64,000 bases of DNA from an uncultured Acidimicrobiaceae bacterium (GTDB lineage Bacteria; Actinomycetota; Acidimicrobiia; Spongiisociales; UBA5794). The translations under genes and the position numbers were made by a program. The notes under the pieces are model-generated. The model was not told the DNA's origin. It searched no databases and saw only the letters and a program-made list of their open reading frames with translations. The stretch lies in assembly GCA_964584755.1 (NCBI GenBank), contig CAZPAV010000004.1, forward strand, positions 7,386 to 71,385, written 5' to 3'. Positions within the stretch are counted from its first letter, which is position 1. Each line of letters starts with the position of its first letter. Shown in pieces: positions 1-64,000 of this stretch.

Positions 1-291
1 GCCGAGATCCGCGAGGCCATCGAGGAGCCGGTCCAGGCCGTCGTCGACGCGGTGAAGTACACCCTCGACAAGACCCCTCCCGAGCTCGCCGCCGACGTCA
101 TGGAGCGGGGGATCGTCACGACCGGCGGTGGCGCCCTCCTCCGGGGTCTCGACGTTCGTCTCGCCCACGAGACGGGCATGCCGATCGTCACCGCCGACCA
201 CCCCCTGCAGAGCGTCGTCCTGGGCTCCGGCGCCTGCCTGGAGGAGTTCGAGGTGCTCCACGCCGTCCTGCAGTCGAGCGGCCGACCCTGA
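1..291 (+). CDS. mreB: Rod shape-determining protein MreB, C-terminal fragment (gene begins upstream of window)
   Basis: Frame open from nt 1; C-terminal actin-like ATPase sequence ...IVTTGGGALLRGLDVRLAHETGMPIVTADHPLQSVVLG typical of MreB; followed by mreC/mreD. Confidence 0.85.
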   Translation, partial: AEIREAIEEPVQAVVDAVKYTLDKTPPELAADVMERGIVTTGGGALLRGLDVRLAHETGMPIVTADHPLQSVVLGSGACLEEFEVLHAVLQSSGRP

Positions 292-309
292 CATGAGCCC
301 CCCGTCGGG

Positions 310-1209
310 ATGATGCTCCTCTCGGGCCGTCGCTTCGACCGCACGACCGCCCTCTTCCTGTCGCTCCTCGCCGTCGCCTTCCTCGTCGCCACCTTCGACG
401 TCCGGGCGCGCGGCGGCGGCGTGGGCGAGGTCCTCCGCAACGGAGCCCAGGAGCTGTTCGCCCCCGTGCAGAAAGGCATCGACCTGGCGGTGCGTCCCGT
501 GGTGGGACTCATCGACGGCGTCACCCACCTCGCCGGCCTCCGCGCCGAGAACGACCGTCTCCAGGCTCGCGTCACCGAGCTCGAGCAGCAGCTCCAGGAG
601 ACCGAGGCGCTCCAGCGGCGGGTCGCCGAGCTCGAGGCCATCAACGGCGTGGCGCCCCCGGAGGAGCTGCCGGCGATCACCGCCCAGATCTTCGCCGGCG
701 GATCCGGCACCTTCGACCAGGTGCGGTTCATCGACAAGGGATCCGACGACGGCGTCGTCGTCGGTCAGCCGGTCATCGACGAGTACGGCCTGGTGGGACG
801 CGTCGACCGGGTCACCCGTCACAACGCCCGGGTCCGGCTCATCAGCGACCCGCTCGTGTCGGTGGGGGTGCGCCTCCAGGGAACGAACGAGACCGGTATC
901 GTCACCGGTCGGGGGACGGGGGACCTCCGGCTCGAGATGTTCCGGGCGACGAAGCCGGTCCGCGAAGGCGACGTCGCGGTCACCGACGGCAGCCGATTCC
1001 CTCCCGGGATCGTCGTCGGGTACGTCACGAGAACCGCCGACGTCGTCGTCGGCTTCGAGCTCGTGACGACCGTCCGGCCCGCGGTCCCACTCTCCGAGGT
1101 CGACTTCGTCAAGGTCATCGTCGGCTGGTCACCCCTCGACGCCTCGGTCTCGGGGGACGACCGCACCGTCGAGCCGCCCGTGCACCTCCCCGGGGAGTCG
1201 GGACGATGA
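310..1209 (+). CDS. mreC: Rod shape-determining protein MreC
   Basis: N-terminal TM helix, coiled coil (LRAENDRLQARVTELEQQLQE), beta-rich C-terminus; position between mreB and mreD. Confidence 0.85.
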   Translation: MMLLSGRRFDRTTALFLSLLAVAFLVATFDVRARGGGVGEVLRNGAQELFAPVQKGIDLAVRPVVGLIDGVTHLAGLRAENDRLQARVTELEQQLQETEALQRRVAELEAINGVAPPEELPAITAQIFAGGSGTFDQVRFIDKGSDDGVVVGQPVIDEYGLVGRVDRVTRHNARVRLISDPLVSVGVRLQGTNETGIVTGRGTGDLRLEMFRATKPVREGDVAVTDGSRFPPGIVVGYVTRTADVVVGFELVTTVRPAVPLSEVDFVKVIVGWSPLDASVSGDDRTVEPPVHLPGESGR

Positions 1210-1715
1210 GGCGACGCCACATCCTCGGCGCCCTGGCGCTCGTCCTCGCCGCGGTCCTCCTCCAGACGACGGCGTTCGCCCCCAACCGCATCCAGCCGTT
1301 CGGAGCCGGACCCGACCTCGTCCTCCTCGTCGTCCTCGCCTGCTCCCGTCACCTCGACGCCGAGCCGGCGCTCCTCGTCGGCTTCACCGCCGGGTTCCTC
1401 GTGGACCTCCTCGGCGCCTCACCGCTGGGTCTGTGGGCCATGGCGCTCACCGTCGTCGCCTACGCCGTGATCCGACTCCGGGACCGCGAGGTCGAGGGTC
1501 CGTTCCTCCTCGTCGGGGTCTTCGCCCTGACGCTGCTCGGCGAGACGGCGTTCGTGGCGCTCGGGACCCTCTTCGGCCAGCAGACGCTCCTCGGCGGGCA
1601 GGTGCTGCGCAAGGTGCTCCTCGCCGGGGTGTACAACGTCCTCCTCGCCGTGCCGATCCTGTGGGGGACCGCCCGCCTCCTCGCCGCCGGCCCGAGCCGG
1701 AGGTGGGCGCGATGA
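1206..1715 (+). CDS. mreD: Rod shape-determining protein MreD
   Basis: Small polytopic membrane protein; ATGA overlap with mreC stop and with PBP2 start; synteny. Confidence 0.7.
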   Translation: MRRRHILGALALVLAAVLLQTTAFAPNRIQPFGAGPDLVLLVVLACSRHLDAEPALLVGFTAGFLVDLLGASPLGLWAMALTVVAYAVIRLRDREVEGPFLLVGVFALTLLGETAFVALGTLFGQQTLLGGQVLRKVLLAGVYNVLLAVPILWGTARLLAAGPSRRWAR

Positions 1716-4150
1716 GCGGCACGTGGCGGCTCGGCGTGCTCGGGGTCGTCTTCACCGCCCTCTTCGGGCTCCTCGTGCTGCGTCTGTGGAGCGTGCAGGT
1801 GACCTCGGCGGAGGCGTACGAGGAGCAGGCCATCCACAACCAGATCCGGCTCGTCCGCACGCCCGCACCCCGGGGGGACATCTTCGACCGGAAGGGCCGC
1901 CTCCTCGCCGGCACCCGGCCCTCGCTCGCCGCGGTCCTCGACCTCGGCCTCGTCCCGCCCGAAGGCATCGACGCGCTCGCCGCCCGGCTCTCCGCCTTCC
2001 TCGGCCGACCGGCGTCGGAGCTGCGGAACGAGATCACCCAGGCCGGCCGCGGCGACCAGATCGTGCTCGCCGACGGCCTCACCGACGACCAGGCCACCTT
2101 CCTCGCCGAGCACCGCGAGGACTTCCCCGGGGTGGCGATCATCCCCCAGCCGGTGCGCGACTACCCCCAGGGCGAGCTCGCCGCGCACGTCCTGGGCTAC
2201 ATCGGCCGGCCCAACAAGGACGACCTGGAGCGGCCCGGGGTGAAAGGCACCGACTTCGTAGGGAAGGCCGGGGTCGAGCGGTACTACGACGACGTGCTGC
2301 GGGGCACCGAGGGAATCATCAAGTACCAGGTGGACGCCCGGCGCAACGTCCTCGCCCAGCTCGAGGAACAGGATCCCGTTCCGGGGAACAACCTCGTCCT
2401 GACGATCGACGACGACGTGCAGCGGCAGCTCCAGCGGTCCCTCGCCGACGGGCTGCGCTTCGCCCGCCTCCTCGAGATGGAGGAGCGACGGACGGCCCTC
2501 GCCCAGGAGGGGGTCGAGGAGCGGCTGGCGGCCGCGCAACGGGAGGCGGAGAAGGCCGCCGCCGAGGCCCGGCAGGCCGCGGCGGAGGCGGGAAAGCCGA
2601 CGCCGCCGGAGGTCCCGGTGGAGATCGACCCGGGGAAGGTGCTCGGACCCCTGTACGACGGACTGCCCATCGACGCCAACGGCGTGTGCGTCGCCGTGGA
2701 GCGACACACGGTCGGAGTGGGGGAGCGGGTGGAGCTCAGCGGCCGGCGCCCCCGCGGCTTCACCCTCGAGGCGGTCTCCGGCGCCGGGGTGCGACGCACC
2801 GCCACGGTCGTCGTCGACGGGGCCCGCTACCGGGTGCGCCGGGGGGACCGCTTCGCCACCACCCTCCAGGTGGTCGACCTCAGCGACGACCGGATCGTCG
2901 TCTCCCACACCGACAAGTGGTGCCCGGTGCGGACCGTCGGCGTCGTCGAGGACCCCCGCGACGGATCCATCCTCGCCATGGACTCCTACCCGACGTTCGA
3001 CCCGTCGGCGTTCGTCGACGGGTTGACGCGGGAGGAGTGGGAGCGGCTCGGATCGGTCGCCGCCTTCACGAACTTCGCCGTCCAAGGCCAGTACGCGCCG
3101 GCGTCGACCTTCAAGGCCGTGGCGTACATGCTCGCCATGGAGGAGGGCATCTACCCGCTCGACCGGCCGGTCGAGGGGCGGACCATCTCGGGGGCGCCGG
3201 CCGACGGCACCGACGAGACCGCGCTGCAGCCGCTCACCTCCGACACCGACCCGTACAACTGCACCGGGAGCTTCCGCTTCCGGTTCGCCGACGGGACCTC
3301 CCAGGTGTTCCGGGACTGGAAGCGCTCCGGCCACGGTCCGCTCGACCTGCACGGCGCCGTCGAGGAGTCCTGCGACCTCTACTTCGGGGAGATCGCGCTC
3401 CGCATCTGGAACGAGCGCAACGATCCGAACGGCATCAACGACGAGAACCTCTTCCAGGAGTGGGCCCGCCGGTTCGGGTACGGATCCCCGACCGGGATCG
3501 ACCTGCCCTTCGAGGCCAAGGGACTCATCCCCGACCGGGAGTGGTTCCGGCAGGAGCAGGCGAAGGGCTCCGGGCGGGTCCGTGCCGAGGGGCCGTGGGT
3601 CGGCGGGGACCTGCTCAACGCCGTCATCGGGCAGGGCGACGTCCTCGCCACCCCCCTGCAGATCGCGAACGCGTACTCGGCGATGGTCAACGGCGGCACC
3701 CTGTGGCAGCCGCGGGTCGTCGCCGAGATCGTCGACCAGAACGGCGAGGTCGTCGACGAGAACCCCAAGCGGGTGCTGGCGACGATCCCGCTGTCGCCCC
3801 GGACGGTGCGACTGTTCCGGCAGGACCTCGGCCGGGTCGTCAACGGTCCCAACGGCACCGCCCGCCGTGCCTTCGCCAGCTTCGGCGACAACGTCGAGCG
3901 GGTCGGCGGCAAGACCGGCACCGGGGAGGTCATCAAGGCACCCCGCTCCCGACAGGTGTTCCAGGTCGACAACGGGCTCTTCGCCGGCGTGGCGCCGATC
4001 GACGATCCCCGCTACGTCGTGGTCGTCGTCGTCGAACGCGGCGGCAGCGGCGGCCGGGTCGCCGCGCCCATCGCCCGACAGGTCCTCCAGTACCTCGTCA
4101 ACGGCCCCGACGCCGTCACCCCGCTCGCGCCGGGCTCGGAGACGGACTGA
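1712..4150 (+). CDS. mrdA: Penicillin-binding protein 2 (peptidoglycan D,D-transpeptidase MrdA) with ~150-aa lineage-specific insertion
   Basis: Internal ATG (MSGTWRLGVLGVVF...) overlapping mreD stop. N-terminal TM anchor; transpeptidase motifs (ILAMDSYPTFDP, STFK, SGN-like, KTGTG). ORF track frame 1433..4150. Confidence 0.85.
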   Translation: MSGTWRLGVLGVVFTALFGLLVLRLWSVQVTSAEAYEEQAIHNQIRLVRTPAPRGDIFDRKGRLLAGTRPSLAAVLDLGLVPPEGIDALAARLSAFLGRPASELRNEITQAGRGDQIVLADGLTDDQATFLAEHREDFPGVAIIPQPVRDYPQGELAAHVLGYIGRPNKDDLERPGVKGTDFVGKAGVERYYDDVLRGTEGIIKYQVDARRNVLAQLEEQDPVPGNNLVLTIDDDVQRQLQRSLADGLRFARLLEMEERRTALAQEGVEERLAAAQREAEKAAAEARQAAAEAGKPTPPEVPVEIDPGKVLGPLYDGLPIDANGVCVAVERHTVGVGERVELSGRRPRGFTLEAVSGAGVRRTATVVVDGARYRVRRGDRFATTLQVVDLSDDRIVVSHTDKWCPVRTVGVVEDPRDGSILAMDSYPTFDPSAFVDGLTREEWERLGSVAAFTNFAVQGQYAPASTFKAVAYMLAMEEGIYPLDRPVEGRTISGAPADGTDETALQPLTSDTDPYNCTGSFRFRFADGTSQVFRDWKRSGHGPLDLHGAVEESCDLYFGEIALRIWNERNDPNGINDENLFQEWARRFGYGSPTGIDLPFEAKGLIPDREWFRQEQAKGSGRVRAEGPWVGGDLLNAVIGQGDVLATPLQIANAYSAMVNGGTLWQPRVVAEIVDQNGEVVDENPKRVLATIPLSPRTVRLFRQDLGRVVNGPNGTARRAFASFGDNVERVGGKTGTGEVIKAPRSRQVFQVDNGLFAGVAPIDDPRYVVVVVVERGGSGGRVAAPIARQVLQYLVNGPDAVTPLAPGSETD

Positions 4151-5322
4151 TGTCCACCGACGTCCGGGAACGGTCCACGGTGACGCTCTTCCCCCGGGAG
4201 CGGCCGCTGCGCCCCGACCTCTTCCTCATCGTCCCCTACCTCGTCCTCTCCGCCTTCGGGCTCCTCATGGTGTACTCGGCCTCGGCGCCGCGCCTCGAGG
4301 CCCTGGGGATCGACCCGGCCCGGGACCTCAAGCGGCAGGCGGTCTTCGTCGTCCTCGGGTTCGTCGTGTTCACCATCACCTCGGCGATCGACATCCGCTC
4401 GGTCCGCGCCTGGGTGCCGCTGATCTACGGCGTCGCCGTCGTCACCCTCGTCCTCGTCCTCTCGCCCGCCGGAGAGAACGTCAAGGGGGCGCAGCGCTGG
4501 ATCCCGCTCGGACCGTTCCAGTTCCAGCCGTCGGAGGTGGCGAAGATCGCGGTCGTGCTGGGCCTCGCCGCCCTCCTCGCCGGCTCCGGACCCGGCCCGC
4601 TGCGGTGGCACCGGGTCGTGCGCGCCCTCTCCCTCGTCGGCCTCCCCGCCGTCCTCATCTTCTTCCAACCCGACCTCGGCACGATGCTCGTCTTCGCCTT
4701 CGTCGTGATCGTCATGCTCTTCGCCGCCAACGCCACCTGGCGACAGCTCGCCTCCCTCGTCATCGCCGCGCTCGTGGGGACGACGGGCATCTTCCGCATG
4801 GGGGCGATCCGGGCGTATCAGCTCGCCCGACTCACCGCCTTCCTCGACCCCACCGCCGACCCTATCGGCGCCGGGTACAACCAGCTCCAGAGCGAGATCG
4901 CCATCGGCACCGGAGGTCTCGCCGGGAAGGGCCTCTTCCAGGGGTCGCAGACGAACCTCCGCTTCGTCCCGGAGCAGACGACGGACTTCATCTTCACCGC
5001 CGTCGGAGAGCAGTTCGGGTTCCTGGGGAGCGCCTTCGTCATCGTGCTGTACGGCCTCATCGTGTGGCGGATCCTCGTCGCCGCGGCGAGCGCCCCGGAC
5101 CGATTCAGCCGGTTGGTGGCGGTGGGGGTCGCCGGGCTCGTCGCTTTCCACGTCTTCGTCAACATCGGCATGACGGTGCGCCTCATGCCGGTCACCGGCC
5201 TCCCGCTGCCGTTCATGTCGGCCGGGGGAACGGTCTTCCTCGCCCTGAGCGCCGCCCTCGGACTCGCCCACTCCGTCTGGCTGCGGCGCACCCCCAGCCC
5301 CGGGGAGCGCTTCGAGCGCTGA
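4150..5322 (+). CDS. rodA: SEDS-family peptidoglycan glycosyltransferase RodA (FtsW/RodA/SpoVE)
   Basis: MSTDVRERS... start overlapping PBP2 stop (TGATG); ~10 TM helices; conserved SEDS motifs (PSEVAKIAVVL, GTMLVFAFV...); immediately downstream of PBP2. Confidence 0.85.
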   Translation: MSTDVRERSTVTLFPRERPLRPDLFLIVPYLVLSAFGLLMVYSASAPRLEALGIDPARDLKRQAVFVVLGFVVFTITSAIDIRSVRAWVPLIYGVAVVTLVLVLSPAGENVKGAQRWIPLGPFQFQPSEVAKIAVVLGLAALLAGSGPGPLRWHRVVRALSLVGLPAVLIFFQPDLGTMLVFAFVVIVMLFAANATWRQLASLVIAALVGTTGIFRMGAIRAYQLARLTAFLDPTADPIGAGYNQLQSEIAIGTGGLAGKGLFQGSQTNLRFVPEQTTDFIFTAVGEQFGFLGSAFVIVLYGLIVWRILVAAASAPDRFSRLVAVGVAGLVAFHVFVNIGMTVRLMPVTGLPLPFMSAGGTVFLALSAALGLAHSVWLRRTPSPGERFER

Positions 5323-5358
5323 CGGCGCACCCGCGCCGCCGCGGCTACGCTCCGGCCG

Positions 5359-5952
5359 ATGCTGCGACGCGCCGACCAGGGATGGCTCGAGGTCATCGCC
5401 GGACCCATGTTCTCCGGCAAGAGCGAGGAGCTCATCCGTCGCGTCACCCGGTACCGGCTGGCCCGGATCCCCACCCAGATCTTCAAACCCGCGCTCGATA
5501 CCCGCTACGGGCCGACAGAGGTCGTCTCCCACAGCCGGCTCTCGGTGGCGGCCCGACCGGTGTCCGACGCCGAGGAGCTGCTCCGGTCGGTGGAGGACCG
5601 GACCGTCGTGGTGGGGATCGACGAAGGCCAGTTCTTCGACGAGCGGCTCGTCGAGGTGGCCGCCCTCCTCGCCCGGGCCGGGAAGAAGGTCATCGTCGCC
5701 GGGCTCGACCTCGACTACCTGGGCCGGCCCTTCGAGCCGATCCCCTCGCTCATGCTCCGGGCCGAGTACGTCATGAAGACCCTGGCGGTGTGCCATCGCT
5801 GCGGCGGCCCGGGGCTCTTCACGCAACGGGTCGTCGAGAGCGACGAGCTCGTCGTCCTCGGCGCCGCCGGCGCCTACGAGGCCCGCTGCCGCCGCTGCTA
5901 CGACCCCGACGAGGTGCACCAGGCCCGTCTCGTCGAGGACGACACCGCCTGA
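5359..5952 (+). CDS. tdk: Thymidine kinase
   Basis: P-loop GPMFSGKSEEL near N-terminus; C-terminal Zn-ribbon CHRCG...CRRC; length 197 aa. Confidence 0.85.
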   Translation: MLRRADQGWLEVIAGPMFSGKSEELIRRVTRYRLARIPTQIFKPALDTRYGPTEVVSHSRLSVAARPVSDAEELLRSVEDRTVVVGIDEGQFFDERLVEVAALLARAGKKVIVAGLDLDYLGRPFEPIPSLMLRAEYVMKTLAVCHRCGGPGLFTQRVVESDELVVLGAAGAYEARCRRCYDPDEVHQARLVEDDTA

Positions 5953-6249
5953 GGCCACGCCGGGGACCCTGCACCGGTTTGGGCCCGCCGCCTGTTACCC
6001 TCGGATGAGGATCGACCGCGCCACGCGGTCGAACGGTTTTCAACCCGGGACACCATGACGGACCTGCGCCCTCTCGCATCGTCGCATCGCGTCCCCGGCA
6101 CCGCACCGGGGGTTCCGCGCCGATGAGGCCCACCGTCACCGGCGCGGCCGGTCCGCCGGTCCGTCACATCGGGACGGTCACCCGATGGTCCTCCCGGGGT
6201 CCGCAGTCGAACCGGAGGCGCCCCCCGGGGCCCCCGAAGGAGTCATGGG

Positions 6250-7797
6250 ATGGGATTGTTCCGCAAGAAGACGGCTCGCGTCCTGAGGAAGGGCACCGCC
6301 GTCGAAGAACGCAAGGTCCGGACCGTCGACGGCGAGGCCGTCACGGTCCGGAAGTTCGTCAAGGAGCCGGAGGCCACCCCGTCGGAGGGCACCGCCCGGC
6401 GTAGCAAGAGCGGAGCGCCGCGGCCGCGCGCCGGCGACCGCAGGAAACGGAAGAAGGGGGAGGAGCGGCGCGAGCGGCGTCCCCGTCCCCACCTCGAGGT
6501 CGTCCCGCCGCCGGAGACGGCCCGCAAGCAGATGCTCGTGCGGCGGAGCCCGCACCAGACCCAGATCGTCGTCCTCGAGGGCCCGGTGCTCGTGGAGCAC
6601 TACGTGGCCCGCTCCGATCAGCGCTCCCTGGTGGGGAACGTCTACATGGGGAAGGTCCGCAACGTCCTCCCCGGCATGGAGGCGGCGTTCGTCGACTTCG
6701 GCGAGGGGAAGAACGGGGTCCTCTACGCCGGGGACGTCAACTACGACGAGATGGATCTCGAGGGCCGGCCCCGTCGCATCGAGATGGCGTTGCAGCCCGG
6801 CGATCCGGTCCTCGTCCAGGTCGTCAAGGACGCCATGGGCCACAAGGGGGCGCGGCTGACGAACCAGATCAGCCTCGCCGGCCGCTACCTCGTGCTCGCC
6901 CCGGACGCCGACGTCAAGGGGATCTCGCGGCGGCTCTCCGACGACGAGCGGCGCCGCCTGCGCGAGATCGTCGGCGAGCTCCGTCCCAAGGGCATGGGGA
7001 TCATCGTCCGCACCGCGGCCGAGGGCGCCAGTCGCGCCGACATCGAGGCCGACATCCAGCGTCTCCTCGGGACCTGGGAGGAGATCACCCGTCGCCGGGG
7101 GGAGGTGGCGGCGCCGGCCCTCATCTACGAGGAGCCCCCGCTCGTCCTGCGCGTCATCCGGGAGCACTTCACCAAGGACTTCCGGCGGCTCCTCATCGAC
7201 GACGACGAGACGTACCACGCCGTGATCGAGTACCTGCGCACCACCGAGCCGGACCTCGTGGAGAAGGTGAAGCGGTACGAGGACGAGCTGCCGCTCTTCG
7301 ACCGCTTCCACGTCAACGACCAGCTCCGCAAGGCGCTCGACCGGAAGGTGTGGCTCCCCTCGGGCGGCCACATCGTCATCGACCGGACGGAGGCCCTCAC
7401 GGTCATCGACGTGAACACGGGCCGTTTCGTGGGCCACTCGAACCTCGAGGAGACCGTGCTCCAGAACAACCTCGAGGCGGCGGAGGAGATCGCGCGCCAA
7501 CTGCGCCTGCGCGACATCGGCGGCATCATCGTCATCGACTTCATCGACATGGAGATCACCAAGAACCGGGAGGCGGTGCTGCAGCGCTTCCGGGAGCACC
7601 TCGCCAAGGACAAGATGCGCACCCAGGTCTTCGACGTCTCCCACCTCGGGCTCGTCGAGATGACCCGCAAGAACGTCTCCGCCGGGCTCCTGGAGTCCTT
7701 CTCGGAGGTCTGCCCGCGCTGCAACGGGCGGGGGATCGTCCTGTACGAGGACGCCGCGATCGGCGGAGGACCCCTGCCGAACCCCGGCGAGGGGTGA
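6250..7797 (+). CDS. Ribonuclease E/G family endoribonuclease (short form, R/K-rich N-terminal tail)
   Basis: S1 domain (YMGKVRNVLPGMEAAFVDFGEGKNGVLY) followed by RNase E/G catalytic core (DVNTGRF, Zn-link CPRCNGRG); AAGGAG SD 7 nt upstream of ATG 6250. Confidence 0.8.
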   Translation: MGLFRKKTARVLRKGTAVEERKVRTVDGEAVTVRKFVKEPEATPSEGTARRSKSGAPRPRAGDRRKRKKGEERRERRPRPHLEVVPPPETARKQMLVRRSPHQTQIVVLEGPVLVEHYVARSDQRSLVGNVYMGKVRNVLPGMEAAFVDFGEGKNGVLYAGDVNYDEMDLEGRPRRIEMALQPGDPVLVQVVKDAMGHKGARLTNQISLAGRYLVLAPDADVKGISRRLSDDERRRLREIVGELRPKGMGIIVRTAAEGASRADIEADIQRLLGTWEEITRRRGEVAAPALIYEEPPLVLRVIREHFTKDFRRLLIDDDETYHAVIEYLRTTEPDLVEKVKRYEDELPLFDRFHVNDQLRKALDRKVWLPSGGHIVIDRTEALTVIDVNTGRFVGHSNLEETVLQNNLEAAEEIARQLRLRDIGGIIVIDFIDMEITKNREAVLQRFREHLAKDKMRTQVFDVSHLGLVEMTRKNVSAGLLESFSEVCPRCNGRGIVLYEDAAIGGGPLPNPGEG

Positions 7798-7897
7798 CGG
7801 AGGCGCTCCGGGCGCGCTATCATCTCCGCGGCGCCTCCGCGGAGGCGTCCCACCGCGCCGGGAGACCCCGGCCACCCCGAGACGAGTACCGAGGACG

Positions 7898-8269
7898 ATG
7901 TACGCGATCATCCGCGTCGGCGGGAAACAGGCGAAGGTCCGCGAGGGCGATGTGCTCGACGTGGAGCGCATCAAGCAGACCGGTCCGGTGACGTTCCGGC
8001 CCCTCCTCGTCGTCGGCGAGGACGGAACGGTCGTCGCCGAGCGGGAGCGCCTCGCCGAGGCGGCGGTCACCGCCGACGTGGTGGGGGAGACCCGCGGCCC
8101 GAAGATCGACATCTTCAAGTACAAGGCCAAGACCGGGTACCGGCGGCGCAGCGGCCACCGGCAGACCTACACGCGGATCAGGATCACCGGGATCTCGCTC
8201 CCGGATGCGACGGCGGAGGTGCCGGCCGACGAGCCGGTCGAGGCCGCGGCCGCCGACGAGGAGGCGTAA
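7898..8269 (+). CDS. rplU: 50S ribosomal protein L21 (with acidic C-terminal extension)
   Basis: [20 protein letters not shown]... canonical L21 N-terminus; followed by rpmA. Confidence 0.9.
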
Positions 8270-8271
8270 CG

Positions 8272-8526
8272 ATGTCGAAGACGAAGGCCAGCGGGTCGAG
8301 CAAGAACGGCCGCGACTCGGCGGCGAAGCGCCTCGGGCCGAAGGTGTTCGACGGCCAGACGGTACGCAGCGGCGCCATCCTCGTGCGGCAGCGGGGGACG
8401 CGCATCCATCCCGGCGACAACGTCGGCCGGGGCGGCGACGACACGCTCTACGCGCTGCGCGACGGCGTCGTCAAGTACGGCACCCGGCGGGGACGTCGCC
8501 AGGTGTCCGTCCTCCTCGACCGCTGA
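8272..8526 (+). CDS. rpmA: 50S ribosomal protein L27
   Basis: [22 protein letters not shown]...[13 protein letters not shown] canonical L27. Confidence 0.9.
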
Positions 8527-8596
8527 GTCCCGCCCGGGCGCGGCCCGGGTCGTGGCGTCCCGGCGGCTTCCCCGCGAAACGGGCTACCGTCCCGGC

Positions 8597-9865
8597 ATGT
8601 TCGTCGACAGGGCACGGATCGAGGTGCGGGGCGGATCCGGTGGCGCCGGCGTCGCCGCCTTCGAACGCCGCCGCGGCCGGCCCCGCGGGCGCCCCACCGG
8701 CGGCTCGGGCGGCTCGGGCGGCTCAGTGATCCTCCGCGCCGATCCCCAGGTGGCGAGCCTCCTGCGCTACGACCGGCATCCCCACTGGAGCGCCGGGGAC
8801 GCCACCCACGGGGAGGGTGATCTCCGCCACGGTCGTCACGGGGCGGACCTCGTGCTGCCGGTTCCCCTCGGCACCGTCGTCCGGGACGAGGACGGGACCC
8901 TCCTCGCCGATCTCGTCGAGCCCGGCCAGGAGCTCGTCGTCGCCCGGGGAGGACGGGGGGGACGCGGCAACGCCGCCTTCGTCTCCCCGGAGCACCGCGC
9001 CCCGGCGTTCGCCGAGCAGGGGGAGTACGGGGAACGCCGCATCCTCGTCCTCGAGCTCCGCCTCGCCGCCGACGCCGCCCTCATCGGCTTCCCCAACGCC
9101 GGCAAGAGCACCCTCATCGCCGGCGTGTCCGCCGCCCGGCCGAAGATCGCCGACTACCCCTTCACCACGCTGCGTCCCCACCTCGGGGTGGTCGCGCTGG
9201 AGGGGCGCGAGTTCGTCCTCGCCGACATCCCCGGACTCGTGGAGGGCGCCGCCGAGGGGCGCGGGCTGGGGCACGAGTTCCTGCGCCACACGGAACGGGC
9301 CCGGGTCCTCGTCGTCCTCCTCGACCCCTCACCGCTCCAGGCCGATCCGCCGGAACGTCAGTACGACGTCCTTCTCGGGGAGCTCGAGGCGCACCGCCCG
9401 GAGCTGCTGGAACGCCCCCGCGTCGTCGCCCTCAACAAGATCGACCTCGTCGACGACGTGGAGGACCGGTTGCGCTGGGCGGAGCGGCGCGGCGTGACGG
9501 TCCTCCCGGTCTCGGCAGTGACCGGCTCCGGCGTCGACCGGCTCCTGCACACCGTCGCCGACCGCGTCGAGGCCGCGGTGCGGGACGCCCCGGAGCGAGG
9601 CGGGTACGTGCTGCACCGTCCCGTCCCTCCCGGCTTCGCGGTGGCGCGGGACGGGACCGGCTGGGTGGTCACCGGGCGCGCCGCCGAGCGGGCGGTCAAC
9701 CTCGACGACCTGACCGTGCCCGAGGCGGCGGCGTTCGTCGCCCGGCGTCTCGCCCGGTTGGGCATCGACGACGCGCTCCGCCGCGCCGGGGCGAAGCCCG
9801 GCGACGACGTGCGGATCGGGGATCTCGTCTTCACGTTCGACCCCGAGGAGGAGGCGGCACGATGA
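8597..9865 (+). CDS. obg: GTPase Obg/CgtA
   Basis: MFVDRARIEVRGGSGGAG glycine-rich Obg fold; G-domain motifs (GFPNAGKST, DIPGLVEGA, NKIDL); C-terminal OCT/TGS-like domain. Alternative upstream ATG at 8552. Confidence 0.9.
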   Translation: MFVDRARIEVRGGSGGAGVAAFERRRGRPRGRPTGGSGGSGGSVILRADPQVASLLRYDRHPHWSAGDATHGEGDLRHGRHGADLVLPVPLGTVVRDEDGTLLADLVEPGQELVVARGGRGGRGNAAFVSPEHRAPAFAEQGEYGERRILVLELRLAADAALIGFPNAGKSTLIAGVSAARPKIADYPFTTLRPHLGVVALEGREFVLADIPGLVEGAAEGRGLGHEFLRHTERARVLVVLLDPSPLQADPPERQYDVLLGELEAHRPELLERPRVVALNKIDLVDDVEDRLRWAERRGVTVLPVSAVTGSGVDRLLHTVADRVEAAVRDAPERGGYVLHRPVPPGFAVARDGTGWVVTGRAAERAVNLDDLTVPEAAAFVARRLARLGIDDALRRAGAKPGDDVRIGDLVFTFDPEEEAAR

Positions 9866-10962
9866 GGAGACCGGTTCCGGCTCGGGCCGCCGTCGTGGTG
9901 AAGGTGGGCTCGTCGAGCCTCACCGCGGTGGGGGGCGGTCTCGACCGTGCCGCCCTCGAGGCGATCGTCGCCCAGATCGCCGCGGTGCGCGCCCTCGGCC
10001 ATCCGGTGGTGCTCGTGAGCTCGGGGGCCGTCGCCGCCGGACTCGCGCCGCTGGGCCTCGCCGACCGTCCCGACGACCTGCCCGGACTCCAGACCGCCGC
10101 CGCGGTCGGTCAGGGCCGGCTCATGGAGCGGTACAGCTCCGCCTTCTCGGGACGGGGGCTCGTCTCCGGCCAGGTCCTCCTCACCCGTGACGTCCTGGCG
10201 CGGCGCGGCCAGTACCTGCACGCCCGCGCCGCCCTGGGTCGGATGCTCGAGCTCGGCGTGGTTCCTATCGTCAACGAGAACGACACGGTGGTCGTCGACG
10301 AGCTGCGCTTCGGGGACAACGACCGGCTCGCCGCCATCGTGTCCCACCTCGTGGCGGCGGGGATGCTCGTCATCCTCACCGACACCGCCGGGCTGTACAC
10401 CGACGACCCCCGCGTCACCGACGACGCCGAGCTCCTCACCGCGATCCGCCACACCGACCGGATCCTCGACGAGCTCCGCGACCGGGACCGGCCCGGCCGT
10501 CTCGGCTCCGGGGGGGTGGCGACGAAGATCGCCGCGGCCCGCATGGCCGCCTACTCGGGGATCCCCACGGTCATCGCGCCGGCGCGGACGCCCGACGTCG
10601 TGGTGGCGGCGGTGCGGGGGGAGGAGATCGGGACGTGGATCGAACCCCGGGCGTCGCGTCTCACCGCCCGGAAGCTGTGGATCGCGTTCGGACAGCCCGC
10701 CGAGGGGGTCCTCACCGTCGACGCCGGGGCGCGGCGCGCCCTCGTCGAGGAGGGCCGGTCGCTCCTGCCGGCGGGGGTGACCGCCGTCGAAGGAGCGTTC
10801 GTCGCCGGTGACGCCGTCCGCATCGTCGACGGGGACGGGTCACTCGTGGGGAAGGGCCTCGCCGGGTTGGAGGCGGAGGTCCTCCGACGGACGCTGGGGC
10901 GACACTCGTCGGTCGCGGGAGGCGTCGCGGTGCACCGCGACGACCTCGTCCTCCTCGTCTGA
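9862..10962 (+). CDS. proB: Glutamate 5-kinase (with C-terminal PUA domain)
   Basis: Amino-acid kinase fold (VVKVGSSSLT, LVSSGAV, GDNDRLAA) plus PUA-like C-terminus; ATGA overlap with obg; GAGGAGG SD. Confidence 0.85.
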   Translation: MRRPVPARAAVVVKVGSSSLTAVGGGLDRAALEAIVAQIAAVRALGHPVVLVSSGAVAAGLAPLGLADRPDDLPGLQTAAAVGQGRLMERYSSAFSGRGLVSGQVLLTRDVLARRGQYLHARAALGRMLELGVVPIVNENDTVVVDELRFGDNDRLAAIVSHLVAAGMLVILTDTAGLYTDDPRVTDDAELLTAIRHTDRILDELRDRDRPGRLGSGGVATKIAAARMAAYSGIPTVIAPARTPDVVVAAVRGEEIGTWIEPRASRLTARKLWIAFGQPAEGVLTVDAGARRALVEEGRSLLPAGVTAVEGAFVAGDAVRIVDGDGSLVGKGLAGLEAEVLRRTLGRHSSVAGGVAVHRDDLVLLV

Positions 10963-11008
10963 GGCCGCACGATCGAACGGCTGCGCGGGGTCCCTACACT
11001 CGCGGCCC

Positions 11009-11875
11009 ATGTCGTCCCTGTCGTGGCGGGATCCCGCCGAGGTCGCCTCCGACCTGGAGGCCGTCGGATACCTCCCCGACGCGAAGATCGCCCAGGTCGT
11101 GTTCCTCGCGGCCCGCCTCGAGAAACCGATCCTCGCCGAGGGTCCCGCCGGTGTCGGCAAGACCGCTCTCGCCCTCGCCCTGGCCCAGGCCACCGACCGC
11201 CGGCTCGTCCGACTCCAGTGCTACGAGGGCCTCGACGAGGCGAAGGCCCTCTACGAGTGGGACTACCACAAGCAACTCCTCCGTCTCCAGAGCGACGAGG
11301 GCCGGACGTGGGACGACCTGGAGGGGGACATCTTCAGCGAGCCGTTCCTCCTCACCCGGCCGCTCCTCGAGGCGATCCGCTCGCCCGAGCCGGTGGTGCT
11401 CCTCGTCGACGAGGTGGACCGCGTCGAGGTGGAGACCGAGGCCCTGCTCCTGGAGATCCTCGACGCCTTCCAGGTGACGATCCCCGAGCTGGGGACGATC
11501 CGGGCGACGAGCCGTCCGCTCGTGGTGCTCACCTCGAACAACACCCGCGAACTCTCCGAGGCGCTCAAGCGCCGCTGTCTCTACCTCCACATCGGGTACC
11601 CGAGCATCGAACGGGAGCAGGCCATCCTCCTCGCCCGTGTCCCGGACCTGCCGGAGATGCTCGCCGGACGGATCGCCGAGACGGTGGCGAGCATCCGCGG
11701 CGTCCGCCTGCGGAAGTCGCCGTCGGTGAGCGAGTCGATCGACTGGGCCCGAACCCTCCTCGCCCTCGGGCTCGGCGAGCTCGACGGGGCGGTCGTGGGC
11801 GACACCCTCAACGTCCTCCTCAAGTACCAGAGCGACATCGAGGCCGTGGCCCGCGAGCTCGACAGCGCTCCATGA
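11009..11875 (+). CDS. MoxR-family AAA+ ATPase
   Basis: Walker A GPAGVGKT, Walker B LLVDEVDR, sensor motifs; internal ATG chosen (ORF track frame 10808..11875). Confidence 0.8.
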   Translation: MSSLSWRDPAEVASDLEAVGYLPDAKIAQVVFLAARLEKPILAEGPAGVGKTALALALAQATDRRLVRLQCYEGLDEAKALYEWDYHKQLLRLQSDEGRTWDDLEGDIFSEPFLLTRPLLEAIRSPEPVVLLVDEVDRVEVETEALLLEILDAFQVTIPELGTIRATSRPLVVLTSNNTRELSEALKRRCLYLHIGYPSIEREQAILLARVPDLPEMLAGRIAETVASIRGVRLRKSPSVSESIDWARTLLALGLGELDGAVVGDTLNVLLKYQSDIEAVARELDSAP

Positions 11876-13317
11876 TCCGCACCCTCACGGAGTTCGTCGA
11901 GGAGCTCCGTGCCGTGGGCATCCCGGTCTCGATGGTGGAGGCGATCGACGCCGCCGAGGCGTGTCGCTTCGCCGACCTCTCCTCCCCCGAGGCGCTGCGA
12001 GCCGCACTCGGGGCGACGATGGTGAAGAACGCCCGTCACTACCCGGCCTTCGAGGTCGCCTTCGACGTCTTCTTCGGGTTGCGGCCGCCGGTCGCGGAGG
12101 CGACGGGCGAGGAGGGCTCCGCCGGCGCGCCGCCGGGTCCGGAGGGGGCGGCCGGAGCCGGAGGGAGTTCCGGAGGTGGCGAGGAGGAGCTCTTCGAGGC
12201 GATCGTCGCCGCGCTCGCCGCCGGGGACCTCGATGGTCTGCGTCGTCTCGTGGCCGCGGCGGTGACCCGCCTCGCCGGCATGGAACCGGGACGGCCCGTG
12301 GGGGGTCGGTACTACCTGTACCGCGTCATGCGCCGCCTCGACGCCGACCGGCTGCGGGCCCGGCTGCTGGCGGCCACGGTCCCGGGCGAGCCCGAGGATC
12401 CGCTGGCGGCGCGGCTCGCCGCCGATGCCGCCGACCGTCTCGTGGCGACGTTCCGCCGGGAGCTACGTCGCGAGATCCTGCGCCGCCTCGTCGCCGACCG
12501 GGGCGCCGCCGACGTCGCCCGGACGTTGCGGGTGCCGCTCGTCGAGGACCTCGACCTCCTCCACGCCACCCGGGAGGAGCTCGCTCGCATCGAGCAGGCC
12601 GTGGCCCCCCTGGCGAGGAAGCTCGCCACCCGTCTGGCGCAGCGGCGGCGTCGTGGCACCCGGGGGCGCCTCGACGTGCGACGCACCATCCGCCGTTCGC
12701 TCGCCCACGGCGGGGTCCTCCTCGATCCGAGGTTCCGGCCGCCGCGCCGTTCGAAACCCGAGCTCGTGCTCCTCTGCGACGTGTCGGGGTCCATGGCGAC
12801 CTTCGCTCGGTTCACCATGCAGCTCGCCTACGCGGTGGCGGGCGAGTTCTCCCGGGTTCGCAGCTTCGCCTTCGTGGACGGGATCGACGAGGTGACGGGC
12901 TTCTTCGACCGCAGGTGGGGGTTCCCGGAGAGCCTGGCGCGCATGGCCGCCGAGGCGAACCTCGTGCGACGCGACGGACACTCCGACTACGGGGCGGCTC
13001 TCGGCGAGTTCTGGGATCGCTTCGCCGAGGCGGTCGGTCCCCGGTCGACGGTCGTCGTCACCGGCGACGCGCGCAACAACTACCGCCGCGACGGCCGGGA
13101 GTACCTGGCGCGGATCGCCGAGCGCAGTCGTGCCCTGTTCTGGCTCAATCCCGAGGCGCGACGCTACTGGAACACCGGGGACTCGATCATGGCCTCCTAC
13201 GCGTCGGTCTGCGACGTCGTCGCGGAGGTGCGGACCCTCCGGCAGCTCGAGGCGTTCGTGGCGCGGGCGGCCCTTCCCGCGGCCCGTCGCGTGTACGGCG
13301 CCCCGGCGGTCCCTTAA
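11872..13317 (+). CDS. VWA domain-containing protein (CoxE-like), MoxR partner
   Basis: ATGA overlap with MoxR ATPase. C-terminal von Willebrand A domain with MIDAS-like DVSGSM...TD motif. Frame is part of ORF 11023..13317. Confidence 0.7.
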   Translation: MIRTLTEFVEELRAVGIPVSMVEAIDAAEACRFADLSSPEALRAALGATMVKNARHYPAFEVAFDVFFGLRPPVAEATGEEGSAGAPPGPEGAAGAGGSSGGGEEELFEAIVAALAAGDLDGLRRLVAAAVTRLAGMEPGRPVGGRYYLYRVMRRLDADRLRARLLAATVPGEPEDPLAARLAADAADRLVATFRRELRREILRRLVADRGAADVARTLRVPLVEDLDLLHATREELARIEQAVAPLARKLATRLAQRRRRGTRGRLDVRRTIRRSLAHGGVLLDPRFRPPRRSKPELVLLCDVSGSMATFARFTMQLAYAVAGEFSRVRSFAFVDGIDEVTGFFDRRWGFPESLARMAAEANLVRRDGHSDYGAALGEFWDRFAEAVGPRSTVVVTGDARNNYRRDGREYLARIAERSRALFWLNPEARRYWNTGDSIMASYASVCDVVAEVRTLRQLEAFVARAALPAARRVYGAPAVP

Positions 13318-13394
13318 CTCGCTGCGGGCCGTGCCGATGATGATCCCGAGGGGGCAGCGAGCCCGGCGAGCGCGCCGGGAATGGAGGAGCGAGC

Positions 13395-13787
13395 GTGACC
13401 AAGCGGGTGCTCGTCATCGAGGACTCCCAGGTGATCCAACGGCTCATCGAGGTGTGCTTGCGTCCCGCGGGGTTCGAGGTGCACGTGCGCTCGGACGGCC
13501 CCACGGGCCTCGAGGCGGCGCGGGAGATGCTCCCGGACCTCGTGGTGCTCGACGTGGGGCTCCCCGGCATGGACGGCTGGGAGGTCCTCAGCCGGCTGCG
13601 GAACGACGATCGGACCCGTGACGTCACCGTCCTGGTGCTCACCGCCCACGCCCAGGAGGAGACCCGCGCCAAGGCGGACGAGGGGGGCGCCGACGCGTTC
13701 CTCACCAAGCCGTTCCGTCCGAACGAGTTGCGGGCCATCGCCTCCGAGTTGACCGGTCCGGGCGTGGTGGCGACGACCGCCGGCTGA
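13395..13787 (+). CDS. Single-domain response regulator (CheY-like receiver)
   Basis: Receiver residues: acidic pair (IEDS), phospho-acceptor Asp in LVVLDVGLPGMDG, conserved T (VLTA) and K (TKPF). Confidence 0.8.
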   Translation: MTKRVLVIEDSQVIQRLIEVCLRPAGFEVHVRSDGPTGLEAAREMLPDLVVLDVGLPGMDGWEVLSRLRNDDRTRDVTVLVLTAHAQEETRAKADEGGADAFLTKPFRPNELRAIASELTGPGVVATTAG

Positions 13788-13790
13788 TCC

Positions 13791-14531
13791 TCACACCCCG
13801 GTGCCGTGGCGACCCTCGCCGGCGGCGAAGCGTCGCGCTCCCCGGGCGGCCACCTCGAGCACCTCCAGGCCGATCCGCCGCTCCGCGGCGAGGCCGGTCC
13901 GCAGGTCCCGACCGACGCCGGCCCAGATCGCGGCCCGGTCGCTGCGGAGGGTCTCCTGGGGGAACCCGAGGAGGGTTCGGGCGAGGGCGACCGCCTCGGT
14001 GAGGGCGCGCCCCGGCGGTGCGAGCCGGTTCACCAGTCCGATGGCCCGGGCCTCCTCGGCGTCGACGGGCCGTCCGGTGAGGACGAGGTCGAGGGCCCGG
14101 CCGAGGCCGACGATGCGGGGGAGCCGTTGCGTGCCGCCGTCGACGAGGGGAACCCCCCAGCGGCGCTCGAAGCAGCCGAAGACCGCGTCGGCGGCGGCGA
14201 CCCGCAGGTCACACCAGAGCGCCATCTCGAGACCTCCCGCCACGCAGCTTCCCTCGATGGCCGCGATCGTCGGCTTCGTCACCTCGATGCGGGTGAAGCC
14301 GAGGAACCCCTCGGGACGGTCGACGAGGTCGAAGGCCTTGAGGTCGGCCCCGGCGGAGAAGTGTCCCCCGGCGCCGGTGAGCACCGCGACGCCGGCGTCG
14401 TCGTCGTGCTCGAAGCGGCGCCAGGCGGCGAGGAGGGCGTCGGCGGTCTCCCGATCGACGGCGTTGCGGCGATGGGGGCGATCGATGGTGATCACGGCGA
14501 CGCCGTCGTCGCGTCGGTAGTGCACGGCCAT
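13791..14531 (-). CDS. Enoyl-CoA hydratase/isomerase (crotonase) family protein
   Basis: ITIDRPHRRNAVD...LTGAGGHFSAGADLKAF oxyanion-hole motif; 246 aa. Confidence 0.8.
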   Translation of the reverse strand: MAVHYRRDDGVAVITIDRPHRRNAVDRETADALLAAWRRFEHDDDAGVAVLTGAGGHFSAGADLKAFDLVDRPEGFLGFTRIEVTKPTIAAIEGSCVAGGLEMALWCDLRVAAADAVFGCFERRWGVPLVDGGTQRLPRIVGLGRALDLVLTGRPVDAEEARAIGLVNRLAPPGRALTEAVALARTLLGFPQETLRSDRAAIWAGVGRDLRTGLAAERRIGLEVLEVAARGARRFAAGEGRHGTGV

Positions 14532-14622
14532 CCTGGCTCCTCTCCTCGGCGAAGGGGTTCTTCCCGTCGGTGTCCTCCGTTACGCTACGCGAGACGGCGA
14601 GGCGCACGGAGGTGCGCCCCAG

Positions 14623-15672
14623 ATGACGATCGCACTGCTCCTCGTCGCCGCCGCGCTGACCCGGTCGCCGTCCTGCGTCGGTCTCTTCCCGCCCGTGTCG
14701 GGTCCGGTCGTGCGGGGGTTCGCGCCGGTGGGCCGGTACGCCGGACATTGGGGGATCGACATCGCCGCCCCGCCGGGCACTCCGGTGCGGGCCGCGGGGG
14801 CGGGGATCGTCACCTTCGCCGGGACCGTGGTCGGCAACCGGACCGTCACGGTCGCCCACGGGGGTGGTCTGCGCACCGCCACGTCCTTCCTGTCGCGCCT
14901 CGCGGTGCGACGGGGGGTCCCGGTGGTGGCCGGGAGCGTGCTCGGCTGGAGCGGCCGGCACGACGGGCGCGACGCGGTCCATTTCTCGGTGCGTGTCGGA
15001 GACCGCTACCTCGACCCGCTGACTGTCCTCGGTTGCCGCCGGCCGGTGGCGCCCGGCCTCTGGCTCGAGTCTGCCGTGGGGACGGCCGCCTATCCTCGAG
15101 GCCGTGCGCGGCATCCTCGGTGGTACCTTCGATCCGCCTCACGTGGCGCATCTCGTCGCGGCCGAGGCGGTGTATCGGCGGCTCGGGCTCACCTCGGTGA
15201 CGTTCCTGCCCGCCGGGGCCCCTTGGCAGAAGGCCGGCCGGGCGGTATCCCCCGCCGCGGACCGTTGGGCGATGACGTGCCTCGCCGTCGCCGACGTCCC
15301 CTACTTCCTCGCCGACGACCGCGAGGTCCGCCGGGACGGATGGACCTACACGGCCGACACCCTGGTGGAGCTGGGCGACGAGGAGGAGCTCGTCCTCGTC
15401 CTCGGCGCCGACGCCGCCCGCGGGTTGCGGACCTGGCACCGCGCCGAGGTGGTGCTGGAGCGGGCCACGATCGCGGTGGTGCCTCGCCCCGGCATCTCCC
15501 GGGGCGAGGTGGAGGCCGCCGTCGGGTCCGACCTCGTGTGGGTGGAGGCGCCCACGCTCGACGTGAGCGGAACGTCGCTGCGGGCGATGGTGCGGGAGGG
15601 CCGGTCCATCCGGTTCCTCGTTCCCGACGCCGTGTGGCGCTACGTCGTCGAGCGGGGACTGTACCGGCGTGA
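14623..15672 (+). CDS. M23 family metallopeptidase lipoprotein (C-terminal boundary uncertain; frame stays open across nadD)
   Basis: Signal/lipobox-like N-terminus, M23 motifs HWGIDIAAPPGTPV and HFSVRV; only the first ~150 aa look like a domain. The rest overlaps nadD in another frame. Confidence 0.5.
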   Translation: MTIALLLVAAALTRSPSCVGLFPPVSGPVVRGFAPVGRYAGHWGIDIAAPPGTPVRAAGAGIVTFAGTVVGNRTVTVAHGGGLRTATSFLSRLAVRRGVPVVAGSVLGWSGRHDGRDAVHFSVRVGDRYLDPLTVLGCRRPVAPGLWLESAVGTAAYPRGRARHPRWYLRSASRGASRRGRGGVSAARAHLGDVPARRGPLAEGRPGGIPRRGPLGDDVPRRRRRPLLPRRRPRGPPGRMDLHGRHPGGAGRRGGARPRPRRRRRPRVADLAPRRGGAGAGHDRGGASPRHLPGRGGGRRRVRPRVGGGAHARRERNVAAGDGAGGPVHPVPRSRRRVALRRRAGTVPA

Positions 15673-15679
15673 CCGGTGA
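15104..15679 (+). CDS. nadD: Nicotinate-nucleotide adenylyltransferase
   Basis: GTG start; GILGGTFDPPHVAH nucleotidyltransferase (H/T)xGH motif; 191 aa; precedes rsfS as in many bacteria. Confidence 0.85.
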   Translation: MRGILGGTFDPPHVAHLVAAEAVYRRLGLTSVTFLPAGAPWQKAGRAVSPAADRWAMTCLAVADVPYFLADDREVRRDGWTYTADTLVELGDEEELVLVLGADAARGLRTWHRAEVVLERATIAVVPRPGISRGEVEAAVGSDLVWVEAPTLDVSGTSLRAMVREGRSIRFLVPDAVWRYVVERGLYRRDR

Positions 15680-16748
15680 GGGAGGTCGCCGGTGGGGGAG
15701 TGGTCGGGCCGTCCTCGTCGTCCTCCTCGTGGCGGGGATGATCGTCGGGCTGGGACCGGCCCGGGCGCGTCTGGTGCGCACCGTCGGAGGGTGGGCGCAC
15801 CGTCTCGAGGACGTCGCCGCCGCGGTGCCGCAGCGGCGGCTCGCCGCCGAGCGGGCCGCGGCCGGCGGTGCGGCGCTCCTCCTCGTCGTCACCGACGGCA
15901 CCGGTGCGGGAGTGGCGTTCGGCATCCTGACCCGCGACACCGCCGGCGAGGCGGTGCTCGTCGCCCTGCCGTCGTCACTGGTGGCCATCCTCCCCGGCTA
16001 CGGGGAGTTCACCCTGGGGGAGGCCGTGGCCTTCGAGGGGCCGGGCCTGGCCGCCGTCGGGGTGGAGAACGCCCTCGGGGTCCGGGTCGACGGCACGGTG
16101 CGCCTCGAGGCCGCGGCGCTGCCGGCGCTCCGCGACGTTCCGCCGGGCGACGTCGCCGCTCTCCTCACCCCGGGGGACGCCGCCGACCCGCTGGTGGCGT
16201 TCCGCCGGCGGAGCGCGGCGTTGGCGGGAGTGCTCCGGGCGGTCGGATCGGATCCGACGGCGGTGGAGACCCTCGCCACCGGTGCCGGGACGCCCCCCGA
16301 CGCGGCACGCGGTCTCCTCGCGCTGGCGGGCGCCGGGCTCGAGACGGCGACCCTCCCGGTCGCCGTCGCCGGCGGCGGGGAGCGGCTCGCGGTGCGCGAG
16401 GGCGACGCCACGGCTTTGCTCCGTCGCCGCATGCCGGACCTCCTGTTGGCGGAGGGGAGGCGCCCGCGGCTGGAGGTCCTCAACGGCAACGGGCGGCTGC
16501 AGGCGACGCGACCGATCGCCGAGGTGCTCATCGGCGCCGGGTACCGGCTGGTGCGGACCGACAACGCCGAGAACTTCTCCTTCCCCACCACCCTCGTGAT
16601 CGCACAGGGACGGGAGAACGCGGGCGCGGCGCGCCGTGTCGTGGAGCTGCTGGGCGTCGGTGCGCTGCGGCTCGAGGTGCGAGCGCCGTCGGGAGCCGTG
16701 GACGTCTCTATCATCGTCGGACAGGACGTCCCCACAGGAGAGGGTTAG
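15669..16748 (+). CDS. Membrane protein with C-terminal LytR_C (cell-envelope-related) domain
   Basis: N-terminal TM helix, Ala/Gly-rich middle, C-terminal LytR_C-like segment (LNGNGRLQATRPIAEVLIGAGYRLVRTDNAENFSFPTTLVIA); synteny nadD-X-rsfS. Confidence 0.5.
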   Translation: MTGEGGRRWGSGRAVLVVLLVAGMIVGLGPARARLVRTVGGWAHRLEDVAAAVPQRRLAAERAAAGGAALLLVVTDGTGAGVAFGILTRDTAGEAVLVALPSSLVAILPGYGEFTLGEAVAFEGPGLAAVGVENALGVRVDGTVRLEAAALPALRDVPPGDVAALLTPGDAADPLVAFRRRSAALAGVLRAVGSDPTAVETLATGAGTPPDAARGLLALAGAGLETATLPVAVAGGGERLAVREGDATALLRRRMPDLLLAEGRRPRLEVLNGNGRLQATRPIAEVLIGAGYRLVRTDNAENFSFPTTLVIAQGRENAGAARRVVELLGVGALRLEVRAPSGAVDVSIIVGQDVPTGEG

Positions 16749-17124
16749 CGACATCGTTGCCAGCCGAGAAGCGGTCGCCGCCGCTCGTCGTGCCGCGGCC
16801 GCCATCGAAGACAAGAAGGGTCTCGACCTGGCGCTTCTCGACGTGTCGCAGCTCGTGGTCCTCACCGACCTGTTCCTCATCGCCACCGGCACCTCGACGC
16901 GCCATGTCAAGACGCTCGTCGACGAGGTGGAGGAGCAGCTCCGGGAGGAGGGCCGGCGACCGCTGCGTCGGGAGGGGGCCGAGTTCGGGAGGTGGGTGCT
17001 CCTCGACTATGGGGACTTCGTCGTCCATCTCTTCGACCTGGAGACTCGGGAGTACTACGACCTGGAGCATCTCTGGGCGGATGCGCCACGCCTCGAGCTC
17101 CGGTCCGCCGCCGCCGAAGCCTGA
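16636..17124 (+). CDS. rsfS: Ribosome silencing factor RsfS (Iojap-like)
   Basis: Conserved core ...AIEDKKGLDLALLDVSQLVVLTDLFLIATGTSTRHVKTLVDEVEEQL...YGDFVVHLF; start uncertain (overlaps preceding gene). Confidence 0.8.
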   Translation: MSWSCWASVRCGSRCERRREPWTSLSSSDRTSPQERVSDIVASREAVAAARRAAAAIEDKKGLDLALLDVSQLVVLTDLFLIATGTSTRHVKTLVDEVEEQLREEGRRPLRREGAEFGRWVLLDYGDFVVHLFDLETREYYDLEHLWADAPRLELRSAAAEA

Positions 17125-17142
17125 TACAATCCCTCCTCCCAC

Positions 17143-17216
17143 GGGGCTGTAGCTCAGTTCGGCAGAGCACTTGCATGGCATGCAAGGGGTCAGGGGTTCA
17201 AATCCCCTCAGCTCCA
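17143..17216 (+). tRNA. tRNA-Ala (anticodon GGC)
   Basis: Hand-folded cloverleaf: acceptor GGGGCTG/CAGCTCC with G3:U70 Ala identity pair, D-arm GCTC..GAGC, anticodon stem CTTGC/GCAAG with loop ATGGCAT (GGC), T-arm AGGGG-TTCAAAT-CCCCT, discriminator A. Confidence 0.85.
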
Positions 17217-17236
17217 CCCCCAAGAATCCCTTGCGC
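17175..17236. repeat. attL core: 3' half of tRNA-Ala plus 20 bp, duplicated at 23822-23883
   Basis: 62-bp direct repeat ATGGCATGCAAGGGGTCAGGGGTTC[A/G]AATCCCCTCAGCTCCACCCCC[A/G]AGAATCCCTTGCGC, 60/62 identical. Confidence 0.65.
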
Positions 17237-17250
17237 TGCAAGGGATTCTG
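17222..17250 (+). terminator. Perfect 12-bp hairpin immediately 3' of tRNA-Ala (AGAATCCCTTGC-gct-GCAAGGGATTCT); left half lies in the att core
   Basis: Inverted repeat read directly; no U-tract, so terminator function tentative. Confidence 0.35.
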
Positions 17251-17279
17251 GCATTGCCGGTCCAGAACGGAACGACCCC

Positions 17280-17312
17280 GAGTCCGTCCAGAGTCCGCGG
17301 AAAGTCCGCGGG
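17280..17312 (+). repeat. Three tandem GAGTCCG(C/T)-type repeats just inside attL (putative arm-type Int/Xis sites)
   Basis: GAGTCCGTCC AGAGTCCGCGG AAAGTCCGCGGG; the 22-bp block CAGAGTCCGCGGAAAGTCCGCG is shared with 23688-23712 near attR. Confidence 0.4.
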
Positions 17313-17368
17313 AGATCGAGCCAAGGCCATCCCGAAGAGACACCAACACGCCTCGCGGTGGTCAGGAT

Positions 17369-18085
17369 TCAATCTCCAGCGACGAGGATCTCAAGTGCCG
17401 CGCGTCCGTCCTCGGCACCGTCGATGTTCCGCCACGCGCGCGCCTCAGGGTCGAGGAGGTCGGCCTGTCTTTTCAGCCACTTCCGCTCGTTGTCGCTGAG
17501 TTCCTCGGCCATTCCGAATGGATCGCCAACGAGCGTCAGGAGAAAGGCGAGGTCCTCGCGCTGAGCGTCGGGAAGGTCGTCGACTTCGATTGCCCGGGCC
17601 TTGACCAGTATGGCGCCGAGGAGGGTGGGGCGCGGGATGCTTCCGACTTGAGTATCCGTGCGGACTGCGACTTGGACGGATCGCCTCAGAGCCTGGCTCC
17701 CGCCGGGCACCTCCACGGAACGGACTCCTGGTGACACCTCCCGCGGCGCTCGGGTCCCGATGCCGTCCGGAAGGAGAACGTCGATCTTGACGTCGCCGCG
17801 GACGAATCGATGACCAACGCCGTCTGCTGAGACTCCTTCGAGCTGGTATCCCAGCGACTTCAGGCCGCGGACGAATGCCTTCGGGTGGTCGGTGATGGCT
17901 CGAACGTTCACGATGACATCGAGGTCCGTGGATCTTCGGGGTGGCGTGCGCTCGTGCTCGAGGCCGTGTAAGAAGACCATCTGAGCTCCGACCAGTGTCC
18001 AGTCGCTCGGAATCACCGCGGCGACTTCGAGGAGGGCGTCCCACAGTTGGGTGGCGAGTTCATCGTCACGAGGGATGGTGATCAA
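17369..18085 (-). CDS. Nucleotidyltransferase-fold protein (minimal Pol-beta-like NTase; possible AbiEii/DUF1814-like toxin)
   Basis: hG[GA] ... DhD pattern (TLVGAQMVFLHG ... STDLDVIV ... KIDVLL). 238 aa. 22 nt downstream of an HTH protein gene on the same strand. Confidence 0.45.
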   Translation of the reverse strand: MITIPRDDELATQLWDALLEVAAVIPSDWTLVGAQMVFLHGLEHERTPPRRSTDLDVIVNVRAITDHPKAFVRGLKSLGYQLEGVSADGVGHRFVRGDVKIDVLLPDGIGTRAPREVSPGVRSVEVPGGSQALRRSVQVAVRTDTQVGSIPRPTLLGAILVKARAIEVDDLPDAQREDLAFLLTLVGDPFGMAEELSDNERKWLKRQADLLDPEARAWRNIDGAEDGRAALEILVAGD

Positions 18086-18107
18086 GGCTTCTCCTGTTGG
18101 GCTCCAC

Positions 18108-18803
18108 CTACGAAGCTCTCAGAGGGGGTTCGAGGCGTTCCAACAGCTCCCTTGCGGCGCGCCGGCTTCGGGGGTCGTCGGATTCGAGGAGGTCGATGGC
18201 GATGCACGCCCGACCCACGCAGTTCTCCCAGGCAAACGGGAGGTCATCACCGACGACGTGAAGCACGAGATTCGGGCGGTCGCTCGGTTCCAGGTGATAC
18301 CTGGATGCCAGAGCGTCGACTCGGGCAGCAGAGACGTACGCTTCGAGTTCCTCGGCGGCCTGGATGTCGCTGCCGGCTTCGAAAGCCGCGCTGACGCCGG
18401 ACTTCACGACTTCTGGCTCCTGTGCGATTCTCTGCAGCGCCGACGGGTGCGCTCGGAAGCTCAGTCTGTGGGCTCTCGCTCTCAGCCTGGGGGCGAGTGC
18501 GAGAAGGCCGTGCGAGCGTAGCTTGCTTCGAAGCCTCGACAGTGCAGAGGGGCTGACCCAATCCACCGGCAGGCCGTCGGAGAGGCACAGAAGCGCCCAC
18601 GCATTCGCGGCGCTGTAGGGGCGACCGTCGACGATGTCGGCGTCCTGTCTGCGGTCGAGGCTCGCTCGGTGAATCAGCCACCGTCCGGCGATCTTGTCGG
18701 CTTCGAGCTGTTGGGCACGCGCCATCGCCCGTACCCGCGAAGGGTGGAGGCCCAATCGCCTTGCGGCTTCGGGGACTGAGACGAGATCGTTCTGGATGGA
18801 CAT
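18108..18803 (-). CDS. HTH DNA-binding protein (excisionase/MerR-like HTH_17 N-terminus + ~170-aa C-terminal domain); candidate antitoxin/regulator of downstream NTase
   Basis: N-terminus LVSVPEAARRLGLHPSRVRAMARAQQLEADKIAGRWLI matches the excisionase-type HTH pattern; promoter with inverted repeats immediately upstream. Confidence 0.5.
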   Translation of the reverse strand: MSIQNDLVSVPEAARRLGLHPSRVRAMARAQQLEADKIAGRWLIHRASLDRRQDADIVDGRPYSAANAWALLCLSDGLPVDWVSPSALSRLRSKLRSHGLLALAPRLRARAHRLSFRAHPSALQRIAQEPEVVKSGVSAAFEAGSDIQAAEELEAYVSAARVDALASRYHLEPSDRPNLVLHVVGDDLPFAWENCVGRACIAIDLLESDDPRSRRAARELLERLEPPLRAS

Positions 18804-18822
18804 GCAGCAAACCGCCGGGAGG

Positions 18823-18860
18823 TTGACACAACTCTATCACTGGCGAGTTAGTTGTGTCAA
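18823..18860. promoter_or_regulatory. Promoter/operator of the HTH gene: inverted repeat TTGACACAACT (18823-18833) / AGTTGTGTCAA (18850-18860) embedding -35-like TTGACA; direct CAACTCTATC repeats; palindrome CACAATTGTG at 18876-18885
   Basis: Read on both strands. On the minus strand TTGACA-N18-TAGAGT lies ~50 nt upstream of ATG 18803. The region is locally AT-rich. Confidence 0.4.
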
Positions 18861-19134
18861 CTCTATCGTTAGCGACACAATTGTGATAACGGCGTGGAGG
18901 CCGTGCATGGTTTCAAGACAGGGCAGGGTGAACCCGTGGACGTCTGCCGGGAGATGGCCGAGTCCGTCGAGCGCCGCGGCGGAATGGTGCGACACACCCT
19001 GATCTGGGGTGCGTTCGGACGCCGGGGTGTACGGGGTGAATTGGAACCACACGGCTCAACTGTCGGCTCACGCAACCCTCTGCACTATCCCTCAAGTATG
19101 GGGGACAATGCAGCATGGCCAGAGGGCGCCATCC

Positions 19135-20250
19135 TCACCTCTCGATCCCGATGACCGCGGACGCAGCCCGAGTCGGCCGGGGACTCGAGAGAGACCGTCT
19201 CCGCGCCGCTTCGAGGGCGTCGGCGGCCTCCCGGTCGCGGCCTTCGAACAGGTGTCCGTAGACGTCGTAGGTCGTCCGGATCGAGGCGTGGCCGAGCCGC
19301 TGGGAGATGACGTAGGGGTCTTCTCCCTCGGCGATGAGGAGGGCCACGTGGGTGTGGCGGAGGTCGTGTGGGCGCATCGGCTCACCCACGGACTCCCGCA
19401 CGGCCGGGTACCAGACCCGCCGGCGGAAGAGGTGCAGGCGAAGCGGCCCGCCTTCCGGAGCGGTGAAGACGAGTCGGTCCCGACCCGGGTAGGCGGCCAG
19501 GTGGGCGGCGAGCTCGTCGGCGAGGAACGCAGGGAAGGTCACCGTTCGGCGGGAGGCTGCCGTCTTGAGCGGCTCCTCGACTCGGAGCTGTCGGCGCAGC
19601 AGGTCGAGCCGGTCGATGCGCAGGGCGGCGAGCTCGCCGGGACGCAGCCCGGTGTAGGCGCCGGTGAGCACGAACGCCCGGTACCGGGGCTGGATGGTCT
19701 CGGCGAGCTGTTCGACCTCTTCGATGGAGAGGAAGCGTTTCTCGGTCTGTTCGATCTTCGGCAGCTCGATTCTGCGACACGGCGATCGTGCCAGGCGCCC
19801 GTCCTCGACTGCCAGCTCGAGGGCGAGCTGCAACAGCGTGTAGGCGCGCCGGATCGTGGAGGGGGCGTAACCGCCGGCGACGAGGTCGGCTACCCAGGCG
19901 CGCACGTCCCCACGTTCGATCGCAAAGAGGGGCAGATCGCCGAAGGTGGGCAGGATGAGGCTGCGAATGACCGAGCCGTCGCTCGCCCGGGTCGAGGCGG
20001 CAAGGTGGACCCGCCCGGCCTGCACGATGTCGTTCCACTCGCCGAAGCTGATCCGGGCGAGCCGGGGGTCGGTCCACTCGCCCCGCAGCTTGTCGGTTTC
20101 GACGGTGGCGAGGAACGCCTCGGCGTCGACCTTGCGGCGGAAGTTGCGAGCCCGCTCCCGTCCGTTCGGTGTCCGGTAGCGAGCCTGCCAGGTGCCGGCC
20201 TTCGTCTTGCGGATGTGTGCCATGAGAGATCCTTTCGCCGTGCCTGGCAT
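19135..20250 (-). CDS. int: Tyrosine-type site-specific integrase (phage integrase family with N-terminal arm-binding domain)
   Basis: C-terminal catalytic residues R...HDLRHT...Y (MRPHDLRHTHVALLIAEG ... RLGHASIRTTYDVYGHL); N-terminal AP2-like arm-binding segment; inside att-bounded island. Confidence 0.9.
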   Translation of the reverse strand: MPGTAKGSLMAHIRKTKAGTWQARYRTPNGRERARNFRRKVDAEAFLATVETDKLRGEWTDPRLARISFGEWNDIVQAGRVHLAASTRASDGSVIRSLILPTFGDLPLFAIERGDVRAWVADLVAGGYAPSTIRRAYTLLQLALELAVEDGRLARSPCRRIELPKIEQTEKRFLSIEEVEQLAETIQPRYRAFVLTGAYTGLRPGELAALRIDRLDLLRRQLRVEEPLKTAASRRTVTFPAFLADELAAHLAAYPGRDRLVFTAPEGGPLRLHLFRRRVWYPAVRESVGEPMRPHDLRHTHVALLIAEGEDPYVISQRLGHASIRTTYDVYGHLFEGRDREAADALEAARRRSLSSPRPTRAASAVIGIER

Positions 20251-20356
20251 CGGCCACCGGGTTCGACGCGGGGACGCCCCGCGTCCCGAACCTATCAGCC
20301 GCCGCCGACACCATTCCGGGGCCTCGATCCGAGCCTGCGGGCCCCCACGTTGCCGT

Positions 20357-20413
20357 CGAACCCTTTCCGTAGAGTTTCAAGAACCCTTTCCGAAACCCTT
20401 TCGAGAACCCTCC
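20357..20413 (+). repeat. Four direct repeats of GAACCCTTTC(C/G) spaced 23/12/11 bp, ~110-160 bp upstream of int
   Basis: CGAACCCTTTCCG / AGAACCCTTTCCG / GAAACCCTTTCGA / GAGAACCCTCC read directly. Confidence 0.45.
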
Positions 20414-20915
20414 AACCGGAGCGGCCGGCGGTGGAAGCCACGAGGAGCAGCCAGGAGTCCTCCGTGAGTCCAGCGTTGCCGGTCATGCCGGGGGAGCGGT
20501 CCCGGGACGCCGTTTCCGAGCCTCAGACAGGGCCAATGCCCGATTCCCGCTACCGACGCACGGGAATCTCGCGAGTTCCTTTCCGCAGAGAGGGCAAGTG
20601 AGACTCGGCTGAAAGGGTTCTCCTTCACGATCAGGCCCATGAGCCAGATCGAGGAGACGAATCCGATGCCAACCGCCGAGTACGCCCAGGTCGCCCCCGC
20701 CGACCGCTCGACGCGTCCCGTCAGCAACGTCTGGCGAAACCCCCTCAGAGCCACACGCACGTGCAACACGTTGCGGGCGGTATACCCGTACACGCCGGAG
20801 GCGCCGTGATGCCACTCAACCGCGGAATGCTCGAGAGGATCGACCGCATGGTGCTGTCGGAGTTGGATCATGGGGATGGCGTTCGGCTGGTGAAGGTACC
20901 GCTGTCCAAGGCGGT

Positions 20916-21320
20916 GTGGTCGACGTGGCGCCGGTACTGGAGGCGATCGGGATGACGATGGGAGGAGCCGTTGCTGGTCTGATCGTCCACGAGCTTCGGA
21001 TCGTGGTTGGTGACCGCACCGACGGAGGCTCCGCGACATTCCCCGGGGCACGCGAAGAGGCACTCGCGACTCGGGGGTCGCAGATCATCGACTGGGAGCG
21101 AGATCTCGCGGCGACCGAGGAGCGGCTCAGCGAATGGACCGAACGGCTGGGCACCTGGGAGCGAGACTTGCAGGCGAGGGAGCGACGTCTGTCGGCAGCT
21201 TTGGGGCAGGCGGTCGTGGCCAGGGCTGCCGGCAGGAGGATCGGCCGCAACGAGCGCTGCCCTTGCGGCTCGGGTCTCAAGCACAAGCAGTGCCACGGAT
21301 CCGTGGAGGGCCGACGGTAG
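20916..21320 (+). CDS. SEC-C motif (metal-binding) coiled-coil protein; N-terminus possibly disrupted (overlapping out-of-frame ORF 20761..20955)
   Basis: C-terminal RNERCPCGSGLKHKQCHG = SEC-C zinc-binding motif; upstream heptad-like ERDLAATEERLSEWTERLGTWERDLQARERRL. Confidence 0.4.
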   Translation: MVDVAPVLEAIGMTMGGAVAGLIVHELRIVVGDRTDGGSATFPGAREEALATRGSQIIDWERDLAATEERLSEWTERLGTWERDLQARERRLSAALGQAVVARAAGRRIGRNERCPCGSGLKHKQCHGSVEGRR

Positions 21321-21441
21321 GGCCTCGTGCTTCCCATGACGCACGCCGGCGACCACGAGCGCGATGCCGTCTGCCTTGGCGGATGGCTGAAGGAGATGCC
21401 CGGCAGCTCCTCCTATCGATTCGCCCGAGCCGGTCGGCACC

Positions 21442-21975
21442 ATGACGCCGGATCAACCGGGTGTCGTGGCGGGGGGCCTCTACCATCGTGGGATGACCAA
21501 AGGGCTTCGGATCCGTCGGGCGGTGCGAGCCGTCGTGCTCGATCCGGCAGATCGTGTGCTGCTCGTGCGCTTCGAGTTCCCGCATGTCGTCTTGTGGGCT
21601 GCTCCCGGTGGCGGGCTGGAACCTGGTGAGCATCCTCATGATGCGCTGCGCCGGGAACTGATCGAGGAGACCGGGCTCGTCGACCCTGAGATCGGCCCGG
21701 TGATCTGGACGCGGACACACGTGTTCCCGTTCCTCGACGGGAGCTACGACGGTCAGACCGAATCGTTCTACCTCGTACGCACCGAACCGCTCGAACCCCG
21801 CCCGGCGATGTCGTGGGAGGACCTCGGCGCCGAGTACGTCACCGACGTTCGCTGGTGGCCCCAGAGCGAGCTCGAGGAGAGCGGTGCGATGTTCGCTCCC
21901 CGACGCATGCCCGAGCTGATCGGTCGTCTGGTCGCCGAGGGGCCGCCGCCGGCACCGATCGACGCCGGGGTGTAG
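21442..21975 (+). CDS. NUDIX hydrolase
   Basis: Nudix box GGGLEPGEHPHDALRRELIEETG (Gx5Ex7REUxEExGU). Confidence 0.8.
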   Translation: MTPDQPGVVAGGLYHRGMTKGLRIRRAVRAVVLDPADRVLLVRFEFPHVVLWAAPGGGLEPGEHPHDALRRELIEETGLVDPEIGPVIWTRTHVFPFLDGSYDGQTESFYLVRTEPLEPRPAMSWEDLGAEYVTDVRWWPQSELEESGAMFAPRRMPELIGRLVAEGPPPAPIDAGV

Positions 21976-22073
21976 GTCCAGGACGCACAGGGACGAGGTG
22001 AGTTCCCGCAGGCAGGGATCGTGATGGGACGCGGCCGGATCCCGCGGTGGAGCTGCGGTGTTGCTCCTGCGGC

Positions 22074-22970
22074 CTATCCGGACCGCCACTGCCAGGTGTC
22101 GGGATCCCATGTTGCATCGGGGACTTGCTCACCGATGAGCGGGTTCCAGAAGGAGCGGAGCGCCTCTCCGGCTTGGGGGAGCGTGACCCATGGGATGTCG
22201 TAGATGGCCACGAACTGGGCCCACCGGTCCGCCCAGCGGTTTGGTGGGTTGGGGATCTGCGGAGGCCACGGGGTGTTTCGGGTCTCGAACGTCGCTTCGC
22301 AGGTTGCGACGACGGCAGAGCTCGGTGAGATGGGGAGGCGTTCGGCGATGACGAGCATGTCGTAGAGGTCTCGGGGCCGGCTGGATCCGTTGCCGTAGGA
22401 GCGTGCGTAGGCGTGGAGCTTCTCGGCGAGTTGTTGTTCGACGGGGATGGCGGGGACGATAGGGGCAGGGAGGCCGGCGAAGTCGAGGACGTCACGGAGG
22501 GGAATCTCGGTGAGGGGTCGCCGGTCGGTGGGCATCAAGTTGACGTCGAGGTTGACACGTTCGAACTCTCTGCCGGCGAGCATCGCGAGAACGGGGAACC
22601 GGAGAGCACCGGCCGCAGTCTCGCCCTGGAGGGGCCGGGCTCGGCCGATCTGGAAGGCGAACCCGTCATCCACGTCGAGCAGCGCCGCCTGATCGAGGGC
22701 GGCTTCGAGTTCGTCGCGGGTGGCTCGCCAGTTGGCGTCGGCGTCGGAGGTCGCTCGGGCCCGGTCGCCGAGACGTGCGAGGAGGGCCAACCCTCCCTTG
22801 AGCGCCCAGGTCCCCGGCGGAGCCGTGTGTTGGAGCCGCGCGAGGAGTCGCTGATGGGCGACTTCCTTGCGAAGCCGGTCGAGGGGACGGCCCGTCTGGC
22901 GGGCACGGGTGAGGAGACGTCGTTCGAGCGCCACACGGAAGGCATGGGGACTGTCATAGGGGCCGATCAT
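22074..22970 (-). CDS. AbiEii-like nucleotidyltransferase toxin (DUF1814 family, type IV TA/abortive infection)
   Basis: N-terminal WALKGGLALLARLG...TSDADANW (hGG + DxD NTase motifs as in the AbiEii LKGGTAL signature); 298 aa; ATGA-coupled to upstream AbiEi-like gene. Confidence 0.65.
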   Translation of the reverse strand: MIGPYDSPHAFRVALERRLLTRARQTGRPLDRLRKEVAHQRLLARLQHTAPPGTWALKGGLALLARLGDRARATSDADANWRATRDELEAALDQAALLDVDDGFAFQIGRARPLQGETAAGALRFPVLAMLAGREFERVNLDVNLMPTDRRPLTEIPLRDVLDFAGLPAPIVPAIPVEQQLAEKLHAYARSYGNGSSRPRDLYDMLVIAERLPISPSSAVVATCEATFETRNTPWPPQIPNPPNRWADRWAQFVAIYDIPWVTLPQAGEALRSFWNPLIGEQVPDATWDPDTWQWRSG

Positions 22971-23542
22971 GCCGAGAGGGATCGGCCGAAGACCTCGGCG
23001 AGGTCGGGCTGCTGCTCGACGACCTGGCGAAGCCGGCCGGCCCGGATGAGGCCACGCTCGATGGCTTCTTCTGCAGCGGCGGCCGCGACCGCCGGATCCG
23101 CGGCGACGTCGAGGATGGTTCGCATCGGTGTGGTGACGGGAATCCCCTCGCGGACCGTGACGTCATCCGCCGGGAGCGTCGCCCGATGGATGAGCACACC
23201 GGGGCGCCTCCCCCGGAAGCGACGCGCAACGGTGATGTGGATGACCGCCGGCATGGCGTCGGCCAGGCCGTAGATCGCCAATGCCGTGTCGTGGGAGGCC
23301 ACCGCACCGTCACCGACCCACAGGATGGTGGCCATCACGTCTTCGAACGGGTGGCTCGGATAGTTGAGCAGGCGGTACACGCCCCGGTCGACACGCTCCA
23401 GGTTGCCCGAGCGGACGTGATGGGACAGGTAGCGACGGTCGACCCCCAGCTCTTCCGCCTGGCTCGTGCTGAAGTAGCCGAGCTGGGCGTCGGCGAGGGA
23501 ATACAGACGGTCGAGCACCCACTTGGCTGGCATGAATGTCAT
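22967..23542 (-). CDS. AbiEi-like antitoxin/transcriptional autoregulator (wHTH N-terminus)
   Basis: YFSTSQAEELGVDRRYLSHHVRSGNLERVDRGVYRL wHTH then SHDTALAIYGL block typical of AbiEi family; stop overlaps AbiEii start (ATGA); palindromic operator at its start. Confidence 0.6.
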   Translation of the reverse strand: MTFMPAKWVLDRLYSLADAQLGYFSTSQAEELGVDRRYLSHHVRSGNLERVDRGVYRLLNYPSHPFEDVMATILWVGDGAVASHDTALAIYGLADAMPAVIHITVARRFRGRRPGVLIHRATLPADDVTVREGIPVTTPMRTILDVAADPAVAAAAAEEAIERGLIRAGRLRQVVEQQPDLAEVFGRSLSA

Positions 23543-23557
23543 AGTAACTATGACATT
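23535..23557. promoter_or_regulatory. 23-bp perfect inverted repeat AATGTCATAGT-a-ACTATGACATT overlapping the abiEi start codon(s): candidate autoregulatory operator
   Basis: Palindrome read directly; AT-rich island in GC-rich context; AbiEi proteins are known to bind inverted repeats in their own promoters. Confidence 0.5.
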
Positions 23558-23670
23558 GGCGCCACGCCAGCGTTTTCCGATCGACTCCGGGTCGCCTGAT
23601 CTTCGAGGCTCACCTGCGTTCCCGCCAGCAGGGACCTCGAACGGCGAGACCCGGCGTCGAACCTCCACTG

Positions 23671-23721
23671 GGGTCCGCGCAGAGTCCGCCGAGAGTCCGC
23701 GGAAAGTCCGCGAGAGGTCCG
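23671..23721 (+). repeat. Five tandem ~10-bp (A/G)GAGTCCGCG repeats just inside attR (putative arm-type sites)
   Basis: GGGTCCGCGC AGAGTCCGCC GAGAGTCCGCGG AAAGTCCGCG AGAGGTCCG; same orientation and sequence family as 17280-17312. Confidence 0.4.
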
Positions 23722-23821
23722 AAAACGACCGGAAATGACCAGAGGCGTTGAGAGGTGAAATGCCAATAGCCACAAGGGTTTTCGGCCGTTTCGCCAGGTG
23801 GCGAAACGTGCCCGTTCTTCG

Positions 23822-23883
<62 letters not shown>

Positions 23884-23936
23884 CGGGGCTGTCGCATGGA
23901 TGGTCGCCGCAGCGGGGTTGCCGGCGTGGTGTCGGT

Positions 23937-24326
23937 TCAGGTGGTGGCGAGCCGGTGCCGGTGGATCTCGAGCAGGTCGTGGACGGTGCACACGAGTCGT
24001 CCTTCGCTGGTGGTGGCAGCGAGTCCTCGCCGTGAGAACCGTCGGAACCTGAGGTTGGCCTTGATGTTCCCGAAGAGCGTCTCGACGGTGGACCTCGGCT
24101 TGGCGTAGGCGGCGGCTCCGCCGTCGGTGGCGAGGCGCTCGACGAAGGCGTGACGGACCTGGGCTGGATCGGGCAAGCCGCGGCGGTGATGCTCGAGCAG
24201 TGTGCCCACGGTGGTGGTCGAGACGCCCAGGTGGGTCGTCGCGGTCTGTGCGGTGATGTCGCCTCGGTCGGGGCATTCGATGACGTCCCGGCGCCGGCCG
24301 AGACGGGGACCGCTCCTGTCGGTCAC
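23937..24326 (-). pseudogene. IS5/IS4-like DDE transposase fragment (C-terminal part only)
   Basis: C-terminal block VETLFGNIKANLRFRRFSRRGL...LVCTVHDLLEI resembles the DDE_Tnp_1 C-terminus; no N-terminal catalytic region; located just outside attR. Confidence 0.55.
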
Positions 24327-24898
24327 TCGACTTCGAGCTTCACCAGAGCGAAGGATGCTCCGTCAGTTTCCTCACTCCTCCTGACCTCTACGAAGCCGCC
24401 GGTCAGATAGAGGTCGAGGGGGCCGGAGGGGTTGTTGGCCGAATCGACCCGCGCGTACGCCCAGAGGCCCCTGAGGCCGCGCGCTCGTACGTCGTCCACC
24501 ACCGCACTCAACAGCCGTGTGCCAATCCCTGCGCCTCGGAACGGAACCGGCACGTGGAGGCATGTCACCAACACCTCGTCGTCGGGGGGTTTCTCCATGC
24601 CATAGTCGTACCGGTAGAACCCGGGAAAGCGTTGAGCCGGTGCGTACTGGACGTAGCCGGCCGGTGTCCCGTCCACCAGGGCCAGAAACCCACACGGTCC
24701 CCACTCTGCCCAGGCCCTCTCGAACCAGGCCCGTTTGTGCTCTGCCCATGCTGTCGAGAACGGCTCTCGTCCCGGTGTGGCGAAGAGGTCCGGCTCCTCC
24801 CAGTACAGACAGAGTCCGCACGTGGCTGCGACGGCGTGAGGAAGGTTGGAAGCGTCGATCCTCACGATCTCGGGTGCCACTGGATCCGGCATCTGCAT
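24323..24898 (-). CDS. GNAT family N-acetyltransferase
   Basis: Acetyl-CoA binding motif region VPFRGAGIGTRLLSAVVDDVRARG (Q/RxxGxG/A); 191 aa. Confidence 0.7.
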   Translation of the reverse strand: MQMPDPVAPEIVRIDASNLPHAVAATCGLCLYWEEPDLFATPGREPFSTAWAEHKRAWFERAWAEWGPCGFLALVDGTPAGYVQYAPAQRFPGFYRYDYGMEKPPDDEVLVTCLHVPVPFRGAGIGTRLLSAVVDDVRARGLRGLWAYARVDSANNPSGPLDLYLTGGFVEVRRSEETDGASFALVKLEVE

Positions 24899-25244
24899 CC
24901 AGTCTATGCCCGGGTGTCTCCCTCATCTCGACCACGACAGCGATGATCCACCACGGCCGTGCCGGCTGTCGGCTCCAGCGAAGCATGGCCTCGTGAAGTC
25001 TCCGCATTCGATGGTCGCGGACGCCCGCCGATGATGTGTCCCCTCCGCCCTTCCTCCGACATCGCCAGCCTGTGCCGGTTGCTTCGTCGTCGTCGAGCCG
25101 GCGGCGCCTACCCATGCCGGAGCCATCCAGGGGGTCGAGCAGCCACCCCCCGTTCGGACTCTCTCGCGGGGGCGGTAGCCGGCCACCACGGCCCGCCGTC
25201 ACCCACAGAGGGACCAGGCAGCGAGTGCCGAGGGCCTCGCATCC

Positions 25245-25577
25245 GTGTCAGAATCGCCGCCGATGGAAGCGATCGGTGACTCTCGAAGGCCCGTGTCGAA
25301 CATGTCGGTGGGAGACGTCGGCTGGTTCCTCGACGTCGTGGACCGTCTCGGTATCGAGGTGTGGCTCGACGGTGGTTGGGGGGTCGGCGCGGTCTTGGGG
25401 AAGCAGACAGGTCGACACGGCGCTCTCGACATCGTGGTCGAGGACAGGAACCTCGTGGCGCTTCGCGAGGCGCTTGCTGCCGCCGGCTTCACGGGCTCCC
25501 GACCCGACGATCGAACGGACTGGAACTTCGTCGTTGCCGATCCGGAGGGCCGTCGCATGACGTCCATGTCATCGTGA
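25245..25577 (+). CDS. ANT(2'')-like nucleotidyltransferase, probably C-terminally truncated (possible pseudogene)
   Basis: WLDGGWGVGAVLGKQTGRHGALDIVVEDRN resembles the aminoglycoside 2''-adenylyltransferase family N-terminus (WIGGGWAIDARLGRVTRKHDDIDL); only 110 aa vs ~175 expected. Confidence 0.4.
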   Translation: MSESPPMEAIGDSRRPVSNMSVGDVGWFLDVVDRLGIEVWLDGGWGVGAVLGKQTGRHGALDIVVEDRNLVALREALAAAGFTGSRPDDRTDWNFVVADPEGRRMTSMSS

Positions 25578-25718
25578 TCGACGAGCTCTGACAGGGACTC
25601 GTTCGGCGCCGTCCCAGGCCACTGTCGTAGGTGGTACGGATCGGCACGGATGCGCCGTCTCCCGCGATCGGCAGCTTCGCAGCATGGGCCCGTGCGAGAC
25701 TCCGATCACCGATCTTGG

Positions 25719-26678
25719 CTAGACGGCGATCACGACATTGCCGATCTTCCGGCCCGTCTCGACGTAGCGGTATGCCTCGACGATCCGGTCCAGGGGGTAG
25801 CGCCGGTCGACCACCGGCTTGAACTCTCCCGATGCGATGAGCCCGGCGAGGTAGGCGCTCGCCTCGGGGTCACGACGAGGCAGGGGGAACATGACCCTCC
25901 GGCCGCCGAGTAGGGGTGTGATGAGCGCCAGGATCGGGCCGTGCCAGAAGAGCCCGACGTCCGACGAGATGTAGATCCCGCGGGGTCTCAGCAGCCGCCG
26001 GCAGCGACGGAAGGAGCTCTTGCCGACCGCGTCGAGAACCAGGTCGTACCGCTGCTCGTCCTGGGTGAAGTCCGTGGTCTCGTAGTCGACCACCCTGTCC
26101 GCTCCCAGGTCCTCGACGAGGGTCAGGTGGGCGGTGCCACAGACCGCGGTCACCTTGGCGCCGAGGCTCTTGGCGATCTGGACCGCCGCCGAGCCGATCG
26201 CTCCGGTCGCCCCGTAGATGAGGACGTCGTGACCGCCACGGACTCCTGCGCTCCGCAGCATGCCCAGCGCGTAGTGGGAGCCCTCGGTGCTGGGCGCAGC
26301 CTCCGCGAAGGTCGAGTCGGTGGGGATGGGAACGACGAAGTGTTCGGCCTGGATGGTCATGTACTCGGCGTGCGCTCCGAAGGTGCCCTCGCAGTAGCCG
26401 CACACCCGGTCGCCCACGCCGTGGGAGGTGACGTCCGTGCCGACCGCCACGACCTCTCCGGCGAACTCGGTTCCGAGGACGGCGACCTTCGGCCGGCGGA
26501 GGCCGCTGAAGAACCTGATGAGCCACGGGGTCCCTCCCCGGTAGCCGCAGTCCGTCCGATTGACGGTGGTGGCGCGAACCCGGATCAACAGCTCGCCCCT
26601 TCCCGGAGTCGGAGTGTCGACCTCCTCGAGTCGGACGACGTCCGGCGGACCGTACCTGGTGCGAACCGCTGCTCTCAT
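25719..26678 (-). CDS. Zinc-binding/MDR-family NAD(P)H:quinone oxidoreductase
   Basis: MRAAVRTRYGPPDVVRLEEV... GroES-like N-terminus; Rossmann GATGAIGSAAVQIAK; internal ATG chosen within ORF 25719..27176. Confidence 0.75.
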   Translation of the reverse strand: MRAAVRTRYGPPDVVRLEEVDTPTPGRGELLIRVRATTVNRTDCGYRGGTPWLIRFFSGLRRPKVAVLGTEFAGEVVAVGTDVTSHGVGDRVCGYCEGTFGAHAEYMTIQAEHFVVPIPTDSTFAEAAPSTEGSHYALGMLRSAGVRGGHDVLIYGATGAIGSAAVQIAKSLGAKVTAVCGTAHLTLVEDLGADRVVDYETTDFTQDEQRYDLVLDAVGKSSFRRCRRLLRPRGIYISSDVGLFWHGPILALITPLLGGRRVMFPLPRRDPEASAYLAGLIASGEFKPVVDRRYPLDRIVEAYRYVETGRKIGNVVIAV

Positions 26679-27006
26679 CAGGGGACGGAGCGTAGTGGGT
26701 GGGGCCTGCCGGGGGCGGTGTCTCCGCACCGGGCATCCTCGTCGAGGGTCGGTGGTCGCGAGGTCCCGTCCGGACGGGGGAGGTCGTCGCCACGTTCCCC
26801 CTCCAGCCGGGCTGCACGTCGCGATGCCTCGTGCCACGGCGCGCCCCTCCCGGCGGTCACCGAGCCCGGGTCCCACGGCGAAGGCGACACCGACTGGTAC
26901 CGTCGGCAGCGGACGGACTCGAACCAACGAGTCTCCGCGAGTCCGGACGGGTGCCGGCGATGCCGATTCGCGACCACACCGAAGAACCTCCGGAAGCGAG
27001 GTCGCC

Positions 27007-28509
27007 GTGAGGATCGCCGTCGCGTCGATCATGCAGGAGACGAACACGTTCGCTCCCCGAACCTGCCGCCTCGACGACTTCGTCGTCGCCTCCGGATCGG
27101 CCGCCGCGGACCGGGTGAGCGGAACGAACTCCGAGATGGCCGGTGCCCTCGAGGCGGTGGCTGCACAGGGCGCCACGGCGGTCCCGATCCTCTACGCCTG
27201 GGCCATGCCGAACGGGCCGGTGGAGCACGAGGCCTTCGTCCACCTCACCGACGAGCTCCTCGCCCGGCTCGCCGCCGGACCCGGATGGGACGCGGTCGTG
27301 CTGGGGCTGCACGGTGCCATGGCGACGACCGAGATCCCCGACGCCGACGGCGAGCTCCTCGCCGCGGTGCGGCGCCTCGCCGGCCCCGCGATGCCGATCG
27401 TCGTCTCTCTCGACCTCCACGCCAACGTGACCGCCCGCATGGTCGCCACGGCGAGCGCGATCGTCGCCTACCACACCGATCCCCACGTCGACATGGCGGC
27501 CACGGGCCGGCGCGCCGGAGATCTGGCCGTCGCCACCGTCGCCGGGCGCATCCGGCCGTTCACGGCGTTGGCGAAACGACCGCTGCTCATCCCGGCGGAG
27601 GCCATGAACACCACCAGCGGGCCGCTCGGGGAGGTGCGCCGGCTCGTCGACACCGAGGCGAGGACCGAGGTGGTCGACGTCTCGCTGCTCCCGGTGCAGC
27701 CGTGGCTCGACGTCCCCGAGCTCTCCTTCGGCGTCCTGGCGACCACCGACGGAACGCCGCGTCTCGCCGGGGAGCTGGCCGACTGGTACGCCGAGGAGGT
27801 GTGGCGGCGACGCCACCGGTTCCGGGTCGATCGTCTCCTCGACCCGCCGGCGGCCGTCGCCGCGGCGAGGAGCACCTCCGTTCGTCCTTTCATCATCGCC
27901 GAGTCCGCCGACGCCCCGACGGCGGGTGCCGCCGGCGACAGCCCGGCGATGGTGCAGGCCCTCGCCGAGCGGGCCGGAGACCTCGTGTCGTACGTCCCCG
28001 TCGTGGACCCGGCCGCAGTTCGGGCCTGCCACGACTCCGGCGTCGGGGCCACGGTGGAGCTCATCGTCGGCGCGGGGATCGACGGTCGGTGGTTCGATCC
28101 GGTACCGATCCGCGGTCGGGTCCTGAGGGCCGGCGCCGGCACCTACCGCCTCACCGGCCGGGGCTACACCGGGATGGAGGTGTCCATGGGGAGGTTCGCC
28201 GTGGTCGCCTCCGGGGGGCTGCACCTCCTCCTCAGCGAACGACCGGCCTGGTCGGCCGATCCGGCGACGTTTCGCCATGCCGGTCTCGAGCCGTTCGAGG
28301 CGGACGTCCTCGTCGTGCGATCCTGCAGCGACTTCCGTCCCAACTACCCCGAGAGCGCCGCCGAGGCGGTGACGCTCGACGTTCCCGGACCGGCCACGCC
28401 GCGCCTGGAGGCCCTGCGGTTCGAGCGGGCGCCGCGGCCCCTGTGGCCGCTCGACCCGATCGGCGACGAGGGCCCGGGGCGCACCCCACGGGTCGAGCGC
28501 GACGGATGA
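27007..28509 (+). CDS. MlrC-family (M81, microcystinase C-like) protein, DUF1485+DUF1446
   Basis: N-terminus VRIAVASIMQETNTFAP matches MlrC family start (RIAIGGISHETNTF); ~500 aa; GTG start within ORF 26560..28509. Confidence 0.65.
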   Translation: MRIAVASIMQETNTFAPRTCRLDDFVVASGSAAADRVSGTNSEMAGALEAVAAQGATAVPILYAWAMPNGPVEHEAFVHLTDELLARLAAGPGWDAVVLGLHGAMATTEIPDADGELLAAVRRLAGPAMPIVVSLDLHANVTARMVATASAIVAYHTDPHVDMAATGRRAGDLAVATVAGRIRPFTALAKRPLLIPAEAMNTTSGPLGEVRRLVDTEARTEVVDVSLLPVQPWLDVPELSFGVLATTDGTPRLAGELADWYAEEVWRRRHRFRVDRLLDPPAAVAAARSTSVRPFIIAESADAPTAGAAGDSPAMVQALAERAGDLVSYVPVVDPAAVRACHDSGVGATVELIVGAGIDGRWFDPVPIRGRVLRAGAGTYRLTGRGYTGMEVSMGRFAVVASGGLHLLLSERPAWSADPATFRHAGLEPFEADVLVVRSCSDFRPNYPESAAEAVTLDVPGPATPRLEALRFERAPRPLWPLDPIGDEGPGRTPRVERDG

Positions 28510-28727
28510 TCCGACGCACCGGTGGGACCCGTCCCGTCGGCGGAGGGCCCCGCTCCGAGTTCGGCCCGACGGCGGTGCCGGACGGCCCCGCCCATCTCCG
28601 CGACGGCGGATCCGCGCCGGCGCCCGTCGCCGTAGGGCCTGGGGATGCCGGACGCTGGCGCGCCGAGGACCGCCCCCGCCCTGCCGCGCCGGATCCTCCG
28701 AAGACGGAGGAAGCGGCGCACGACGGG

Positions 28728-28740
28728 TAATATCACATAT
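28728..28740. promoter_or_regulatory. AT-only motif TAATATCACATAT, ~86 nt upstream of the GntR-family gene start
   Basis: Member of a recurring ATAT-core palindromic motif family. Confidence 0.35.
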
Positions 28741-28819
28741 CCCGCGGCGACGGACCGTCGAATCGGAGACTCAACCTGCGCGATCGCAGCGTCGCGGCCT
28801 GGCGAGATGGTGGAGTGAC

Positions 28820-29503
28820 ATGGCGACCAACATCGATGGGGGAACCGGCCCGAGCCTCATGCAACGGGTCCTCACGCTGACCAGGGAGCGGATCCTGAGC
28901 GGCGAGTACCAGCCCGGCATGCCGCTGCGGATCCAGAAGCTCGCCGCGGAGTGCGGCGTCAGCCTCATCCCGGTCCGCGAGGCGCTGCGCATCCTCCAGG
29001 CGGAGCGCCTCGTCGTCGCCGTCCCGAACAAGGGAGCGAGGGTGGCGCCCCTGTCGCTGCAGGACATGCGCGACCTGTACGCCGCCCGCATCCTCATCGA
29101 AGCCGACGCGGTGCGCACGGCGCGTCCGTTCACACCGGAGGAGGCCGCCGAGGTGCAGGAGCTGCTCGACGAGCTCGTCGCCGCCGCCACCGGGGGCGAC
29201 GAGCCGAAGGCGATGGAGCTCCACCGCCGTTTCCACTTCGCCATCTACGACCGCACCGAGTCGCGCTGGCTCCCCTACCTCATCGATCTCCTCTGGAAAC
29301 ATGCGGAGCGGTACCAGCGGCTCTCTCTACAGTTCCGCCACGACGCCGCCCACGACGAGCATCGGCGCGTCCTCAACGCCCTCCTCATGGGCGACGGCGA
29401 GCGCGCCGCGAAGCTGCTCGAGGCGCATCTGCGGGCCACGGCGCGTCTCCTCGAGGAGGCGTACGCCGACACGCTGCCGGAGGAGCACGCCGCCACGATG
29501 TGA
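28820..29503 (+). CDS. GntR-family transcriptional regulator (FadR/FCD subfamily)
   Basis: N-terminal wHTH (LAAECGVSLIPVREALRILQAERLVV) + C-terminal all-helical FCD domain with His residues (HRRFHFAIY, HDEHRR). Confidence 0.85.
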   Translation: MATNIDGGTGPSLMQRVLTLTRERILSGEYQPGMPLRIQKLAAECGVSLIPVREALRILQAERLVVAVPNKGARVAPLSLQDMRDLYAARILIEADAVRTARPFTPEEAAEVQELLDELVAAATGGDEPKAMELHRRFHFAIYDRTESRWLPYLIDLLWKHAERYQRLSLQFRHDAAHDEHRRVLNALLMGDGERAAKLLEAHLRATARLLEEAYADTLPEEHAATM

Positions 29504-29513
29504 GGCGCGGCGT

Positions 29514-30332
29514 TCAGGAGGCCAGGAAGTCGAGGATCACCTCGAGCGACTCGTCCGCCTGCTCGACGTAGTGACCGTGTCCGCTCCCGGGGAAGACCTC
29601 GAGTCGTGAGTTCGCCAGGTGCTCGGCGACGTAGCGGGCACCGGCGCCGTCGGGGCCCATGTCGAGCGGGGTGAGGACGTCCTCGGAGCCCACCATCACC
29701 AAGGTGGGGACCCGGATGTCGGAGAGGCGGTCGGTGACGTCGCTGTCGATCATCGCCTGGCAGGCATCCACGAAGACCTCCAGGGAGGCGTTGCGCGCCG
29801 TGACGTCCCGCATCGCCTCCACCACGTCGTCGAGCCCGGTCCGGTCGAGGTACTCCCGCGAGAAGGCCTTCGTCGCCAACTCCTCGGCGAGCTCACGCGA
29901 GGCGATGCCGTAGGCCCGGGCGATGTGCTGCCACACCCGGAAGTGGAGGGTGGCCATCCGGTCGCACCTGGCGACGGCTCCGGCGCCGAGGAGGAGCTTC
30001 TCCACCTTCTCCGGGTACATGGCGGCGAAGGTGATGGCGATGAAGCTCCCCATGGACCCGCCGTGGATGTGGGCCCGCCCGACCTCGAGCTCCTCCATCA
30101 GCGCGGCCAGGTCGTCACACCAGTCGGCGAGCGTGTACCGCTGTCGCGGCCGGTCGGAGAGGCCGTAGCCGCGGTGGTCGTAGTCGAGGACCCGGTAGTG
30201 ACGGGCGAGCACCGGGGTGACGGTGGCGTAGCCCTCGTGCGCGCTCACGGCTCCGCCGATCTGGACCACCGTCTCGCCCGACCCCGTGAACCGGTACCAG
30301 AGCCGGGTCCCGTCGATCTTCACGGTCGGCAT
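29514..30332 (-). CDS. Alpha/beta hydrolase
   Basis: Nucleophile elbow GGSMGS, HGG oxyanion region; 272 aa from MPTVKIDG; 3' part of giant shadow ORF 29514..33368. Confidence 0.75.
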   Translation of the reverse strand: MPTVKIDGTRLWYRFTGSGETVVQIGGAVSAHEGYATVTPVLARHYRVLDYDHRGYGLSDRPRQRYTLADWCDDLAALMEELEVGRAHIHGGSMGSFIAITFAAMYPEKVEKLLLGAGAVARCDRMATLHFRVWQHIARAYGIASRELAEELATKAFSREYLDRTGLDDVVEAMRDVTARNASLEVFVDACQAMIDSDVTDRLSDIRVPTLVMVGSEDVLTPLDMGPDGAGARYVAEHLANSRLEVFPGSGHGHYVEQADESLEVILDFLAS

Positions 30333-30382
30333 GTCGTCCCCTTCCTCGAGGAGGCGGACGGGGATCTCCCCGCCGGCGCGGG

Positions 30383-31213
30383 TCAGGACCCGTCCACCAC
30401 CGGGTTCGTGAGCGTCCCGATCCCCTCGATCTCGATCGTCACCTCGTCTCCGGGTCGCAGGTACTCGGCGGGGGAGCGGGCGAACCCCACACCCGGCGGC
30501 GTGCCGCTGGAGATGACCGCCCCGGTACGGAGCGTGATGGCGGTGCTCATGAAACTCACCAGGTGGGGCACGTCGAAGATGAGCTCCTCGGTGTTGGAGG
30601 CCTGCTTGAGCTCGCCGCCGACCCACAGCCGCACGTCGAGCGACTCCGCCAGACCCAGCTCGTCCACCGTGGTGATCCACGGGCCCATGGGTTTGAACGT
30701 GTCGAACGACTTGGCCCGCGTCCACTGGCTCTCGGACATCTGCACGTCCCGCGCCGAGACGTCGTTGATGATCACGTAGCCGGCCACGTGGTCCATCGCC
30801 TCGCTCGGCGGGATGCCGCGACCTCCCCTCCCGATCACGATCCCGAGCTCGGCCTCCCAGTCCACCTGGCGCGTCACCGCCGGCAGCTCGATGGGTGCTC
30901 CCGGCCCGGTGATGGCGCTGGGGAGGAAGGCGAAGATGAGGGGAGAGCTGGGCAACGCCTGCCCGGATTCCTCGGCGTGGTCGCGGTAGTTGAGGCCGAC
31001 GCCGACGAACTGTGGTGGATCCGGGATCGGTGCCAGGAGGGTGATCTCCTCGAGGGGAACCGGTCGCGCCGACGCCCTCGCCTCCCGGAGGTCGGCAGGC
31101 GACGCCGTGAGCAGGGTGTCGAGATCCGGGGCGGGGGTGGGCACCCACGCCCGCTCGTCGTCGATGAACCCCCACGAGATCCGCCCCTCGTGCGCGAAGC
31201 GTCCGACCCGCAT
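30383..31213 (-). CDS. Fumarylacetoacetate hydrolase (FAH) family hydratase/decarboxylase
   Basis: FAH-fold motifs GVGLNYRDHAEE, WEAELGIVIG, PGDEVTIEIEGIG. Confidence 0.85.
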   Translation of the reverse strand: MRVGRFAHEGRISWGFIDDERAWVPTPAPDLDTLLTASPADLREARASARPVPLEEITLLAPIPDPPQFVGVGLNYRDHAEESGQALPSSPLIFAFLPSAITGPGAPIELPAVTRQVDWEAELGIVIGRGGRGIPPSEAMDHVAGYVIINDVSARDVQMSESQWTRAKSFDTFKPMGPWITTVDELGLAESLDVRLWVGGELKQASNTEELIFDVPHLVSFMSTAITLRTGAVISSGTPPGVGFARSPAEYLRPGDEVTIEIEGIGTLTNPVVDGS

Positions 31214-31249
31214 CCCGATCCTTTCGCGCCAGCCTGCGCCCGGTCAGAT

Positions 31250-31261
31250 TGTATATTATCA
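31250..31261. promoter_or_regulatory. AT-rich motif TGTATATTATCA in the divergent FAH/RidA promoter region
   Basis: Same motif family; 37 nt from FAH start, 150 nt from RidA start. Confidence 0.35.
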
Positions 31262-31403
31262 AAGACGGGTCCGCGGGTCCCGACGAGGACACGTCCCGCG
31301 CCGCCGCTCCCGGTGTGCCTCGGGAGGGCGACGAAGCTCGTCGTGGGGGACGGGGCCGCCGCGGTGACCGGCGAGGCCACGGACGCGCCGAGAGGAGACG
31401 GGT

Positions 31404-31796
31404 ATGACCCACGAGGCGATCGACGTCCCGGCACTGGGACCACCACCCGAGCCGTACTCCTACGCCGTCCGCGCCGGGAACACCCTGTACCTCGCCGGCC
31501 AGGTCGCCCTCGACGACGCGGGGAGGATCGTCGGGGAGACGACCAGAGAGCAGGCGCGTAAGGTGTGGGAGAACATCGGGGCGGTCCTGGAGGCGGCGGG
31601 AGCCTCCCTCGCGGACGTCGTCAAGGTGACGTACTACCTGGCGGACATCCGGGAGATCGCCGACGAGATCGAGGTGCGGCGGGAGGTCTTCGCCGGTCGC
31701 GTGCTCCCCGCGGTGACGGCCGTGCAGGCCGCGGCGTTGGGTCTCCCCGGGTTGAGGATGGAGGTCGACGTCGTCGCGGTGGTGCCGGATGCGTGA
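31404..31796 (+). CDS. RidA/YjgF family enamine/imine deaminase
   Basis: YSYAVRAGNTLYLAGQVALD ... KVTYYLADI ... typical RidA; 130 aa. Confidence 0.85.
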   Translation: MTHEAIDVPALGPPPEPYSYAVRAGNTLYLAGQVALDDAGRIVGETTREQARKVWENIGAVLEAAGASLADVVKVTYYLADIREIADEIEVRREVFAGRVLPAVTAVQAAALGLPGLRMEVDVVAVVPDA

Positions 31797-31983
31797 GTAC
31801 ACCCCGGAGGAGGTGGCGGCGTTGCTGGAGCGGGCCGGGCTCGCCGCCGCGGCGCTCGACCCGGAGGCGACCGCCGCCGACCTCACCGAACGGACCGAGC
31901 TCAACGACGGGCTGGAGCCCCTCCTCGACGCACCCGGCGTCGAGGAGGACTTCACGGCCTTCGATCCGCGGTGGCCGGCATGA
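31789..31983 (+). CDS. AtzG-like small acidic protein (DUF4089-type) partner of the downstream amidase
   Basis: 64-aa acidic ORF overlapping RidA stop and amidase start (ATGA); arrangement small ORF + amidase-signature enzyme + RidA resembles AtzG/AtzE. Confidence 0.45.
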   Translation: MREYTPEEVAALLERAGLAAAALDPEATAADLTERTELNDGLEPLLDAPGVEEDFTAFDPRWPA

Positions 31984-33386
31984 CCGCCTCCCGGATCCGT
32001 GAGCTGTCCCTCCGGCTCCGCGACGGGACCGTCACCGCCCGGGACCTCGCCGCCGCCGCCGTCACCGCGGCCACGACCGGCAACGACGCGATCGGGGCCT
32101 TCGTCATGGTGGAGGAGGCGACCGTCGCCGCCGCGGCCCGACGGGCCGACGAGGAGCTGGCGGCGGGCCTCGATCGCGGGCCTCTGCACGGCGTCCCCGT
32201 GGCGGTCAAGGACATCATCGACGTGGCCGGATGGCCGACCCGGTGCGGATCCCCCACGTACCCGAACACCCCGGTGGCCGGCGACGCCGCCGTGGTGCGC
32301 CGGCTCCGCGACGCCGGCGCGGTGATCATCGGGAAGACCACGGCCCACGAGCTGGCCTGTGGCGTCTCCAGCCCGCCGGCGAGGAACCCGTGGAACGTCG
32401 AGCGGGTTCCCGGCGGATCCTCCGGCGGGTCCGGGGCCGCCGTCGCCGCCGGCGTCGTACCGATGGCCCTCGGGAGCGACACCGGGGGGTCGATCCGCAT
32501 CCCGGCGGCGGTCTGCGGCGTGGTCGGGATCAAGCCCACCTTCGGCAGGGTGTCGCGGGCCGGCGTCGAGCCGCTGTCGTGGTCGCTCGATCACCTGGGA
32601 CCGCTCGCGGCGACGGTCGAGGACTGCGCCATCACCCTCGGCGTGCTGGCGGGAAGGGACCCCGCCGATCCGGCGACGCTCGATGAGCCGGTGCCCGAGT
32701 ACACGTCGCACCTGGGACGCGGGGTCGACGGCCTCCGCGTCGGCGTGCTGCGCGGCGAGCCCTTCGCACCGATGCAGCCCGGCGTGTCGGCGGCGTTCGG
32801 CGCGGCCGTCGCCTGCCTCGAGGAGCTGGGAGCGACCCCGGTCGAGGTGACCGTGGCCGAGCTCGGGTACGCGATCGCCGCCGAGTTCGCCGTCATCGCC
32901 CCCGAGGCGGGCCACTACCACCGACGAAGGCTCCGTGACCACGCCGCGTCGATCGACCCCGCGATTCGGGCACTGCTCGTCTCGGGCCTCCTCCTGCCCG
33001 CCGCCCAGTACGTGCGCGGCCTCCAGGCCCGGAAGGCGATCGCCGCCGCGCTCCGCCGGTCCTTCGTCGAGCACGCCCTCGACGTCATGGTGACGCCGAC
33101 ACTGCCGGCGACGGCGGCGGGTGTGGAGCAGGAGGAGCTCGCCTACGAGGACCGCGTCGAGCCGGTGACCATCTCCTACGTGCGGACGACCGCGCCCTTC
33201 AACCTGGCGGGTCTCCCCGCCCTGTCGGTGCCGTGCGGATTCGACGGCGCCGGCCTGCCGGTGGGTCTCCAGGTGGTCGGCCGTCCCCTCGAGGAGCACG
33301 TCGTCTTCCAGGTGGCCGGCGCGTACGAGGAGGCGACACCATGGCACGAGATGCGTCCACCGCTCCACGTGGAGGCGAGCCCGTGA
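31980..33386 (+). CDS. Amidase-signature family amidase (AtzE/GatA-like)
   Basis: AS motif GGSSGGSGAAVAAG...GSDTGGSIRIPAA, catalytic K (VAVKD) and S-cis-S; ATG at 31980 overlapping upstream stop (GTG at 31971 also possible). Confidence 0.85.
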   Translation: MTASRIRELSLRLRDGTVTARDLAAAAVTAATTGNDAIGAFVMVEEATVAAAARRADEELAAGLDRGPLHGVPVAVKDIIDVAGWPTRCGSPTYPNTPVAGDAAVVRRLRDAGAVIIGKTTAHELACGVSSPPARNPWNVERVPGGSSGGSGAAVAAGVVPMALGSDTGGSIRIPAAVCGVVGIKPTFGRVSRAGVEPLSWSLDHLGPLAATVEDCAITLGVLAGRDPADPATLDEPVPEYTSHLGRGVDGLRVGVLRGEPFAPMQPGVSAAFGAAVACLEELGATPVEVTVAELGYAIAAEFAVIAPEAGHYHRRRLRDHAASIDPAIRALLVSGLLLPAAQYVRGLQARKAIAAALRRSFVEHALDVMVTPTLPATAAGVEQEELAYEDRVEPVTISYVRTTAPFNLAGLPALSVPCGFDGAGLPVGLQVVGRPLEEHVVFQVAGAYEEATPWHEMRPPLHVEASP

Positions 33387-34405
33387 GCACGGACATGCGG
33401 GTCCTGGTGTTTCGCGGTCCCCACGACCTCGTCGTGGAGCGGCGCCCTCGTCCCCGGCCGGGACCCGGGGAGGTGCGGCTGCGGGTGGCGTACGTCGGGA
33501 TCTGCGGCTCGGACCTGCACGGCTACACGGGCGAGTCGGGGCGTCGGGCGCCCGGCATGGTCATGGGTCACGAGACGAGCGGCTGGGTGGAGGCCCTCGG
33601 CTCGGGGGTCGCCGGCCTCGCCATCGGGGAGCCGGTCACCTTCAACCCTGCCCTGGCGTGCGACGGCTCCTGCGGACACCGGGTGGAGAACCAGTGCGCG
33701 CGACTTCGCGTCATCGGCGTGGCGCCCGAGCTCCAGGGATCCTTCGCCGATGCCCTCGTCGTCCCGGCCGACCGGGTGGTGCCGCTCGCCGGCGTCGACC
33801 TGCGGGCGGGCGCCGCCGTGGAGCCGATGGCGGTCGGGCTCCAGGCCACACGGCGCGCCGGCGTGATGACGGGCGACCGGGTGCTCGTGGTGGGCGCCGG
33901 GATGATCGGCCGGTGCATCGCCCAGGCGGCACGTCGGGCAGGGGCGGGCGAGATCGTCCTCACCGACACGATGGGCGAACGACGGGCGCTCGCCGCCGCC
34001 GCCGGGTTCGTCGCCTGCCCCCCCGAGGACGTCGCCGAGCGGACCCCCTTCGACGTCACGTTCGACGCCGTCGGGCTGACGCCGACGGTGGCGATGGCGG
34101 TCGGCGGCGTCCGCACGGGTGGGACCGTCTGCCTCGTCGGGTTGGGCGGACCCAAGGTCGGCCTGCCGCTCTTCGACGTCGTCGTCGCCGAGCGGGTCAT
34201 CGTGGGCAGCTTCTGCTACACCGACGCCGTCTTCGTGGAGACGGTACGGGCCATCGCCGACGGCGGCCTCGACGTGACCCCCTTCCTCGGTGCGGTCGAG
34301 GCCCTCGACGCCGCCCCGGAGGCGTTCGAGGCGCTCGCCACCGGGGCCAGGACCGACGTCAGGATCATCGTGGCCACGGGCAACGAGGCGCCCGCGGCCA
34401 CCTGA
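33383..34405 (+). CDS. Zinc-dependent alcohol dehydrogenase (MDR; threonine/sorbitol dehydrogenase-like)
   Basis: CGSDLH...GHE catalytic Zn motif, structural Zn Cys cluster (CDGSCGHRVENQC), Rossmann GAGMIG; GTGA overlap with amidase stop. Confidence 0.8.
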   Translation: MSTDMRVLVFRGPHDLVVERRPRPRPGPGEVRLRVAYVGICGSDLHGYTGESGRRAPGMVMGHETSGWVEALGSGVAGLAIGEPVTFNPALACDGSCGHRVENQCARLRVIGVAPELQGSFADALVVPADRVVPLAGVDLRAGAAVEPMAVGLQATRRAGVMTGDRVLVVGAGMIGRCIAQAARRAGAGEIVLTDTMGERRALAAAAGFVACPPEDVAERTPFDVTFDAVGLTPTVAMAVGGVRTGGTVCLVGLGGPKVGLPLFDVVVAERVIVGSFCYTDAVFVETVRAIADGGLDVTPFLGAVEALDAAPEAFEALATGARTDVRIIVATGNEAPAAT

Positions 34406-34452
34406 CGAACGGGTCGCCTCCCGCCGGCCGGTGTGCCGGGGGGCGGTCCGCC

Positions 34453-35370
34453 TCAGCCGGCATCGACCGGTTCCCACCCCATGGCGGAGAGTCGCGCCAG
34501 AGCGAGCAGCAGCGCCTGGGTCCCGTTGCGACCGCCGCCCTGTGCCTGGAGGGCCACGTAGAGCTGGTGGGCGAGCGCCAGGCCGGGGACCGCCAGGCCC
34601 ATGCCCGCCGCCTCCCGCAGCGCGATGCCCATGTCCTTGACGAAGTGGTCGACGAAGAACCCGGGCGAGAAGTCTCCCCGGAGGATGCGAGGCCCGTAGT
34701 TCGTGAGCGACCAGGAGCCGGCGGCACCGCCGCTGACGGCGGCGAAGGCCTTCTCCAGGTCGAGGCCGGCCCGCCGCGCGTACAGGAGCGCCTCACACAC
34801 TCCCACCATGCCGCTGGCGATGAGGATCTGGTTCACCATCTTCGTGTGCTGGCCGGCACCGGGCCCGCCGACGTGGACGATCGTCTCTCCCAGGATCTCG
34901 AAGAAGGGCCACGCCCGAGCGACCCACTCCTCCTCCCCGCCGACCATGATCGAGAGGGTGGCGTTGCGGGCTCCCACGTCGCCGCCCGAGACCGGGGCGT
35001 CGATGGCGCCGACGTCGCGGGCCGCCGCCGCTTCGGCGATCTCGACGGCGAGCGACGGCTCGCTCGTGGTCATGTCGACGAGCAGGGATCCCGGCGCGGC
35101 GCCGCCGAGCGCGCCCGAGTCGCCGAGGAACACCTCGCGCACGTCGGCGGGGAACCCCACGATGGCGAACGTGATGTCCGCGGCGCCGGCGACCTCCGCG
35201 GGGCTGTTCGCCCACCGCGCCCCGCGCGCCTCCAGCCGTGCCGCCTTCCCGCGGGTGCGGGTGTAGACGGTGACCGGGTACCCCGCGTCCAGGAGGTGCC
35301 CGCACATCGCCTCGCCCATCACCCCGGTCCCGACCCAGCCGAGTCTCGTCGTTCCTGACACGTTCACCAT
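34453..35370 (-). CDS. NAD-binding 3-hydroxyisobutyrate/6-phosphogluconate dehydrogenase-like oxidoreductase
   Basis: GWVGTGVMG Rossmann start, catalytic-Lys region, NAD_binding_11 C-terminus; internal ATG of ORF 34453..35460. Confidence 0.8.
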
Positions 35371-35429
35371 GGTGTCTCCTCCTCGAGGAAGCCGCCGGCG
35401 CGGCGCCGGCTCGTCGGATAGTCTCGTAC

Positions 35430-36281
35430 GTGACCGCGACGAGGATGCTGCCCATGCCACTCACGAGCCTCCCGACGGGGATCGACATGTACTACGAGGT
35501 CGAGGGTCGAGGCGACCCCCTGCTCCTCATCATGGGCACCGCCGCCGACCACACCACCTGGTCGGCCCAGGTCGAGGCGTATCGGGACCACTTCCGTGTC
35601 ATCACCTTCGACGCGCGGGGAACCGGCCGCTCCACCCATCCGGAGCCGATCGACGAGTACTCGATGCGGATCCTCGCCGACGACGCCGTCGCCCTGCTCG
35701 ACCACCTCGGCGTCGAACGGGCCCACGTCAGCGGCCTGTCCCTGGGGAGCGCCACCGCCCAGGAGCTCGCCATCAACCACCCGGAGAAGGTGGCCACGCT
35801 CCAACTCCACTGCACCTGGGGTCGCAGCGACGAGTGGTTCCGGCGCATGATCGAGTCCATGGAGTTCGCCGTCGCCCACGACGACTTCGGCACGTACATC
35901 CGCACCGCGTTGCTGTGGGTGGCGAGCCCCGCCTTCCTGAACGAGCAGCCCGACGACGTCGCCGCGTTCGAGCGGGGGTTCATCCTCGAGAACCCGTACC
36001 CCCCCTCGAAGGAGGGGATGATGGGGCATTTCCACGCCGACAAGACCCACGACGCCCTCGACCGTCTCGGTCGCATCGCGGCACCGACGCTCATCACCTC
36101 GGGCGAGATGGATTGGCAGGTCCCCACCCGGTACGGGCTCGAGGTCCAGCGACACATCCCCGGGTCGACGCTGCACGTCTTCGGTGGTCCGCACTCCAGT
36201 CACATCGCCTTCTACGAGATGGCGGAGGAGTGGAACGACTTCACGCTGGCGTGGCTCCGGCGGCACGGGCCCATCCGGTGA
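35430..36281 (+). CDS. Alpha/beta hydrolase
   Basis: GLSLGS nucleophile elbow, HG..., C-terminal His; 283 aa. Confidence 0.75.
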
Positions 36282-36304
36282 TGTGACGGGGGACATGCGA
36301 GGGC

Positions 36305-36955
36305 TCAGTGCGCGGTCCAACCGCCGTCGACGACCACGACGGAGCCGGTGACGTAGCTCGCGGCGTCCGAGGCGAGGAAGAGCGCCGCTCCTTGGATCTC
36401 GTGCAGCTCTCCCCAACGGCGGAGCGCGACCTCCTGGGAGATGACGCGCACCGCGTGCGCCGAGTTCCGGTGAGGGATGTTCATCTCGGTGAGGAACGGC
36501 CCGGGAGCGATGGCGTTCACGTTGACGCCGATGTCCGCCCACTCGAGGGCGAGCGCCCGGGTGAGCTGAACGAGGGCGCCCTTGGAGGTGGTGTACGCGG
36601 TCCGGTCCGGCGCGGCCACGAGCCCGAACGTGGAGGCGACGTTGATCACCCGTCCCCGACCCGAGCGACGGAGGTGGGGGACGGCGGCGCGACACAACAT
36701 CCACGGCCCGGTCAGGTTCACCGCCAGGGAACGGTCGAAGTCGGCGCGGGTCAGCTCGTCGATCGCGCCCCGGACGTTGATGCCGGCGTTGTTGACGAGG
36801 ATGTCGAGTCCGCCGAGCTCCGCGACGACCTCGGCGACGGTCCGTTCCACGTCCGCCTCCCGGGAGACGTCGCCGACGACCGGGAGCACGGCACGTCCGC
36901 TGCTCGCGGCCAGCTCCCGGGCACGAGCGAGCAACTCCGGTTCGGACCGGCTCAT
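36305..36955 (-). CDS. Short-chain dehydrogenase/reductase (SDR); Rossmann N-terminus encoded upstream of listed ATG without canonical in-frame start
   Basis: NNAG, S...YxxxK (YTTSKGAL) and PG motifs in ORF; upstream in-frame codons encode LFRLDGRVALVTGGSRGLG (TGxxxGxG) back to ~37070 but no ATG/GTG/TTG. Confidence 0.7.
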   Translation of the reverse strand: MSRSEPELLARARELAASSGRAVLPVVGDVSREADVERTVAEVVAELGGLDILVNNAGINVRGAIDELTRADFDRSLAVNLTGPWMLCRAAVPHLRRSGRGRVINVASTFGLVAAPDRTAYTTSKGALVQLTRALALEWADIGVNVNAIAPGPFLTEMNIPHRNSAHAVRVISQEVALRRWGELHEIQGAALFLASDAASYVTGSVVVVDGGWTAH

Positions 36956-37070
36956 CAGCGCGACGTCGGCGCCTACCCCGGCCAGGGCCGCGGCGATGGT
37001 CGCCCCGAGCCCCCGGGAGCCTCCGGTGACGAGGGCGACCCGGCCGTCGAGACGGAAGAGATCGAGCGGG

Positions 37071-37610
37071 TCAGGCGCCGTGGGCCTCCTCGTAGCTGGG
37101 TCCCCCCGTCTCCTCGACCCAGTACCGCCGCGCCCAGCCGACCCCCTGCCACGTCTTGATGTTCGTGGGGGTCATCTTGATGAGCCAGCGGGGCTGGTTG
37201 AGGGTCGAGGTGAGGTACGTGGGGCCGTTGGGACCGAGGTAGCGGTAGGACATCTGCTCGGCGATCTCCACCCACTTCCCGCCGACGTTGGGGTGCTCGA
37301 CGACCTCGGCGATGCCCTCCATGATCACCTTGGGGATCTCCCGACCCTTGCCGGACTCGTCCGGCGGGCTGTGCTCCATGTCGACGACCACCGCCACCCG
37401 GCCGTCGTTCTCGATGTAGGTGCACCAGGCGGATCGCTGCCGCCCGACGAACCACATCGCCTCGCCATCCCACTGATACCAGACGGGAATCACGTACGGT
37501 GACCCGTCCGGCTTGACGACGGCGAGTCTCGCCAGGGCGTTCCCCGCGAGGAACTCGTCCATCTCGTCTCTGGTCATGCCTCCGAGCTTGCCGCGGAAAC
37601 TCTCGGTCAT
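37071..37610 (-). CDS. Pyridoxamine 5'-phosphate oxidase-like (PPOX class, probable F420/FMN-binding) protein, paralog 1
   Basis: Split-barrel FMN-binding-like fold signature (ARLAVVKPDGSPYVIPVWYQWDG...WF); 179 aa. Confidence 0.7.
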   Translation of the reverse strand: MTESFRGKLGGMTRDEMDEFLAGNALARLAVVKPDGSPYVIPVWYQWDGEAMWFVGRQRSAWCTYIENDGRVAVVVDMEHSPPDESGKGREIPKVIMEGIAEVVEHPNVGGKWVEIAEQMSYRYLGPNGPTYLTSTLNQPRWLIKMTPTNIKTWQGVGWARRYWVEETGGPSYEEAHGA

Positions 37611-37652
37611 GGTCCTCTCGCCTCCCTCCCGCGCCCGATGTGCGGCGCCGGA

Positions 37653-38192
37653 TCAGGTGCCGTGCACCTCCTCGTACGCCGGTGCCTCGGCGCTTTCCAC
37701 CCAGTACTTCCGCGCCCAGCCCACGCCCTCCCACGTCTTGAACGTGTGAGGGACGACCTTGATGAGCCACCTGGGCTGGTGCAGTGTCGGCCCGATGTAG
37801 CTCGGGCCGTTGGGGCCGAGGTACCGCAACGCCATCTGTCGGGCGATCTCGACCCACCTCCCCCCGACGTTCGGCTCCTCCACGACCTCGGCCCGTCCCT
37901 GACAGAACACCTTCGGCATCTCGAAGTGCCGCCCGAGCCGGGGATCGTCCACCGACGTGTCGTCGATCACGAGGCCGACGTCCGGTCGTGCCGCCATGTA
38001 GCGGGCGATCGCGGAGCGCTGCCGGATGACGAACCAGAACGCGTCCCCATCCCAGTGGTACCAGAGCGGGTTCACGTAGGGGAGCCCGTCGTCGTCGATC
38101 ACGGCCACCCGGGCGTTGGTGTCCCCCGCCAGGAACAGGTCCATGCGTTCCTGGTCCATCCCGCCGATGCTGCCCCGCCAGTCCTCTGCCAC
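37653..38192 (-). CDS. PPOX-class PNPOx-like protein, paralog 2 (tandem with paralog 1)
   Basis: ~60% identical to 37071..37610 product ([23 protein letters not shown]...); GTG start with GAAGCGAGGG SD; ORF track extends to 38561 through GC-rich shadow. Confidence 0.65.
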
Positions 38193-38256
38193 GATGCCCT
38201 CGCTTCCCTGGCCGCTCGCGGCGGCCCGTCGTCGTCTCGCGCCCGAGGACGCAAAA

Positions 38257-38267
38257 TAGTATATCAT
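38257..38267. promoter_or_regulatory. AT-rich motif TAGTATATCAT between divergent PNPOx-like operon and ABC ATPase gene
   Basis: Same motif family; ~80 nt upstream of both the GTG 38342 start and the minus-strand GTG 38192 start. Confidence 0.35.
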
Positions 38268-38341
38268 CTGGTGGCTTGCCGCTCCCTCCTCCGGGAGGTG
38301 TGACGACGAGGCCGGCTCGCTGGCTCCCCGAAGGAGACACG

Positions 38342-39406
38342 GTGGAGGAACACGTCCGAGGCGACGGAGACCGCCGAGGCATCGGCGACGACGTCGCGGT
38401 GGCCGTACGCGACCTCGCCAAGACCTTCCGGGTGGGCGGCGGCGTGTTCGGCGCGGGGAAAGCGGAGGTCTCGGCCGTCGCCGGCGTGTCGTTCGACATC
38501 CGCTTCGGGAGCACCCTGGGTCTCGTCGGCGAGTCCGGCTGCGGGAAGTCGACGACGGCACGATGCATTCTCCGTCTCATCGAGCCGACGTCGGGCGAGG
38601 TGGTGCTACAGCGGAGGATCGGAGGCGGGGTCACCGAGTCGATCGACATCATCGCCGCCGACGCCAAGGAGCTGCGGCGTCTCCGCAGGCAGATGCAGAT
38701 CGTCTTCCAGGATCCCTTCGCCTCGTTCAACCCGAGGATGACGGTCGGGCAGACGCTGGCCGAGCCGCTGCTCGTCCACACCGACATGTCACGGGCCGAC
38801 CGGGAGGCCCGGGTCGCCGAGCTCCTGCAGCTCGTCGGGATGAGCCCCCAGTCCGCCGAGCGCTACCCCCACGAGTTCTCCGGAGGACAGCGACAGCGGG
38901 TCGGCGTGGCGCGGGCCCTCGCCCTCAACCCCGAGTTCGTCATCCTCGACGAGCCGGTCTCGGCCCTCGACGTCTCCATCCAGGCCCAGGTCCTCAACCT
39001 CCTCGAGGAGCTGCAGGACGAGCTCGGACTGACGTACCTGTTCATCGCCCACGACCTGGCCGTCGTGCGCCACATCTGCGACGACGTCTCGGTGATGTAC
39101 CTCGGCAAGATCGTCGAGTTCGCCACCACCGACGAGCTGTTCGCCGCGCCGATGCACCCCTACACCCACGCGCTCCTCTCGGCCGTGCCGATCCCCGATC
39201 CCAAGCTCGAACGGCGCCGATCCCGGATCCTCCTCGAGGGGGACGTGCCGAGCCCCATGAACCCTCCGTCGGGGTGCCGGTTCCACACCCGCTGTCCCAC
39301 GGGGCGGGGCAAGGAGATCTGTGCCGACGAGGAGCCGCCGCTCCGGGAGCTCGTCGCCGGCCATCTCGTCGCGTGCCACTTCCCGGAGATGAAGGAGATC
39401 GTGTGA
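38342..39406 (+). CDS. ABC transporter ATP-binding protein (peptide/nickel Opp/Dpp type, with C-terminal oligopeptide extension)
   Basis: Walker [10 protein letters not shown], signature LSGGQRQRV, Walker B ILDEP, C-terminal CxxHTRCP motif; GTG with AAGGAG SD chosen within ORF 38276..39406. Confidence 0.8.
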
Positions 39407-39407
39407 C

Positions 39408-40196
39408 ATGACCTGGAACGACATTCGCGCCGGTAACCCGGTGAAGGACACGCTCGCCGGCGGAGGGGTCGTGGTCGGCGCCTTCGCCCGGCTGGGGTCG
39501 GTCGAAGCGGTCGAGGTGTGCGCCCACGCCGGGTGCGACTTCGTGATCGTGGACATGGAGCACGCCCCGGTGAGCTGGGAGCGGGCGGCCGCGATGTCGG
39601 TGGCCATCGAGGCCGCCGGCGCGACACCCGTCCTGCGCGTGTCGACGGCGGCGAGGGATCTCATCACCCGAGGGCTCGACGCCGGGGCGCACGGGATCAT
39701 GGTGCCCCGCGTCGACGATCCCGCGACCGCGGAGGCGGTGGTGGCGGCGACGCGTTACGGACCGGGGGGCACGAGGGGCGCCGCCGCCAACCGCCGCGCC
39801 GGATACGGGCTGCGCATGTCGTACGAGGAGTACGTGGCGGCGGCCAATCGGACGACCCTCCTCGTCTTGCAGATCGAGTCGGTCCGTGGCGTGGAGAACG
39901 CCGCGGCGATCGCCGCCGTTCCCGGTGTGGACTGCCTCTTCGTCGGCCTGGCCGACCTGTCGGTCGACATGGATCTCCCCGGTCGATGGGACCTGCCCGA
40001 GGTCGTCGCGCAGGCGACCGCGGTGCTCGCCGCGTGCCGCGACGCGGGGATCGCGTTCGGTGTGCCGACACCGGACACCGCCATGGCCCGCGAGTACCTC
40101 CGCCGCGGGGCGCGGTTCATCGCCGGGGGCGACGTCGGGTTTCTCGCCGGGGCCGCCCGTGCCTTCGTCGACGAGGTTCGATCATCGAGCGGCTGA
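39408..40196 (+). CDS. HpcH/HpaI family aldolase (2-keto-3-deoxy acid aldolase/citrate lyase beta-like)
   Basis: TIM-barrel aldolase motifs CDFVIVDMEHAP, GAHGIMVPRV, ESVRGVENA; 262 aa. Confidence 0.8.
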   Translation: MTWNDIRAGNPVKDTLAGGGVVVGAFARLGSVEAVEVCAHAGCDFVIVDMEHAPVSWERAAAMSVAIEAAGATPVLRVSTAARDLITRGLDAGAHGIMVPRVDDPATAEAVVAATRYGPGGTRGAAANRRAGYGLRMSYEEYVAAANRTTLLVLQIESVRGVENAAAIAAVPGVDCLFVGLADLSVDMDLPGRWDLPEVVAQATAVLAACRDAGIAFGVPTPDTAMAREYLRRGARFIAGGDVGFLAGAARAFVDEVRSSSG

Positions 40197-40207
40197 CCAG
40201 AGATCGC

Positions 40208-41107
40208 GTGGCGTTCGCCTTCGACCCGAAGGCCGACCCGGCGGTCGTCCTCGCCTCCGGGGAGCGGATCGTCGTCGAGACGCAGGACGCCCACGGCGGA
40301 ACGATCACCGGACCGGACGTCGTGTACCGGACCCTCGAGGACGCCGTGGCGCGCATCGGTGGGGTGAACCCCGTGACGGGACCCATCGCCGTGGAGGGGG
40401 TGGAGCCGGGGGAGTGCGTCGCCATCCGGATCGGGGGTATCGCGGGAGCCCCCACGACCGGGTTCGGCTACATGACGACGACGCCGACGCTGCATCCGGA
40501 CCTCGAGGCGGAGACCGTCATCTGCCGCCGCGTCGGCGACGAGGTGGAGATCCCCACCGCTCGAGGCCCGATCCGCGTCCCCTGCCGCCCGTTCGTCGGG
40601 ACCCTGGGCGTGGCGCCGGGCGACGGGCCGCTCCCGTCCTTCGCCCAGCGCCCCGACGTCCTGGGCAACGTGGATCTCCCCGAGGTGACGAGCGGCGCCA
40701 CGGTCGTGCTCCGTGCCAACGTCCCCGGCGCCCTGATCTCGCTCGGCGACGCCCACCTGGCCCAGGGCGACGCCGAGATCCACCGCTCCGCGATCGAGGC
40801 ACAGGCCGACGTGGAGGTCACGGTGACCCGGCTGGACGCCGACGCCGTCGTGTACGCCGGGCTGCCGCAGGTCGACACCGCGGCGGAGCTCGGCAGCGTC
40901 GCTCCCGGACCGGGGCATCTCGAGGACCTCGTCAGGTCGGCGTACGACGACCTGGCGGTCAGGCTCCAGCGAGGCCACGGTCTCCGCCTCGCCGAGGCGT
41001 ACCGGCTCCTCGGGGCCGTGGGGACCGTGCGCATCGGCCAGGTCGTGCCGCCCGTGTACTCGGTCATCGCCAAGATCGAACGTCGTTACCTGGAGGACCG
41101 ATCATGA
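40208..41107 (+). CDS. Acetamidase/formamidase (FmdA_AmdA family)
   Basis: FAFDPKADPAVVLASGERIVVETQDAHGG N-terminal pattern and size match the FmdA/AmdA family; start assigned to in-frame GTG (ORF track frame 39518..41107 is shadow upstream). Confidence 0.65.
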   Translation: MAFAFDPKADPAVVLASGERIVVETQDAHGGTITGPDVVYRTLEDAVARIGGVNPVTGPIAVEGVEPGECVAIRIGGIAGAPTTGFGYMTTTPTLHPDLEAETVICRRVGDEVEIPTARGPIRVPCRPFVGTLGVAPGDGPLPSFAQRPDVLGNVDLPEVTSGATVVLRANVPGALISLGDAHLAQGDAEIHRSAIEAQADVEVTVTRLDADAVVYAGLPQVDTAAELGSVAPGPGHLEDLVRSAYDDLAVRLQRGHGLRLAEAYRLLGAVGTVRIGQVVPPVYSVIAKIERRYLEDRS

Positions 41108-42255
41108 GACCCTCGCGGGCCATCGCCGGCCTTCCCCGCTCGGGGATCCGCGAGATCTTCGAGCTCGCGCTGCGCGTGCCGGACGCCATCCACCTCGAGG
41201 TGGGGGAACCGAGCTTCCCGACTCCCGGGCACGTCTGCGAAGCCGCCGCGGCGGCGGCGAGGGAGGGACACACGAAGTACACCCCCAACGCCGGGATTCC
41301 CGAGCTGCGAGAGGTCCTCGCCCGGAAGGTGCGTGACCGCAACGGCATCGATGCGGAGGCCGACCGGGTGATCGTGACCCCCGGGGCGGTCGCCGGGCTC
41401 TTCAGCACGCTGGAGGCGACGGTGGACCCGGGCGACGAGGTCCTCATGGGTGACCCGAGCTGGCCGAACTACGGGCTCATGGTCCGCCTGCTCGGCGCCA
41501 CCCCCCGGTACTTCCCGCTCCGTCCCGAGGCGGGCATGGTCCCCGAGGCCGAGATCATCGAACGTCACGTGGGCGCCCGGACGAGGGTCCTCGTGCTCAA
41601 CTCGCCGGGGAACCCGACCGGGGCGACGACACCGAGGGACGTGCTCGTGGAGTTGCTGGAGCTGGCGAGGGAACACGACCTGTGGGTCCTCTCCGACGAG
41701 GTCTACGACGAGATGTGGTTCGAGGAGCCGCCCCAGTCGGCGGCACCGCTGGACGTCGACGGCCGCGTCGTGACGTTCTTCTCGTTCTCGAAGACGTACG
41801 CCATGACCGGCTGGCGCGTCGGCTACCTCGTGGCGCCGCCGGGCCTCGTCGAGCACGTCGTCAAGGCCCAGGAGCCGATCACGTCGTGCGTCAACGCCCC
41901 CGCCCAGCACGCCGCGATCGCCGCCGTCACCGGTCCCCAGGACTGCGTCGCCGAGATGCGGTCGGCGTACCGGAGCCACCGCGACCTCGCCTGCCGGCTC
42001 CTCGACGAGGGCGGCGTGCCGTACGTGCGACCGAGCGGCGCGTTCTACCTCATGGTGGACGTCTCGGCCAGTGGCCTCGACGGGGGTGCCTTCGCCCGAC
42101 GGCTCGTGCTCGAGCGGGGCGTCGCCGTCGTCCCGGGCATCACCTTCGGACCCGGCAGCGGATCCTTCGTCCGTGTCTCCCTCGCCTCGGCCCGCGGCGA
42201 TCTCACCGAGGGACTCGCCCGGCTCGTCGACGCCGTCCACGCCTGGTCCGGGTGA
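41104..42255 (+). CDS. Class I/II pyridoxal-phosphate aminotransferase
   Basis: PLP-lysine region SFSKTYAMTGWRVGY, NPTG motif, ~383 aa; ATGA overlap with formamidase. Confidence 0.85.
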   Translation: MRPSRAIAGLPRSGIREIFELALRVPDAIHLEVGEPSFPTPGHVCEAAAAAAREGHTKYTPNAGIPELREVLARKVRDRNGIDAEADRVIVTPGAVAGLFSTLEATVDPGDEVLMGDPSWPNYGLMVRLLGATPRYFPLRPEAGMVPEAEIIERHVGARTRVLVLNSPGNPTGATTPRDVLVELLELAREHDLWVLSDEVYDEMWFEEPPQSAAPLDVDGRVVTFFSFSKTYAMTGWRVGYLVAPPGLVEHVVKAQEPITSCVNAPAQHAAIAAVTGPQDCVAEMRSAYRSHRDLACRLLDEGGVPYVRPSGAFYLMVDVSASGLDGGAFARRLVLERGVAVVPGITFGPGSGSFVRVSLASARGDLTEGLARLVDAVHAWSG

Positions 42256-42273
42256 ACGGCGCCGCGACGGGGG

Positions 42274-43143
42274 TCAGAACGTGAAGAGCGACGCCGCCGT
42301 GCCACCCCTGACGGCCGCGCGCTCCTCCTTGGTGAGGTTCGGGAGGTGATGGTCGACGAGGTCGAGGATCTCGCGGTACCCGGGGTTGTCCTTGATCCAC
42401 GGCCAGTCGGACGCCATGAGCATGCGTTCCGCCCCGAAGGCGCGGAAGATCCGCCGGGCCGTCTCCCCGAGGTCCCGATACGGATACGGTCGGCGGGTGA
42501 AGGCGTACAACCCGGAGAAGACGACGTAGAGGTTCCGGTGTCTCGCCGCGATCCGCTCCACGAGCTCGAGCGAGCGCGGCGGCAGGTCGACGTCGAACCG
42601 CGGCCGCCCGTCGTCGTCGACGCGGAGCTCCATGGTGATGTCGGGGCAGAACCCCAGGTGGTTCAGGACGACCTGGAGATCGGGGAGGAGATCCATCACG
42701 CCGTCGAGGATGGCCACCTGGTCGGGGGCGCCGTAGAACCACACCTTGAGCCCGTGCTCGGCCATCGCGGCGAGGGCGGGGAAGACCGCGATCGACTCCG
42801 GGTCGCTCCCCGGGTCGGCGTCGAGCCCGTAGAAGCGCATGCCCTGCATTCCGGTCGCCTCCACCCGGCGCTCGAGCTGCGCCACCGGGTCGGGTTCCGA
42901 GAAGTCGAAGAGGCCGATACCGGCGAACCTCCCCGGATGGTCACGGAGGACGTCGCGGAGGTACTCGTCGTGCTCGGAGAGCGCGACGACGACGGCGTGA
43001 TCGACCCCTGCCGACGCCATCGCGGCGAGGAGCTCCTCGGCGGCCTCCTCCCGATCCGGTGGGGTCATGCTCTCGTAGACGGGACGCGGGTACGCGTCGG
43101 ACACTGCCTTGAAGAGGTGGAGATGGGCGTCGACGACAGGCAC
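42274..43143 (-). CDS. Amidohydrolase-2 family (LigI/ACMSD-like metal-dependent hydrolase)
   Basis: MPVVDAHLHLF N-terminal HxH, TIM-barrel hydrolase pattern, conserved D near C-terminus (MASDWPW). Confidence 0.75.
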   Translation of the reverse strand: MPVVDAHLHLFKAVSDAYPRPVYESMTPPDREEAAEELLAAMASAGVDHAVVVALSEHDEYLRDVLRDHPGRFAGIGLFDFSEPDPVAQLERRVEATGMQGMRFYGLDADPGSDPESIAVFPALAAMAEHGLKVWFYGAPDQVAILDGVMDLLPDLQVVLNHLGFCPDITMELRVDDDGRPRFDVDLPPRSLELVERIAARHRNLYVVFSGLYAFTRRPYPYRDLGETARRIFRAFGAERMLMASDWPWIKDNPGYREILDLVDHHLPNLTKEERAAVRGGTAASLFTF

Positions 43144-43158
43144 GGCTGTTCCTCTCTC

Positions 43159-43854
43159 TCAGTCCTCGGGAACGCCGAGGGGGCCGGACGGGTTCGCCCC
43201 GTCCGGCGAGGCGTGCTCCTCCGCCCACGCCTCGCTGAGAGGCGTCAGGTAGCGGCGGAGGAAGATGACGAGCTGCTCGAAGAGGTTCGGACGATCGGTG
43301 AGCAGGCGGGGGCCGGCATCGGCGGTCGCGGTCGTGATCCACAGGTTCTGGCCCCGCACCGCCGGATAGATCTCCTCCACGTACCGCTGCGACGGCTCGT
43401 CCAACGTCCCGTTGACGACGAGCCGCAAGGCGGCCGTCGTGGACCTCCGGTCGATCGCCACGGGTCCCTCCCGCGGGCTGACGACGACGTGGACCGGGGC
43501 GCCCGGCTCGGACGAGAGCCGGAACGCCACGGCCGACAGCGACCCGTGGCAGACGAACGCCACCGGGCCGAAGGTCTCGTGGAGCTGCGCGACGAGTTCC
43601 TCGAGGTCGTCGATCGTCGTCGCCGGGTCGACGTGCCCGTCGGAGAGACCGTGGCCCCGCAGCTCGGTGGCGACGACCCGAAACCCCGCGTCCACGAGAC
43701 GGTGGGGGAGCGGCGTCCAGACGTCCAGGTCCTCGCCGAGGTCGTGGACGAGGAGGACCGGTGGACCCTCCCGGGGCCATTCGTGGCCTCTCAGTGTGAG
43801 CCCGGAGGGGAGTCGGACGGCGATGGGGATGGGGCGCATCGGGATCCCGGTCAT
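43159..43854 (-). CDS. Alpha/beta hydrolase
   Basis: HGSLS nucleophile elbow variant (CHGSLSAV), LVHDLGED; ATGA-coupled to downstream ABC ATPase; internal ATG of ORF 43159..43971. Confidence 0.6.
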   Translation of the reverse strand: MTGIPMRPIPIAVRLPSGLTLRGHEWPREGPPVLLVHDLGEDLDVWTPLPHRLVDAGFRVVATELRGHGLSDGHVDPATTIDDLEELVAQLHETFGPVAFVCHGSLSAVAFRLSSEPGAPVHVVVSPREGPVAIDRRSTTAALRLVVNGTLDEPSQRYVEEIYPAVRGQNLWITTATADAGPRLLTDRPNLFEQLVIFLRRYLTPLSEAWAEEHASPDGANPSGPLGVPED

Positions 43855-44883
43855 GCTTCGAAGGGCTGCGGGTTGAAGCACCGGAGAGCCCGTTCCGCGA
43901 CGGTCTCGAGCTCGGGATGCTCCTCCCAGCACCGGGGGACCGCGTACGCGCAGCGGGGGGCGAAGCTGCATCCCGGCGGCATGAGCTGGGGAGGCGGGAC
44001 GAGACCCGGGATGGGGGTGAGGGTCTCCCGCTTCACGCTCACGTGGGGGAGGGCACGCAGCAGCCCCTGGGTGTAGGGGTGCCGGGGGTCCTCGAAGAGC
44101 TCCTCGACCGGCGCCTGCTCGACGATCTCCCCGGCGTACATGACCGCCACGCGGTCGGCGACGGAGGCGACGACGGCCAGGTCGTGGGTGATGAGCAGCA
44201 TCGCCATGGCGCGCTCGCGCTGCTCGGAGAGGAGCTTCTCGAGGATCTGCGCCTGAACGGTCACGTCGAGGGCCGTGGTGGGCTCGTCGGCGATGAGGAT
44301 CTCGGGGTCGAGGACGAGCGCGAGCGCGATCATGACCCGCTGCCGCATGCCGCCGGAGAGCTCGTGCGGGTAGGAGCGCAGCCGGGCGGCGGGATCCGGG
44401 AGGCCGACCTCACGGAGGATGGCGACGCTCATCTCGACGGCGGCCGCCCGATCGACGGGACGATGCGTCCGGATCACCTCGGTCATGACGTGGCCGATGG
44501 TGAAGACGGGGTCGAGGGACGTCAGCGGGTCCTGGAAGATCATCGAGATCGCATCGGATCGGATCTTGCGCATCTCCCGTTTCTGGAGCGAGAGGAGGTC
44601 CTGGCCCCGGTAGCGGATCTCGCCACCGCGGACGTGCACCGGGGGGGTGGGGAGGAGGCGCATGATCGAGAGCGCGGTGACGCTCTTGCCGCATCCGCTC
44701 TCGCCGACGAGGCCCACGATCTCGTTCGGGTACAGGTCGAGCGAGAGATCCCGCACGATGTCGGAGCTCGTGCCGCGATCCACCACGGCGGTGCGCAGGC
44801 TGCGAACCGACAGGATGGGGTCGTCACCCGCGGGCTCGGGCGTGGGGGCGCCGTCGGCGTCGGTTTCCACCGCAAACGACACG
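43851..44883 (-). CDS. ABC transporter ATP-binding protein (OppD/DppD type)
   Basis: Walker [19 protein letters not shown], Walker B ILIADEP, C-terminal Cys motif (CSFAPRC); GTG start adjacent to permease stop. Confidence 0.85.
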
Positions 44884-44884
44884 G

Positions 44885-45808
44885 TCAGACTCCTGCCTTT
44901 CGCAGTCGGGGATTCGCGAGGGTGTAGCCGACGTCGGCGATCCAGTTGGAGAGGACGACGATGGTCACCAGCACGAGCGAGAAGAACTGGGCGACCGGGT
45001 AGTCGCGCCGGAGCACGGCGTTGACGAGGACCTGACCGAGTCCGGGCCAGCCGAAGATCGTCTCGACGACGAGGGCGTACCCGACGATCTGGCCGATCCG
45101 CAGCCCGGCCAGGGAGATGATGGGGATGAGGGCGTTGCGGAAGACGTGCTTGGCGACGACGCGCAGCTCCGAGAGGCCACCGGCGCGCAGCGTGCGGACG
45201 AAGTCCTGGTTGAGGTTCTCGAGCATGGCGGAGCGGGTCATGCGCACCGTGAGGGCGATGCCCTCCATGGCGAGGACCACCGCGGGCAGGACGAGCTGCT
45301 TCACCGAACAGCATCCCGCCGACGGGAGCCATCCCAGGGTCGACGCGAACAACCAGACGACGAGCAGCGCCAGCCAGAAGTTGGGGACCGCCATCCCGGC
45401 GACGGAGAACGTCATGATCGCGCCGTCCCACCACGACCCGCGGCGCAACGACGCGAGGAGCCCGAGGGGCACCCCGAGACCGAAGATGAGGACGAACGCG
45501 GCGACGCCGAGGATGAGGCTGTTCTTGCCGTGCTCGGTGACGAGCAGTCCGATGTCGGCGTTGTTCGTCAGGGACTTGCCGAGGTCGCCGGAGAGCACCC
45601 GACCCATGTAGGTGAAGTACTGCTGGTAGATGGGGTCGTTGAGCCCGAGCCGCTCCCGGAACGCCTCCCGGTCGGCCTCGGTGGCGGACGCGGGGAGGCG
45701 GGCGGCGGTGGCGTCGCCGCCCGAGAGCCGGATCGCGTAGAAGACGGCGACGGAGGACAGGATGAGGACGATGAGGGTGTACGCCGTGCGGGCTGCGAGA
45801 CGTCTCAC
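44885..45808 (-). CDS. ABC transporter permease (OppB/DppB-like)
   Basis: 6-TM permease with EAA-like loop (RSAMLENLNQDFVRTLRAGGLS); GTG start overlapping upstream permease stop (GTGA). Confidence 0.8.
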   Translation of the reverse strand: MRRLAARTAYTLIVLILSSVAVFYAIRLSGGDATAARLPASATEADREAFRERLGLNDPIYQQYFTYMGRVLSGDLGKSLTNNADIGLLVTEHGKNSLILGVAAFVLIFGLGVPLGLLASLRRGSWWDGAIMTFSVAGMAVPNFWLALLVVWLFASTLGWLPSAGCCSVKQLVLPAVVLAMEGIALTVRMTRSAMLENLNQDFVRTLRAGGLSELRVVAKHVFRNALIPIISLAGLRIGQIVGYALVVETIFGWPGLGQVLVNAVLRRDYPVAQFFSLVLVTIVVLSNWIADVGYTLANPRLRKAGV

Positions 45809-46743
45809 TCCTCGAGCCCCTTGGCCTCGTGGCGGAGCCGGGGATCGAACACGTCCCGTAGCCCGTCGCCGATCAGGCTGACCGACAGCACGAGGAGCAC
45901 GATGGCGATCCCGGGAATCGTGGACTCCCAGTGGTTGAGCCGGAGGAAGTTCCGCCCGTCGGACACCATCTGACCCAGGCTGGGCGTGGGAGGCTGCGCC
46001 CCCAGCCCGATGAACGACAGGGCCGCCTCCGCGATGACCGCCACCGCGACGTAGTACGAGGCGAGCACGAGCGCGGGGGCGAGGATGTTGGGGAAGACGT
46101 GTCGCCACATGATGCGGAACGTCGAGTAGCCGCCGGCCCGGGCCGCCTCGATGAACTCCCGGTCCTTGAGCGCCAGCACCTCGCCGCGGACGACTCGGGC
46201 GATGGCGGCGGTGTTGACGAGCCCGACGGCGAGGATGACGGGGAAGAGGCCCGCCCCGAGCCCCCCGGCGAAGAGCACCGCGACGAGGATGAGCGGGAAG
46301 CCCCAGACGAAGTCGACGACGCCGCGGATGGCGCCGTCCGTCCAGCCGCCGAGGAAACCGCCCGCCATCCCGATCACGATGCCGGCGACGAGCGCGAGCA
46401 GCGTCACCCCGGCCGCGACCGTCAGGCTCACCCGGATGCCCACGAAGAGACGGGCGGCCAGGTCGCGTCCGAGCTGGTCCGTCCCCAGCAGGTGACCCGG
46501 GCTGAGTGGCGGGAGGTGGACGTCGGAGAAGCTCTGGGCGTTCGGATCCGCCCCCGAGAGCCAGGGCCCGAGCAGGCCGGCGCCGAGGACGACGATGCCC
46601 AGCGCCGAGCCGAGCAGCAGGAGCTTGTTGTGGCGCATTCGCTCGAACGCGGAGCGAACCGCGCCCACGTGCTGGGCGGCCTCGTACGCGGCGAGCCTCG
46701 CTGCCCACTGCCCCTGGTAGGCCCGGGTCTGCTCGGTCAGCAT
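45805..46743 (-). CDS. ABC transporter permease (OppC/DppC-like)
   Basis: N-terminal extension with GTDQLGRDL hallmark of OppC-type permeases; EAA loop (EFIEAARAGGYS). Confidence 0.8.
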   Translation of the reverse strand: MLTEQTRAYQGQWAARLAAYEAAQHVGAVRSAFERMRHNKLLLLGSALGIVVLGAGLLGPWLSGADPNAQSFSDVHLPPLSPGHLLGTDQLGRDLAARLFVGIRVSLTVAAGVTLLALVAGIVIGMAGGFLGGWTDGAIRGVVDFVWGFPLILVAVLFAGGLGAGLFPVILAVGLVNTAAIARVVRGEVLALKDREFIEAARAGGYSTFRIMWRHVFPNILAPALVLASYYVAVAVIAEAALSFIGLGAQPPTPSLGQMVSDGRNFLRLNHWESTIPGIAIVLLVLSVSLIGDGLRDVFDPRLRHEAKGLEE

Positions 46744-46876
46744 GAGCCACCCTCCTCCGCCAGGGCACTATACGTCCCCGGGGCGGGCACCCCCGCCGCC
46801 GTCGGCGCCTCCTCGGTCGTCTCGAACGAGGGGGACAGTGCCGGTGGCCGGCACCGTCCCCGCTCGGCGTCGAGAT

Positions 46877-48628
46877 CTACGCCTCGATCCACGTGTCGTT
46901 GTAGTACGGGTACAGGTTCCACACGAACGGCTGCCAGCCGTGCACCTTGTTGTGGTGCACGAAGGTGGCGTTCTGGTTCATGATCGGCAGGTAGGGGAGC
47001 TGCTCGGCCCAGGCGAGCTGGAACTCCGATGCCGCCGCCCGCGCCTCGGCCTCCGTGGCGGAGGTCTGCCACTTCTCGATGGCGCCGTCGATGCGCGGTT
47101 CGACGGCGTGGGAGAAGTTGGGCACGGGAATGAACTGCGACCCGCCGAAGAGCGTGAGCACGTCGATCGGGATCGGCCAGAGCCAGAAGAACAGCGACAT
47201 GGGCGAGGCGTCACGTCCCTTGCCGCTCTGGCGCTCGAAGGCCACCGCCCGGTCGACGACGTTGAGGTTCGCCTTCACCCCGACGACCGCGAACTGCTGC
47301 GCCACCGCCTCGGCGACCGCCTTCTGGATCGACTCGTCCTCGACGACGTACTCGAACTCGAACTTGACCCCGTTGCGCTCGCGAATCCCGTCGGCGCCCT
47401 TCACCCAGCCGGCCTGGTCGAGCTTCTCGTTGGCCAGGTCGACGTCGAACTGGTTGAACTGCTCCACCTTCGGCTCGTAGAACCGGTCCGTGGTGGGGAA
47501 CGGGCCGAACGTCGGTGCGCCGTTCCCGAACAGGATGGCCTTGACCATGCCCGTCCGGTCGAGGGCGTGGGACAGCCCCTGGCGGGTGAGCAGATCGCCG
47601 AAGAACTCGTCGTAGTCCCGGTTCATGGCGAGGTGGTATCCGGACCACTCGGGGAACCGGATGACCGTCAGATCGGGGTTCGCCTCCAGACGACCGATGT
47701 CCTGGTGGGCCGGGTTGATGAGCGTGTCGATGTCGCCGTTCTCGAGCTGTGTCGCCCGCTGGCCCGCCTCGGTGATGACCACCCAGCGGATCGCGTCGAG
47801 GTGGGCCGGGCCCTTGTTCTCGAAGAACGGCGTGTTCGATCCGGGGTACTCGTCCCAGCGTTTGACCAGGCTGTGGCTCCCCGGCACCCACTCCTCGTGG
47901 GTGAACGGTCCGGTCCCGTCGGCGAACTCCGTGCCGTACGTCGACTCGGGGTCGGTGCCCCCGGCCTCCTTCCACGTGTTGATGTTGATGATCCGCCAGT
48001 ACCCGGTCTTGTGGGGCCCGAGCGCACCCACCCACGGGTTCTTCATCTTCATGACGACGTCGTTGCCCTCGGCGACGTACGTGTCGACGGGGGCGGCGAG
48101 GCCGGCGATGAAGCTCTCCGCCTGGATGGTCCGGTAGAACTCGGCCACCATCGCCGCGTCGATCGTCGCCCCGGAGTGCGAGCGCTTCCCTTCCGGGATC
48201 GTGAACCGATACTCCATGCCGTCGTCGGACACCGAGAATCCCGAGGCGAACTGCGGCACGTCCTTGCCGTCGGGATCGTTCGTCAGGATCGCCTCGTAGA
48301 TGGCGAAGAACGCCGGGTCGTACCAGTTCGTCGTGATGGGATCGTGCTTCGAGATGTCCCGGTTGTACCCCTCCCGCAGGGTTCCGCCCTTCACCGGGCC
48401 GGCCGGGGCGGCCGTCGTCCCGGCGGTCGTTCCGGGGGCGGCCGTGGTGGCCTGCCCGCCCTCCTCGCCGGTGCTGCAGGCGGCGAGGATCGAGGCGGCC
48501 GCGGTCAGACCCACGGCCGCCAGGCCCGCACGGTGCAGGAACGTGCGCCGGTCAATCAACTTGGCCTTGTACGCTTCGGTGAGCTCGGTCACTTCCGGAC
48601 CGAACTCCTCCATCCATGAACTGCCCAT
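46877..48628 (-). CDS. ABC transporter substrate-binding lipoprotein, family 5 (peptide/nickel), Tat signal
   Basis: Twin-arginine DRRTFLHRAGLAAVGLTAAASILAAC with lipobox Cys; SBP_bac_5 size (583 aa); AGGAGG SD 8 nt upstream of ATG; 3' part of shadow ORF 46877..49861. Confidence 0.85.
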   Translation of the reverse strand: MGSSWMEEFGPEVTELTEAYKAKLIDRRTFLHRAGLAAVGLTAAASILAACSTGEEGGQATTAAPGTTAGTTAAPAGPVKGGTLREGYNRDISKHDPITTNWYDPAFFAIYEAILTNDPDGKDVPQFASGFSVSDDGMEYRFTIPEGKRSHSGATIDAAMVAEFYRTIQAESFIAGLAAPVDTYVAEGNDVVMKMKNPWVGALGPHKTGYWRIININTWKEAGGTDPESTYGTEFADGTGPFTHEEWVPGSHSLVKRWDEYPGSNTPFFENKGPAHLDAIRWVVITEAGQRATQLENGDIDTLINPAHQDIGRLEANPDLTVIRFPEWSGYHLAMNRDYDEFFGDLLTRQGLSHALDRTGMVKAILFGNGAPTFGPFPTTDRFYEPKVEQFNQFDVDLANEKLDQAGWVKGADGIRERNGVKFEFEYVVEDESIQKAVAEAVAQQFAVVGVKANLNVVDRAVAFERQSGKGRDASPMSLFFWLWPIPIDVLTLFGGSQFIPVPNFSHAVEPRIDGAIEKWQTSATEAEARAAASEFQLAWAEQLPYLPIMNQNATFVHHNKVHGWQPFVWNLYPYYNDTWIEA

Positions 48629-48709
48629 GCGGGGACCTCCTCTGCCCTCCTCGTCCGCGTCGACCGTCCTGGGACCCTCCCGATCCGCTGGTCCGACCGC
48701 GCTAGAAAG

Positions 48710-48722
48710 GATAATATACGAT
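48710..48722. promoter_or_regulatory. AT-rich motif GATAATATACGAT (minus-strand reading ATCGTATATTATC) between SBP gene and epimerase gene
   Basis: Same motif family; ~88 nt upstream of SBP ATG on minus strand. Confidence 0.35.
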
Positions 48723-48772
48723 TTTGCCGGAGTCCGCGGGAGAAACTCTCCGGCTCCCGAGAGGAGGCTGCC

Positions 48773-49759
48773 GTGGCCACCGAGATGGAACGATTCCTCG
48801 TGACCGGAGCGGGGGGGTGCATCGGCGCCTGGACGGTGAGACTCCTCGCCCGGGAGGGCACCGCCGTGACCGCCTTCGACGTCAGCGAGGACCGGCACCG
48901 CCTCCGGCTGGTCCTCGACGAGGAGCGGTGGGGCGACGTCTCCTTCCGCACGGGCGACGTCCGGGACCTCTCGTCGCTCCTCGAGGTGGTGAGCGAGGAG
49001 GGCATCACCCACATCGTGCACCTCGCCGCCCTCCAGGTGCCGTTCTGCAAGGCGGATCCTCCCCTCGGTGCCCAGGTCAACGTGGTGGGGACGGTGAACG
49101 TCCTCGAGGCCAGGCGTCGCCGCGCCGGTCAGGTACGCGGTCTCAGCTACGCCAGCTCGGTCGCGGTGTTCGGCCCCGCCGCCGCGTACCCCGCCGGAAC
49201 CGTGCAGGACGACTCCGCTCTGGCGCCGGCGACGCTGTACGGCGCCTACAAGCAGGCGAACGAGTCGACGGCGCGGATCTACGCCGCCGACTGGGGTGTC
49301 GGCTCGGTGGGCCTCCGCCCCTCCGTCGTGTACGGACCGGGCCGGGACCAGGGCCTCACCTCGGACCCCACCACGGCCATGCTCGCCGCCGCGGCCGGCG
49401 GCGGCTTCCACGTCGCCTTCGGCGGCGTCGCCGGCTTCCAGCACGCCGAGGACGTGGCGAGGTGCTTCATCGCCGCGGCCCGGGTGGAGACCACGGCCGC
49501 CCTCGTGCACAACATCGGGTGCCGGTCGGCCCCGGTGGCGCGGGTGGTCGAGCTCATCGAGGAGGCCGCCCCCGCCGCGCGCGGGCGGATCACGATCGAC
49601 GAGACTCCGCTTCCCCTCCCCCGCGACCTGGACGGCTCGCCCCTGGAGCGGCTGATCGGCGTGGCGGCGCGGCAGCGTCCCCTGGAGGAGGGCGTGGCGG
49701 AGACGGTGGCCGAGTTCCGTCGTCTCCTCGCCGCCGGCCTCGTCGCGCCGCCCGGGTGA
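48773..49759 (+). CDS. NAD-dependent epimerase/dehydratase family protein
   Basis: Rossmann TGAGGCIG, YxxxK (YGAYKQANE); GTG start with GAGGAGG SD. Confidence 0.8.
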   Translation: MATEMERFLVTGAGGCIGAWTVRLLAREGTAVTAFDVSEDRHRLRLVLDEERWGDVSFRTGDVRDLSSLLEVVSEEGITHIVHLAALQVPFCKADPPLGAQVNVVGTVNVLEARRRRAGQVRGLSYASSVAVFGPAAAYPAGTVQDDSALAPATLYGAYKQANESTARIYAADWGVGSVGLRPSVVYGPGRDQGLTSDPTTAMLAAAAGGGFHVAFGGVAGFQHAEDVARCFIAAARVETTAALVHNIGCRSAPVARVVELIEEAAPAARGRITIDETPLPLPRDLDGSPLERLIGVAARQRPLEEGVAETVAEFRRLLAAGLVAPPG

Positions 49760-49784
49760 GCCCCGGCGCGGTCGGCGCTGCCGG

Positions 49785-50594
49785 TCAGGAGGGGATGGCC
49801 GACCGTGCCGAGGGGTACGCGGAGCGGAGGGCGACCGCCGCCGCCGGCGACCACGCCGCACCGAGGGGGAGGGTGAGCTCGACCCGCGGCGGGTCTTCGC
49901 ACGGATGGCCGCGACTCACCGAGAGCGTGGTGCGCCCGGCCCGCCGCCGAAGCACGTAGCTGTACACGGTCTGGTAGATCGTGTGGTTGCAGATCCCCGT
50001 CCCGCCGTCGTCGTGCGCCCGCAGCAGGGCCCAGACGTCGGCGATCGACCTCGCCCGAGCGACTCGCCGCCGGGCGGCGGCCAGGCGCCTCTCGGTCGTC
50101 GTGGTGTCGTCGTCGCCCGGGTCCGGCCCGAGGACGACGTGGTGGTTGGTGCGAGCGGTCGGTCCGGCGAGAGGCACCACCTCCGCGTGGGTCCCGCGTA
50201 CCTCGATCGCCGCCGAGTGGCGCGCATCGATGAGGAGGAGGTTCCCCCACAGACGGGGCGTTCCCGCCACCGCCGCCTGCACCGCCTCGATCGCCGAGGG
50301 CACGTCGTCGCCGTGCCGGAGCGCGATCTCGACCAGGTCGTCGTAGCCGGCATGGTCCGGCAGGGTGCGGACGTTGGAGTCGCCGGCGAGGAGTCCCGCG
50401 GAGTTGGCCCCGATCGAGAAGCCCGAGAACCGGTCCTCGTCGGGGTCGCTCTCGGCCCACGTGGTGATGCCCTCCACGCCGAAGACGTCAGGCTCGACGA
50501 CGATCCGGTCGTCGAAGTGGGTGCGCCCGAAGTCCTTGTTCTTGAAGAGGACGTAGTCGTCGACTCCGAGTCGCACCACGCCGGTCGTGCACAT
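49785..50594 (-). CDS. Ntn-hydrolase with N-terminal Cys nucleophile (choloylglycine hydrolase/C45 acyltransferase-like)
   Basis: Protein begins MCTTGVV...; FKNKDFGR and downstream pattern resemble linear-amide CN hydrolases; 269 aa. Confidence 0.5.
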   Translation of the reverse strand: MCTTGVVRLGVDDYVLFKNKDFGRTHFDDRIVVEPDVFGVEGITTWAESDPDEDRFSGFSIGANSAGLLAGDSNVRTLPDHAGYDDLVEIALRHGDDVPSAIEAVQAAVAGTPRLWGNLLLIDARHSAAIEVRGTHAEVVPLAGPTARTNHHVVLGPDPGDDDTTTTERRLAAARRRVARARSIADVWALLRAHDDGGTGICNHTIYQTVYSYVLRRRAGRTTLSVSRGHPCEDPPRVELTLPLGAAWSPAAAVALRSAYPSARSAIPS

Positions 50595-50670
50595 GCCCGC
50601 TCCTCCACGCCACCTCCCCGAAGTGTACGCCTTCGGGCCTCGGCGTCCCGGGTCGGTAGAGTCGACGGGG

Positions 50671-51840
50671 ATGACCGTTGCATCCGCCGGCGCCGTGGAC
50701 CGGGCCCGTGTCGCGGCGCGGCTCGTCCGCTACGTGGCCATCCCGTCGGTCAACCCGGCGATCGACGGAGGCCCCGGGGAGGCCGCGCTGGCCGACGCCG
50801 TCTGCGCCGACCTCGCGGAGGTGGGCCTCGATCCCGTTCGCGAGCCGGTGGCCGACGGCGGGAGGGACAACGTCGTCGCTCGTCTGCCGGGAGCCCCCGA
50901 CGCGCCGCTGGTCATGTTCCATGCCCACATGGACACCGTCGGGATCTCCGGGAGCGCCACCACCGAGGCGGTCGAGCGCGACGGCCGGGTCTACGGACGG
51001 GGCGCCTGCGACACGAAAGGGTCGCTCGTGGCCGCGCTCGAGGCGGTGACCGCGCTCCGGTCGGTGCCGGCGGAGCGGCGCGCCTCGGTGCTCCTCGTCG
51101 CCGGCGTCGACGAGGAGGTCGGGGCCACCGGCGCCGAGGCGATCGTCCGCTCCCATCCGGAGATCGACATGGCGGTCGTGGGCGAGCCGACCGGGTTGGA
51201 GACGGTGACGGCGCACAAGGGCGTGCTGCGCTTCGAGATCCGTACGACCGGCGTCTCGGCGCACTCCTCGAAGCCACACCTGGGGGTGAACGCCATCCAC
51301 CGCATGGCGCGGGTGATCGAGGCGCTGGAGACGAGGTACCTGCCGGACCTGGATCGCCGGCGGCATCCCCTCGTGGGATCGCCGACGCTCAACGTCTCGA
51401 CGATCCGCGGCGGCAGCGGCCTCAACGTGGTCCCCGCGGCGTGTGTCATCGCCCTCGACCGCCGGCTCGTTCCCGGCGAGGACCCCGAGGAGGTCCTCGC
51501 CGGATTCGACGCACTCCTCGAGGAGGTCCGGGCGGAGGGCGTCGTCGTCGAACGGAGCGAGCCGATGCTGCTGACGTCCCCGCTGGACACCCCTCCCGAG
51601 CATCCCCTCGTCCGGGCCCTCGGCCGGGCGCGCCGGGCCGTGGCCGGGCGGCCCGGGCAGCCGGTGGGGGTCACCTTCGGGACCGACGCGTCGATCCTCG
51701 CCCCCGCCGGCATCCCCTGTGTGGTCTTCGGGCCGGGCAGCATCGACCAGGCCCACTCCGACGAGGAGTGGGTGTCGGTCGAGGAGACCGCTCAGGCGGC
51801 GGAGATCCTCACGCGCCTGGCGCTGGAGCTCGCCGGCTGA
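50671..51840 (+). CDS. M20 family metallopeptidase (ArgE/DapE/ACY1-like deacylase)
   Basis: HMDTV, GACDTKG, EE and H metal ligands (GVDEEVG, GEPT), C-terminal H (GIPCVVFGPG); internal ATG of ORF 50587..51840. Confidence 0.8.
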   Translation: MTVASAGAVDRARVAARLVRYVAIPSVNPAIDGGPGEAALADAVCADLAEVGLDPVREPVADGGRDNVVARLPGAPDAPLVMFHAHMDTVGISGSATTEAVERDGRVYGRGACDTKGSLVAALEAVTALRSVPAERRASVLLVAGVDEEVGATGAEAIVRSHPEIDMAVVGEPTGLETVTAHKGVLRFEIRTTGVSAHSSKPHLGVNAIHRMARVIEALETRYLPDLDRRRHPLVGSPTLNVSTIRGGSGLNVVPAACVIALDRRLVPGEDPEEVLAGFDALLEEVRAEGVVVERSEPMLLTSPLDTPPEHPLVRALGRARRAVAGRPGQPVGVTFGTDASILAPAGIPCVVFGPGSIDQAHSDEEWVSVEETAQAAEILTRLALELAG

Positions 51841-51871
51841 CGACGCCCGGTCGGCGTCGGCCTGGCCCGTC

Positions 51872-52660
51872 TCACGACTCCGGCACGTCGTACGTCTGGG
51901 CGGTGAGGGCCCCGTCGACGACGAGGTTGATGCCGCTGACGTACGAGGCGGCGTCCGAGGCCAGGTAGAGGAACGCCTCGGCGATGTCGAGATCGGAGGC
52001 CAGCCGGTTCATGGGGACCACCGGGAATCCCTCCCGACGCCACTTCTCCATGAGCTCCTCACCGACGAGATCCACCGACTGCTGCGTGTCCGCCGGTCCG
52101 GGGCTCACGCAGTTGCACCGGATGTTGTAGGGGGCGCACTCGACGGCGATGGCCTTCGCCAGCGCCACGAGTCCGGCCTTGGCCACGCAGTAGGCGGTGA
52201 AGCCCCGTCCATGACCCAGGGAGCTGATGGAGGACGTGAAGAGGATGACCCCGCCCCCGGTGTCCTTCATGGCCCGGGCGGCACGGTTGGCGAGGACGTA
52301 GTAGGCGTCGAGGTCGACCGCCAGCACCCGGCGCCACGACTCGTCCTTGTGCTCGAGGAACGGCTCGTCGACCCACGCCGCCGCGTTCGAGACGAGCACG
52401 TCGAGCCGGGGATCGACCGCCAGGGCCTCGGCGACGGCCCGGTCGCAGTTCTCCATGACGGAGAGGTCCGCGTTGATGACGACCGGGCGCGCCCCTCGCT
52501 CCGCGATGGTCGGAGCGACGGCGTCGAGACGGTCCTGGTCGTAGTCGACGAGGTGGACGATGCCGGCGCCCTCCTCGGCGAAACGCTGCGCCGTCCTCCT
52601 CCCCAGACCACTGCCGGCACCGGTGACGAGGACGTGCCGGCCTTCGAAGCGGCGGCTCAC
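51872..52660 (-). CDS. Short-chain dehydrogenase/reductase (SDR)
   Basis: TGAGSGLG, NAA, S...YxxxK (YCVAKAGL); GTG start overlapping upstream gene stop (GTGA). Confidence 0.8.
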   Translation of the reverse strand: MSRRFEGRHVLVTGAGSGLGRRTAQRFAEEGAGIVHLVDYDQDRLDAVAPTIAERGARPVVINADLSVMENCDRAVAEALAVDPRLDVLVSNAAAWVDEPFLEHKDESWRRVLAVDLDAYYVLANRAARAMKDTGGGVILFTSSISSLGHGRGFTAYCVAKAGLVALAKAIAVECAPYNIRCNCVSPGPADTQQSVDLVGEELMEKWRREGFPVVPMNRLASDLDIAEAFLYLASDAASYVSGINLVVDGALTAQTYDVPES

Positions 52661-53022
52661 GGTCGCTCCTGCCAGCGGTCGGCGAGGCCCGGGCCCCGCT
52701 GGGGAGGCGGGATGATGATGTGCTCCTTCACCAGCCAGAACGTTCCCGTGGTCTTGGCGTACCGGGGGACGTCCTCCCACGCCGCGGCCACCTCGGGGGA
52801 GCGGCCGGCGGCCTCGAAGGCCGCCTCGTCGTCGAACCACTGCTCCACGAACGCCTCGGTCTCCAGCTCGCCCTGGAGCTTCCGGACGACCTCCGAGACG
52901 ACGTACCCCCTGAGACCGGGAGCCCGGGCCGAGATGGGGCCGTGGACCTCCAGCCAGTAGCGGAAGAACTCCTCGGTGGTGAAGTCGTCGCGCTTGTACG
53001 CGGTGCCGATCGCCTTGATCAT
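52657..53022 (-). CDS. EthD-family dimeric alpha/beta-barrel protein
   Basis: FFRYWLEVHGPISARAPGLRGYVVS matches EthD signature (YxxxHxPL...PGLRRY); 121 aa. Confidence 0.6.
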   Translation of the reverse strand: MIKAIGTAYKRDDFTTEEFFRYWLEVHGPISARAPGLRGYVVSEVVRKLQGELETEAFVEQWFDDEAAFEAAGRSPEVAAAWEDVPRYAKTTGTFWLVKEHIIIPPPQRGPGLADRWQERP

Positions 53023-53046
53023 GGACTGCCTCCTCCGTCGCCGCTC

Positions 53047-53069
53047 GCGCGATGATATATCACGCGCGC
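53047..53069. promoter_or_regulatory. Near-perfect 22-bp palindrome CGCGCGA-TGATATATCA-CGCGCG between EthD-like gene and CocE/NonD gene
   Basis: Core TGATATATCA is an exact palindrome; ~86 nt upstream of ATG 53144. Confidence 0.4.
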
Positions 53070-53143
53070 GAGCGCGGCGGGTGTGGTGGGATAGGCTCGA
53101 TCGTCACGGACGGCCGCGGGGCCGCGGGAGATCAGGTGCCGGC

Positions 53144-54718
53144 ATGGGCTCGCTGAGCGTGGACACGGGCGTCGTCGTCCCCGGCGGGGACGGGACCCCG
53201 CTGGTCGCCGACATCCTGCGCCCGTCGGGCCCCGGGCGATTCCCGGCCGTGGTCATGCGGACCGCCTACGACCGGACGACGTACGCCTCGGTGAGCCTCC
53301 AGGTCCACGCCCTCCGCCTCGCCGCCGCCGGGTACGCCGTCGTCCTCCAGGACGTGCGCGGCCGAGGAGCCTCGGGCGGGACCTTCGCGCCCTTCGTGAA
53401 CGAGCAGCAGGACGGCGTCGCCCTGGTGCACTGGGTCGCCGAGCAGCCCTGGTGCGACGGGAAGGTGGGCATGGCGGGCGTCAGCTACAACGCGTTCTGC
53501 CAACTCGCCACCGCGGTGTCCGCGCCCGAGCCGCTGGCGGCCTGGGTGCCGGGCCTGAGCCCTCTCGACGTGCGGACGAGCTGGATCCGGGAAGGCGGGG
53601 CCTTCAACTTCGGCTTCCATCTCGCCTGGGGACTCGGCGCCGTGCTCCCCGGGGACCCGTGGTCCGCCACGCTGCCGGCGCGGCGCGCCTTCGCCCGGCC
53701 CCTGGAGACGGCGCGGCGGGGCATCGAGGGGCAGCGGGAGCTGGCGGCCTCGCCCGCCGGGCGGTGGTTCGCCCGGTGGGCCGCGGCCGAGGATCCGTAC
53801 CCGGGCGACCCGCGGGTTCCGGCGACGTCGGACGTGGCACGGGTGCGGGCGCCGGCGCTCGTCGTGGCGGGGTGGTTCGACCTGTTCGGTCCGGCCAGCC
53901 TGGCGCTCCACGACGCGCTCGCGAAGCGCACCGGGGCTCGGCACGGCCTGGTGGCGGGACCCTGGGATCACACCGGGCTCCCCCTGGGGCGGCGGTCGGG
54001 GGCGGTCGATTTCGGACCGGAGGCCGCCATGGACCTCCACCAGGTGCAGCAGGAGTGGTTCGACGCGTACCTGCGCGGCGCCGAGGAACCGGCGGCGACG
54101 ACGAGGATCTTCGTCACCGGCCGCCGCGTGTGGGAGACGCTTCCCTCCTGGCCACCCGAGACCCGCCGCAGCGAGTGGTATCCGACGGGAACGGGGGGTC
54201 TCGATCGGGAGCCGCCCGGCGCCGCGACCGTCGCCGTTGAGCTGGATGCCGAGGATCCGACCCCGGCGCACGGAGGGAGGGTGTACCCGTGGGAGCCGGC
54301 GCTCCGGCCCGGACCTTGGGGCCGGGCCCGGCTGCGTGCCCGGCGCGACGTCGCCTCGTTCGACTCGGCGCCGCTGGCGAGACCGATGACGGTGATGGGG
54401 GAGGCGCGGGTGGAGGTCACCGTCGCCACCGAGGGGGAGGGGACGGACGTGGTGGCCGTGCTCGTGGACGTGGCGCCCGACGGCACGGCGGTGAACGTCG
54501 CCGACGGCGTCGCCCGGGTGGCGATGCCGTCCGACGGCGTGGCGGTGGCGCACGTCGAGATGGGGTGCGTGGCCCACGAGTTCCTGGCCGGGCACCGCCT
54601 CGGGCTCGACCTGGCCCCCGCCGCCTTCCCTCGCCTCGACCTGCGCCACGGTGGTGGTCGGCGTCGGTGGTGGCTCGGCGCAGGAGCCACGAGGCTCCTC
54701 CTCGAGGAGCCGGTCTGA
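53144..54718 (+). CDS. CocE/NonD family hydrolase (S15 X-Pro dipeptidyl-peptidase-like alpha/beta hydrolase + beta-sandwich)
   Basis: VVMRTAYDRT...VLQDVRGRGASGG, GVSYNAF nucleophile region, C-terminal jelly-roll; internal ATG of ORF 52976..54718. Confidence 0.75.
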   Translation: MGSLSVDTGVVVPGGDGTPLVADILRPSGPGRFPAVVMRTAYDRTTYASVSLQVHALRLAAAGYAVVLQDVRGRGASGGTFAPFVNEQQDGVALVHWVAEQPWCDGKVGMAGVSYNAFCQLATAVSAPEPLAAWVPGLSPLDVRTSWIREGGAFNFGFHLAWGLGAVLPGDPWSATLPARRAFARPLETARRGIEGQRELAASPAGRWFARWAAAEDPYPGDPRVPATSDVARVRAPALVVAGWFDLFGPASLALHDALAKRTGARHGLVAGPWDHTGLPLGRRSGAVDFGPEAAMDLHQVQQEWFDAYLRGAEEPAATTRIFVTGRRVWETLPSWPPETRRSEWYPTGTGGLDREPPGAATVAVELDAEDPTPAHGGRVYPWEPALRPGPWGRARLRARRDVASFDSAPLARPMTVMGEARVEVTVATEGEGTDVVAVLVDVAPDGTAVNVADGVARVAMPSDGVAVAHVEMGCVAHEFLAGHRLGLDLAPAAFPRLDLRHGGGRRRWWLGAGATRLLLEEPV

Positions 54719-54778
54719 GGCGCCGGCGGTGGGGTGATCCCGTCCCACGGGCCGGCCGGGCCTCGGCCCCGGCGCGAC

Positions 54779-56509
54779 TCAGCGCCGGATGACGGGCAGG
54801 CGGATCCGGGTCGGGTGGGACGCGTCGTGCAGCACCGTCTGGGTGGCGGGACGTGCGACCTCGGGCCCCTCGTGGAAGAGCGGACCGCCCGTGTTGAGGT
54901 TCCGGTCCCACTGGGGGAAGTCGGAGCTGGAGACGTCGAGGCGCAGCCGCGAGCCCGCCGGCACGCGGGCGCCCACCGGCCCGAGCTCGATCGTGAGCTC
55001 GACGACCTCGCCCGGGGGGAGCGGCATGGGTTCGGTCGCCGAGCTCCGGTACCGGGTGCGCAGGATCCCCTCCTGGAGATTCACGCTGACCCCCGTGTTC
55101 GCGACGACGCAGAGACGGGCGGTGAAGTCGGTGTCCGTCGCCGTCGAGGCGGCGTACAGCGTGACCGAGACGTCGCCGAGGATCTCGACGTCCGCGGTGA
55201 GGGGCTCGGAGGTGTAGACGAGCATCATCCGGGAGCACTCTGCGGCGTGCTGGTCGGCGGGACCCATGGGGGTGATGGCGTCGAAGCAGCAGGAGTGTCC
55301 ACCCATCGAGATGATCGGCACGCCGGGGTCGTAGACGAAGATGTCGGGAGGCTCGGATCCCGGCGGCGTGCGGTCCAGGGTCCCGTCCCCGAACTTGGAG
55401 TTGGCCCGCCCGCCGGAGTGCGCGTACCAGTCCTCGGGAACCGCCTCCGGTGGGGGCCAGTCGTCCAGGTGCACCGTGTCCCCGTCGAGGACGTACGCGG
55501 TGACGGCGTGGTCGAACACGCCGCGCTCGCTGCCCTTGAGCACCTCGTCGAAGAACCGGAGGTGCCAGTCGTCGATCTCGTTCGTGGAGGGCCCGCCGGC
55601 CGTGAGCCTCCCCAGGGGCGTCCACGGCATGTGCGCCCACGGGCCGACGACGAGCTTCTGCCTCCGGCGGGCGTCGGCGCTCCCGGCCCGGCCGCGCAGG
55701 CCGAGGAAGTTCCGGACCGTCCCCGAGAGGAACACGTCGTACCACCCCCCGACGTGCAGGGCCGGCACGTCGATCCGGTCGTACCGCTCGTCGATGCTCC
55801 AGCGTGACCAGTACTCGTCGTAGGTGGGATGCGTCAGCCATTCGAAGAAGTACGGGGCGTGTCCGGACCGCAGCGGCGGGTACTCGGCGAGCGGAAGCGT
55901 CCAGAACCAGTCGGGGGCGCTCCCCAACGCGGCGAGGAGCGCGCCCATGGCGGGAACGTCGTCGTGGCGCCGGGCGGTGTCGACGGCGAGGAGGGTCGCC
56001 CAGTAGGCGGTGAAGGCGAGGGCGAGGGCCCCGCCGTCGTAGGTCCACCCGTCGTGGTAGCGGGAGGCGGTGAACGCCGGGGCGATCGCGGCGAGCGCCG
56101 GAGGTCGCATGACCGCGGCGAGGAGTTGGGTCGCACCCAGGTACGAGAAACCCATCATCGCCACCCGACCGTCGCTTCCGGGGAGGGTGGCCGCCCACTC
56201 CACGGTGTCGTACCCGTCCTCCATCTCGTGGAGGAAGGGGGAGAACTCCCCTTCGGAGGCGAAACGTCCCCTCGTGTCCTGGACGACGACGACGTACCCG
56301 CGGGCGGCGAACCATGCCGGGTGGGCGTTGCCGAAGGTCGGTGCCCCCGCCCGCTTGTCGTAGGGGGTGCGGGTGAGGAGCACGGGCTGCGGGGAGTCGC
56401 CGGGGGGACGGTACACGTCGGCTCGCAGGACCGTACCGTCGCGCATGACCGCCGTGACGTCTCGTTCCACCGTCACCCCACCCATGGCCGGCACCCGATC
56501 GCGTGGCAT
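54779..56509 (-). CDS. CocE/NonD family hydrolase (second copy, ~30% identical to 53144..54718 product)
   Basis: LLTRTPYDKR...VVQDTRGRFASEG, GFSYLG nucleophile elbow; internal ATG of ORF 54779..56596. Confidence 0.75.
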   Translation of the reverse strand: MPRDRVPAMGGVTVERDVTAVMRDGTVLRADVYRPPGDSPQPVLLTRTPYDKRAGAPTFGNAHPAWFAARGYVVVVQDTRGRFASEGEFSPFLHEMEDGYDTVEWAATLPGSDGRVAMMGFSYLGATQLLAAVMRPPALAAIAPAFTASRYHDGWTYDGGALALAFTAYWATLLAVDTARRHDDVPAMGALLAALGSAPDWFWTLPLAEYPPLRSGHAPYFFEWLTHPTYDEYWSRWSIDERYDRIDVPALHVGGWYDVFLSGTVRNFLGLRGRAGSADARRRQKLVVGPWAHMPWTPLGRLTAGGPSTNEIDDWHLRFFDEVLKGSERGVFDHAVTAYVLDGDTVHLDDWPPPEAVPEDWYAHSGGRANSKFGDGTLDRTPPGSEPPDIFVYDPGVPIISMGGHSCCFDAITPMGPADQHAAECSRMMLVYTSEPLTADVEILGDVSVTLYAASTATDTDFTARLCVVANTGVSVNLQEGILRTRYRSSATEPMPLPPGEVVELTIELGPVGARVPAGSRLRLDVSSSDFPQWDRNLNTGGPLFHEGPEVARPATQTVLHDASHPTRIRLPVIRR

Positions 56510-56556
56510 GGCTCGCTCCCTTCTCCACGGTCCTCGTCGCAGGACAGCCCGCAGGG

Positions 56557-56573
56557 AATATGATATATTATTT
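56557..56573. promoter_or_regulatory. AT-only motif AATATGATATATTATTT between divergent CocE/NonD and PNPOx-like genes
   Basis: Same motif family; 17 consecutive A/T in a ~70% GC background; ~69 nt upstream of ATG 56635. Confidence 0.4.
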
Positions 56574-56634
56574 GGAGGGTGGCCGCCCGAAGGCAACGGG
56601 TGAGGCGGTCGCCCGGCGGCAGGAGGGCGACGCC

Positions 56635-57210
56635 ATGGGTGATTTCCGGCAGGAGCGGTACTACGAGGAGGGTTCGGACGCCGGGGGGCTCGGCCGGCGG
56701 GAGGTCGACGAGTTCCTGCGCGGACCCGACAGTCGATGGTTGTTGAAGCTGGCGTTCCTCAAGGAGGACGGGTGGCCCATGGTCGTGCCGTTGTGGTACC
56801 AGTGGGACGGGGAGTCCTTCTGGGTCGTGGGGCGGAAGCGGTCGGCGTGGGTGGCCGATCTCCGGCGTGAGCCGCGGTGCGCCGTCTGTGTCGAGGAGCC
56901 GGCCCACCCGCGGATCCGCAAGGTCCTCGCCCAGTGCACGGCCGAGATCGTCGAGGGGCCGGCACGAGGCGAGGGATCCCGGTGGGTGGAGGTCGCCAAC
57001 GAGATGGCGTTGCGCTACTCCGGTCCCAGCGGACCCGAGCAGCTCCAGGCGTCGTACGGCTGGGAGCGGTACCTGGTGAAGCTGACGCCGCGCGACGACC
57101 GGCTCATCACCTGGCAGGGCGCCGACTGGGCGCTGCGCTACTTCGATCCCGGTCAGCGCCCCGACCTCGAGGCGAAGGCCCGGCGGCGCACCGCCGAGGC
57201 GGCGCCGTGA
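56635..57210 (+). CDS. PPOX-class PNPOx-like protein, paralog 3
   Basis: WLLKLAFLKEDGWPMVVPLWYQWDGESFW homologous to 37071..37610 and 37653..38192 products; AGGAGG SD 9 nt upstream of ATG 56635. Confidence 0.7.
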   Translation: MGDFRQERYYEEGSDAGGLGRREVDEFLRGPDSRWLLKLAFLKEDGWPMVVPLWYQWDGESFWVVGRKRSAWVADLRREPRCAVCVEEPAHPRIRKVLAQCTAEIVEGPARGEGSRWVEVANEMALRYSGPSGPEQLQASYGWERYLVKLTPRDDRLITWQGADWALRYFDPGQRPDLEAKARRRTAEAAP

Positions 57211-58376
57211 AGCCGGCCGCGGCGCGCGCCGGCGCGCTGCGCCGCTCCGAGATCCGGGTCCTGTTCGACGCGGCGCTCGCCACGCCGGGCGCGATCCGTC
57301 TCGAGGTCGGCGAGCCGAGCTTCACCACCCCCGAGCACATCATCGCGGCCGCGGCGGCGGCGGCACGCGCCGGGCACACCGGGTACGGACCCAACGGCGG
57401 TCTGCGAAGCCTCCGCGAGCTGCTCGTGGAGAAGATCCGGCGGGTCGACGGGTACGAGGTCGACGTCGACCAGGTCGTGGTGACCCCGGGCGCCATGAAC
57501 GCCCTCTTCTCGACGTACCTGGCGCTTCTCGACGAGGGCGACGAGGTGCTGCTGCCCACGCCGGGATTCCCCAACATGGACGAGATGGTCCGTCTCGTAG
57601 GTGGAACGCCGAGGTTCTACACGCTCTCGGCCGAGGACGGGTTCCTCCCCGACGTGGAGGCCCTCGAGGCGCTCGTCGGCTCGCGGACGAAGGTGCTCTT
57701 CGTCAACACGCCCGCCAACCCGACCGGAGCCGTGTACCCGGCGGCGTCGATGGAGGCGCTCGTCGCACTGGCGCACCGCCACGACCTGTGGATGATCAGC
57801 GACGAGGTGTACGACGAGATGATCCTCGCTCCCGACCTGGTGCACACCGCCGCGGCGCGCTACGACAGCGACGGGCGGGTGATCTCGGTCTACAGCTTCT
57901 CGAAGGTGTACGCGATGACCGGCTGGCGGGTCGGGTACGCGGTGGCGCCACGGATCGTCGCCGACCTGCTGCGCACCCTCCAGGAGCCCGAGGTGTCGTG
58001 CCCGAGCACGATCTCGCAGAAGGCCGCCGAGGCCGCGCTGACGGGCCCCCGGGAGCCCATCGACGCCATGCTCGCCGCGTACCGGGAGCGTCGCGAGGCG
58101 GCACTGCGGGTGGCCGCCGAGGAGGGCCTGCGCGTCGTCGCCCCGGGTGGGACCCTGTACATGATGGTGGACGTGAGCCCGTCGGGCATGTCGGCGCTCG
58201 ACTTCACGCTGGCACTGCTCGCCACCCACCGGGTCTCCGTCGCGCCCGGTTCGGTGTTCGGCCCGGCGGGGGAGGGTTGGGTGCGGATCTCGCTGGCGGC
58301 CGACGAGGAGGACGTCGTCCGCGGGCTCCGCCGTCTCTCCGCGGCGATGCGCTCACCCCGCGGGGTGCCCGCATGA
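57207..58376 (+). CDS. Class I/II pyridoxal-phosphate aminotransferase (second copy)
   Basis: SFSKVYAMTGWRVGY PLP-Lys motif; ~45% identical to 41104..42255 product; GTGA overlap with upstream gene. Confidence 0.85.
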   Translation: MKPAAARAGALRRSEIRVLFDAALATPGAIRLEVGEPSFTTPEHIIAAAAAAARAGHTGYGPNGGLRSLRELLVEKIRRVDGYEVDVDQVVVTPGAMNALFSTYLALLDEGDEVLLPTPGFPNMDEMVRLVGGTPRFYTLSAEDGFLPDVEALEALVGSRTKVLFVNTPANPTGAVYPAASMEALVALAHRHDLWMISDEVYDEMILAPDLVHTAAARYDSDGRVISVYSFSKVYAMTGWRVGYAVAPRIVADLLRTLQEPEVSCPSTISQKAAEAALTGPREPIDAMLAAYRERREAALRVAAEEGLRVVAPGGTLYMMVDVSPSGMSALDFTLALLATHRVSVAPGSVFGPAGEGWVRISLAADEEDVVRGLRRLSAAMRSPRGVPA

Positions 58377-59638
58377 GGTCCGGGCTCGAGAACCCGACGG
58401 AGCAGGCCGTGGTGGGGTTCCTCGCCGCCCGCGAGGAGGAGATCCTGGCGTTCGCCCGGGAGCTCGTCGCCACACCGAGCCCGAACCCGCCGGGTGACGA
58501 GCGGGCGGTCGCCGACCTCGTCGAGCGCGAGCTCGCCGGACTCGGCATCGACCAGGTGGAGCGCGTCGGCGCCCGTGAGGAGCGTCCCAACCTGCTCGTG
58601 AGGGTGCCGGGGTCGCGCGCGACCCCGGTGCTCATGCTCTCCGGCCACCTCGACACGAAACCGGCCGGCGACCGGGACGCCTGGGAGACGGATCCGTGGG
58701 ATCCCGTGCTCCGGGACGGGGACCTCGTCGGTCTCGGCTCGGGAGACATGAAGGCGGCGGTGGCCGGCATGGTGTACGCCGCGGGAGCCCTCCGCGCCGT
58801 CGGGGGCGTCGCCGGCGACCTCGTGCTCGCCCTCACCGCCGACGAGGAGGCCGGCTCCCTCCTCGGCTCGAAGTGGCTCGCCGAGCAGGGGCTCCTCGCC
58901 GCGGACGTGGCCGTGATCGGCGAGCCGAGCGGGATCTTCGAGGAGTGGGAGGCGATCCACCTCGTCTCCCGGGGCGCGGCGCTCTTCAAGATCCACGTCG
59001 TGGGCACCCAGATGCACTCGTCGATCTCCGACCGGATCGAGGGCGTCAACGCCACGGTGCAGATGGCGCGCCTCATCGACCGGATGGACCGTGAGTTCGC
59101 CGGGTACCTCACCTACGTGCCGCATCCGCTGTGCCCGACGGGGCCCACGGTGAACGTCGGGGTGATGGCCGAGGCCGGGGTGTTCTACGGCGTGTACCCG
59201 GGTCACGCCCACTTCGCCTGCGACGTGAGGACGCTGCCGGGCATGGAGGAGGCGCAGCTACGGGCCGACGTCGAGCGGTTCCTCGCCGACGCCATGGCCG
59301 ACGCCCCCGAGCTCGAGGCGTACCTGGAGTGGGAGCTCATGGTTCCCGCGACCGAGATCGGCCCCGACGAGCCGGTCGTCGGCTGCCTCCGGCGGGCGGC
59401 GCGGGACGTGCTGGGCCGGACCCCGCGTCTCGACGCCTTCCCCGGCGCCACCGACGCCCCGCACTTCCAGCTCACCGCCGGCATCCCGTGCGTCGCCGCG
59501 TTCGGTCCCGGGATGCTCCCCCGCGCCCACGGCCCCAACGAGTTCCTGGCGGCGACGGGAGCCGCCGAGGCGGCCAAGGTCTACGCCCTGGCGGCCGTCC
59601 GCTACCTGGGAGGTGAGCATGCCGATTCCGACCGCTGA
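58373..59638 (+). CDS. M20 family metallopeptidase (ArgE/DapE-like; second copy)
   Basis: SGHLDTKP, GSGDMKA, ADEEAGS, GEPS, C-terminal GIPCVAAFGPG; ATGA overlap with aminotransferase. Confidence 0.8.
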   Translation: MRSGLENPTEQAVVGFLAAREEEILAFARELVATPSPNPPGDERAVADLVERELAGLGIDQVERVGAREERPNLLVRVPGSRATPVLMLSGHLDTKPAGDRDAWETDPWDPVLRDGDLVGLGSGDMKAAVAGMVYAAGALRAVGGVAGDLVLALTADEEAGSLLGSKWLAEQGLLAADVAVIGEPSGIFEEWEAIHLVSRGAALFKIHVVGTQMHSSISDRIEGVNATVQMARLIDRMDREFAGYLTYVPHPLCPTGPTVNVGVMAEAGVFYGVYPGHAHFACDVRTLPGMEEAQLRADVERFLADAMADAPELEAYLEWELMVPATEIGPDEPVVGCLRRAARDVLGRTPRLDAFPGATDAPHFQLTAGIPCVAAFGPGMLPRAHGPNEFLAATGAAEAAKVYALAAVRYLGGEHADSDR

Positions 59639-60290
59639 GCTGTGTGCCCGGTACCGGCGGCTGTACGTGCCTGCGGTGTGCGACGCCCTCTACGAGCTGG
59701 GCCTGCCCGAGCCCGTGTTGCCGTCGACGCTGCGACCGCTCCACCCCGAGCGACGCATCGCCGGGGTCGCCTACACGCTGCTCGGTCGGGCCATCGCGCC
59801 GCCGGTGGGGTGGGAGGCCGGCATCGACCGGATCTCCAGCTACCTCGACCTCTTCCCCCGGCTCCCGGCGGACAGCATCCTCGTCTCGGTGAATCCCGGC
59901 AGCGACGTCGGCCACTTCGGTGAGCTCACCGCCACCTCCGCCCAGCGCCACGGGTGCGTCGGGGTGATCCTCGACGGCAACCTCAGGGACGTCGCCGGCC
60001 TGCGGGAGATCGGGTTCCAGGTGTTCTACCGGGACCTCTCGCCGCTCAACGCCATCGGACGCTGGGAGATGGCGGCGGTCCAGGTGCCCGTCACGATCGG
60101 TGACGTGACCGTCCGCCCCGGGGACGTGATCGTCGCCGAGTTCGACGGCATCGTCGTGGTCCCCGCGGGCGAGGCGGAGCGGGTGCTCGAGACCGCCGAG
60201 GCGATCGTCGGCTCCGAGGTCCACGTTCGCGCCGAGATGGCGGCGGGAGAGTCCCCCCTGGCCAGCCTGCAGCGTCATGGACACATCTGA
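59613..60290 (+). CDS. RraA-like protein (class II 4-hydroxy-4-methyl-2-oxoglutarate aldolase/oxaloacetate decarboxylase family)
   Basis: RraA/MenG-fold pattern VCDALYELG ... GELTATSAQRHGCVGVILDGNLRD ... 225 aa. Confidence 0.75.
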   Translation: MSMPIPTAELCARYRRLYVPAVCDALYELGLPEPVLPSTLRPLHPERRIAGVAYTLLGRAIAPPVGWEAGIDRISSYLDLFPRLPADSILVSVNPGSDVGHFGELTATSAQRHGCVGVILDGNLRDVAGLREIGFQVFYRDLSPLNAIGRWEMAAVQVPVTIGDVTVRPGDVIVAEFDGIVVVPAGEAERVLETAEAIVGSEVHVRAEMAAGESPLASLQRHGHI

Positions 60291-60534
60291 CGGTGAGTCC
60301 CGGGTGTCGATCGTCGTGCCACAGTTGGGTGTCGTCGAGGAGGTTCTCGTCGTGGAGTGGTTGGCGGCGGACGGAGACCGCGTGGCCAAGGGAGCTCCGC
60401 TCGTGGTGATCGACACCGACAAGGCCGTCACGGAGCTGCCGGCACCGGCGGCGGGGCTGCTCCGGATCGCCGTGCCGGCAGGGGGGGATGAGGTTCCCGT
60501 GGGCGCCGTGCTCGGGTACGTCATGGAGCGGTGA
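60277..60534 (+). CDS. Stand-alone biotin/lipoyl-attachment domain protein (lipoyl carrier)
   Basis: 85 aa; hybrid-barrel motif with lipoyl-Lys in VVIDTDKAVTELPAP; precedes TPP E1 alpha/beta genes. Confidence 0.7.
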   Translation: MDTSDGESRVSIVVPQLGVVEEVLVVEWLAADGDRVAKGAPLVVIDTDKAVTELPAPAAGLLRIAVPAGGDEVPVGAVLGYVMER

Positions 60535-61298
60535 TGGGTGGTCTCGACCGATTCTCGCTGCGCGGGCGCGTCGCCCTGGTGACGGGAGCGGCCAGCGGCC
60601 TCGGCGAGGCGATCGCCTACGGCCTGGCGGACGCGGGCGGCTTCGTGGCCTGCGTGGACCGGGCGGAGGCCGCCAACGAGGCGATCGCCGCGGCCATCGG
60701 GCCGGATCGGGCCATGGCGGTGGTGGCCGACGTCACCGACCGGGAGGCGGTCGAGCGGGCGGTCGCCGCGGTCGTCGCCCGGGCCGGATCCGTGGACGTG
60801 CTCGTGAACAGCGCCGGCATCGGCGGGAGAGGTCCCGCCGCGGCGTACCCGGACGACGTCTGGGCCGGGGTACTGGCGACCAACCTCACCGGATCGTTCC
60901 ACGCCTGCCGCGCCGCGGCCAGGGTGATGATCGGCCGGGGCGGTGGCTCCATCGTGAACATCGCCTCCATCGGGGGTCTCGTCGGGTTCCCCGGCAGCGT
61001 CGGCTACCAGGCGAGCAAGGGAGGAGTGGTCCAGATGACGCGGACCCTGGCGGTGGAGTGGGCCCCCCACGGGGTCCGGGTCAACGCCATCGCGCCGGGC
61101 CACATCGGCACGGCCATCGTCCGCCGCCAGTGGGAGACCGAGCCGGAGCTGCGCGACTTCTTCCTGACGCGTACCCCGTTGGGGCGGCTGGGCGAGCCCG
61201 ACGACGTGGTGGGCGCGGCGATCTTCCTGGCGTCGGACGCCGCGGCGATGGTCACGGGCCAGGTGGTCGTCGTCGACGGCGGCTACACCGCCCAGTGA
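60531..61298 (+). CDS. Short-chain dehydrogenase/reductase (SDR)
   Basis: TGAASGLG, NSAG, S...YxxxK (YQASKGGV), PG; 255 aa. Confidence 0.85.
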   Translation: MMGGLDRFSLRGRVALVTGAASGLGEAIAYGLADAGGFVACVDRAEAANEAIAAAIGPDRAMAVVADVTDREAVERAVAAVVARAGSVDVLVNSAGIGGRGPAAAYPDDVWAGVLATNLTGSFHACRAAARVMIGRGGGSIVNIASIGGLVGFPGSVGYQASKGGVVQMTRTLAVEWAPHGVRVNAIAPGHIGTAIVRRQWETEPELRDFFLTRTPLGRLGEPDDVVGAAIFLASDAAAMVTGQVVVVDGGYTAQ

Positions 61299-61310
61299 GG
61301 AGGTGACGGG

Positions 61311-62306
61311 ATGAACGCGGTCGCACCGAGGCTCGGCCTGCCGCGCGAGACGGCGCTGGCGATCCACCGGACGATGGTGCGCATCCGTGCCTTCGAGACC
61401 AGGGTCGAGGAGCTCTTCCTGGCCGGCGAGCTCCCCGGGTTCGTCCACACCTACGTGGGCGAGGAGGCGATCGCGGCGGGGGTGTGCGCCGCCCTGGAAC
61501 CCGGCGACCAGATCACCTCGACGCACCGCGGCCACGGCCACGCCATCGCCAAGGGCGTGACGATGAGGGCGATCATGGCCGAGCTGTACGGCAGGGAGAC
61601 GGGGGTCTGCCGGGGCAGGGGCGGATCCATGCACGTGGCGGACTTCTCGCGGGGGATGCTCGGGGCGAACGGCATCGTCGCCGGCGGGCTCGGCATCGCC
61701 GCCGGCGCGGCTCTCGCCGCGGTGCGGCTCGGCACGGGAGCGGTCGTGGCCGCCTTCTTCGGAGACGGGGCGGTCAACAAGGGGACGTTCCACGAGGCGT
61801 TGAACCTCGCCGCGGTCCATGCGTTGCCGGTGGTGTACGTCTGCGAGAACAACGAGTACGCCCAGTTCACCTCGCGCCGCCGCACCACGTCGGTCGAGGA
61901 CCTCGCCTGCCGGGCCGTCGCCTACGGGATCCCCGGCGTGACCGTCGACGGGAACGACGCCGGTGCCGTCCACGGCGCCACCCGGGCGGCGGTCGCCCGT
62001 GCCCGAGGAGGCGAGGGCCCGACCCTGCTGAACCTCCTCACCTACCGGTTCGGTGGGCACTACGTCGGCGACGCGGAGGTGTACCGGGACCGTGACGAGG
62101 TGGCCGCCCGCCGGGCGGGGGACCCGATCCCCCGGTGGGAGGCGGCCCTCGAGGGCGAGGGGTGGCTGGACGACGCCGCCCGGACGGCGGTGTGGGGGGA
62201 CGCGGAGCGCGAGGTGGAGGACGCGGTCGCCTTCGCCCGCCGCAGCGCCGATCCCGATCCGGACTCCGCCCTCGATCTCGTGTTCACGAGGCCGGACGAT
62301 GCGTGA
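61311..62306 (+). CDS. TPP-dependent 2-oxoacid/acetoin dehydrogenase E1 component, alpha subunit
   Basis: TPP-binding GDG-N motif (FFGDGAVNKGTFHEALNLA...VCENN), HRGHGH; 331 aa. Confidence 0.85.
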   Translation: MNAVAPRLGLPRETALAIHRTMVRIRAFETRVEELFLAGELPGFVHTYVGEEAIAAGVCAALEPGDQITSTHRGHGHAIAKGVTMRAIMAELYGRETGVCRGRGGSMHVADFSRGMLGANGIVAGGLGIAAGAALAAVRLGTGAVVAAFFGDGAVNKGTFHEALNLAAVHALPVVYVCENNEYAQFTSRRRTTSVEDLACRAVAYGIPGVTVDGNDAGAVHGATRAAVARARGGEGPTLLNLLTYRFGGHYVGDAEVYRDRDEVAARRAGDPIPRWEAALEGEGWLDDAARTAVWGDAEREVEDAVAFARRSADPDPDSALDLVFTRPDDA

Positions 62307-63279
62307 GGTGCGCATGACCTTCGGCCAGGCCACGGCCGAGGCCATGCGGTTCGCCATGCGGGAGGACCCCACGGTGATCGTCCTCGGCGAGGACATCAGC
62401 TGGGGTGGGAACTTCGGCCAGTTCCGCGGCCTCGTCGAGGAGTTCGGCCCGGCGCGGGTGATGGACATGCCCATCTCCGAGGCGGCGATCGTGGCCGTCT
62501 CGGTCGGGGCGGCGGTGGCGGGGCTGCGGCCGGTGGCGTCGATGAGCTTCGTCGAGTTCACCCTCGGCGCGATGGACGAGATCGTGAACCAGGCCGCCAA
62601 GTTCCGCTCCATGTTCGGCGGTCAGGTGTCCGTCCCCCTGGTCCTACGGGCCTCGGACGGGATCCTGCGATCGTCGGCGGCGCAGCACTCGTCGAGCCTC
62701 GAGGCCTTCTTCACCCACGTCCCCGGCCTGAAGGTGGTCGCACCGTCGAACCCGGCGGACGCCCAGGGTCTCCTCCGGGCCGCCATCGCGGACGACGATC
62801 CGGTGATCTACCTCGAGAACAAGCGGATCACCGCCAAGCGGGGCCTGGTGCCGCGTGGTGACCACCGCGTGCCGCTCGGGAAGGCGACGATCGTGCGGGA
62901 AGGCACCGACGTGACGGTCGTCGCCTACTCCGTCATGGTGCGCCACGGGGCGGCGGCGGCGGAGATCCTGGCCGGGCGGGGGATCTCGGTCGAGCTCGTC
63001 GACCTCAGGTCCCTCGTGCCCCTCGATCTCGACACGGTGGCGGCGTCGGTGGTCCACACGGGGCGGGCCGTGGTGGCGCACGAGGCCTGGCGTACCGGCG
63101 GATTCGGTGCCGAGGTGGCGGCCCGGCTCTCCGAGGAGCTCTGGGGGGACCTCGATGCGCCCGTCGTGAGGGTGGGAGCGCGCTCGGTGGCCATCCCGTT
63201 CAGTCCGGTCCTCGAGCGGGCCGTGGTGCCCGGAGTGGAGGAGGTCGTCGCGGCCGTGGAGCAGGTCCTCGCCTACTGA
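62296..63279 (+). CDS. TPP-dependent dehydrogenase E1 component, beta subunit (transketolase-like)
   Basis: Transketolase pyrimidine-binding and C-terminal domains (VIVLGEDI...; KVVAPSNPADAQGLL); start could be ATG 62296 or ATG 62311. Confidence 0.85.
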   Translation, partial: TMREVRMTFGQATAEAMRFAMREDPTVIVLGEDISWGGNFGQFRGLVEEFGPARVMDMPISEAAIVAVSVGAAVAGLRPVASMSFVEFTLGAMDEIVNQAAKFRSMFGGQVSVPLVLRASDGILRSSAAQHSSSLEAFFTHVPGLKVVAPSNPADAQGLLRAAIADDDPVIYLENKRITAKRGLVPRGDHRVPLGKATIVREGTDVTVVAYSVMVRHGAAAAEILAGRGISVELVDLRSLVPLDLDTVAASVVHTGRAVVAHEAWRTGGFGAEVAARLSEELWGDLDAPVVRVGARSVAIPFSPVLERAVVPGVEEVVAAVEQVLAY

Positions 63280-63332
63280 GGCGCGTTCCCGCCGCCGGAG
63301 AGGAAGAGCGACCCGGGCCCGCGCCCGAGCCG

Positions 63333-63938
63333 TCAACGACGACGGGTGGAGCCGGCGCGCTCGGCGACGAGACCGCCGGCACTCCCCGCCCGGAGTCCCT
63401 CGGCGAGCCCGGCGATCCCCGGCTCGACGCCCCCGGCCTCGATGGTCCCGAAGACGACGGCGGCGACGAGCGCCGAGGCGAGCACCCGGGCCGGGGGCCC
63501 GGACAGGATCGTGCCCTGGCGCCGGCCCTCCTCGATGGTGGCCGCGATCGGCTCGAGGAGCCGGGGGTCGATGCGGACCCCCTCGGTGTCGGCGATCTCG
63601 GTGGCGTGGGCGACGAAGAGCTCCGTCATCGCCGGGTCGTCGCCGACGAAACGGGCGAAGACGCGCAGCATCGCCACGAGGCGCGCCCCGGCGTCGCCGC
63701 TCGTCTCGCCTCCCAGCCGGGCGACGGCGCGCTCCACGGTGCGGTCGTGCACGAAGCGCAGCAGGTCCCGCCGGGTGGGGAAGTGGTAGTAGAGCGTGGC
63801 CCGGGCCACACCCGCGTGCCGGGCGATGTCCGCCATGCGCACCCCCTCGACTCCCCGTTCGGCGATCGCCGCCGCGGTCCCGCGCCGGAGCGCGTCGGCG
63901 AGATCGGTCGAGAGCGTGCGGAGGGGACCGGTGACCAT
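63333..63938 (-). CDS. TetR/AcrR-family transcriptional regulator
   Basis: N-terminal HTH GVEGVRMADIARHAGVARATLYYHFPTRRDLL; all-helical ligand domain; 201 aa. Confidence 0.85.
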   Translation of the reverse strand: MVTGPLRTLSTDLADALRRGTAAAIAERGVEGVRMADIARHAGVARATLYYHFPTRRDLLRFVHDRTVERAVARLGGETSGDAGARLVAMLRVFARFVGDDPAMTELFVAHATEIADTEGVRIDPRLLEPIAATIEEGRRQGTILSGPPARVLASALVAAVVFGTIEAGGVEPGIAGLAEGLRAGSAGGLVAERAGSTRRR

Positions 63939-64000
63939 GGGAACAGCTTAGCCGACCCGCACGTTTGGACACATGCGTCTATACTGTTCGTGGACCGAGG

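Follow-up and report, generated by a model that had tools for sequence, protein, structure and literature searches.

The window analysed here, a 64,000-nt stretch of DNA from an uncultured Acidimicrobiaceae bacterium, contains a 6.7-kb tRNA-Ala island that is bounded by attL and attR. Just inside attL lie two genes, referred to here as gene A and gene B; their coordinates and those of the associated features are listed in Table 1. The two open reading frames described in the initial annotation are present, as is the 22-nt gap between them. Their location next to attL was also borne out: attL is one copy of a 62-bp direct repeat, and gene B ends 133 bp to the island side of attL. A canonical AbiEi/AbiEii pair is located on the attR side of the same island (22074-23773). 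An Rfam scan of the island returned only the tRNA and the tRNA fragment at attR, and none of the island's genes was recognised as a separate Xis.

Table 1. Features of the gene A-gene B locus and of the surrounding island. Positions are counted from the first nucleotide of the window.
Feature	Position	Strand	Description
attL	17175-17236	+	3' part of tRNA-Ala(GGC) (17143-17218) and 18 bp more; second copy at attR
Gene B	17369-18085	-	ORF, 238 aa, TTG start; MenT1-like (DUF1814-superfamily) NTase, putative toxin
Gene B aa 162-178	17552-17602	-	motif III lysine K162, within LLGAILVKARA; acidic D178, motif IV-like
Gene B aa 29-104	17774-18001	-	NTase catalytic core: W29-T-L-V-G33, R50-x-S52-x-D54-x-D56, D102
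Shine-Dalgarno-like AGGAGA	18090-18095	-	read from sequence; precedes the TTG of gene B by 4 nt
Gene A	18108-18803	-	ORF, 231 aa, ATG start; putative antitoxin/autorepressor
Gene A aa ~60-225	18129-18626	-	alpha/beta C-terminal domain, remote AbiEi_2 (PF09952/COG4861)-like
Gene A aa 8-51	18651-18782	-	excisionase/MerR-type winged helix-turn-helix; Pfam HTH_17
Putative operator GTTGACACAACT / AGTTGTGTCAAC	18822-18861		12-bp perfect inverted repeat, 16-nt spacer; spans -35 and -10
Direct repeat CAACTCTATC, two copies	18829-18838, 18858-18867	+	2 matches, 0.01 expected
Putative A-B operon promoter	18831-18860	-	-35 TTGACA 18860-18855, 18-nt spacer, TG-extended -10 TAGAGT 18836-18831
Palindrome CACAATTGTG	18876-18885		0.00 expected
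Tyrosine integrase of the island	19135-20250	-	PF00589, E 5.6e-19; directly upstream of gene A, co-directional
attR	23822-23883	+	62-bp attL copy, 2 mismatches; partial tRNA-like Rfam match

Gene A combines a winged HTH with an AbiEi_2-like domain at the C-terminus. The excisionase/MerR-type HTH named in the initial annotation was recovered by Pfam as HTH_17 (E 1.1e-8); the fold of residues 1-55 resembles Xis, and the AF2 model of the whole protein has a pLDDT of 89. Beyond the HTH the protein is recognised by no curated model in Pfam, NCBIfam, PADLOC or PHROGs; the C-terminal domain itself remains below the AbiEi_2 threshold, and the Pfam, NCBIfam and PADLOC AbiE models do not match it. The assignment of this domain comes from the relatives of gene A: in 11 of 40 it matches AbiEi_2 (PF09952), and in one of these the score exceeds the gathering cut-off. 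AbiEi_4 is also matched by 5 of the 40, with a best E of 1.6e-6. The length of the protein is conserved among its 148 homologues, and G60-R61-P62 forms a conserved loop. Membership of gene A in the PADLOC family 'mad1' was rejected, as that match (E 1.9e-4) covered only the generic HTH. A HEPN reading of the segment LRSKLRSH was likewise rejected: the resemblance in its Rx5H spacing, which had already been judged probably coincidental, is coincidental because the His is not conserved in gene A homologues (for example LRRHLSDRG and LRRRLREDG), and a family scan gave no HEPN match.

The TTG start of gene B is in line with its homologues, which begin at the same MI.IP N-terminus. With the family profile, representatives of at least 2108 clusters at 50% identity were found. 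The minimal Pol-beta NTase pattern that had been read from the strings TLVGAQMVFLHG, STDLDVIV and KIDVLL is genuine, in that these strings contain the family-invariant residues G33, D54, D56 and D102. Among 245 relatives the conservation is 100% for G33, 93% for R50, 99% for S/T52 (S or T in 242 of the 245), D54 and D56, and 99% for D102, with E in the remainder. Motif I is present as L31-V-G33-A/G34 ... D54-L-D56, with A or G at position 34, and the h[D/E]h motif II as I-D102-V-L. In the same set K162 (99.6%) and A165 (95%) are conserved, and so is D178 (95%, with E in 5%). The motif IV region reads R176-E-D178-L-A-F181, in which the position of the second Asp, aligned with AbiEii by eye only, is Phe or Leu.

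The AF2 model of gene B (pLDDT 92.9) shows a Pol-beta-type NTase fold closest to MenT1, with the predicted catalytic set G33, D54, D56, D102 and K162 intact. MenT1 was the top match in Foldseek (E 1.3e-5), and the gene B family HMM matched MenT1 with an E of 0.013 across the active-site segment. The HMMER alignment pairs R50, S52, D54 and D56 of gene B with R37, T39, D41 and D43 of MenT1; judging from motif order and spacing, K162 and D178 would be the equivalents of K137 and D152. Towards its C-terminus gene B has an additional helical region that is conserved (D188-P189, L204).

Direct family scans gave no match of gene B to PF08843, NCBIfam, PADLOC AbiEii or PHROGs. In a scan of 36 aligned relatives only one matched PF08843 (E 0.046) and one PADLOC AbiEii (0.042), both below the threshold; two further relatives gave PF08843 matches that span the whole domain, likewise below it. 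A homologue from a Tsukamurella plasmid, which is 32% identical to gene B (E 9e-17) and annotated as AbiEii/AbiGii-family, scores 22.7 bits against PF08843, for which the gathering cut-off is 22.5. The hhalign comparison of the gene B family with a 35-sequence AbiEii (COG2253) alignment was not significant (probability 0.14, E 0.42), and the link between gene B and DUF1814 therefore rests on the structure, the HMM match to MenT1 and the transitive matches. Motifs I and II are nonetheless correctly placed in the hhalign result. The sequence links to known families, namely the E of 0.013 and the 22.7 bits, are borderline. Two relatives of gene B bear the JGI name 'predicted nucleotidyltransferase'. 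Homology of gene B to a housekeeping enzyme, which the initial annotation had named as a finding that would speak against its proposal, was not found.

A promoter scan of positions 17200-19200 revealed a single sigma-70-like site (10/12 matches, 0.2 expected). The segment 18822-18890 has 42% GC, compared with 67% in the island and 72-73% in its flanks, and corresponds to the AT-rich stretch noticed earlier upstream of gene A. The inverted repeat reported there is real and embeds the TTGACA, but its arms (18822-18833 and 18850-18861, 100% complementary) comprise 12 nt each instead of 11. In the 64-kb window the arm sequence is confined to these two sites, even when 2 mismatches are allowed. The direct repeats and the perfect palindrome were found as described. 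On the minus strand the two CAACTCTATC copies read GATAGAGTTG, which lengthens each half-site, and the palindrome CACAATTGTG is probably a third operator half-site (ATTGTGTC); in the related locus L005 the palindrome is imperfect (CATAATTGTG) and ATTGTGTC is kept. An alignment of the upstream regions with the loci L005, L006 and L040 identified the arms of the putative operator as the most conserved blocks, and L040 shows a symmetric, compensatory change (G>A / C>T) across both arms.

A palindrome over the promoter is a conserved feature of the family: promoter palindromes occur at the same position in 30 of 76 cases, as compared to 7 of 228 shuffles. This family-wide conservation of the putative operator agrees with the earlier impression of a palindromic, autoregulated-looking promoter, and the inverted repeats in gene A's own promoter are a candidate element for negative autoregulation. 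A role of the inverted repeat as terminator of the integrase gene was rejected, since it is not followed by a T-run and a scan for terminators gave nothing at this place.

A survey of the co-occurrence of the two families, as suggested in the initial annotation, found them linked throughout. All of the 84 loci have a gene A homologue directly upstream of a co-directional homologue of gene B; they come from several phyla (Actinomycetota, Acidobacteriota, Chloroflexota, Dormibacterota and others), and the gap between the two genes is estimated at 30 nt or less in 80 of 80 loci. One 489-aa protein is a fusion of the gene A and gene B halves. The same two-gene unit occurs on plasmids of Rhodococcus, Arthrobacter, Bifidobacterium and Tsukamurella, where it adjoins partition genes and has no integrase within the 3-kb flanks. 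All-against-all clustering of the flanking ORFs from 80 loci gave no third conserved partner gene: the third large cluster consisted of spurious overlapping-frame ORFs, and the next one of integrases from 10 loci. A tRNA gene is present within 6 kb of the pair in 20 of 60 loci. The pair is found chiefly in Acidimicrobiia.

The position of gene A directly downstream of the integrase, on an island where no other Xis is recognised, could mean that gene A is the excisionase (recombination directionality factor) of the island and gene B an accessory, so that the pair would serve integration and excision. The same co-directional arrangement, with an integrase immediately upstream, recurs in 8 of 80 related loci. 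However, an integrase occurs within 6 kb of the pair in only 13 of 80 loci, a tyrosine recombinase is absent from this distance in the other 67, and the plasmid pairs sit beside partition genes. The proteins Pukovnik Xis (4j2n) and BldC (6amk) stand alone with ~50-70 aa and bind direct repeats or att arms, whereas gene A has 231 aa, an additional conserved AbiEi_2-like domain of 170 aa and a palindromic putative site over its own promoter. This site is 1.6 kb from attL, away from the att sites, and its sequence is found nowhere else in the window. We regard the excisionase as the least likely of the explanations considered here, although a dual role of gene A is conceivable.

Next to the AbiEi/AbiEii systems of Lactococcus lactis and Streptococcus agalactiae (COG5340-COG2253), and next to the canonical copy on the island, the A-B pair shows the same bicistronic plan, in which the gene of an antitoxin with an N-terminal wHTH and a C-terminal neutralising domain precedes a DUF1814-type NTase gene, and it likewise has inverted repeats that overlap the promoter (PMC3985639). 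The sequences are clearly different, as the initial annotation had stated when it drew this parallel: hhalign gave no signal between the gene A and gene B families and the single sequences of the island's own AbiEi and AbiEii, and the family profiles detect neither of them. The HTH of gene A belongs to the HTH_17/excisionase family while that of AbiEi is AbiEi_4. Gene B is 60 aa shorter than AbiEii and lacks the second Asp of motif IV; the 19 residues between its G-A and D54 exceed the x=15 of AbiEii (PMC3985639).

The compact NTase MenT1 (Rv0078A) of the M. tuberculosis MenA1-MenT1 pair (PDB 8AN4/8AN5) belongs to the COG4849 branch of DUF1814. MenT1 and gene B have in common the R-x-T/S-x-D-x-D signature, in which the phospho-acceptor position is a Ser/Thr, and the conserved lysine of motif III. 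Their identity is only 22%, and they differ in length (196 and 238 aa), in six residues that are inserted in gene B ahead of the DxD, after the G motif, and in the extra C-terminal helical region of gene B. The antitoxins differ too: MenA1 has 68 aa, no HTH and no autoregulation (PMC7450476, PMC11375011), whereas gene A has 231 aa, an HTH and a palindrome in its promoter.

The most likely assignment of the pair at the family level is to the COG4861-COG4849 gene pairs (AbiEi_2, PF09952, plus AbiEii, PF08843); PF09952 is the counterpart of COG4861, and PF08843 covers COG2253 together with COG4849 (PMC7251935). PF09952 is reached by relatives of gene A, and PF08843 by one of gene B, whereas the proteins of the window themselves remain below all thresholds. 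COG4849 includes MenT1, the best structural match of gene B. Its motif III, KLxAaxxR, is matched by K162-A-R-A of gene B only in the K..A, without the aromatic and without the distal Arg. Between the two options of the initial annotation, a distant variant or an undescribed system, the distant AbiE variant is favoured because gene A relatives reach AbiEi_2/COG4861 above threshold, because the plasmid homologue of gene B just exceeds the PF08843 threshold, and because an AbiE-like nature had earlier been predicted for COG4861-COG4849 pairs (Dy et al. 2014, PMC3985639).

The undescribed system is disfavoured. In that case the two genes would form a new system without relation to AbiE/MenAT, and the likeness would reflect only a shared ancient Pol-beta fold and a generic HTH; the curated models, which recognise only the HTH in the proteins of the window, and the non-significant hhalign result with AbiEii (COG2253) are compatible with this. 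The transitive above-threshold links that tie both genes to AbiEi_2 and AbiEii, the shared DUF1814-specific R-x-S/T-x-D-x-D and motif III lysine, and the common operon plan with its promoter inverted repeats make such an origin very unlikely.

Together, these results suggest, with a probability of about 0.7, that the pair is a bicistronic TA-type module of the AbiE/MenAT (DUF1814 NTase) kind from a divergent branch with a COG4861 antitoxin and a COG4849 toxin. On the best reading, gene A and gene B are very distant AbiE/MenAT relatives which the standard annotation models miss, and not a new system; gene A would be the autorepressing antitoxin of the pair and gene B its NTase toxin. Several observations count against an AbiE/MenAT module: the proteins of the window fail the Pfam AbiEii, AbiEi_2, NCBIfam and PADLOC AbiE models; the hhalign comparisons with the AbiEii family and with the single AbiEi and AbiEii sequences are not significant; the sequence links to known families are borderline; the DUF1814 motif IV, '+DxxD', is only half present in gene B; the spacing from the G motif to the DxD is longer than in known members; and MenA2-MenT2, the sole pair of the COG4861-antitoxin type that has been tested, was not toxic (PMC7450476).

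In the known systems MenT/AbiEii toxins modify the acceptor ends of tRNAs, antitoxin-induced auto-phosphorylation neutralises these toxins, and AbiEi represses through inverted repeats in the promoter (PMC3985639, PMC7450476, PMC11375011, bioRxiv 10.64898/2026.01.19.700257). The toxicity, tRNA targeting, phosphorylation and repression of the A-B pair are all proposed by analogy. Following AbiEi/AbiEii and MenA/MenT, dimers of gene A would bind the inverted repeat over the -35 and -10 and so repress the operon. Free gene B, whose target is probably tRNA 3' ends, would add nucleotides to the 3' acceptor end, which would block aminoacylation and arrest growth. The C-terminal domain of gene A might neutralise gene B via complex formation, via induced auto-phosphorylation or via both. 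In MenT1 the auto-phosphorylation site is T39 (PMC11375011); the phospho-acceptor is S78 in MenT3 and T65 in AbiEii. By a type VII mechanism of this kind the site in gene B would be the conserved Ser52, which aligns with T39 of MenT1 and stands two residues before the first catalytic Asp. Placed inside attL, the module may stabilise the 6.7-kb tRNA-Ala island, act in abortive infection, or both.

The behaviour of MenA2-MenT2 (Rv0837c-Rv0836c) suggests a further reading. This pair, with its COG4861-type antitoxin, was non-toxic in both M. smegmatis and E. coli (PMC7450476); by its description MenA2 far exceeds its toxin in size, whereas gene A is about the size of gene B. Gene B could similarly be a non-toxic NTase that modifies a small molecule, for example an antibiotic as in ANT(2'')-Ia and LnuA, or another substrate, and gene A its dedicated HTH repressor, with no TA behaviour, as is apparently the case for MenA2-MenT2. 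Yet the best structural and the sole sequence matches of gene B are MenT toxins, and the R-x-S/T-x-D-x-D, in which the MenT1 phospho-acceptor position lies, shows 99% conservation. Moreover, the partner has an AbiEi_2-like domain and not a ligand-sensing regulator domain, and the gap of 30 nt or less, the fusion protein and the plasmid, TA-rich and island-edge sites are typical of TA modules. A regulator with a non-toxic enzyme is hence unlikely in our estimation.

A large separate MenT-like clade, unseen by Pfam, NCBIfam and PADLOC, with its own substrate or trigger and serving as a specialised stabiliser or defence cargo at the edges of islands integrated in tRNA genes, is a tentative idea to which we give a low but appreciable probability. 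Its own features would be the excisionase-type HTH antitoxin, a VPGGSQALRR motif and the C-terminal helical extension. The promoter would at the same time be the palindromic operator; it abuts the start codon in most members, which would imply a leaderless mRNA.

If the AbiE/MenAT module is confirmed, a widespread and currently unannotated branch would join the AbiE/MenAT NTase toxin-antitoxin superfamily, one that defence-system and TA finders overlook; the COG4861/COG4849-type branch is essentially without experimental characterisation. Even then the pair alters no concept. Because nearly all relatives have a Ser/Thr where MenT1 has its phospho-acceptor, auto-phosphorylation induced by the antitoxin, which has been proposed as a general mechanism, could be tested in a distant clade, and the compact promoter-operator palindrome offers a clean model of autoregulation.

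One metagenome contig, L088, appeared to encode an orphan toxin, with gene A represented by three short gene calls. This reading was rejected: the fragmentation is a gene-calling artefact because the DNA of the contig carries an intact gene A, and it differs from the window at 2 positions only, both of which are outside gene A.

Both open reading frames proposed in the initial annotation are present as it described them: gene A, a putative antitoxin and autorepressor, and gene B, a putative nucleotidyltransferase (NTase) toxin, lie 22 nt apart. The start of gene B coincides with the starting point of its homologues, which share the N-terminus MI.IP. The att repeats, of which attR is also scored by Rfam as a tRNA-like fragment, enclose a 6.7-kb island (17175-23883) with reduced GC. 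Its order is gene B, gene A, tyrosine integrase, SEC-C-motif protein, NUDIX hydrolase and a canonical AbiEii/AbiEi pair; this arrangement places genes A and B just inside attL, downstream of the integrase and co-directional with it. Several JGI metagenomes contain an identical island, and the nearest relatives are Acidimicrobiia MAGs, which points to a high-GC actinobacterium as host.

Features of the island and its surroundings in the window
Feature	Position	Strand	Description
tRNA-Ala(GGC)	17143-17218		
attL	17175-17236	+	3' part of tRNA-Ala(GGC) plus 18 bp
Gene B	17369-18085	-	ORF, 238 aa, TTG start
AGGAGA	4 nt upstream of gene B TTG	-	read from the sequence
Gene A	18108-18803	-	ORF, 231 aa, ATG start
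Inverted repeat	18822-18833, 18850-18861		12 bp, perfect, GTTGACACAACT/AGTTGTGTCAAC, upstream of gene A
Tyrosine integrase	19135-20250	-	
SEC-C-motif protein	20916-21320	+	
NUDIX hydrolase	21442-21975	+	
AbiEii/AbiEi pair	22074-23773		canonical, at attR
attR	23822-23883	+	62-bp direct repeat of attL, 2 mismatches
DDE transposase fragment	23937-24326	-	
GNAT acetyltransferase	24323-24898	-	

Gene B had no match in Pfam, NCBIfam, PADLOC or PHROGs, and its relatives gave only single sub-threshold matches in curated libraries. The family is large and conserved in length, with 333 matches in a word-indexed search and at least 2108 representatives of 50%-identity clusters in a profile search (E≤1e-3). 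The AF2 model is confident (pLDDT 92.9, pTM 0.91), and a Foldseek search of the PDB with this model identified MenT1 (E 1.3e-5), which was also the sole meaningful PDB sequence match of the family HMM (E 0.013). The same fold occurs in small-molecule NTases. The HMM alignment places R50-x-S52-x-D54-x-D56 of gene B over R37-F-T39-R-D41-V-D43 of MenT1, so that position 52 aligns with T39, the auto-phosphorylation site of MenT1 (PMC11375011). Over 245 relatives the conservation is 100% for G33, 93% for R50, 99% for S or T at position 52, 99% each for D54, D56 and D102, 99.6% for K162 and 95% for D178; judged by these residues, the pattern is that of an active Pol-beta-type NTase. Gene B fits motifs I-III of DUF1814 in the definition of Dy et al. 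2014 (PMC3985639), motif III by position; only half of motif IV is present. Sequence bridges to the curated AbiEii family are weak. A homologue from a Tsukamurella plasmid (32% identical), annotated as an AbiEii/AbiGii-family protein, scores 22.7 bits on PF08843 (cut-off 22.5), and two further relatives have sub-threshold whole-domain matches to PF08843 (E 0.01-0.02). Comparison of the gene B family with the COG2253 AbiEii alignment by hhalign was not significant.

Residues 8-51 of gene A form an HTH_17/excisionase-type winged HTH, for which the closest structures are Pukovnik Xis and BldC. This excisionase-like domain and the adjacent integrase leave a role of gene A in excision as a minor possibility. 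The HEPN-like LRSKLRSH segment is coincidental, as had been supposed, its histidine not being conserved in homologues. The partnership of the two genes was analyzed in 80 loci from one-genome-per-species contigs and four more obtained by protein look-ups. In 84 of 84 loci the gene B homologue is immediately preceded, on the same strand, by a homologue of gene A, and the estimated intergenic distance is ≤30 nt in all 80 contig loci; no third conserved gene was found among the flanking ORFs of these 80. The metagenomic protein P0371 (489 aa) joins an A-like and a B-like half in a single ORF, with 36% identity to each, and its A-like half contains HTH_17 and a sub-threshold AbiEi_2 match; this ORF is a natural fusion of antitoxin and toxin or else an artefact of a frameshift. 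Five other homologous proteins (P0309, P0319, P0349, P0360 and P0366) are extended at the N-terminus by 100-160 aa that are unexplained and match nothing in Pfam.

The inverted repeat, direct repeats, palindrome, TTGACA and AT-richness reported upstream of gene A were each recovered. The inverted-repeat arm has just these two sites in the 64-kb window, even with 2 mismatches; the direct repeat CAACTCTATC has two copies (0.01 expected) and the palindrome is CACAATTGTG. There is a single sigma-70-like promoter (TTGACA-18-TAGAGT, extended TG; 0.2 expected), and GC falls to 42%, against 67% in the island and 72-73% in the genome. The upstream regions of the homologues share a conserved design, with the consensus ATTGCATAATACTTCCGATATCGGTAGTATTTTGTTATG in the 45 nt before the start codon of gene A homologues. 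The left arm of a palindrome contains a -35-like TTGCAT/TTGACA and the right arm a -10-like TAGTAT/TATAGT; about 6 nt separate the -10 from the ATG, and from this spacing a leaderless transcript is predicted. Of 76 upstream regions, 30 contain imperfect inverted repeats (score ≥9), compared with 7 of 228 shuffles. The window and loci L005, L006 and L040 form a subclass with a common half-site GTTGACACAACTAT, a 10-18-nt spacer and a short leader. Both arms are invariant blocks in the alignment of this subclass, and in L040 a G>A change is matched by a C>T change, so that the symmetry is kept, as would be expected of a dimeric repressor site overlapping the promoter. Such a site over the promoter has been demonstrated experimentally for AbiEi (PMC3985639). 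CACAATTGTG is not kept as a palindrome in the homologues but ATTGTGTC is kept, and the latter is probably a third half-site.

The analysis shows that the MenT-like NTase is intact, that its partner combines an HTH with an AbiEi_2-like domain, that the two genes are strictly linked as an operon and that the promoter palindrome is conserved. We rate the pair as divergent and unannotated, yet of the AbiE/MenAT kind, and infer by analogy that it works like these systems. It is best filed with the COG4861-COG4849 pairs, which Dy et al. predicted to be AbiE-like (PMC3985639). As it falls below the thresholds of curated models, only structure and transitive homology place it there. It differs from the island's canonical AbiE in HTH type, toxin size, G-to-DxD spacing and motif IV, and also by a VPGGSQALRR motif specific to the family and a helical extension at the C-terminus. 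By analogy with characterised relatives (PMC3985639, PMC7450476, PMC11375011, bioRxiv 10.64898/2026.01.19.700257), gene A would repress its own operon and neutralise gene B by binding and/or induced auto-phosphorylation of S52; gene B would add nucleotides to tRNA 3' ends and stop translation, and the module may stabilise the island or abort phage infection. Among pairs with a COG4861-type antitoxin only MenA2-MenT2 has been tested, and it was not toxic (PMC7450476).

MAGs with the pair are labelled Acidimicrobiia, other Actinomycetota, Acidobacteriota, Chloroflexota, Dormibacterota, Deltaproteobacteria and Spirochaetota. The unit also occurs on Rhodococcus, Arthrobacter, Bifidobacterium and Tsukamurella plasmids, annotated there as 'helix-turn-helix protein' and 'hypothetical protein'. 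Its neighbours often include mobile-element landmarks: 20 of 60 loci have a tRNA gene within 6 kb (immediately adjacent in about 11), and 13 of 80 have a tyrosine recombinase within the same distance. In one locus the pair stands amid ParE, BrnT, HigB and other TA genes.

It seems that islands integrated at tRNA genes recurrently carry the pair as cargo at their edges. Many related loci (L016, L029, L033, L039, L012, L043, L044 and L058) have a tRNA gene (Ala-TGC, Gly, Val, Lys/His or Arg) no more than about 100-300 bp from the pair, on one side or the other; five (L013, L065, L069, L071 and L072) have the order tRNA-Arg(CCT), integrase, gene A, gene B. The closest genome relative, L005 (Acidimicrobiia MAG, 78% identity), also adjoins tRNA-Ala-GGC; no integrase was detected in the 6 kb upstream of its pair. 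Its gene B homologue (L005:5977-6714) is broken by an in-frame stop and the gene A homologue at L018:5211-6005 is split; either the copies are decaying or the assemblies contain errors.

The island itself is minimal and carries, just inside each att site, one of two toxin-antitoxin-type NTase modules that are unrelated to each other. Tandem (A/G)AGTCCGCG with 11-nt spacing lies just inside both ends in the same orientation (17281-17311 and 23673-23713), including a 21-nt exact repeat (17290-17310 = 23692-23712). The + strand of the window has five occurrences of AGTCCGCG, of which four are here (17292, 17303, 23694 and 23705), and the repeats are candidate arm-type integrase-binding sites. The 268-aa AbiEi ORF (22967-23773) is probably over-extended, since its Pfam domains begin at aa 88 and the gene has 188-191 aa, with a start near 23542, in JGI annotations of the identical sequence. 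Beyond attR, GC is still low (0.66-0.68) over about 2.5 kb (23884-26500), and JGI calls on identical DNA include an aminoglycoside-resistance-family (PF10706) gene close by; this region may be a second, decayed mobile remnant beside the island.

Follow-up and report, generated by a model that had tools for sequence, protein, structure and literature searches.

In AbiE/MenAT toxin-antitoxin systems, the antitoxins AbiEi of S. agalactiae and Rv2827c of M. tuberculosis act on inverted repeats to repress their own promoters, and in both operators each repeat is 23 bp long and is bound by one monomer (PMC7319586). AbiEii is a tRNA nucleotidyltransferase; AbiEi binds it and induces its auto-phosphorylation, which places the system in type VII, and the D85/E86/I87 loop of AbiEi is required for antitoxicity (bioRxiv 10.64898/2026.01.19.700257). 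According to the same preprint the preferred NTP is CTP for MenT3 and MenT1, GTP for MenT4 and UTP for S. agalactiae AbiEii. Auto-phosphorylation of MenT3 occurs at S78 (PMC11375011). Stabilization of an ICE by AbiE is described in PMC11062541. In E. coli, S. agalactiae AbiE gave zero protection against 32 coliphages, and a defence role is therefore not assured.

Here we describe a gene pair of this kind in the window, by which we mean the whole 64,000-nucleotide stretch of DNA that was analyzed (Table 1). The pair belongs to the widespread AbiE/MenAT (phage-defence/addiction) family, of which it is an ordinary and intact example, and identical proteins are already present in public databases. 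Its one mildly unusual feature is a compact palindrome whose position coincides exactly with the predicted -10 element and the start codon of the antitoxin.

Table 1. Features of the abiE locus and of the island that carries it (positions in the window)
Feature	Position	Strand	Basis
tRNA-Ala(GGC) gene and attL	17143-17236	+	ARAGORN; direct repeat
Tyrosine integrase of the island	19135-20250	-	Pfam Phage_integrase, 5.6e-19
abiEii, MenT-like DUF1814 nucleotidyltransferase toxin gene, 298 aa	22074-22970	-	Pfam, PADLOC, PDB match, fold
ATGA overlap of antitoxin stop and toxin start	22967-22970	-	Sequence
abiEi, antitoxin/repressor gene	22967-23542	-	Pfam, PADLOC, predicted fold
Second in-frame ATG, likely leaderless start codon	23531-23533	-	Aligned loci
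Candidate AbiEi operator, perfect 11-1-11 palindrome AATGTCATAGT-N-ACTATGACATT	23535-23557		Sequence and comparison
Predicted extended -10 element GtTACTAT (GnTAnnnT), palindrome centre	23541-23548	-	Alignment columns
attR, repeat of tRNA-Ala 3' half plus 18 nt; island end beside abiEi	23817-23883	+	67-nt direct repeat

The antitoxin and toxin genes

The upstream gene encodes an AbiEi antitoxin of 191 aa if translation begins at ATG 23542 and of 188 aa if it begins at ATG 23533. Its product matched Pfam AbiEi_4 at residues 11-58 (E 5.4e-14, 52.5 bits against a cut-off of 25) and AbiEi_1 at residues 76-154 (E 1.6e-7, 32 bits against a cut-off of 22.2), and the PADLOC AbiEi profile covered nearly its full length (1.6e-66). 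A search of PDB sequences gave a marginal result (E 0.13), and the question was settled by a fold search with the AF2 model (pLDDT 93), for which the top PDB match was S. agalactiae AbiEi (6Y8Q, E 1.8e-8, TM 0.68) and the second-ranked fold Rv2827c (1ZEL). Profiles and fold together reveal a winged HTH at the N-terminus and an antitoxicity domain at the C-terminus, in which the loop D95-A96-M97-P98 aligns with the D85-E86-I87 loop of AbiEi. No NCBIfam HMM covers this family, so the lack of a match there for either the antitoxin or the toxin is uninformative.

The downstream gene encodes an AbiEii/DUF1814 nucleotidyltransferase. We obtained a match to Pfam AbiEii (PF08843) with an E of 3.6e-27 and 96.3 bits (cut-off 22.5) over profile positions 1-219 of 238, and to PADLOC AbiEii over residues 4-297 (1.2e-77). 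Among PDB sequences the toxin matched MenT3/Rv1045 (E 3e-10), and a Foldseek search with its AF2 model (pLDDT 92.9) returned MenT3 with an E of 1.6e-17 and a TM of 0.81-0.83, as well as MenT4 with an E of 3e-9. The catalytic motifs are K58-G59-G60 (hGG), D76-A-D78 (DxD), D142 (third acidic residue) and K184-L-H186 with R198-x-x-D201-x-x-D204 (K...R...D), which are invariant in 30 homologues with 49-81% identity to the query. Residues K58, G59, R72, T74, D76, D78, D142, K184, H186, R198 and D204, each of them invariant in that set, align in order with MenT3 K61, G62, R76, S78, D80, D82, E146, K189, H191, R205 and D211. Thr-74 is thus the equivalent of the MenT3 phospho-acceptor Ser-78 and lies two residues before the first catalytic aspartate. 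The base-contacting residues P120 and M122 of MenT3 are replaced in the toxin, the latter by an invariant glutamate (E117), and the NTP choice of MenT3 is therefore not transferable.

Both identities had been proposed in a sequence-only reading of the same DNA, which pointed to an N-terminal winged HTH (YFSTSQAEELGVDRRYLSHHVRSGNLERVDRGVYRL) and the block SHDTALAIYGL in the antitoxin, and to hGG and DxD motifs in the stretch WALKGGLALLARLG and SDADANW of the toxin. All of these features are present in the two translations, and the toxin motifs coincide with the aligned catalytic residues of MenT3. The profile searches which that reading recommended return the expected families above their cut-offs for both proteins, in agreement with PADLOC and with the 6Y8Q and MenT3 folds. 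Its description of the toxin family as GTP-specific did not hold: use of GTP is no family trait, as the NTP preferences given above show (CTP, GTP or UTP, depending on the toxin).

The genes are co-oriented, with abiEi directly upstream of the DUF1814 toxin gene, and this two-gene order is kept in relatives from differing contexts. The antitoxin TGA (22969-22967) overlaps the toxin ATG (22970-22968), as had been noticed earlier, and the gene calls in L045, L046, L047 and L049 show this 4-nt overlap too. The assignment to AbiE made in the earlier reading stands, whereas its label "type IV" follows a classification of 2014; the 2026 preprint cited above assigns AbiE to type VII on the basis of AbiEi-induced AbiEii auto-phosphorylation. 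Sequence hallmarks of type VII are found here in the phospho-acceptor position T74 and the alpha5-beta4 loop of the antitoxin. We consider it likely that the two genes form a functional toxin-antitoxin operon of the AbiE/MenAT type and are cargo of a 6.65-kb tRNA-Ala island.

The palindrome at the antitoxin start

The perfect inverted repeat at 23535-23557 that the sequence-only reading had reported is real, and an imperfect extension of it spans 23528-23564. It covers the in-frame ATG at 23542-23540 and stops 1 nt short of the in-frame ATG at 23533-23531. The window contains five distinct perfect palindromes whose arms are 11 nt or longer and whose spacer is 6 nt or shorter, as compared with about 0.8 expected when the window is modelled as a first-order Markov chain. 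The remaining four are rich in G+C and hairpin-like; the one at 23535-23557 is 74% A+T in a window of 68% G+C and is the sole A+T-rich palindrome of that size there. Its core, ATGTCA-N9-TGACAT, has a single occurrence in the window.

In a gapless alignment of 15 loci, the palindrome has an unchanged register in the 14 relatives, which come from other loci, and its two arms vary symmetrically. Changes on both sides were seen in 9 of 14 arm pairs, a number reached by none of 500 shuffles, and 80% of arm cells were paired as opposed to 24-48% in slid controls. Examples are C to A with G to T in L006, AA to GT with TT to AC in L046, and CATA to TACA with TATG to TGTA in L048. The palindrome also accompanies abiEi into non-island contexts, such as those of L046-L049. 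Given the conserved register and the both-arm changes in these relatives, the palindrome is far beyond chance, and we regard it as a candidate AbiEi operator. In the earlier comparison with known abiE operators, the idea of an operator finds comparative support in this symmetric covariation at a conserved register. The agreement in length is coincidental, as the 23 bp of the known operators is the length of each repeat.

A search for further half-sites yielded three matches against 0.06 expected, among them CTATGACAGT at 22950-22959, within toxin codons 4-7. As a third half-site this was rejected, since it is changed in the closest relative, L001 (CTACGACAGT), and in other relatives; it appears to follow from the conserved coding for P-Y-D-S.

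The centre of the palindrome resembles a promoter. Columns T21, A22 and T26 of the 15-locus alignment (A3) are invariant, and G19, two bases before TAnnnT, is nearly so, from which we infer that GnTAnnnT is an extended -10 element, located 7 nt upstream of ATG 23533. In L003, L004, L006 and L054 the sequence TTGACA stands 16 nt upstream of TAnnnT; at the window's own locus we found no recognizable -35. A scan of 21900-23900 for E. coli-type (sigma-70) promoters and for terminators gave no matches, and the promoter call therefore draws on the actinobacterial TAnnnT pattern and the comparative data. At the position of the second ATG, 13 of the 15 aligned loci have ATG or GTG, and for three of the loci (L006, L048 and L049), which have no start codon at the first position, only the second start is possible. 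Conversely, L001 and L007 have AGG at the second position and only the first ATG, and therefore fit poorly with a universal leaderless start. On balance we slightly favor the start codon at 23533 over that at 23542. The arrangement suggests a leaderless mRNA that would be repressed by AbiEi seated on the core promoter.

Symmetric covariation would be predicted equally well by an RNA stem, and we asked whether the palindrome might act as RNA rather than as a protein operator. With transcription starting upstream, a hairpin of 10-11 bp would bury the first AUG, abut the second and throttle translation of the antitoxin. The minus-strand RNA of 23500-23600 does fold the palindrome as a hairpin within a longer stem (-38.5 kcal/mol, z = -2.7), and it is to the ATG inside the palindrome that L001 and L007 are limited. 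Yet the arm sequences themselves (ATGTCA...TGACAT) are conserved across proteins that are only ~50% identical, which no stem needs, and the invariant central GnTAnnnT with its fixed 7-nt gap to the ATG has the features of a promoter, in which case most of the palindrome would be untranscribed. Characterized AbiEi proteins, moreover, are DNA-binding autorepressors that act on inverted repeats, and we judge the RNA explanation unlikely.

The tRNA-Ala island and the state of the module

The module lies on an integrative element, as the sequence-only reading had suggested. The island is integrated at tRNA-Ala and bounded by tRNA-Ala repeats, the 67-nt repeat at 23817-23883 being 94% identical to 17170-17236, and it encodes an integrase in addition to this direct att repeat of the tRNA-Ala 3' half. 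A 238-aa protein encoded at 17369-18085 had no match in Pfam, PADLOC or PDB. Tandem 11-bp repeats resembling arm-type sites occupy 23671-23730, between the palindrome and attR, and a transposase remnant is found just beyond attR. The same island family is decaying in place in L007, and L052 is without the integrase segment.

A gene for a SEC-C zinc motif protein (~150 aa) lies convergent beside abiEii in the window as well as in L052, L045 and one further metagenomic place, and a gene for a NUDIX hydrolase is also there in the tRNA-Ala island family. Compared with L045 and L052, the window's SEC-C gene carries a frameshift, which hints at partial decay of the island. When metagenomes were scanned with the SEC-C protein of L045 to gauge its linkage to AbiE, a single true relative came up, and the 1-kb contig that encodes it has no AbiE. 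It is doubtful that the AbiE pair of this actinobacterial clade belongs to a larger conserved cassette, a multi-gene AbiE variant in which the SEC-C and NUDIX proteins would be accessory parts, for example a sensor or trigger, or a nucleotide-hydrolysing modulator of the toxin. We are similarly doubtful of a separate proposal, that a single 23-bp operator on the -10 of a leaderless promoter constitutes an undescribed minimal AbiEi architecture.

The frameshift next to abiE, the in-place decay seen in L007, the lack of the integrase segment in L052 and the transposase remnant outside attR would all be compatible with a module that is a silent or decaying remnant of a degenerating island and is presently inactive. 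We think this quite improbable, as both ORFs are full length with all invariant catalytic residues present, the operator is perfect and identical proteins occur on several contigs; because a cell with an active toxin would die if the antitoxin were lost first, intact pairs are normally functional. That the palindrome is a recombination site of the island, serving integrase or excisionase near attR, was rejected as highly implausible, for although it lies ~260 bp from the attR core with the arm-type-like repeats in between, a second copy looked for near attL was absent, and the same palindrome accompanies abiEi, in the same register to its ATG and with no att or tRNA nearby, in L045, L046, L047, L048, L049 and L051.

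In a functional AbiE/MenAT-type operon, AbiEii would block aminoacylation and so stop translation, tRNA being the probable target by homology. AbiEi would bind the toxin with its C-terminal domain, via the D95-A96-M97-P98 loop, and would push T74, just ahead of the catalytic D76-x-D78, towards the gamma-phosphate of the NTP, whereupon the toxin would phosphorylate itself and become inactivated in a type VII-like manner. With its winged HTH, AbiEi would bind the palindrome, one monomer per 11-bp half-site, and by excluding RNA polymerase it would repress the probably leaderless abiEi-abiEii transcript. Through the ATGA overlap, the toxin may be translationally coupled to the antitoxin. The role of such a module could be island stabilization, abortive-infection defence or both.

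Comparison with described AbiE and MenAT systems

The locus has little import beyond annotation; it adds, for an Acidimicrobiia-like genome, one more AbiE/MenAT module, intact and located on a small tRNA-Ala island. With T74 and the antitoxin loop conserved, the proposed type VII auto-phosphorylation may extend to another actinobacterial lineage. A modest value lies in the comparative picture of the operator, in which an AbiEi clade has one compact palindrome on a predicted extended -10, with a probably leaderless start codon 7 nt away. This palindrome offers a clean, small target for the study of DNA recognition by the AbiEi monomer, and it could help to explain the differing autoregulation among MenAT/AbiE systems.

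The best match of the toxin in both sequence and fold is to the M. tuberculosis system MenA3-MenT3 (Rv1044-Rv1045; TakA-TglT), with a TM of 0.81 and an rmsd of 3.0 Å over ~288 residues. All of the MenT3 residues aligned above, and also R238, have equivalents in the toxin, with S78 represented by T74. Both systems come from Actinomycetota and have a COG5340/AbiEi-type antitoxin of ~190-207 aa. The toxins are, however, just ~24% identical, the residues that contact CTP in MenT3 (P120 and M122) are those not conserved here, and MenAT3 is chromosomal rather than located on a tRNA island. Rv1044 has no upstream inverted repeat and failed to bind its promoter, in contrast to the palindrome strongly conserved on the predicted promoter here, and autoregulation is therefore not universal in this branch.

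With the prototype AbiE system of S. agalactiae, AbiEi-AbiEii (SAG1284/1285), which provides the best PDB fold match for the antitoxin, the pair shares a winged HTH with an antitoxicity domain, a D-x-hydrophobic-P loop, a bicistronic operon and a location on an integrative element, although the antitoxins are only ~18% identical. The prototype is negatively autoregulated via inverted repeats in its promoter, to which the palindrome on the predicted promoter here may correspond. Its operator consists of two 23-bp repeats set 3 bp apart (49 bp in total), each bound by one monomer with co-operativity and DNA bending, whereas the candidate operator here measures 23 bp as a whole, a single palindrome whose half-sites are 11 bp long and whose centre lies on the predicted -10 of a probably leaderless mRNA.

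MenA4-MenT4 of M. tuberculosis (Rv2827c-Rv2826c), the second-ranked fold for both proteins, has an AbiEi-family antitoxin that is autoregulated via inverted repeats overlapping the promoter. Rv2827c differs in its length of 295 aa, its larger C-terminal domain and its four 23-bp repeats, which are bound with negative co-operativity. MenT4 is GTP-specific, is unphosphorylated and does not bind its antitoxin, and its match to the toxin described here is weaker (TM 0.54). The compact palindrome thus contrasts with operators of 2 × 23 bp in S. agalactiae and 4 × 23 bp for Rv2827c, and with MenAT3, which includes the closest relative of the toxin and is without an operator.

The AbiE gene pair and its toxin active site

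The sequence-only reading had placed an AbiEi/AbiEii module here, and each element of that gene reading, the two reading frames, the HTH stretch, the three motifs and the ATGA overlap, is present in the sequence. Profile searches bore out the family assignment. Against Pfam the toxin matched AbiEii PF08843 (E 3.6e-27), and the antitoxin matched AbiEi_4 (E 5.4e-14) with its C-terminal domain matching AbiEi_1 (E 1.6e-7), all above the curated cut-offs; the PADLOC AbiE models gave near full-length matches (1.2e-77 for the toxin, 1.6e-66 for the antitoxin), and an NCBIfam profile search returned no model matching either protein. Homologues number in the hundreds in public databases, 100%-identical proteins among them, and NCBI or JGI annotation already gives several the name AbiEi or AbiEii; gene calls for the antitoxin in these databases are split between 191 and 188 aa. 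AlphaFold2 models built from 30-sequence alignments were confident (pLDDT 93 for each protein). The nearest fold to the antitoxin was that of Streptococcus agalactiae AbiEi (6Y8Q; E 1.8e-8, TM 0.68), followed by Rv2827c, and the nearest to the toxin was Mycobacterium tuberculosis MenT3/Rv1045 (E 1.6e-17, TM 0.81, r.m.s.d. 3.0 Å), followed by MenT4. The AbiE assignment of that reading is correct, and the locus adds one ordinary member to a well-known and abundant family.

Residue equivalences were taken from a phmmer alignment of the toxin to MenT3, which agrees with the published MenT3 numbering (K61, R76, S78, K79, P120, M122, K189, H191, R205, H207 and R238). Toxin residues K58, G59-G60, R72, T74, D76, D78, D142, K184, H186, R198, D204 and R231 correspond, in that order, to MenT3 K61, G62-G63, R76, the phospho-acceptor S78, D80, D82, E146, K189, H191, R205, D211 and R238. 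All but G60 are invariant in 30 homologues (49-81% identity to the query), of which 90% or more share G60. In contrast to MenT3, the toxin lacks the cytosine-contacting P120 and M122, and because an invariant E117 replaces M122 the nucleotide preference of MenT3 is not transferable. Antitoxin residues D95-A96-M97-P98 align to the S. agalactiae AbiEi loop D85-E86-I87, whose triple mutant has no antitoxicity (2026 preprint, bioRxiv 10.64898/2026.01.19.700257); in 30 homologues P98 is invariant and A96 and M97 nearly so. A decayed, silent module is unlikely, because the reading frames are intact and these residues invariant.

Two labels of the earlier reading, type IV and GTP-specific, are dated by the family literature. 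MenT toxins add nucleotides at the tRNA 3'-CCA end, with CTP preferred by MenT1 and MenT3 and GTP used by MenT4 (PMC11375011), and the S. agalactiae AbiE nucleotidyltransferase uses UTP (2026 preprint). The antitoxins MenA1 and MenA3 cause their toxins to phosphorylate themselves, at T39 and S78 (PMC11375011). In S. agalactiae, binding of AbiEi to AbiEii makes the toxin phosphorylate itself at T65, for which reason AbiE was assigned to type VII rather than type IV; when challenged with 32 coliphages, the same system was not protective (2026 preprint). In S. suis an ICE is stabilised by AbiE (PMC11062541).

Features of the AbiE module and its island
Feature	Position	Strand	Remarks
abiEi antitoxin ORF	22967-23542	-	191 aa; HTH stretch, SHDTALAIYGL block
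abiEii toxin ORF	22074-22970	-	298 aa; WALKGGLALLARLG, SDADANW
ATGA overlap	22967-22970	-	antitoxin TGA, toxin ATG
Perfect palindrome (candidate operator)	23535-23557		AATGTCATAGT-N-ACTATGACATT
Half-site copy	22950-22959	-	CTATGACAGT; 9 of 10; abiEii codons 4-7
tRNA-Ala(GGC)	17143-17218		
67-nt direct repeat (attL, attR)	17170-17236 and 23817-23883		94% identical; tRNA-Ala(GGC) 3' half plus 18 nt
238-aa protein gene	17369-18085	-	STDLDVIV motif; 22 nt downstream of HTH_17 gene
HTH_17 protein gene	18108-18803	-	231 aa
SEC-C zinc-motif gene	20809-21320	+	frameshift near 20940-20952 relative to intact homologues
NUDIX hydrolase gene	21442-21975	+	between SEC-C gene and abiEii; weak PADLOC PDC-S07 match (4e-7)
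Tandem 11-bp repeats	17269-17317 and 23671-23730		GAGTCCGCNNA; 3-4 copies; inside both island ends, one orientation
Different 11-bp-periodic repeat	20363-20410		GAAACCCTTTC-like; upstream of integrase gene
G+C-rich perfect palindrome	23787-23808		CGTTTCGCCAGGTGGCGAAACG; just inside attR core
DDE transposase C-terminal remnant	23937-24326	-	DDE_Tnp_1_6 (1.7e-8); just outside attR

The tRNA-Ala island and related neighbourhoods

The module had also been placed on an integrative element, and the 67-nt tRNA-Ala repeats do flank 6.65 kb that encode a tyrosine integrase. G+C falls across this island from about 75% to about 66%, and its genes are those for the 238-aa protein, the HTH_17 protein, the integrase, a 56-aa ORF, the SEC-C and NUDIX proteins, abiEii and abiEi. 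The GAGTCCGCNNA repeats are candidate arm-type sites for an integrase or excisionase, and the CGTTTCGCCAGGTGGCGAAACG palindrome could be a terminator or recombination site. The 238-aa protein had no match in Pfam, PADLOC or PDB; its motif recalls the nucleotidyltransferase DxD, and with the co-oriented HTH_17 gene it could form another TA-like pair.

Among relative loci bearing the AbiE pair or the same island (L handles), L052 shares the cargo and the tRNA-Ala/rsfS site and lacks segment 17319-20468, integrase included. The SEC-C gene, which in the window is a pseudogene unless the frameshift there is a sequencing error, lies convergent beside abiEii in L045 (3520-3972), L052 (2106-2774) and one more place; in the window the NUDIX gene intervenes, a position kept in L052, with fragments left in L001 and L007. 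L007 (JALSJV010000323.1, 1-3850) is a decayed island copy at tRNA-Ala, from a MAG that also has an intact module copy, L001. Its abiEi is cut to about 90 codons, and abiEii is mostly deleted, as are the NUDIX and integrase genes; the operator palindrome is retained, and even extended to 17-nt arms. Elsewhere the pair adjoins another integrase and a tRNA-Leu (L054) or a type I restriction HsdR gene (L050), and in L046 (1-1768) a TIR/NB-ARC/TPR protein gene lies directly upstream, a defence-island-like setting.

The palindrome at the antitoxin start

The palindrome noticed earlier is present and perfect, spanning the in-frame ATG at 23542 and ending 1 base short of a second in-frame ATG at 23533. 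Five places in the window carry a perfect palindrome whose arms are 11 nt or longer and whose spacer does not exceed 6 nt, against about 0.8 expected under a first-order Markov model. The one at the antitoxin start has an A+T content of 74%, in a window of 68% G+C, and its core, ATGTCA-N9-TGACAT, occurs once in the window; the others are all G+C-rich hairpins. The third half-site-like sequence, in abiEii, contains the rare TAT codon; relatives do not share it, and it is probably a coincidence.

Relatives of the antitoxin were sampled from 44 genome loci and further metagenomic places, the nearest being Acidimicrobiia MAGs (84-91% identity) and the next Nitriliruptoria and Egibacter-type MAGs (about 50%). 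Every locus of sufficient length carries the abiEi-abiEii pair, and the palindrome recurs at the equivalent place upstream of the antitoxin gene.

Palindromes upstream of abiEi in the window and in relative loci
Locus	Palindrome	Remarks
Window, L045	AATGTCATAGT-t-ACTATGACATT	
L001, L007	core as in window	arms to 12 or 17 nt
L046	GGTTGTCATAG-cta-CTATGACAACC	AA to GT paired with TT to AC
L003-L005, L054	(G/A)ATGTCAAA-gatag-TTTGACATC	
L006	GATGTAAAA-gatag-TTTTACATC	C to A paired with G to T
L048	AATGTTACA-cgtaa-TGTAACATT	
L051	AATGTCAAC-gttat-GATGACATT	
L049	CATGAAACTATAA-gatat-TTTTAGTTTCATG	register kept, sequence unrelated

Anchored on the ATG, the 15 sequences align without gaps. Complementary arm cells amount to 80%, against 24-48% with the partner column slid, and both sides have changed at 9 of 14 arm positions, in several separate lineages; none of 500 shuffles reached the observed values, a count that is not a probability because the sequences are related. 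Imperfect symmetry continues beyond the core in the window (23528-23564), and several relatives have longer arms of 14-17 nt (L005, L007 and L046), so the true operator footprint, judged by symmetry, may be about 37 bp.

The same alignment contains an invariant TAnnnT (the central T, the next A and a T five bases on) and a nearly invariant G two bases 5' of the central T. The resulting GnTAnnnT at the palindrome centre is the actinobacterial extended -10 pattern. The hexamer lies exactly 7 nt from the ATG (GTG in L002 and L047), and a consensus TTGACA is found 16 nt upstream in L003, L004, L006 and L054. In the window there is no recognisable -35 upstream of the predicted -10, and an E. coli-type promoter scan of 21900-23900 found nothing. 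The second ATG is replaced by AGG in L001 and L007, leaving only the palindrome-internal ATG usable, and is the sole usable start in L006, L048 and L049.

As a rival, a hairpin in the RNA that hides the start codon is plausible on thermodynamic grounds and would also be expected to covary; conservation of the arms in primary sequence and the promoter signature embedded in the palindrome speak against it. A role as an island recombination site was rejected because the palindrome accompanies abiEi where no att site exists. Read as a DNA operator, the site straddles the predicted -10 element, and bound AbiEi would therefore exclude RNA polymerase. The abiEi-abiEii mRNA is probably leaderless, with its start at or adjoining the ATG at 23533.

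Comparison with known AbiE operators

The autorepressor AbiEi of S. agalactiae is a monomer that binds two 23-bp inverted repeats with 3 bp between them, four 23-bp repeats are bound by Rv2827c, and Rv1044 (MenA3) has an upstream region without repeats and did not bind its own promoter (PMC7319586). The agreement in length with these operators is a coincidence. In S. agalactiae and Rv2827c 23 bp is the length of one repeat, with one monomer bound per repeat, whereas here it is that of the entire palindrome, with 11-bp half-sites centred 12 bp apart. A compact operator lying on a predicted -10 element, together with a probably leaderless start, would represent a modest variation in regulatory architecture.
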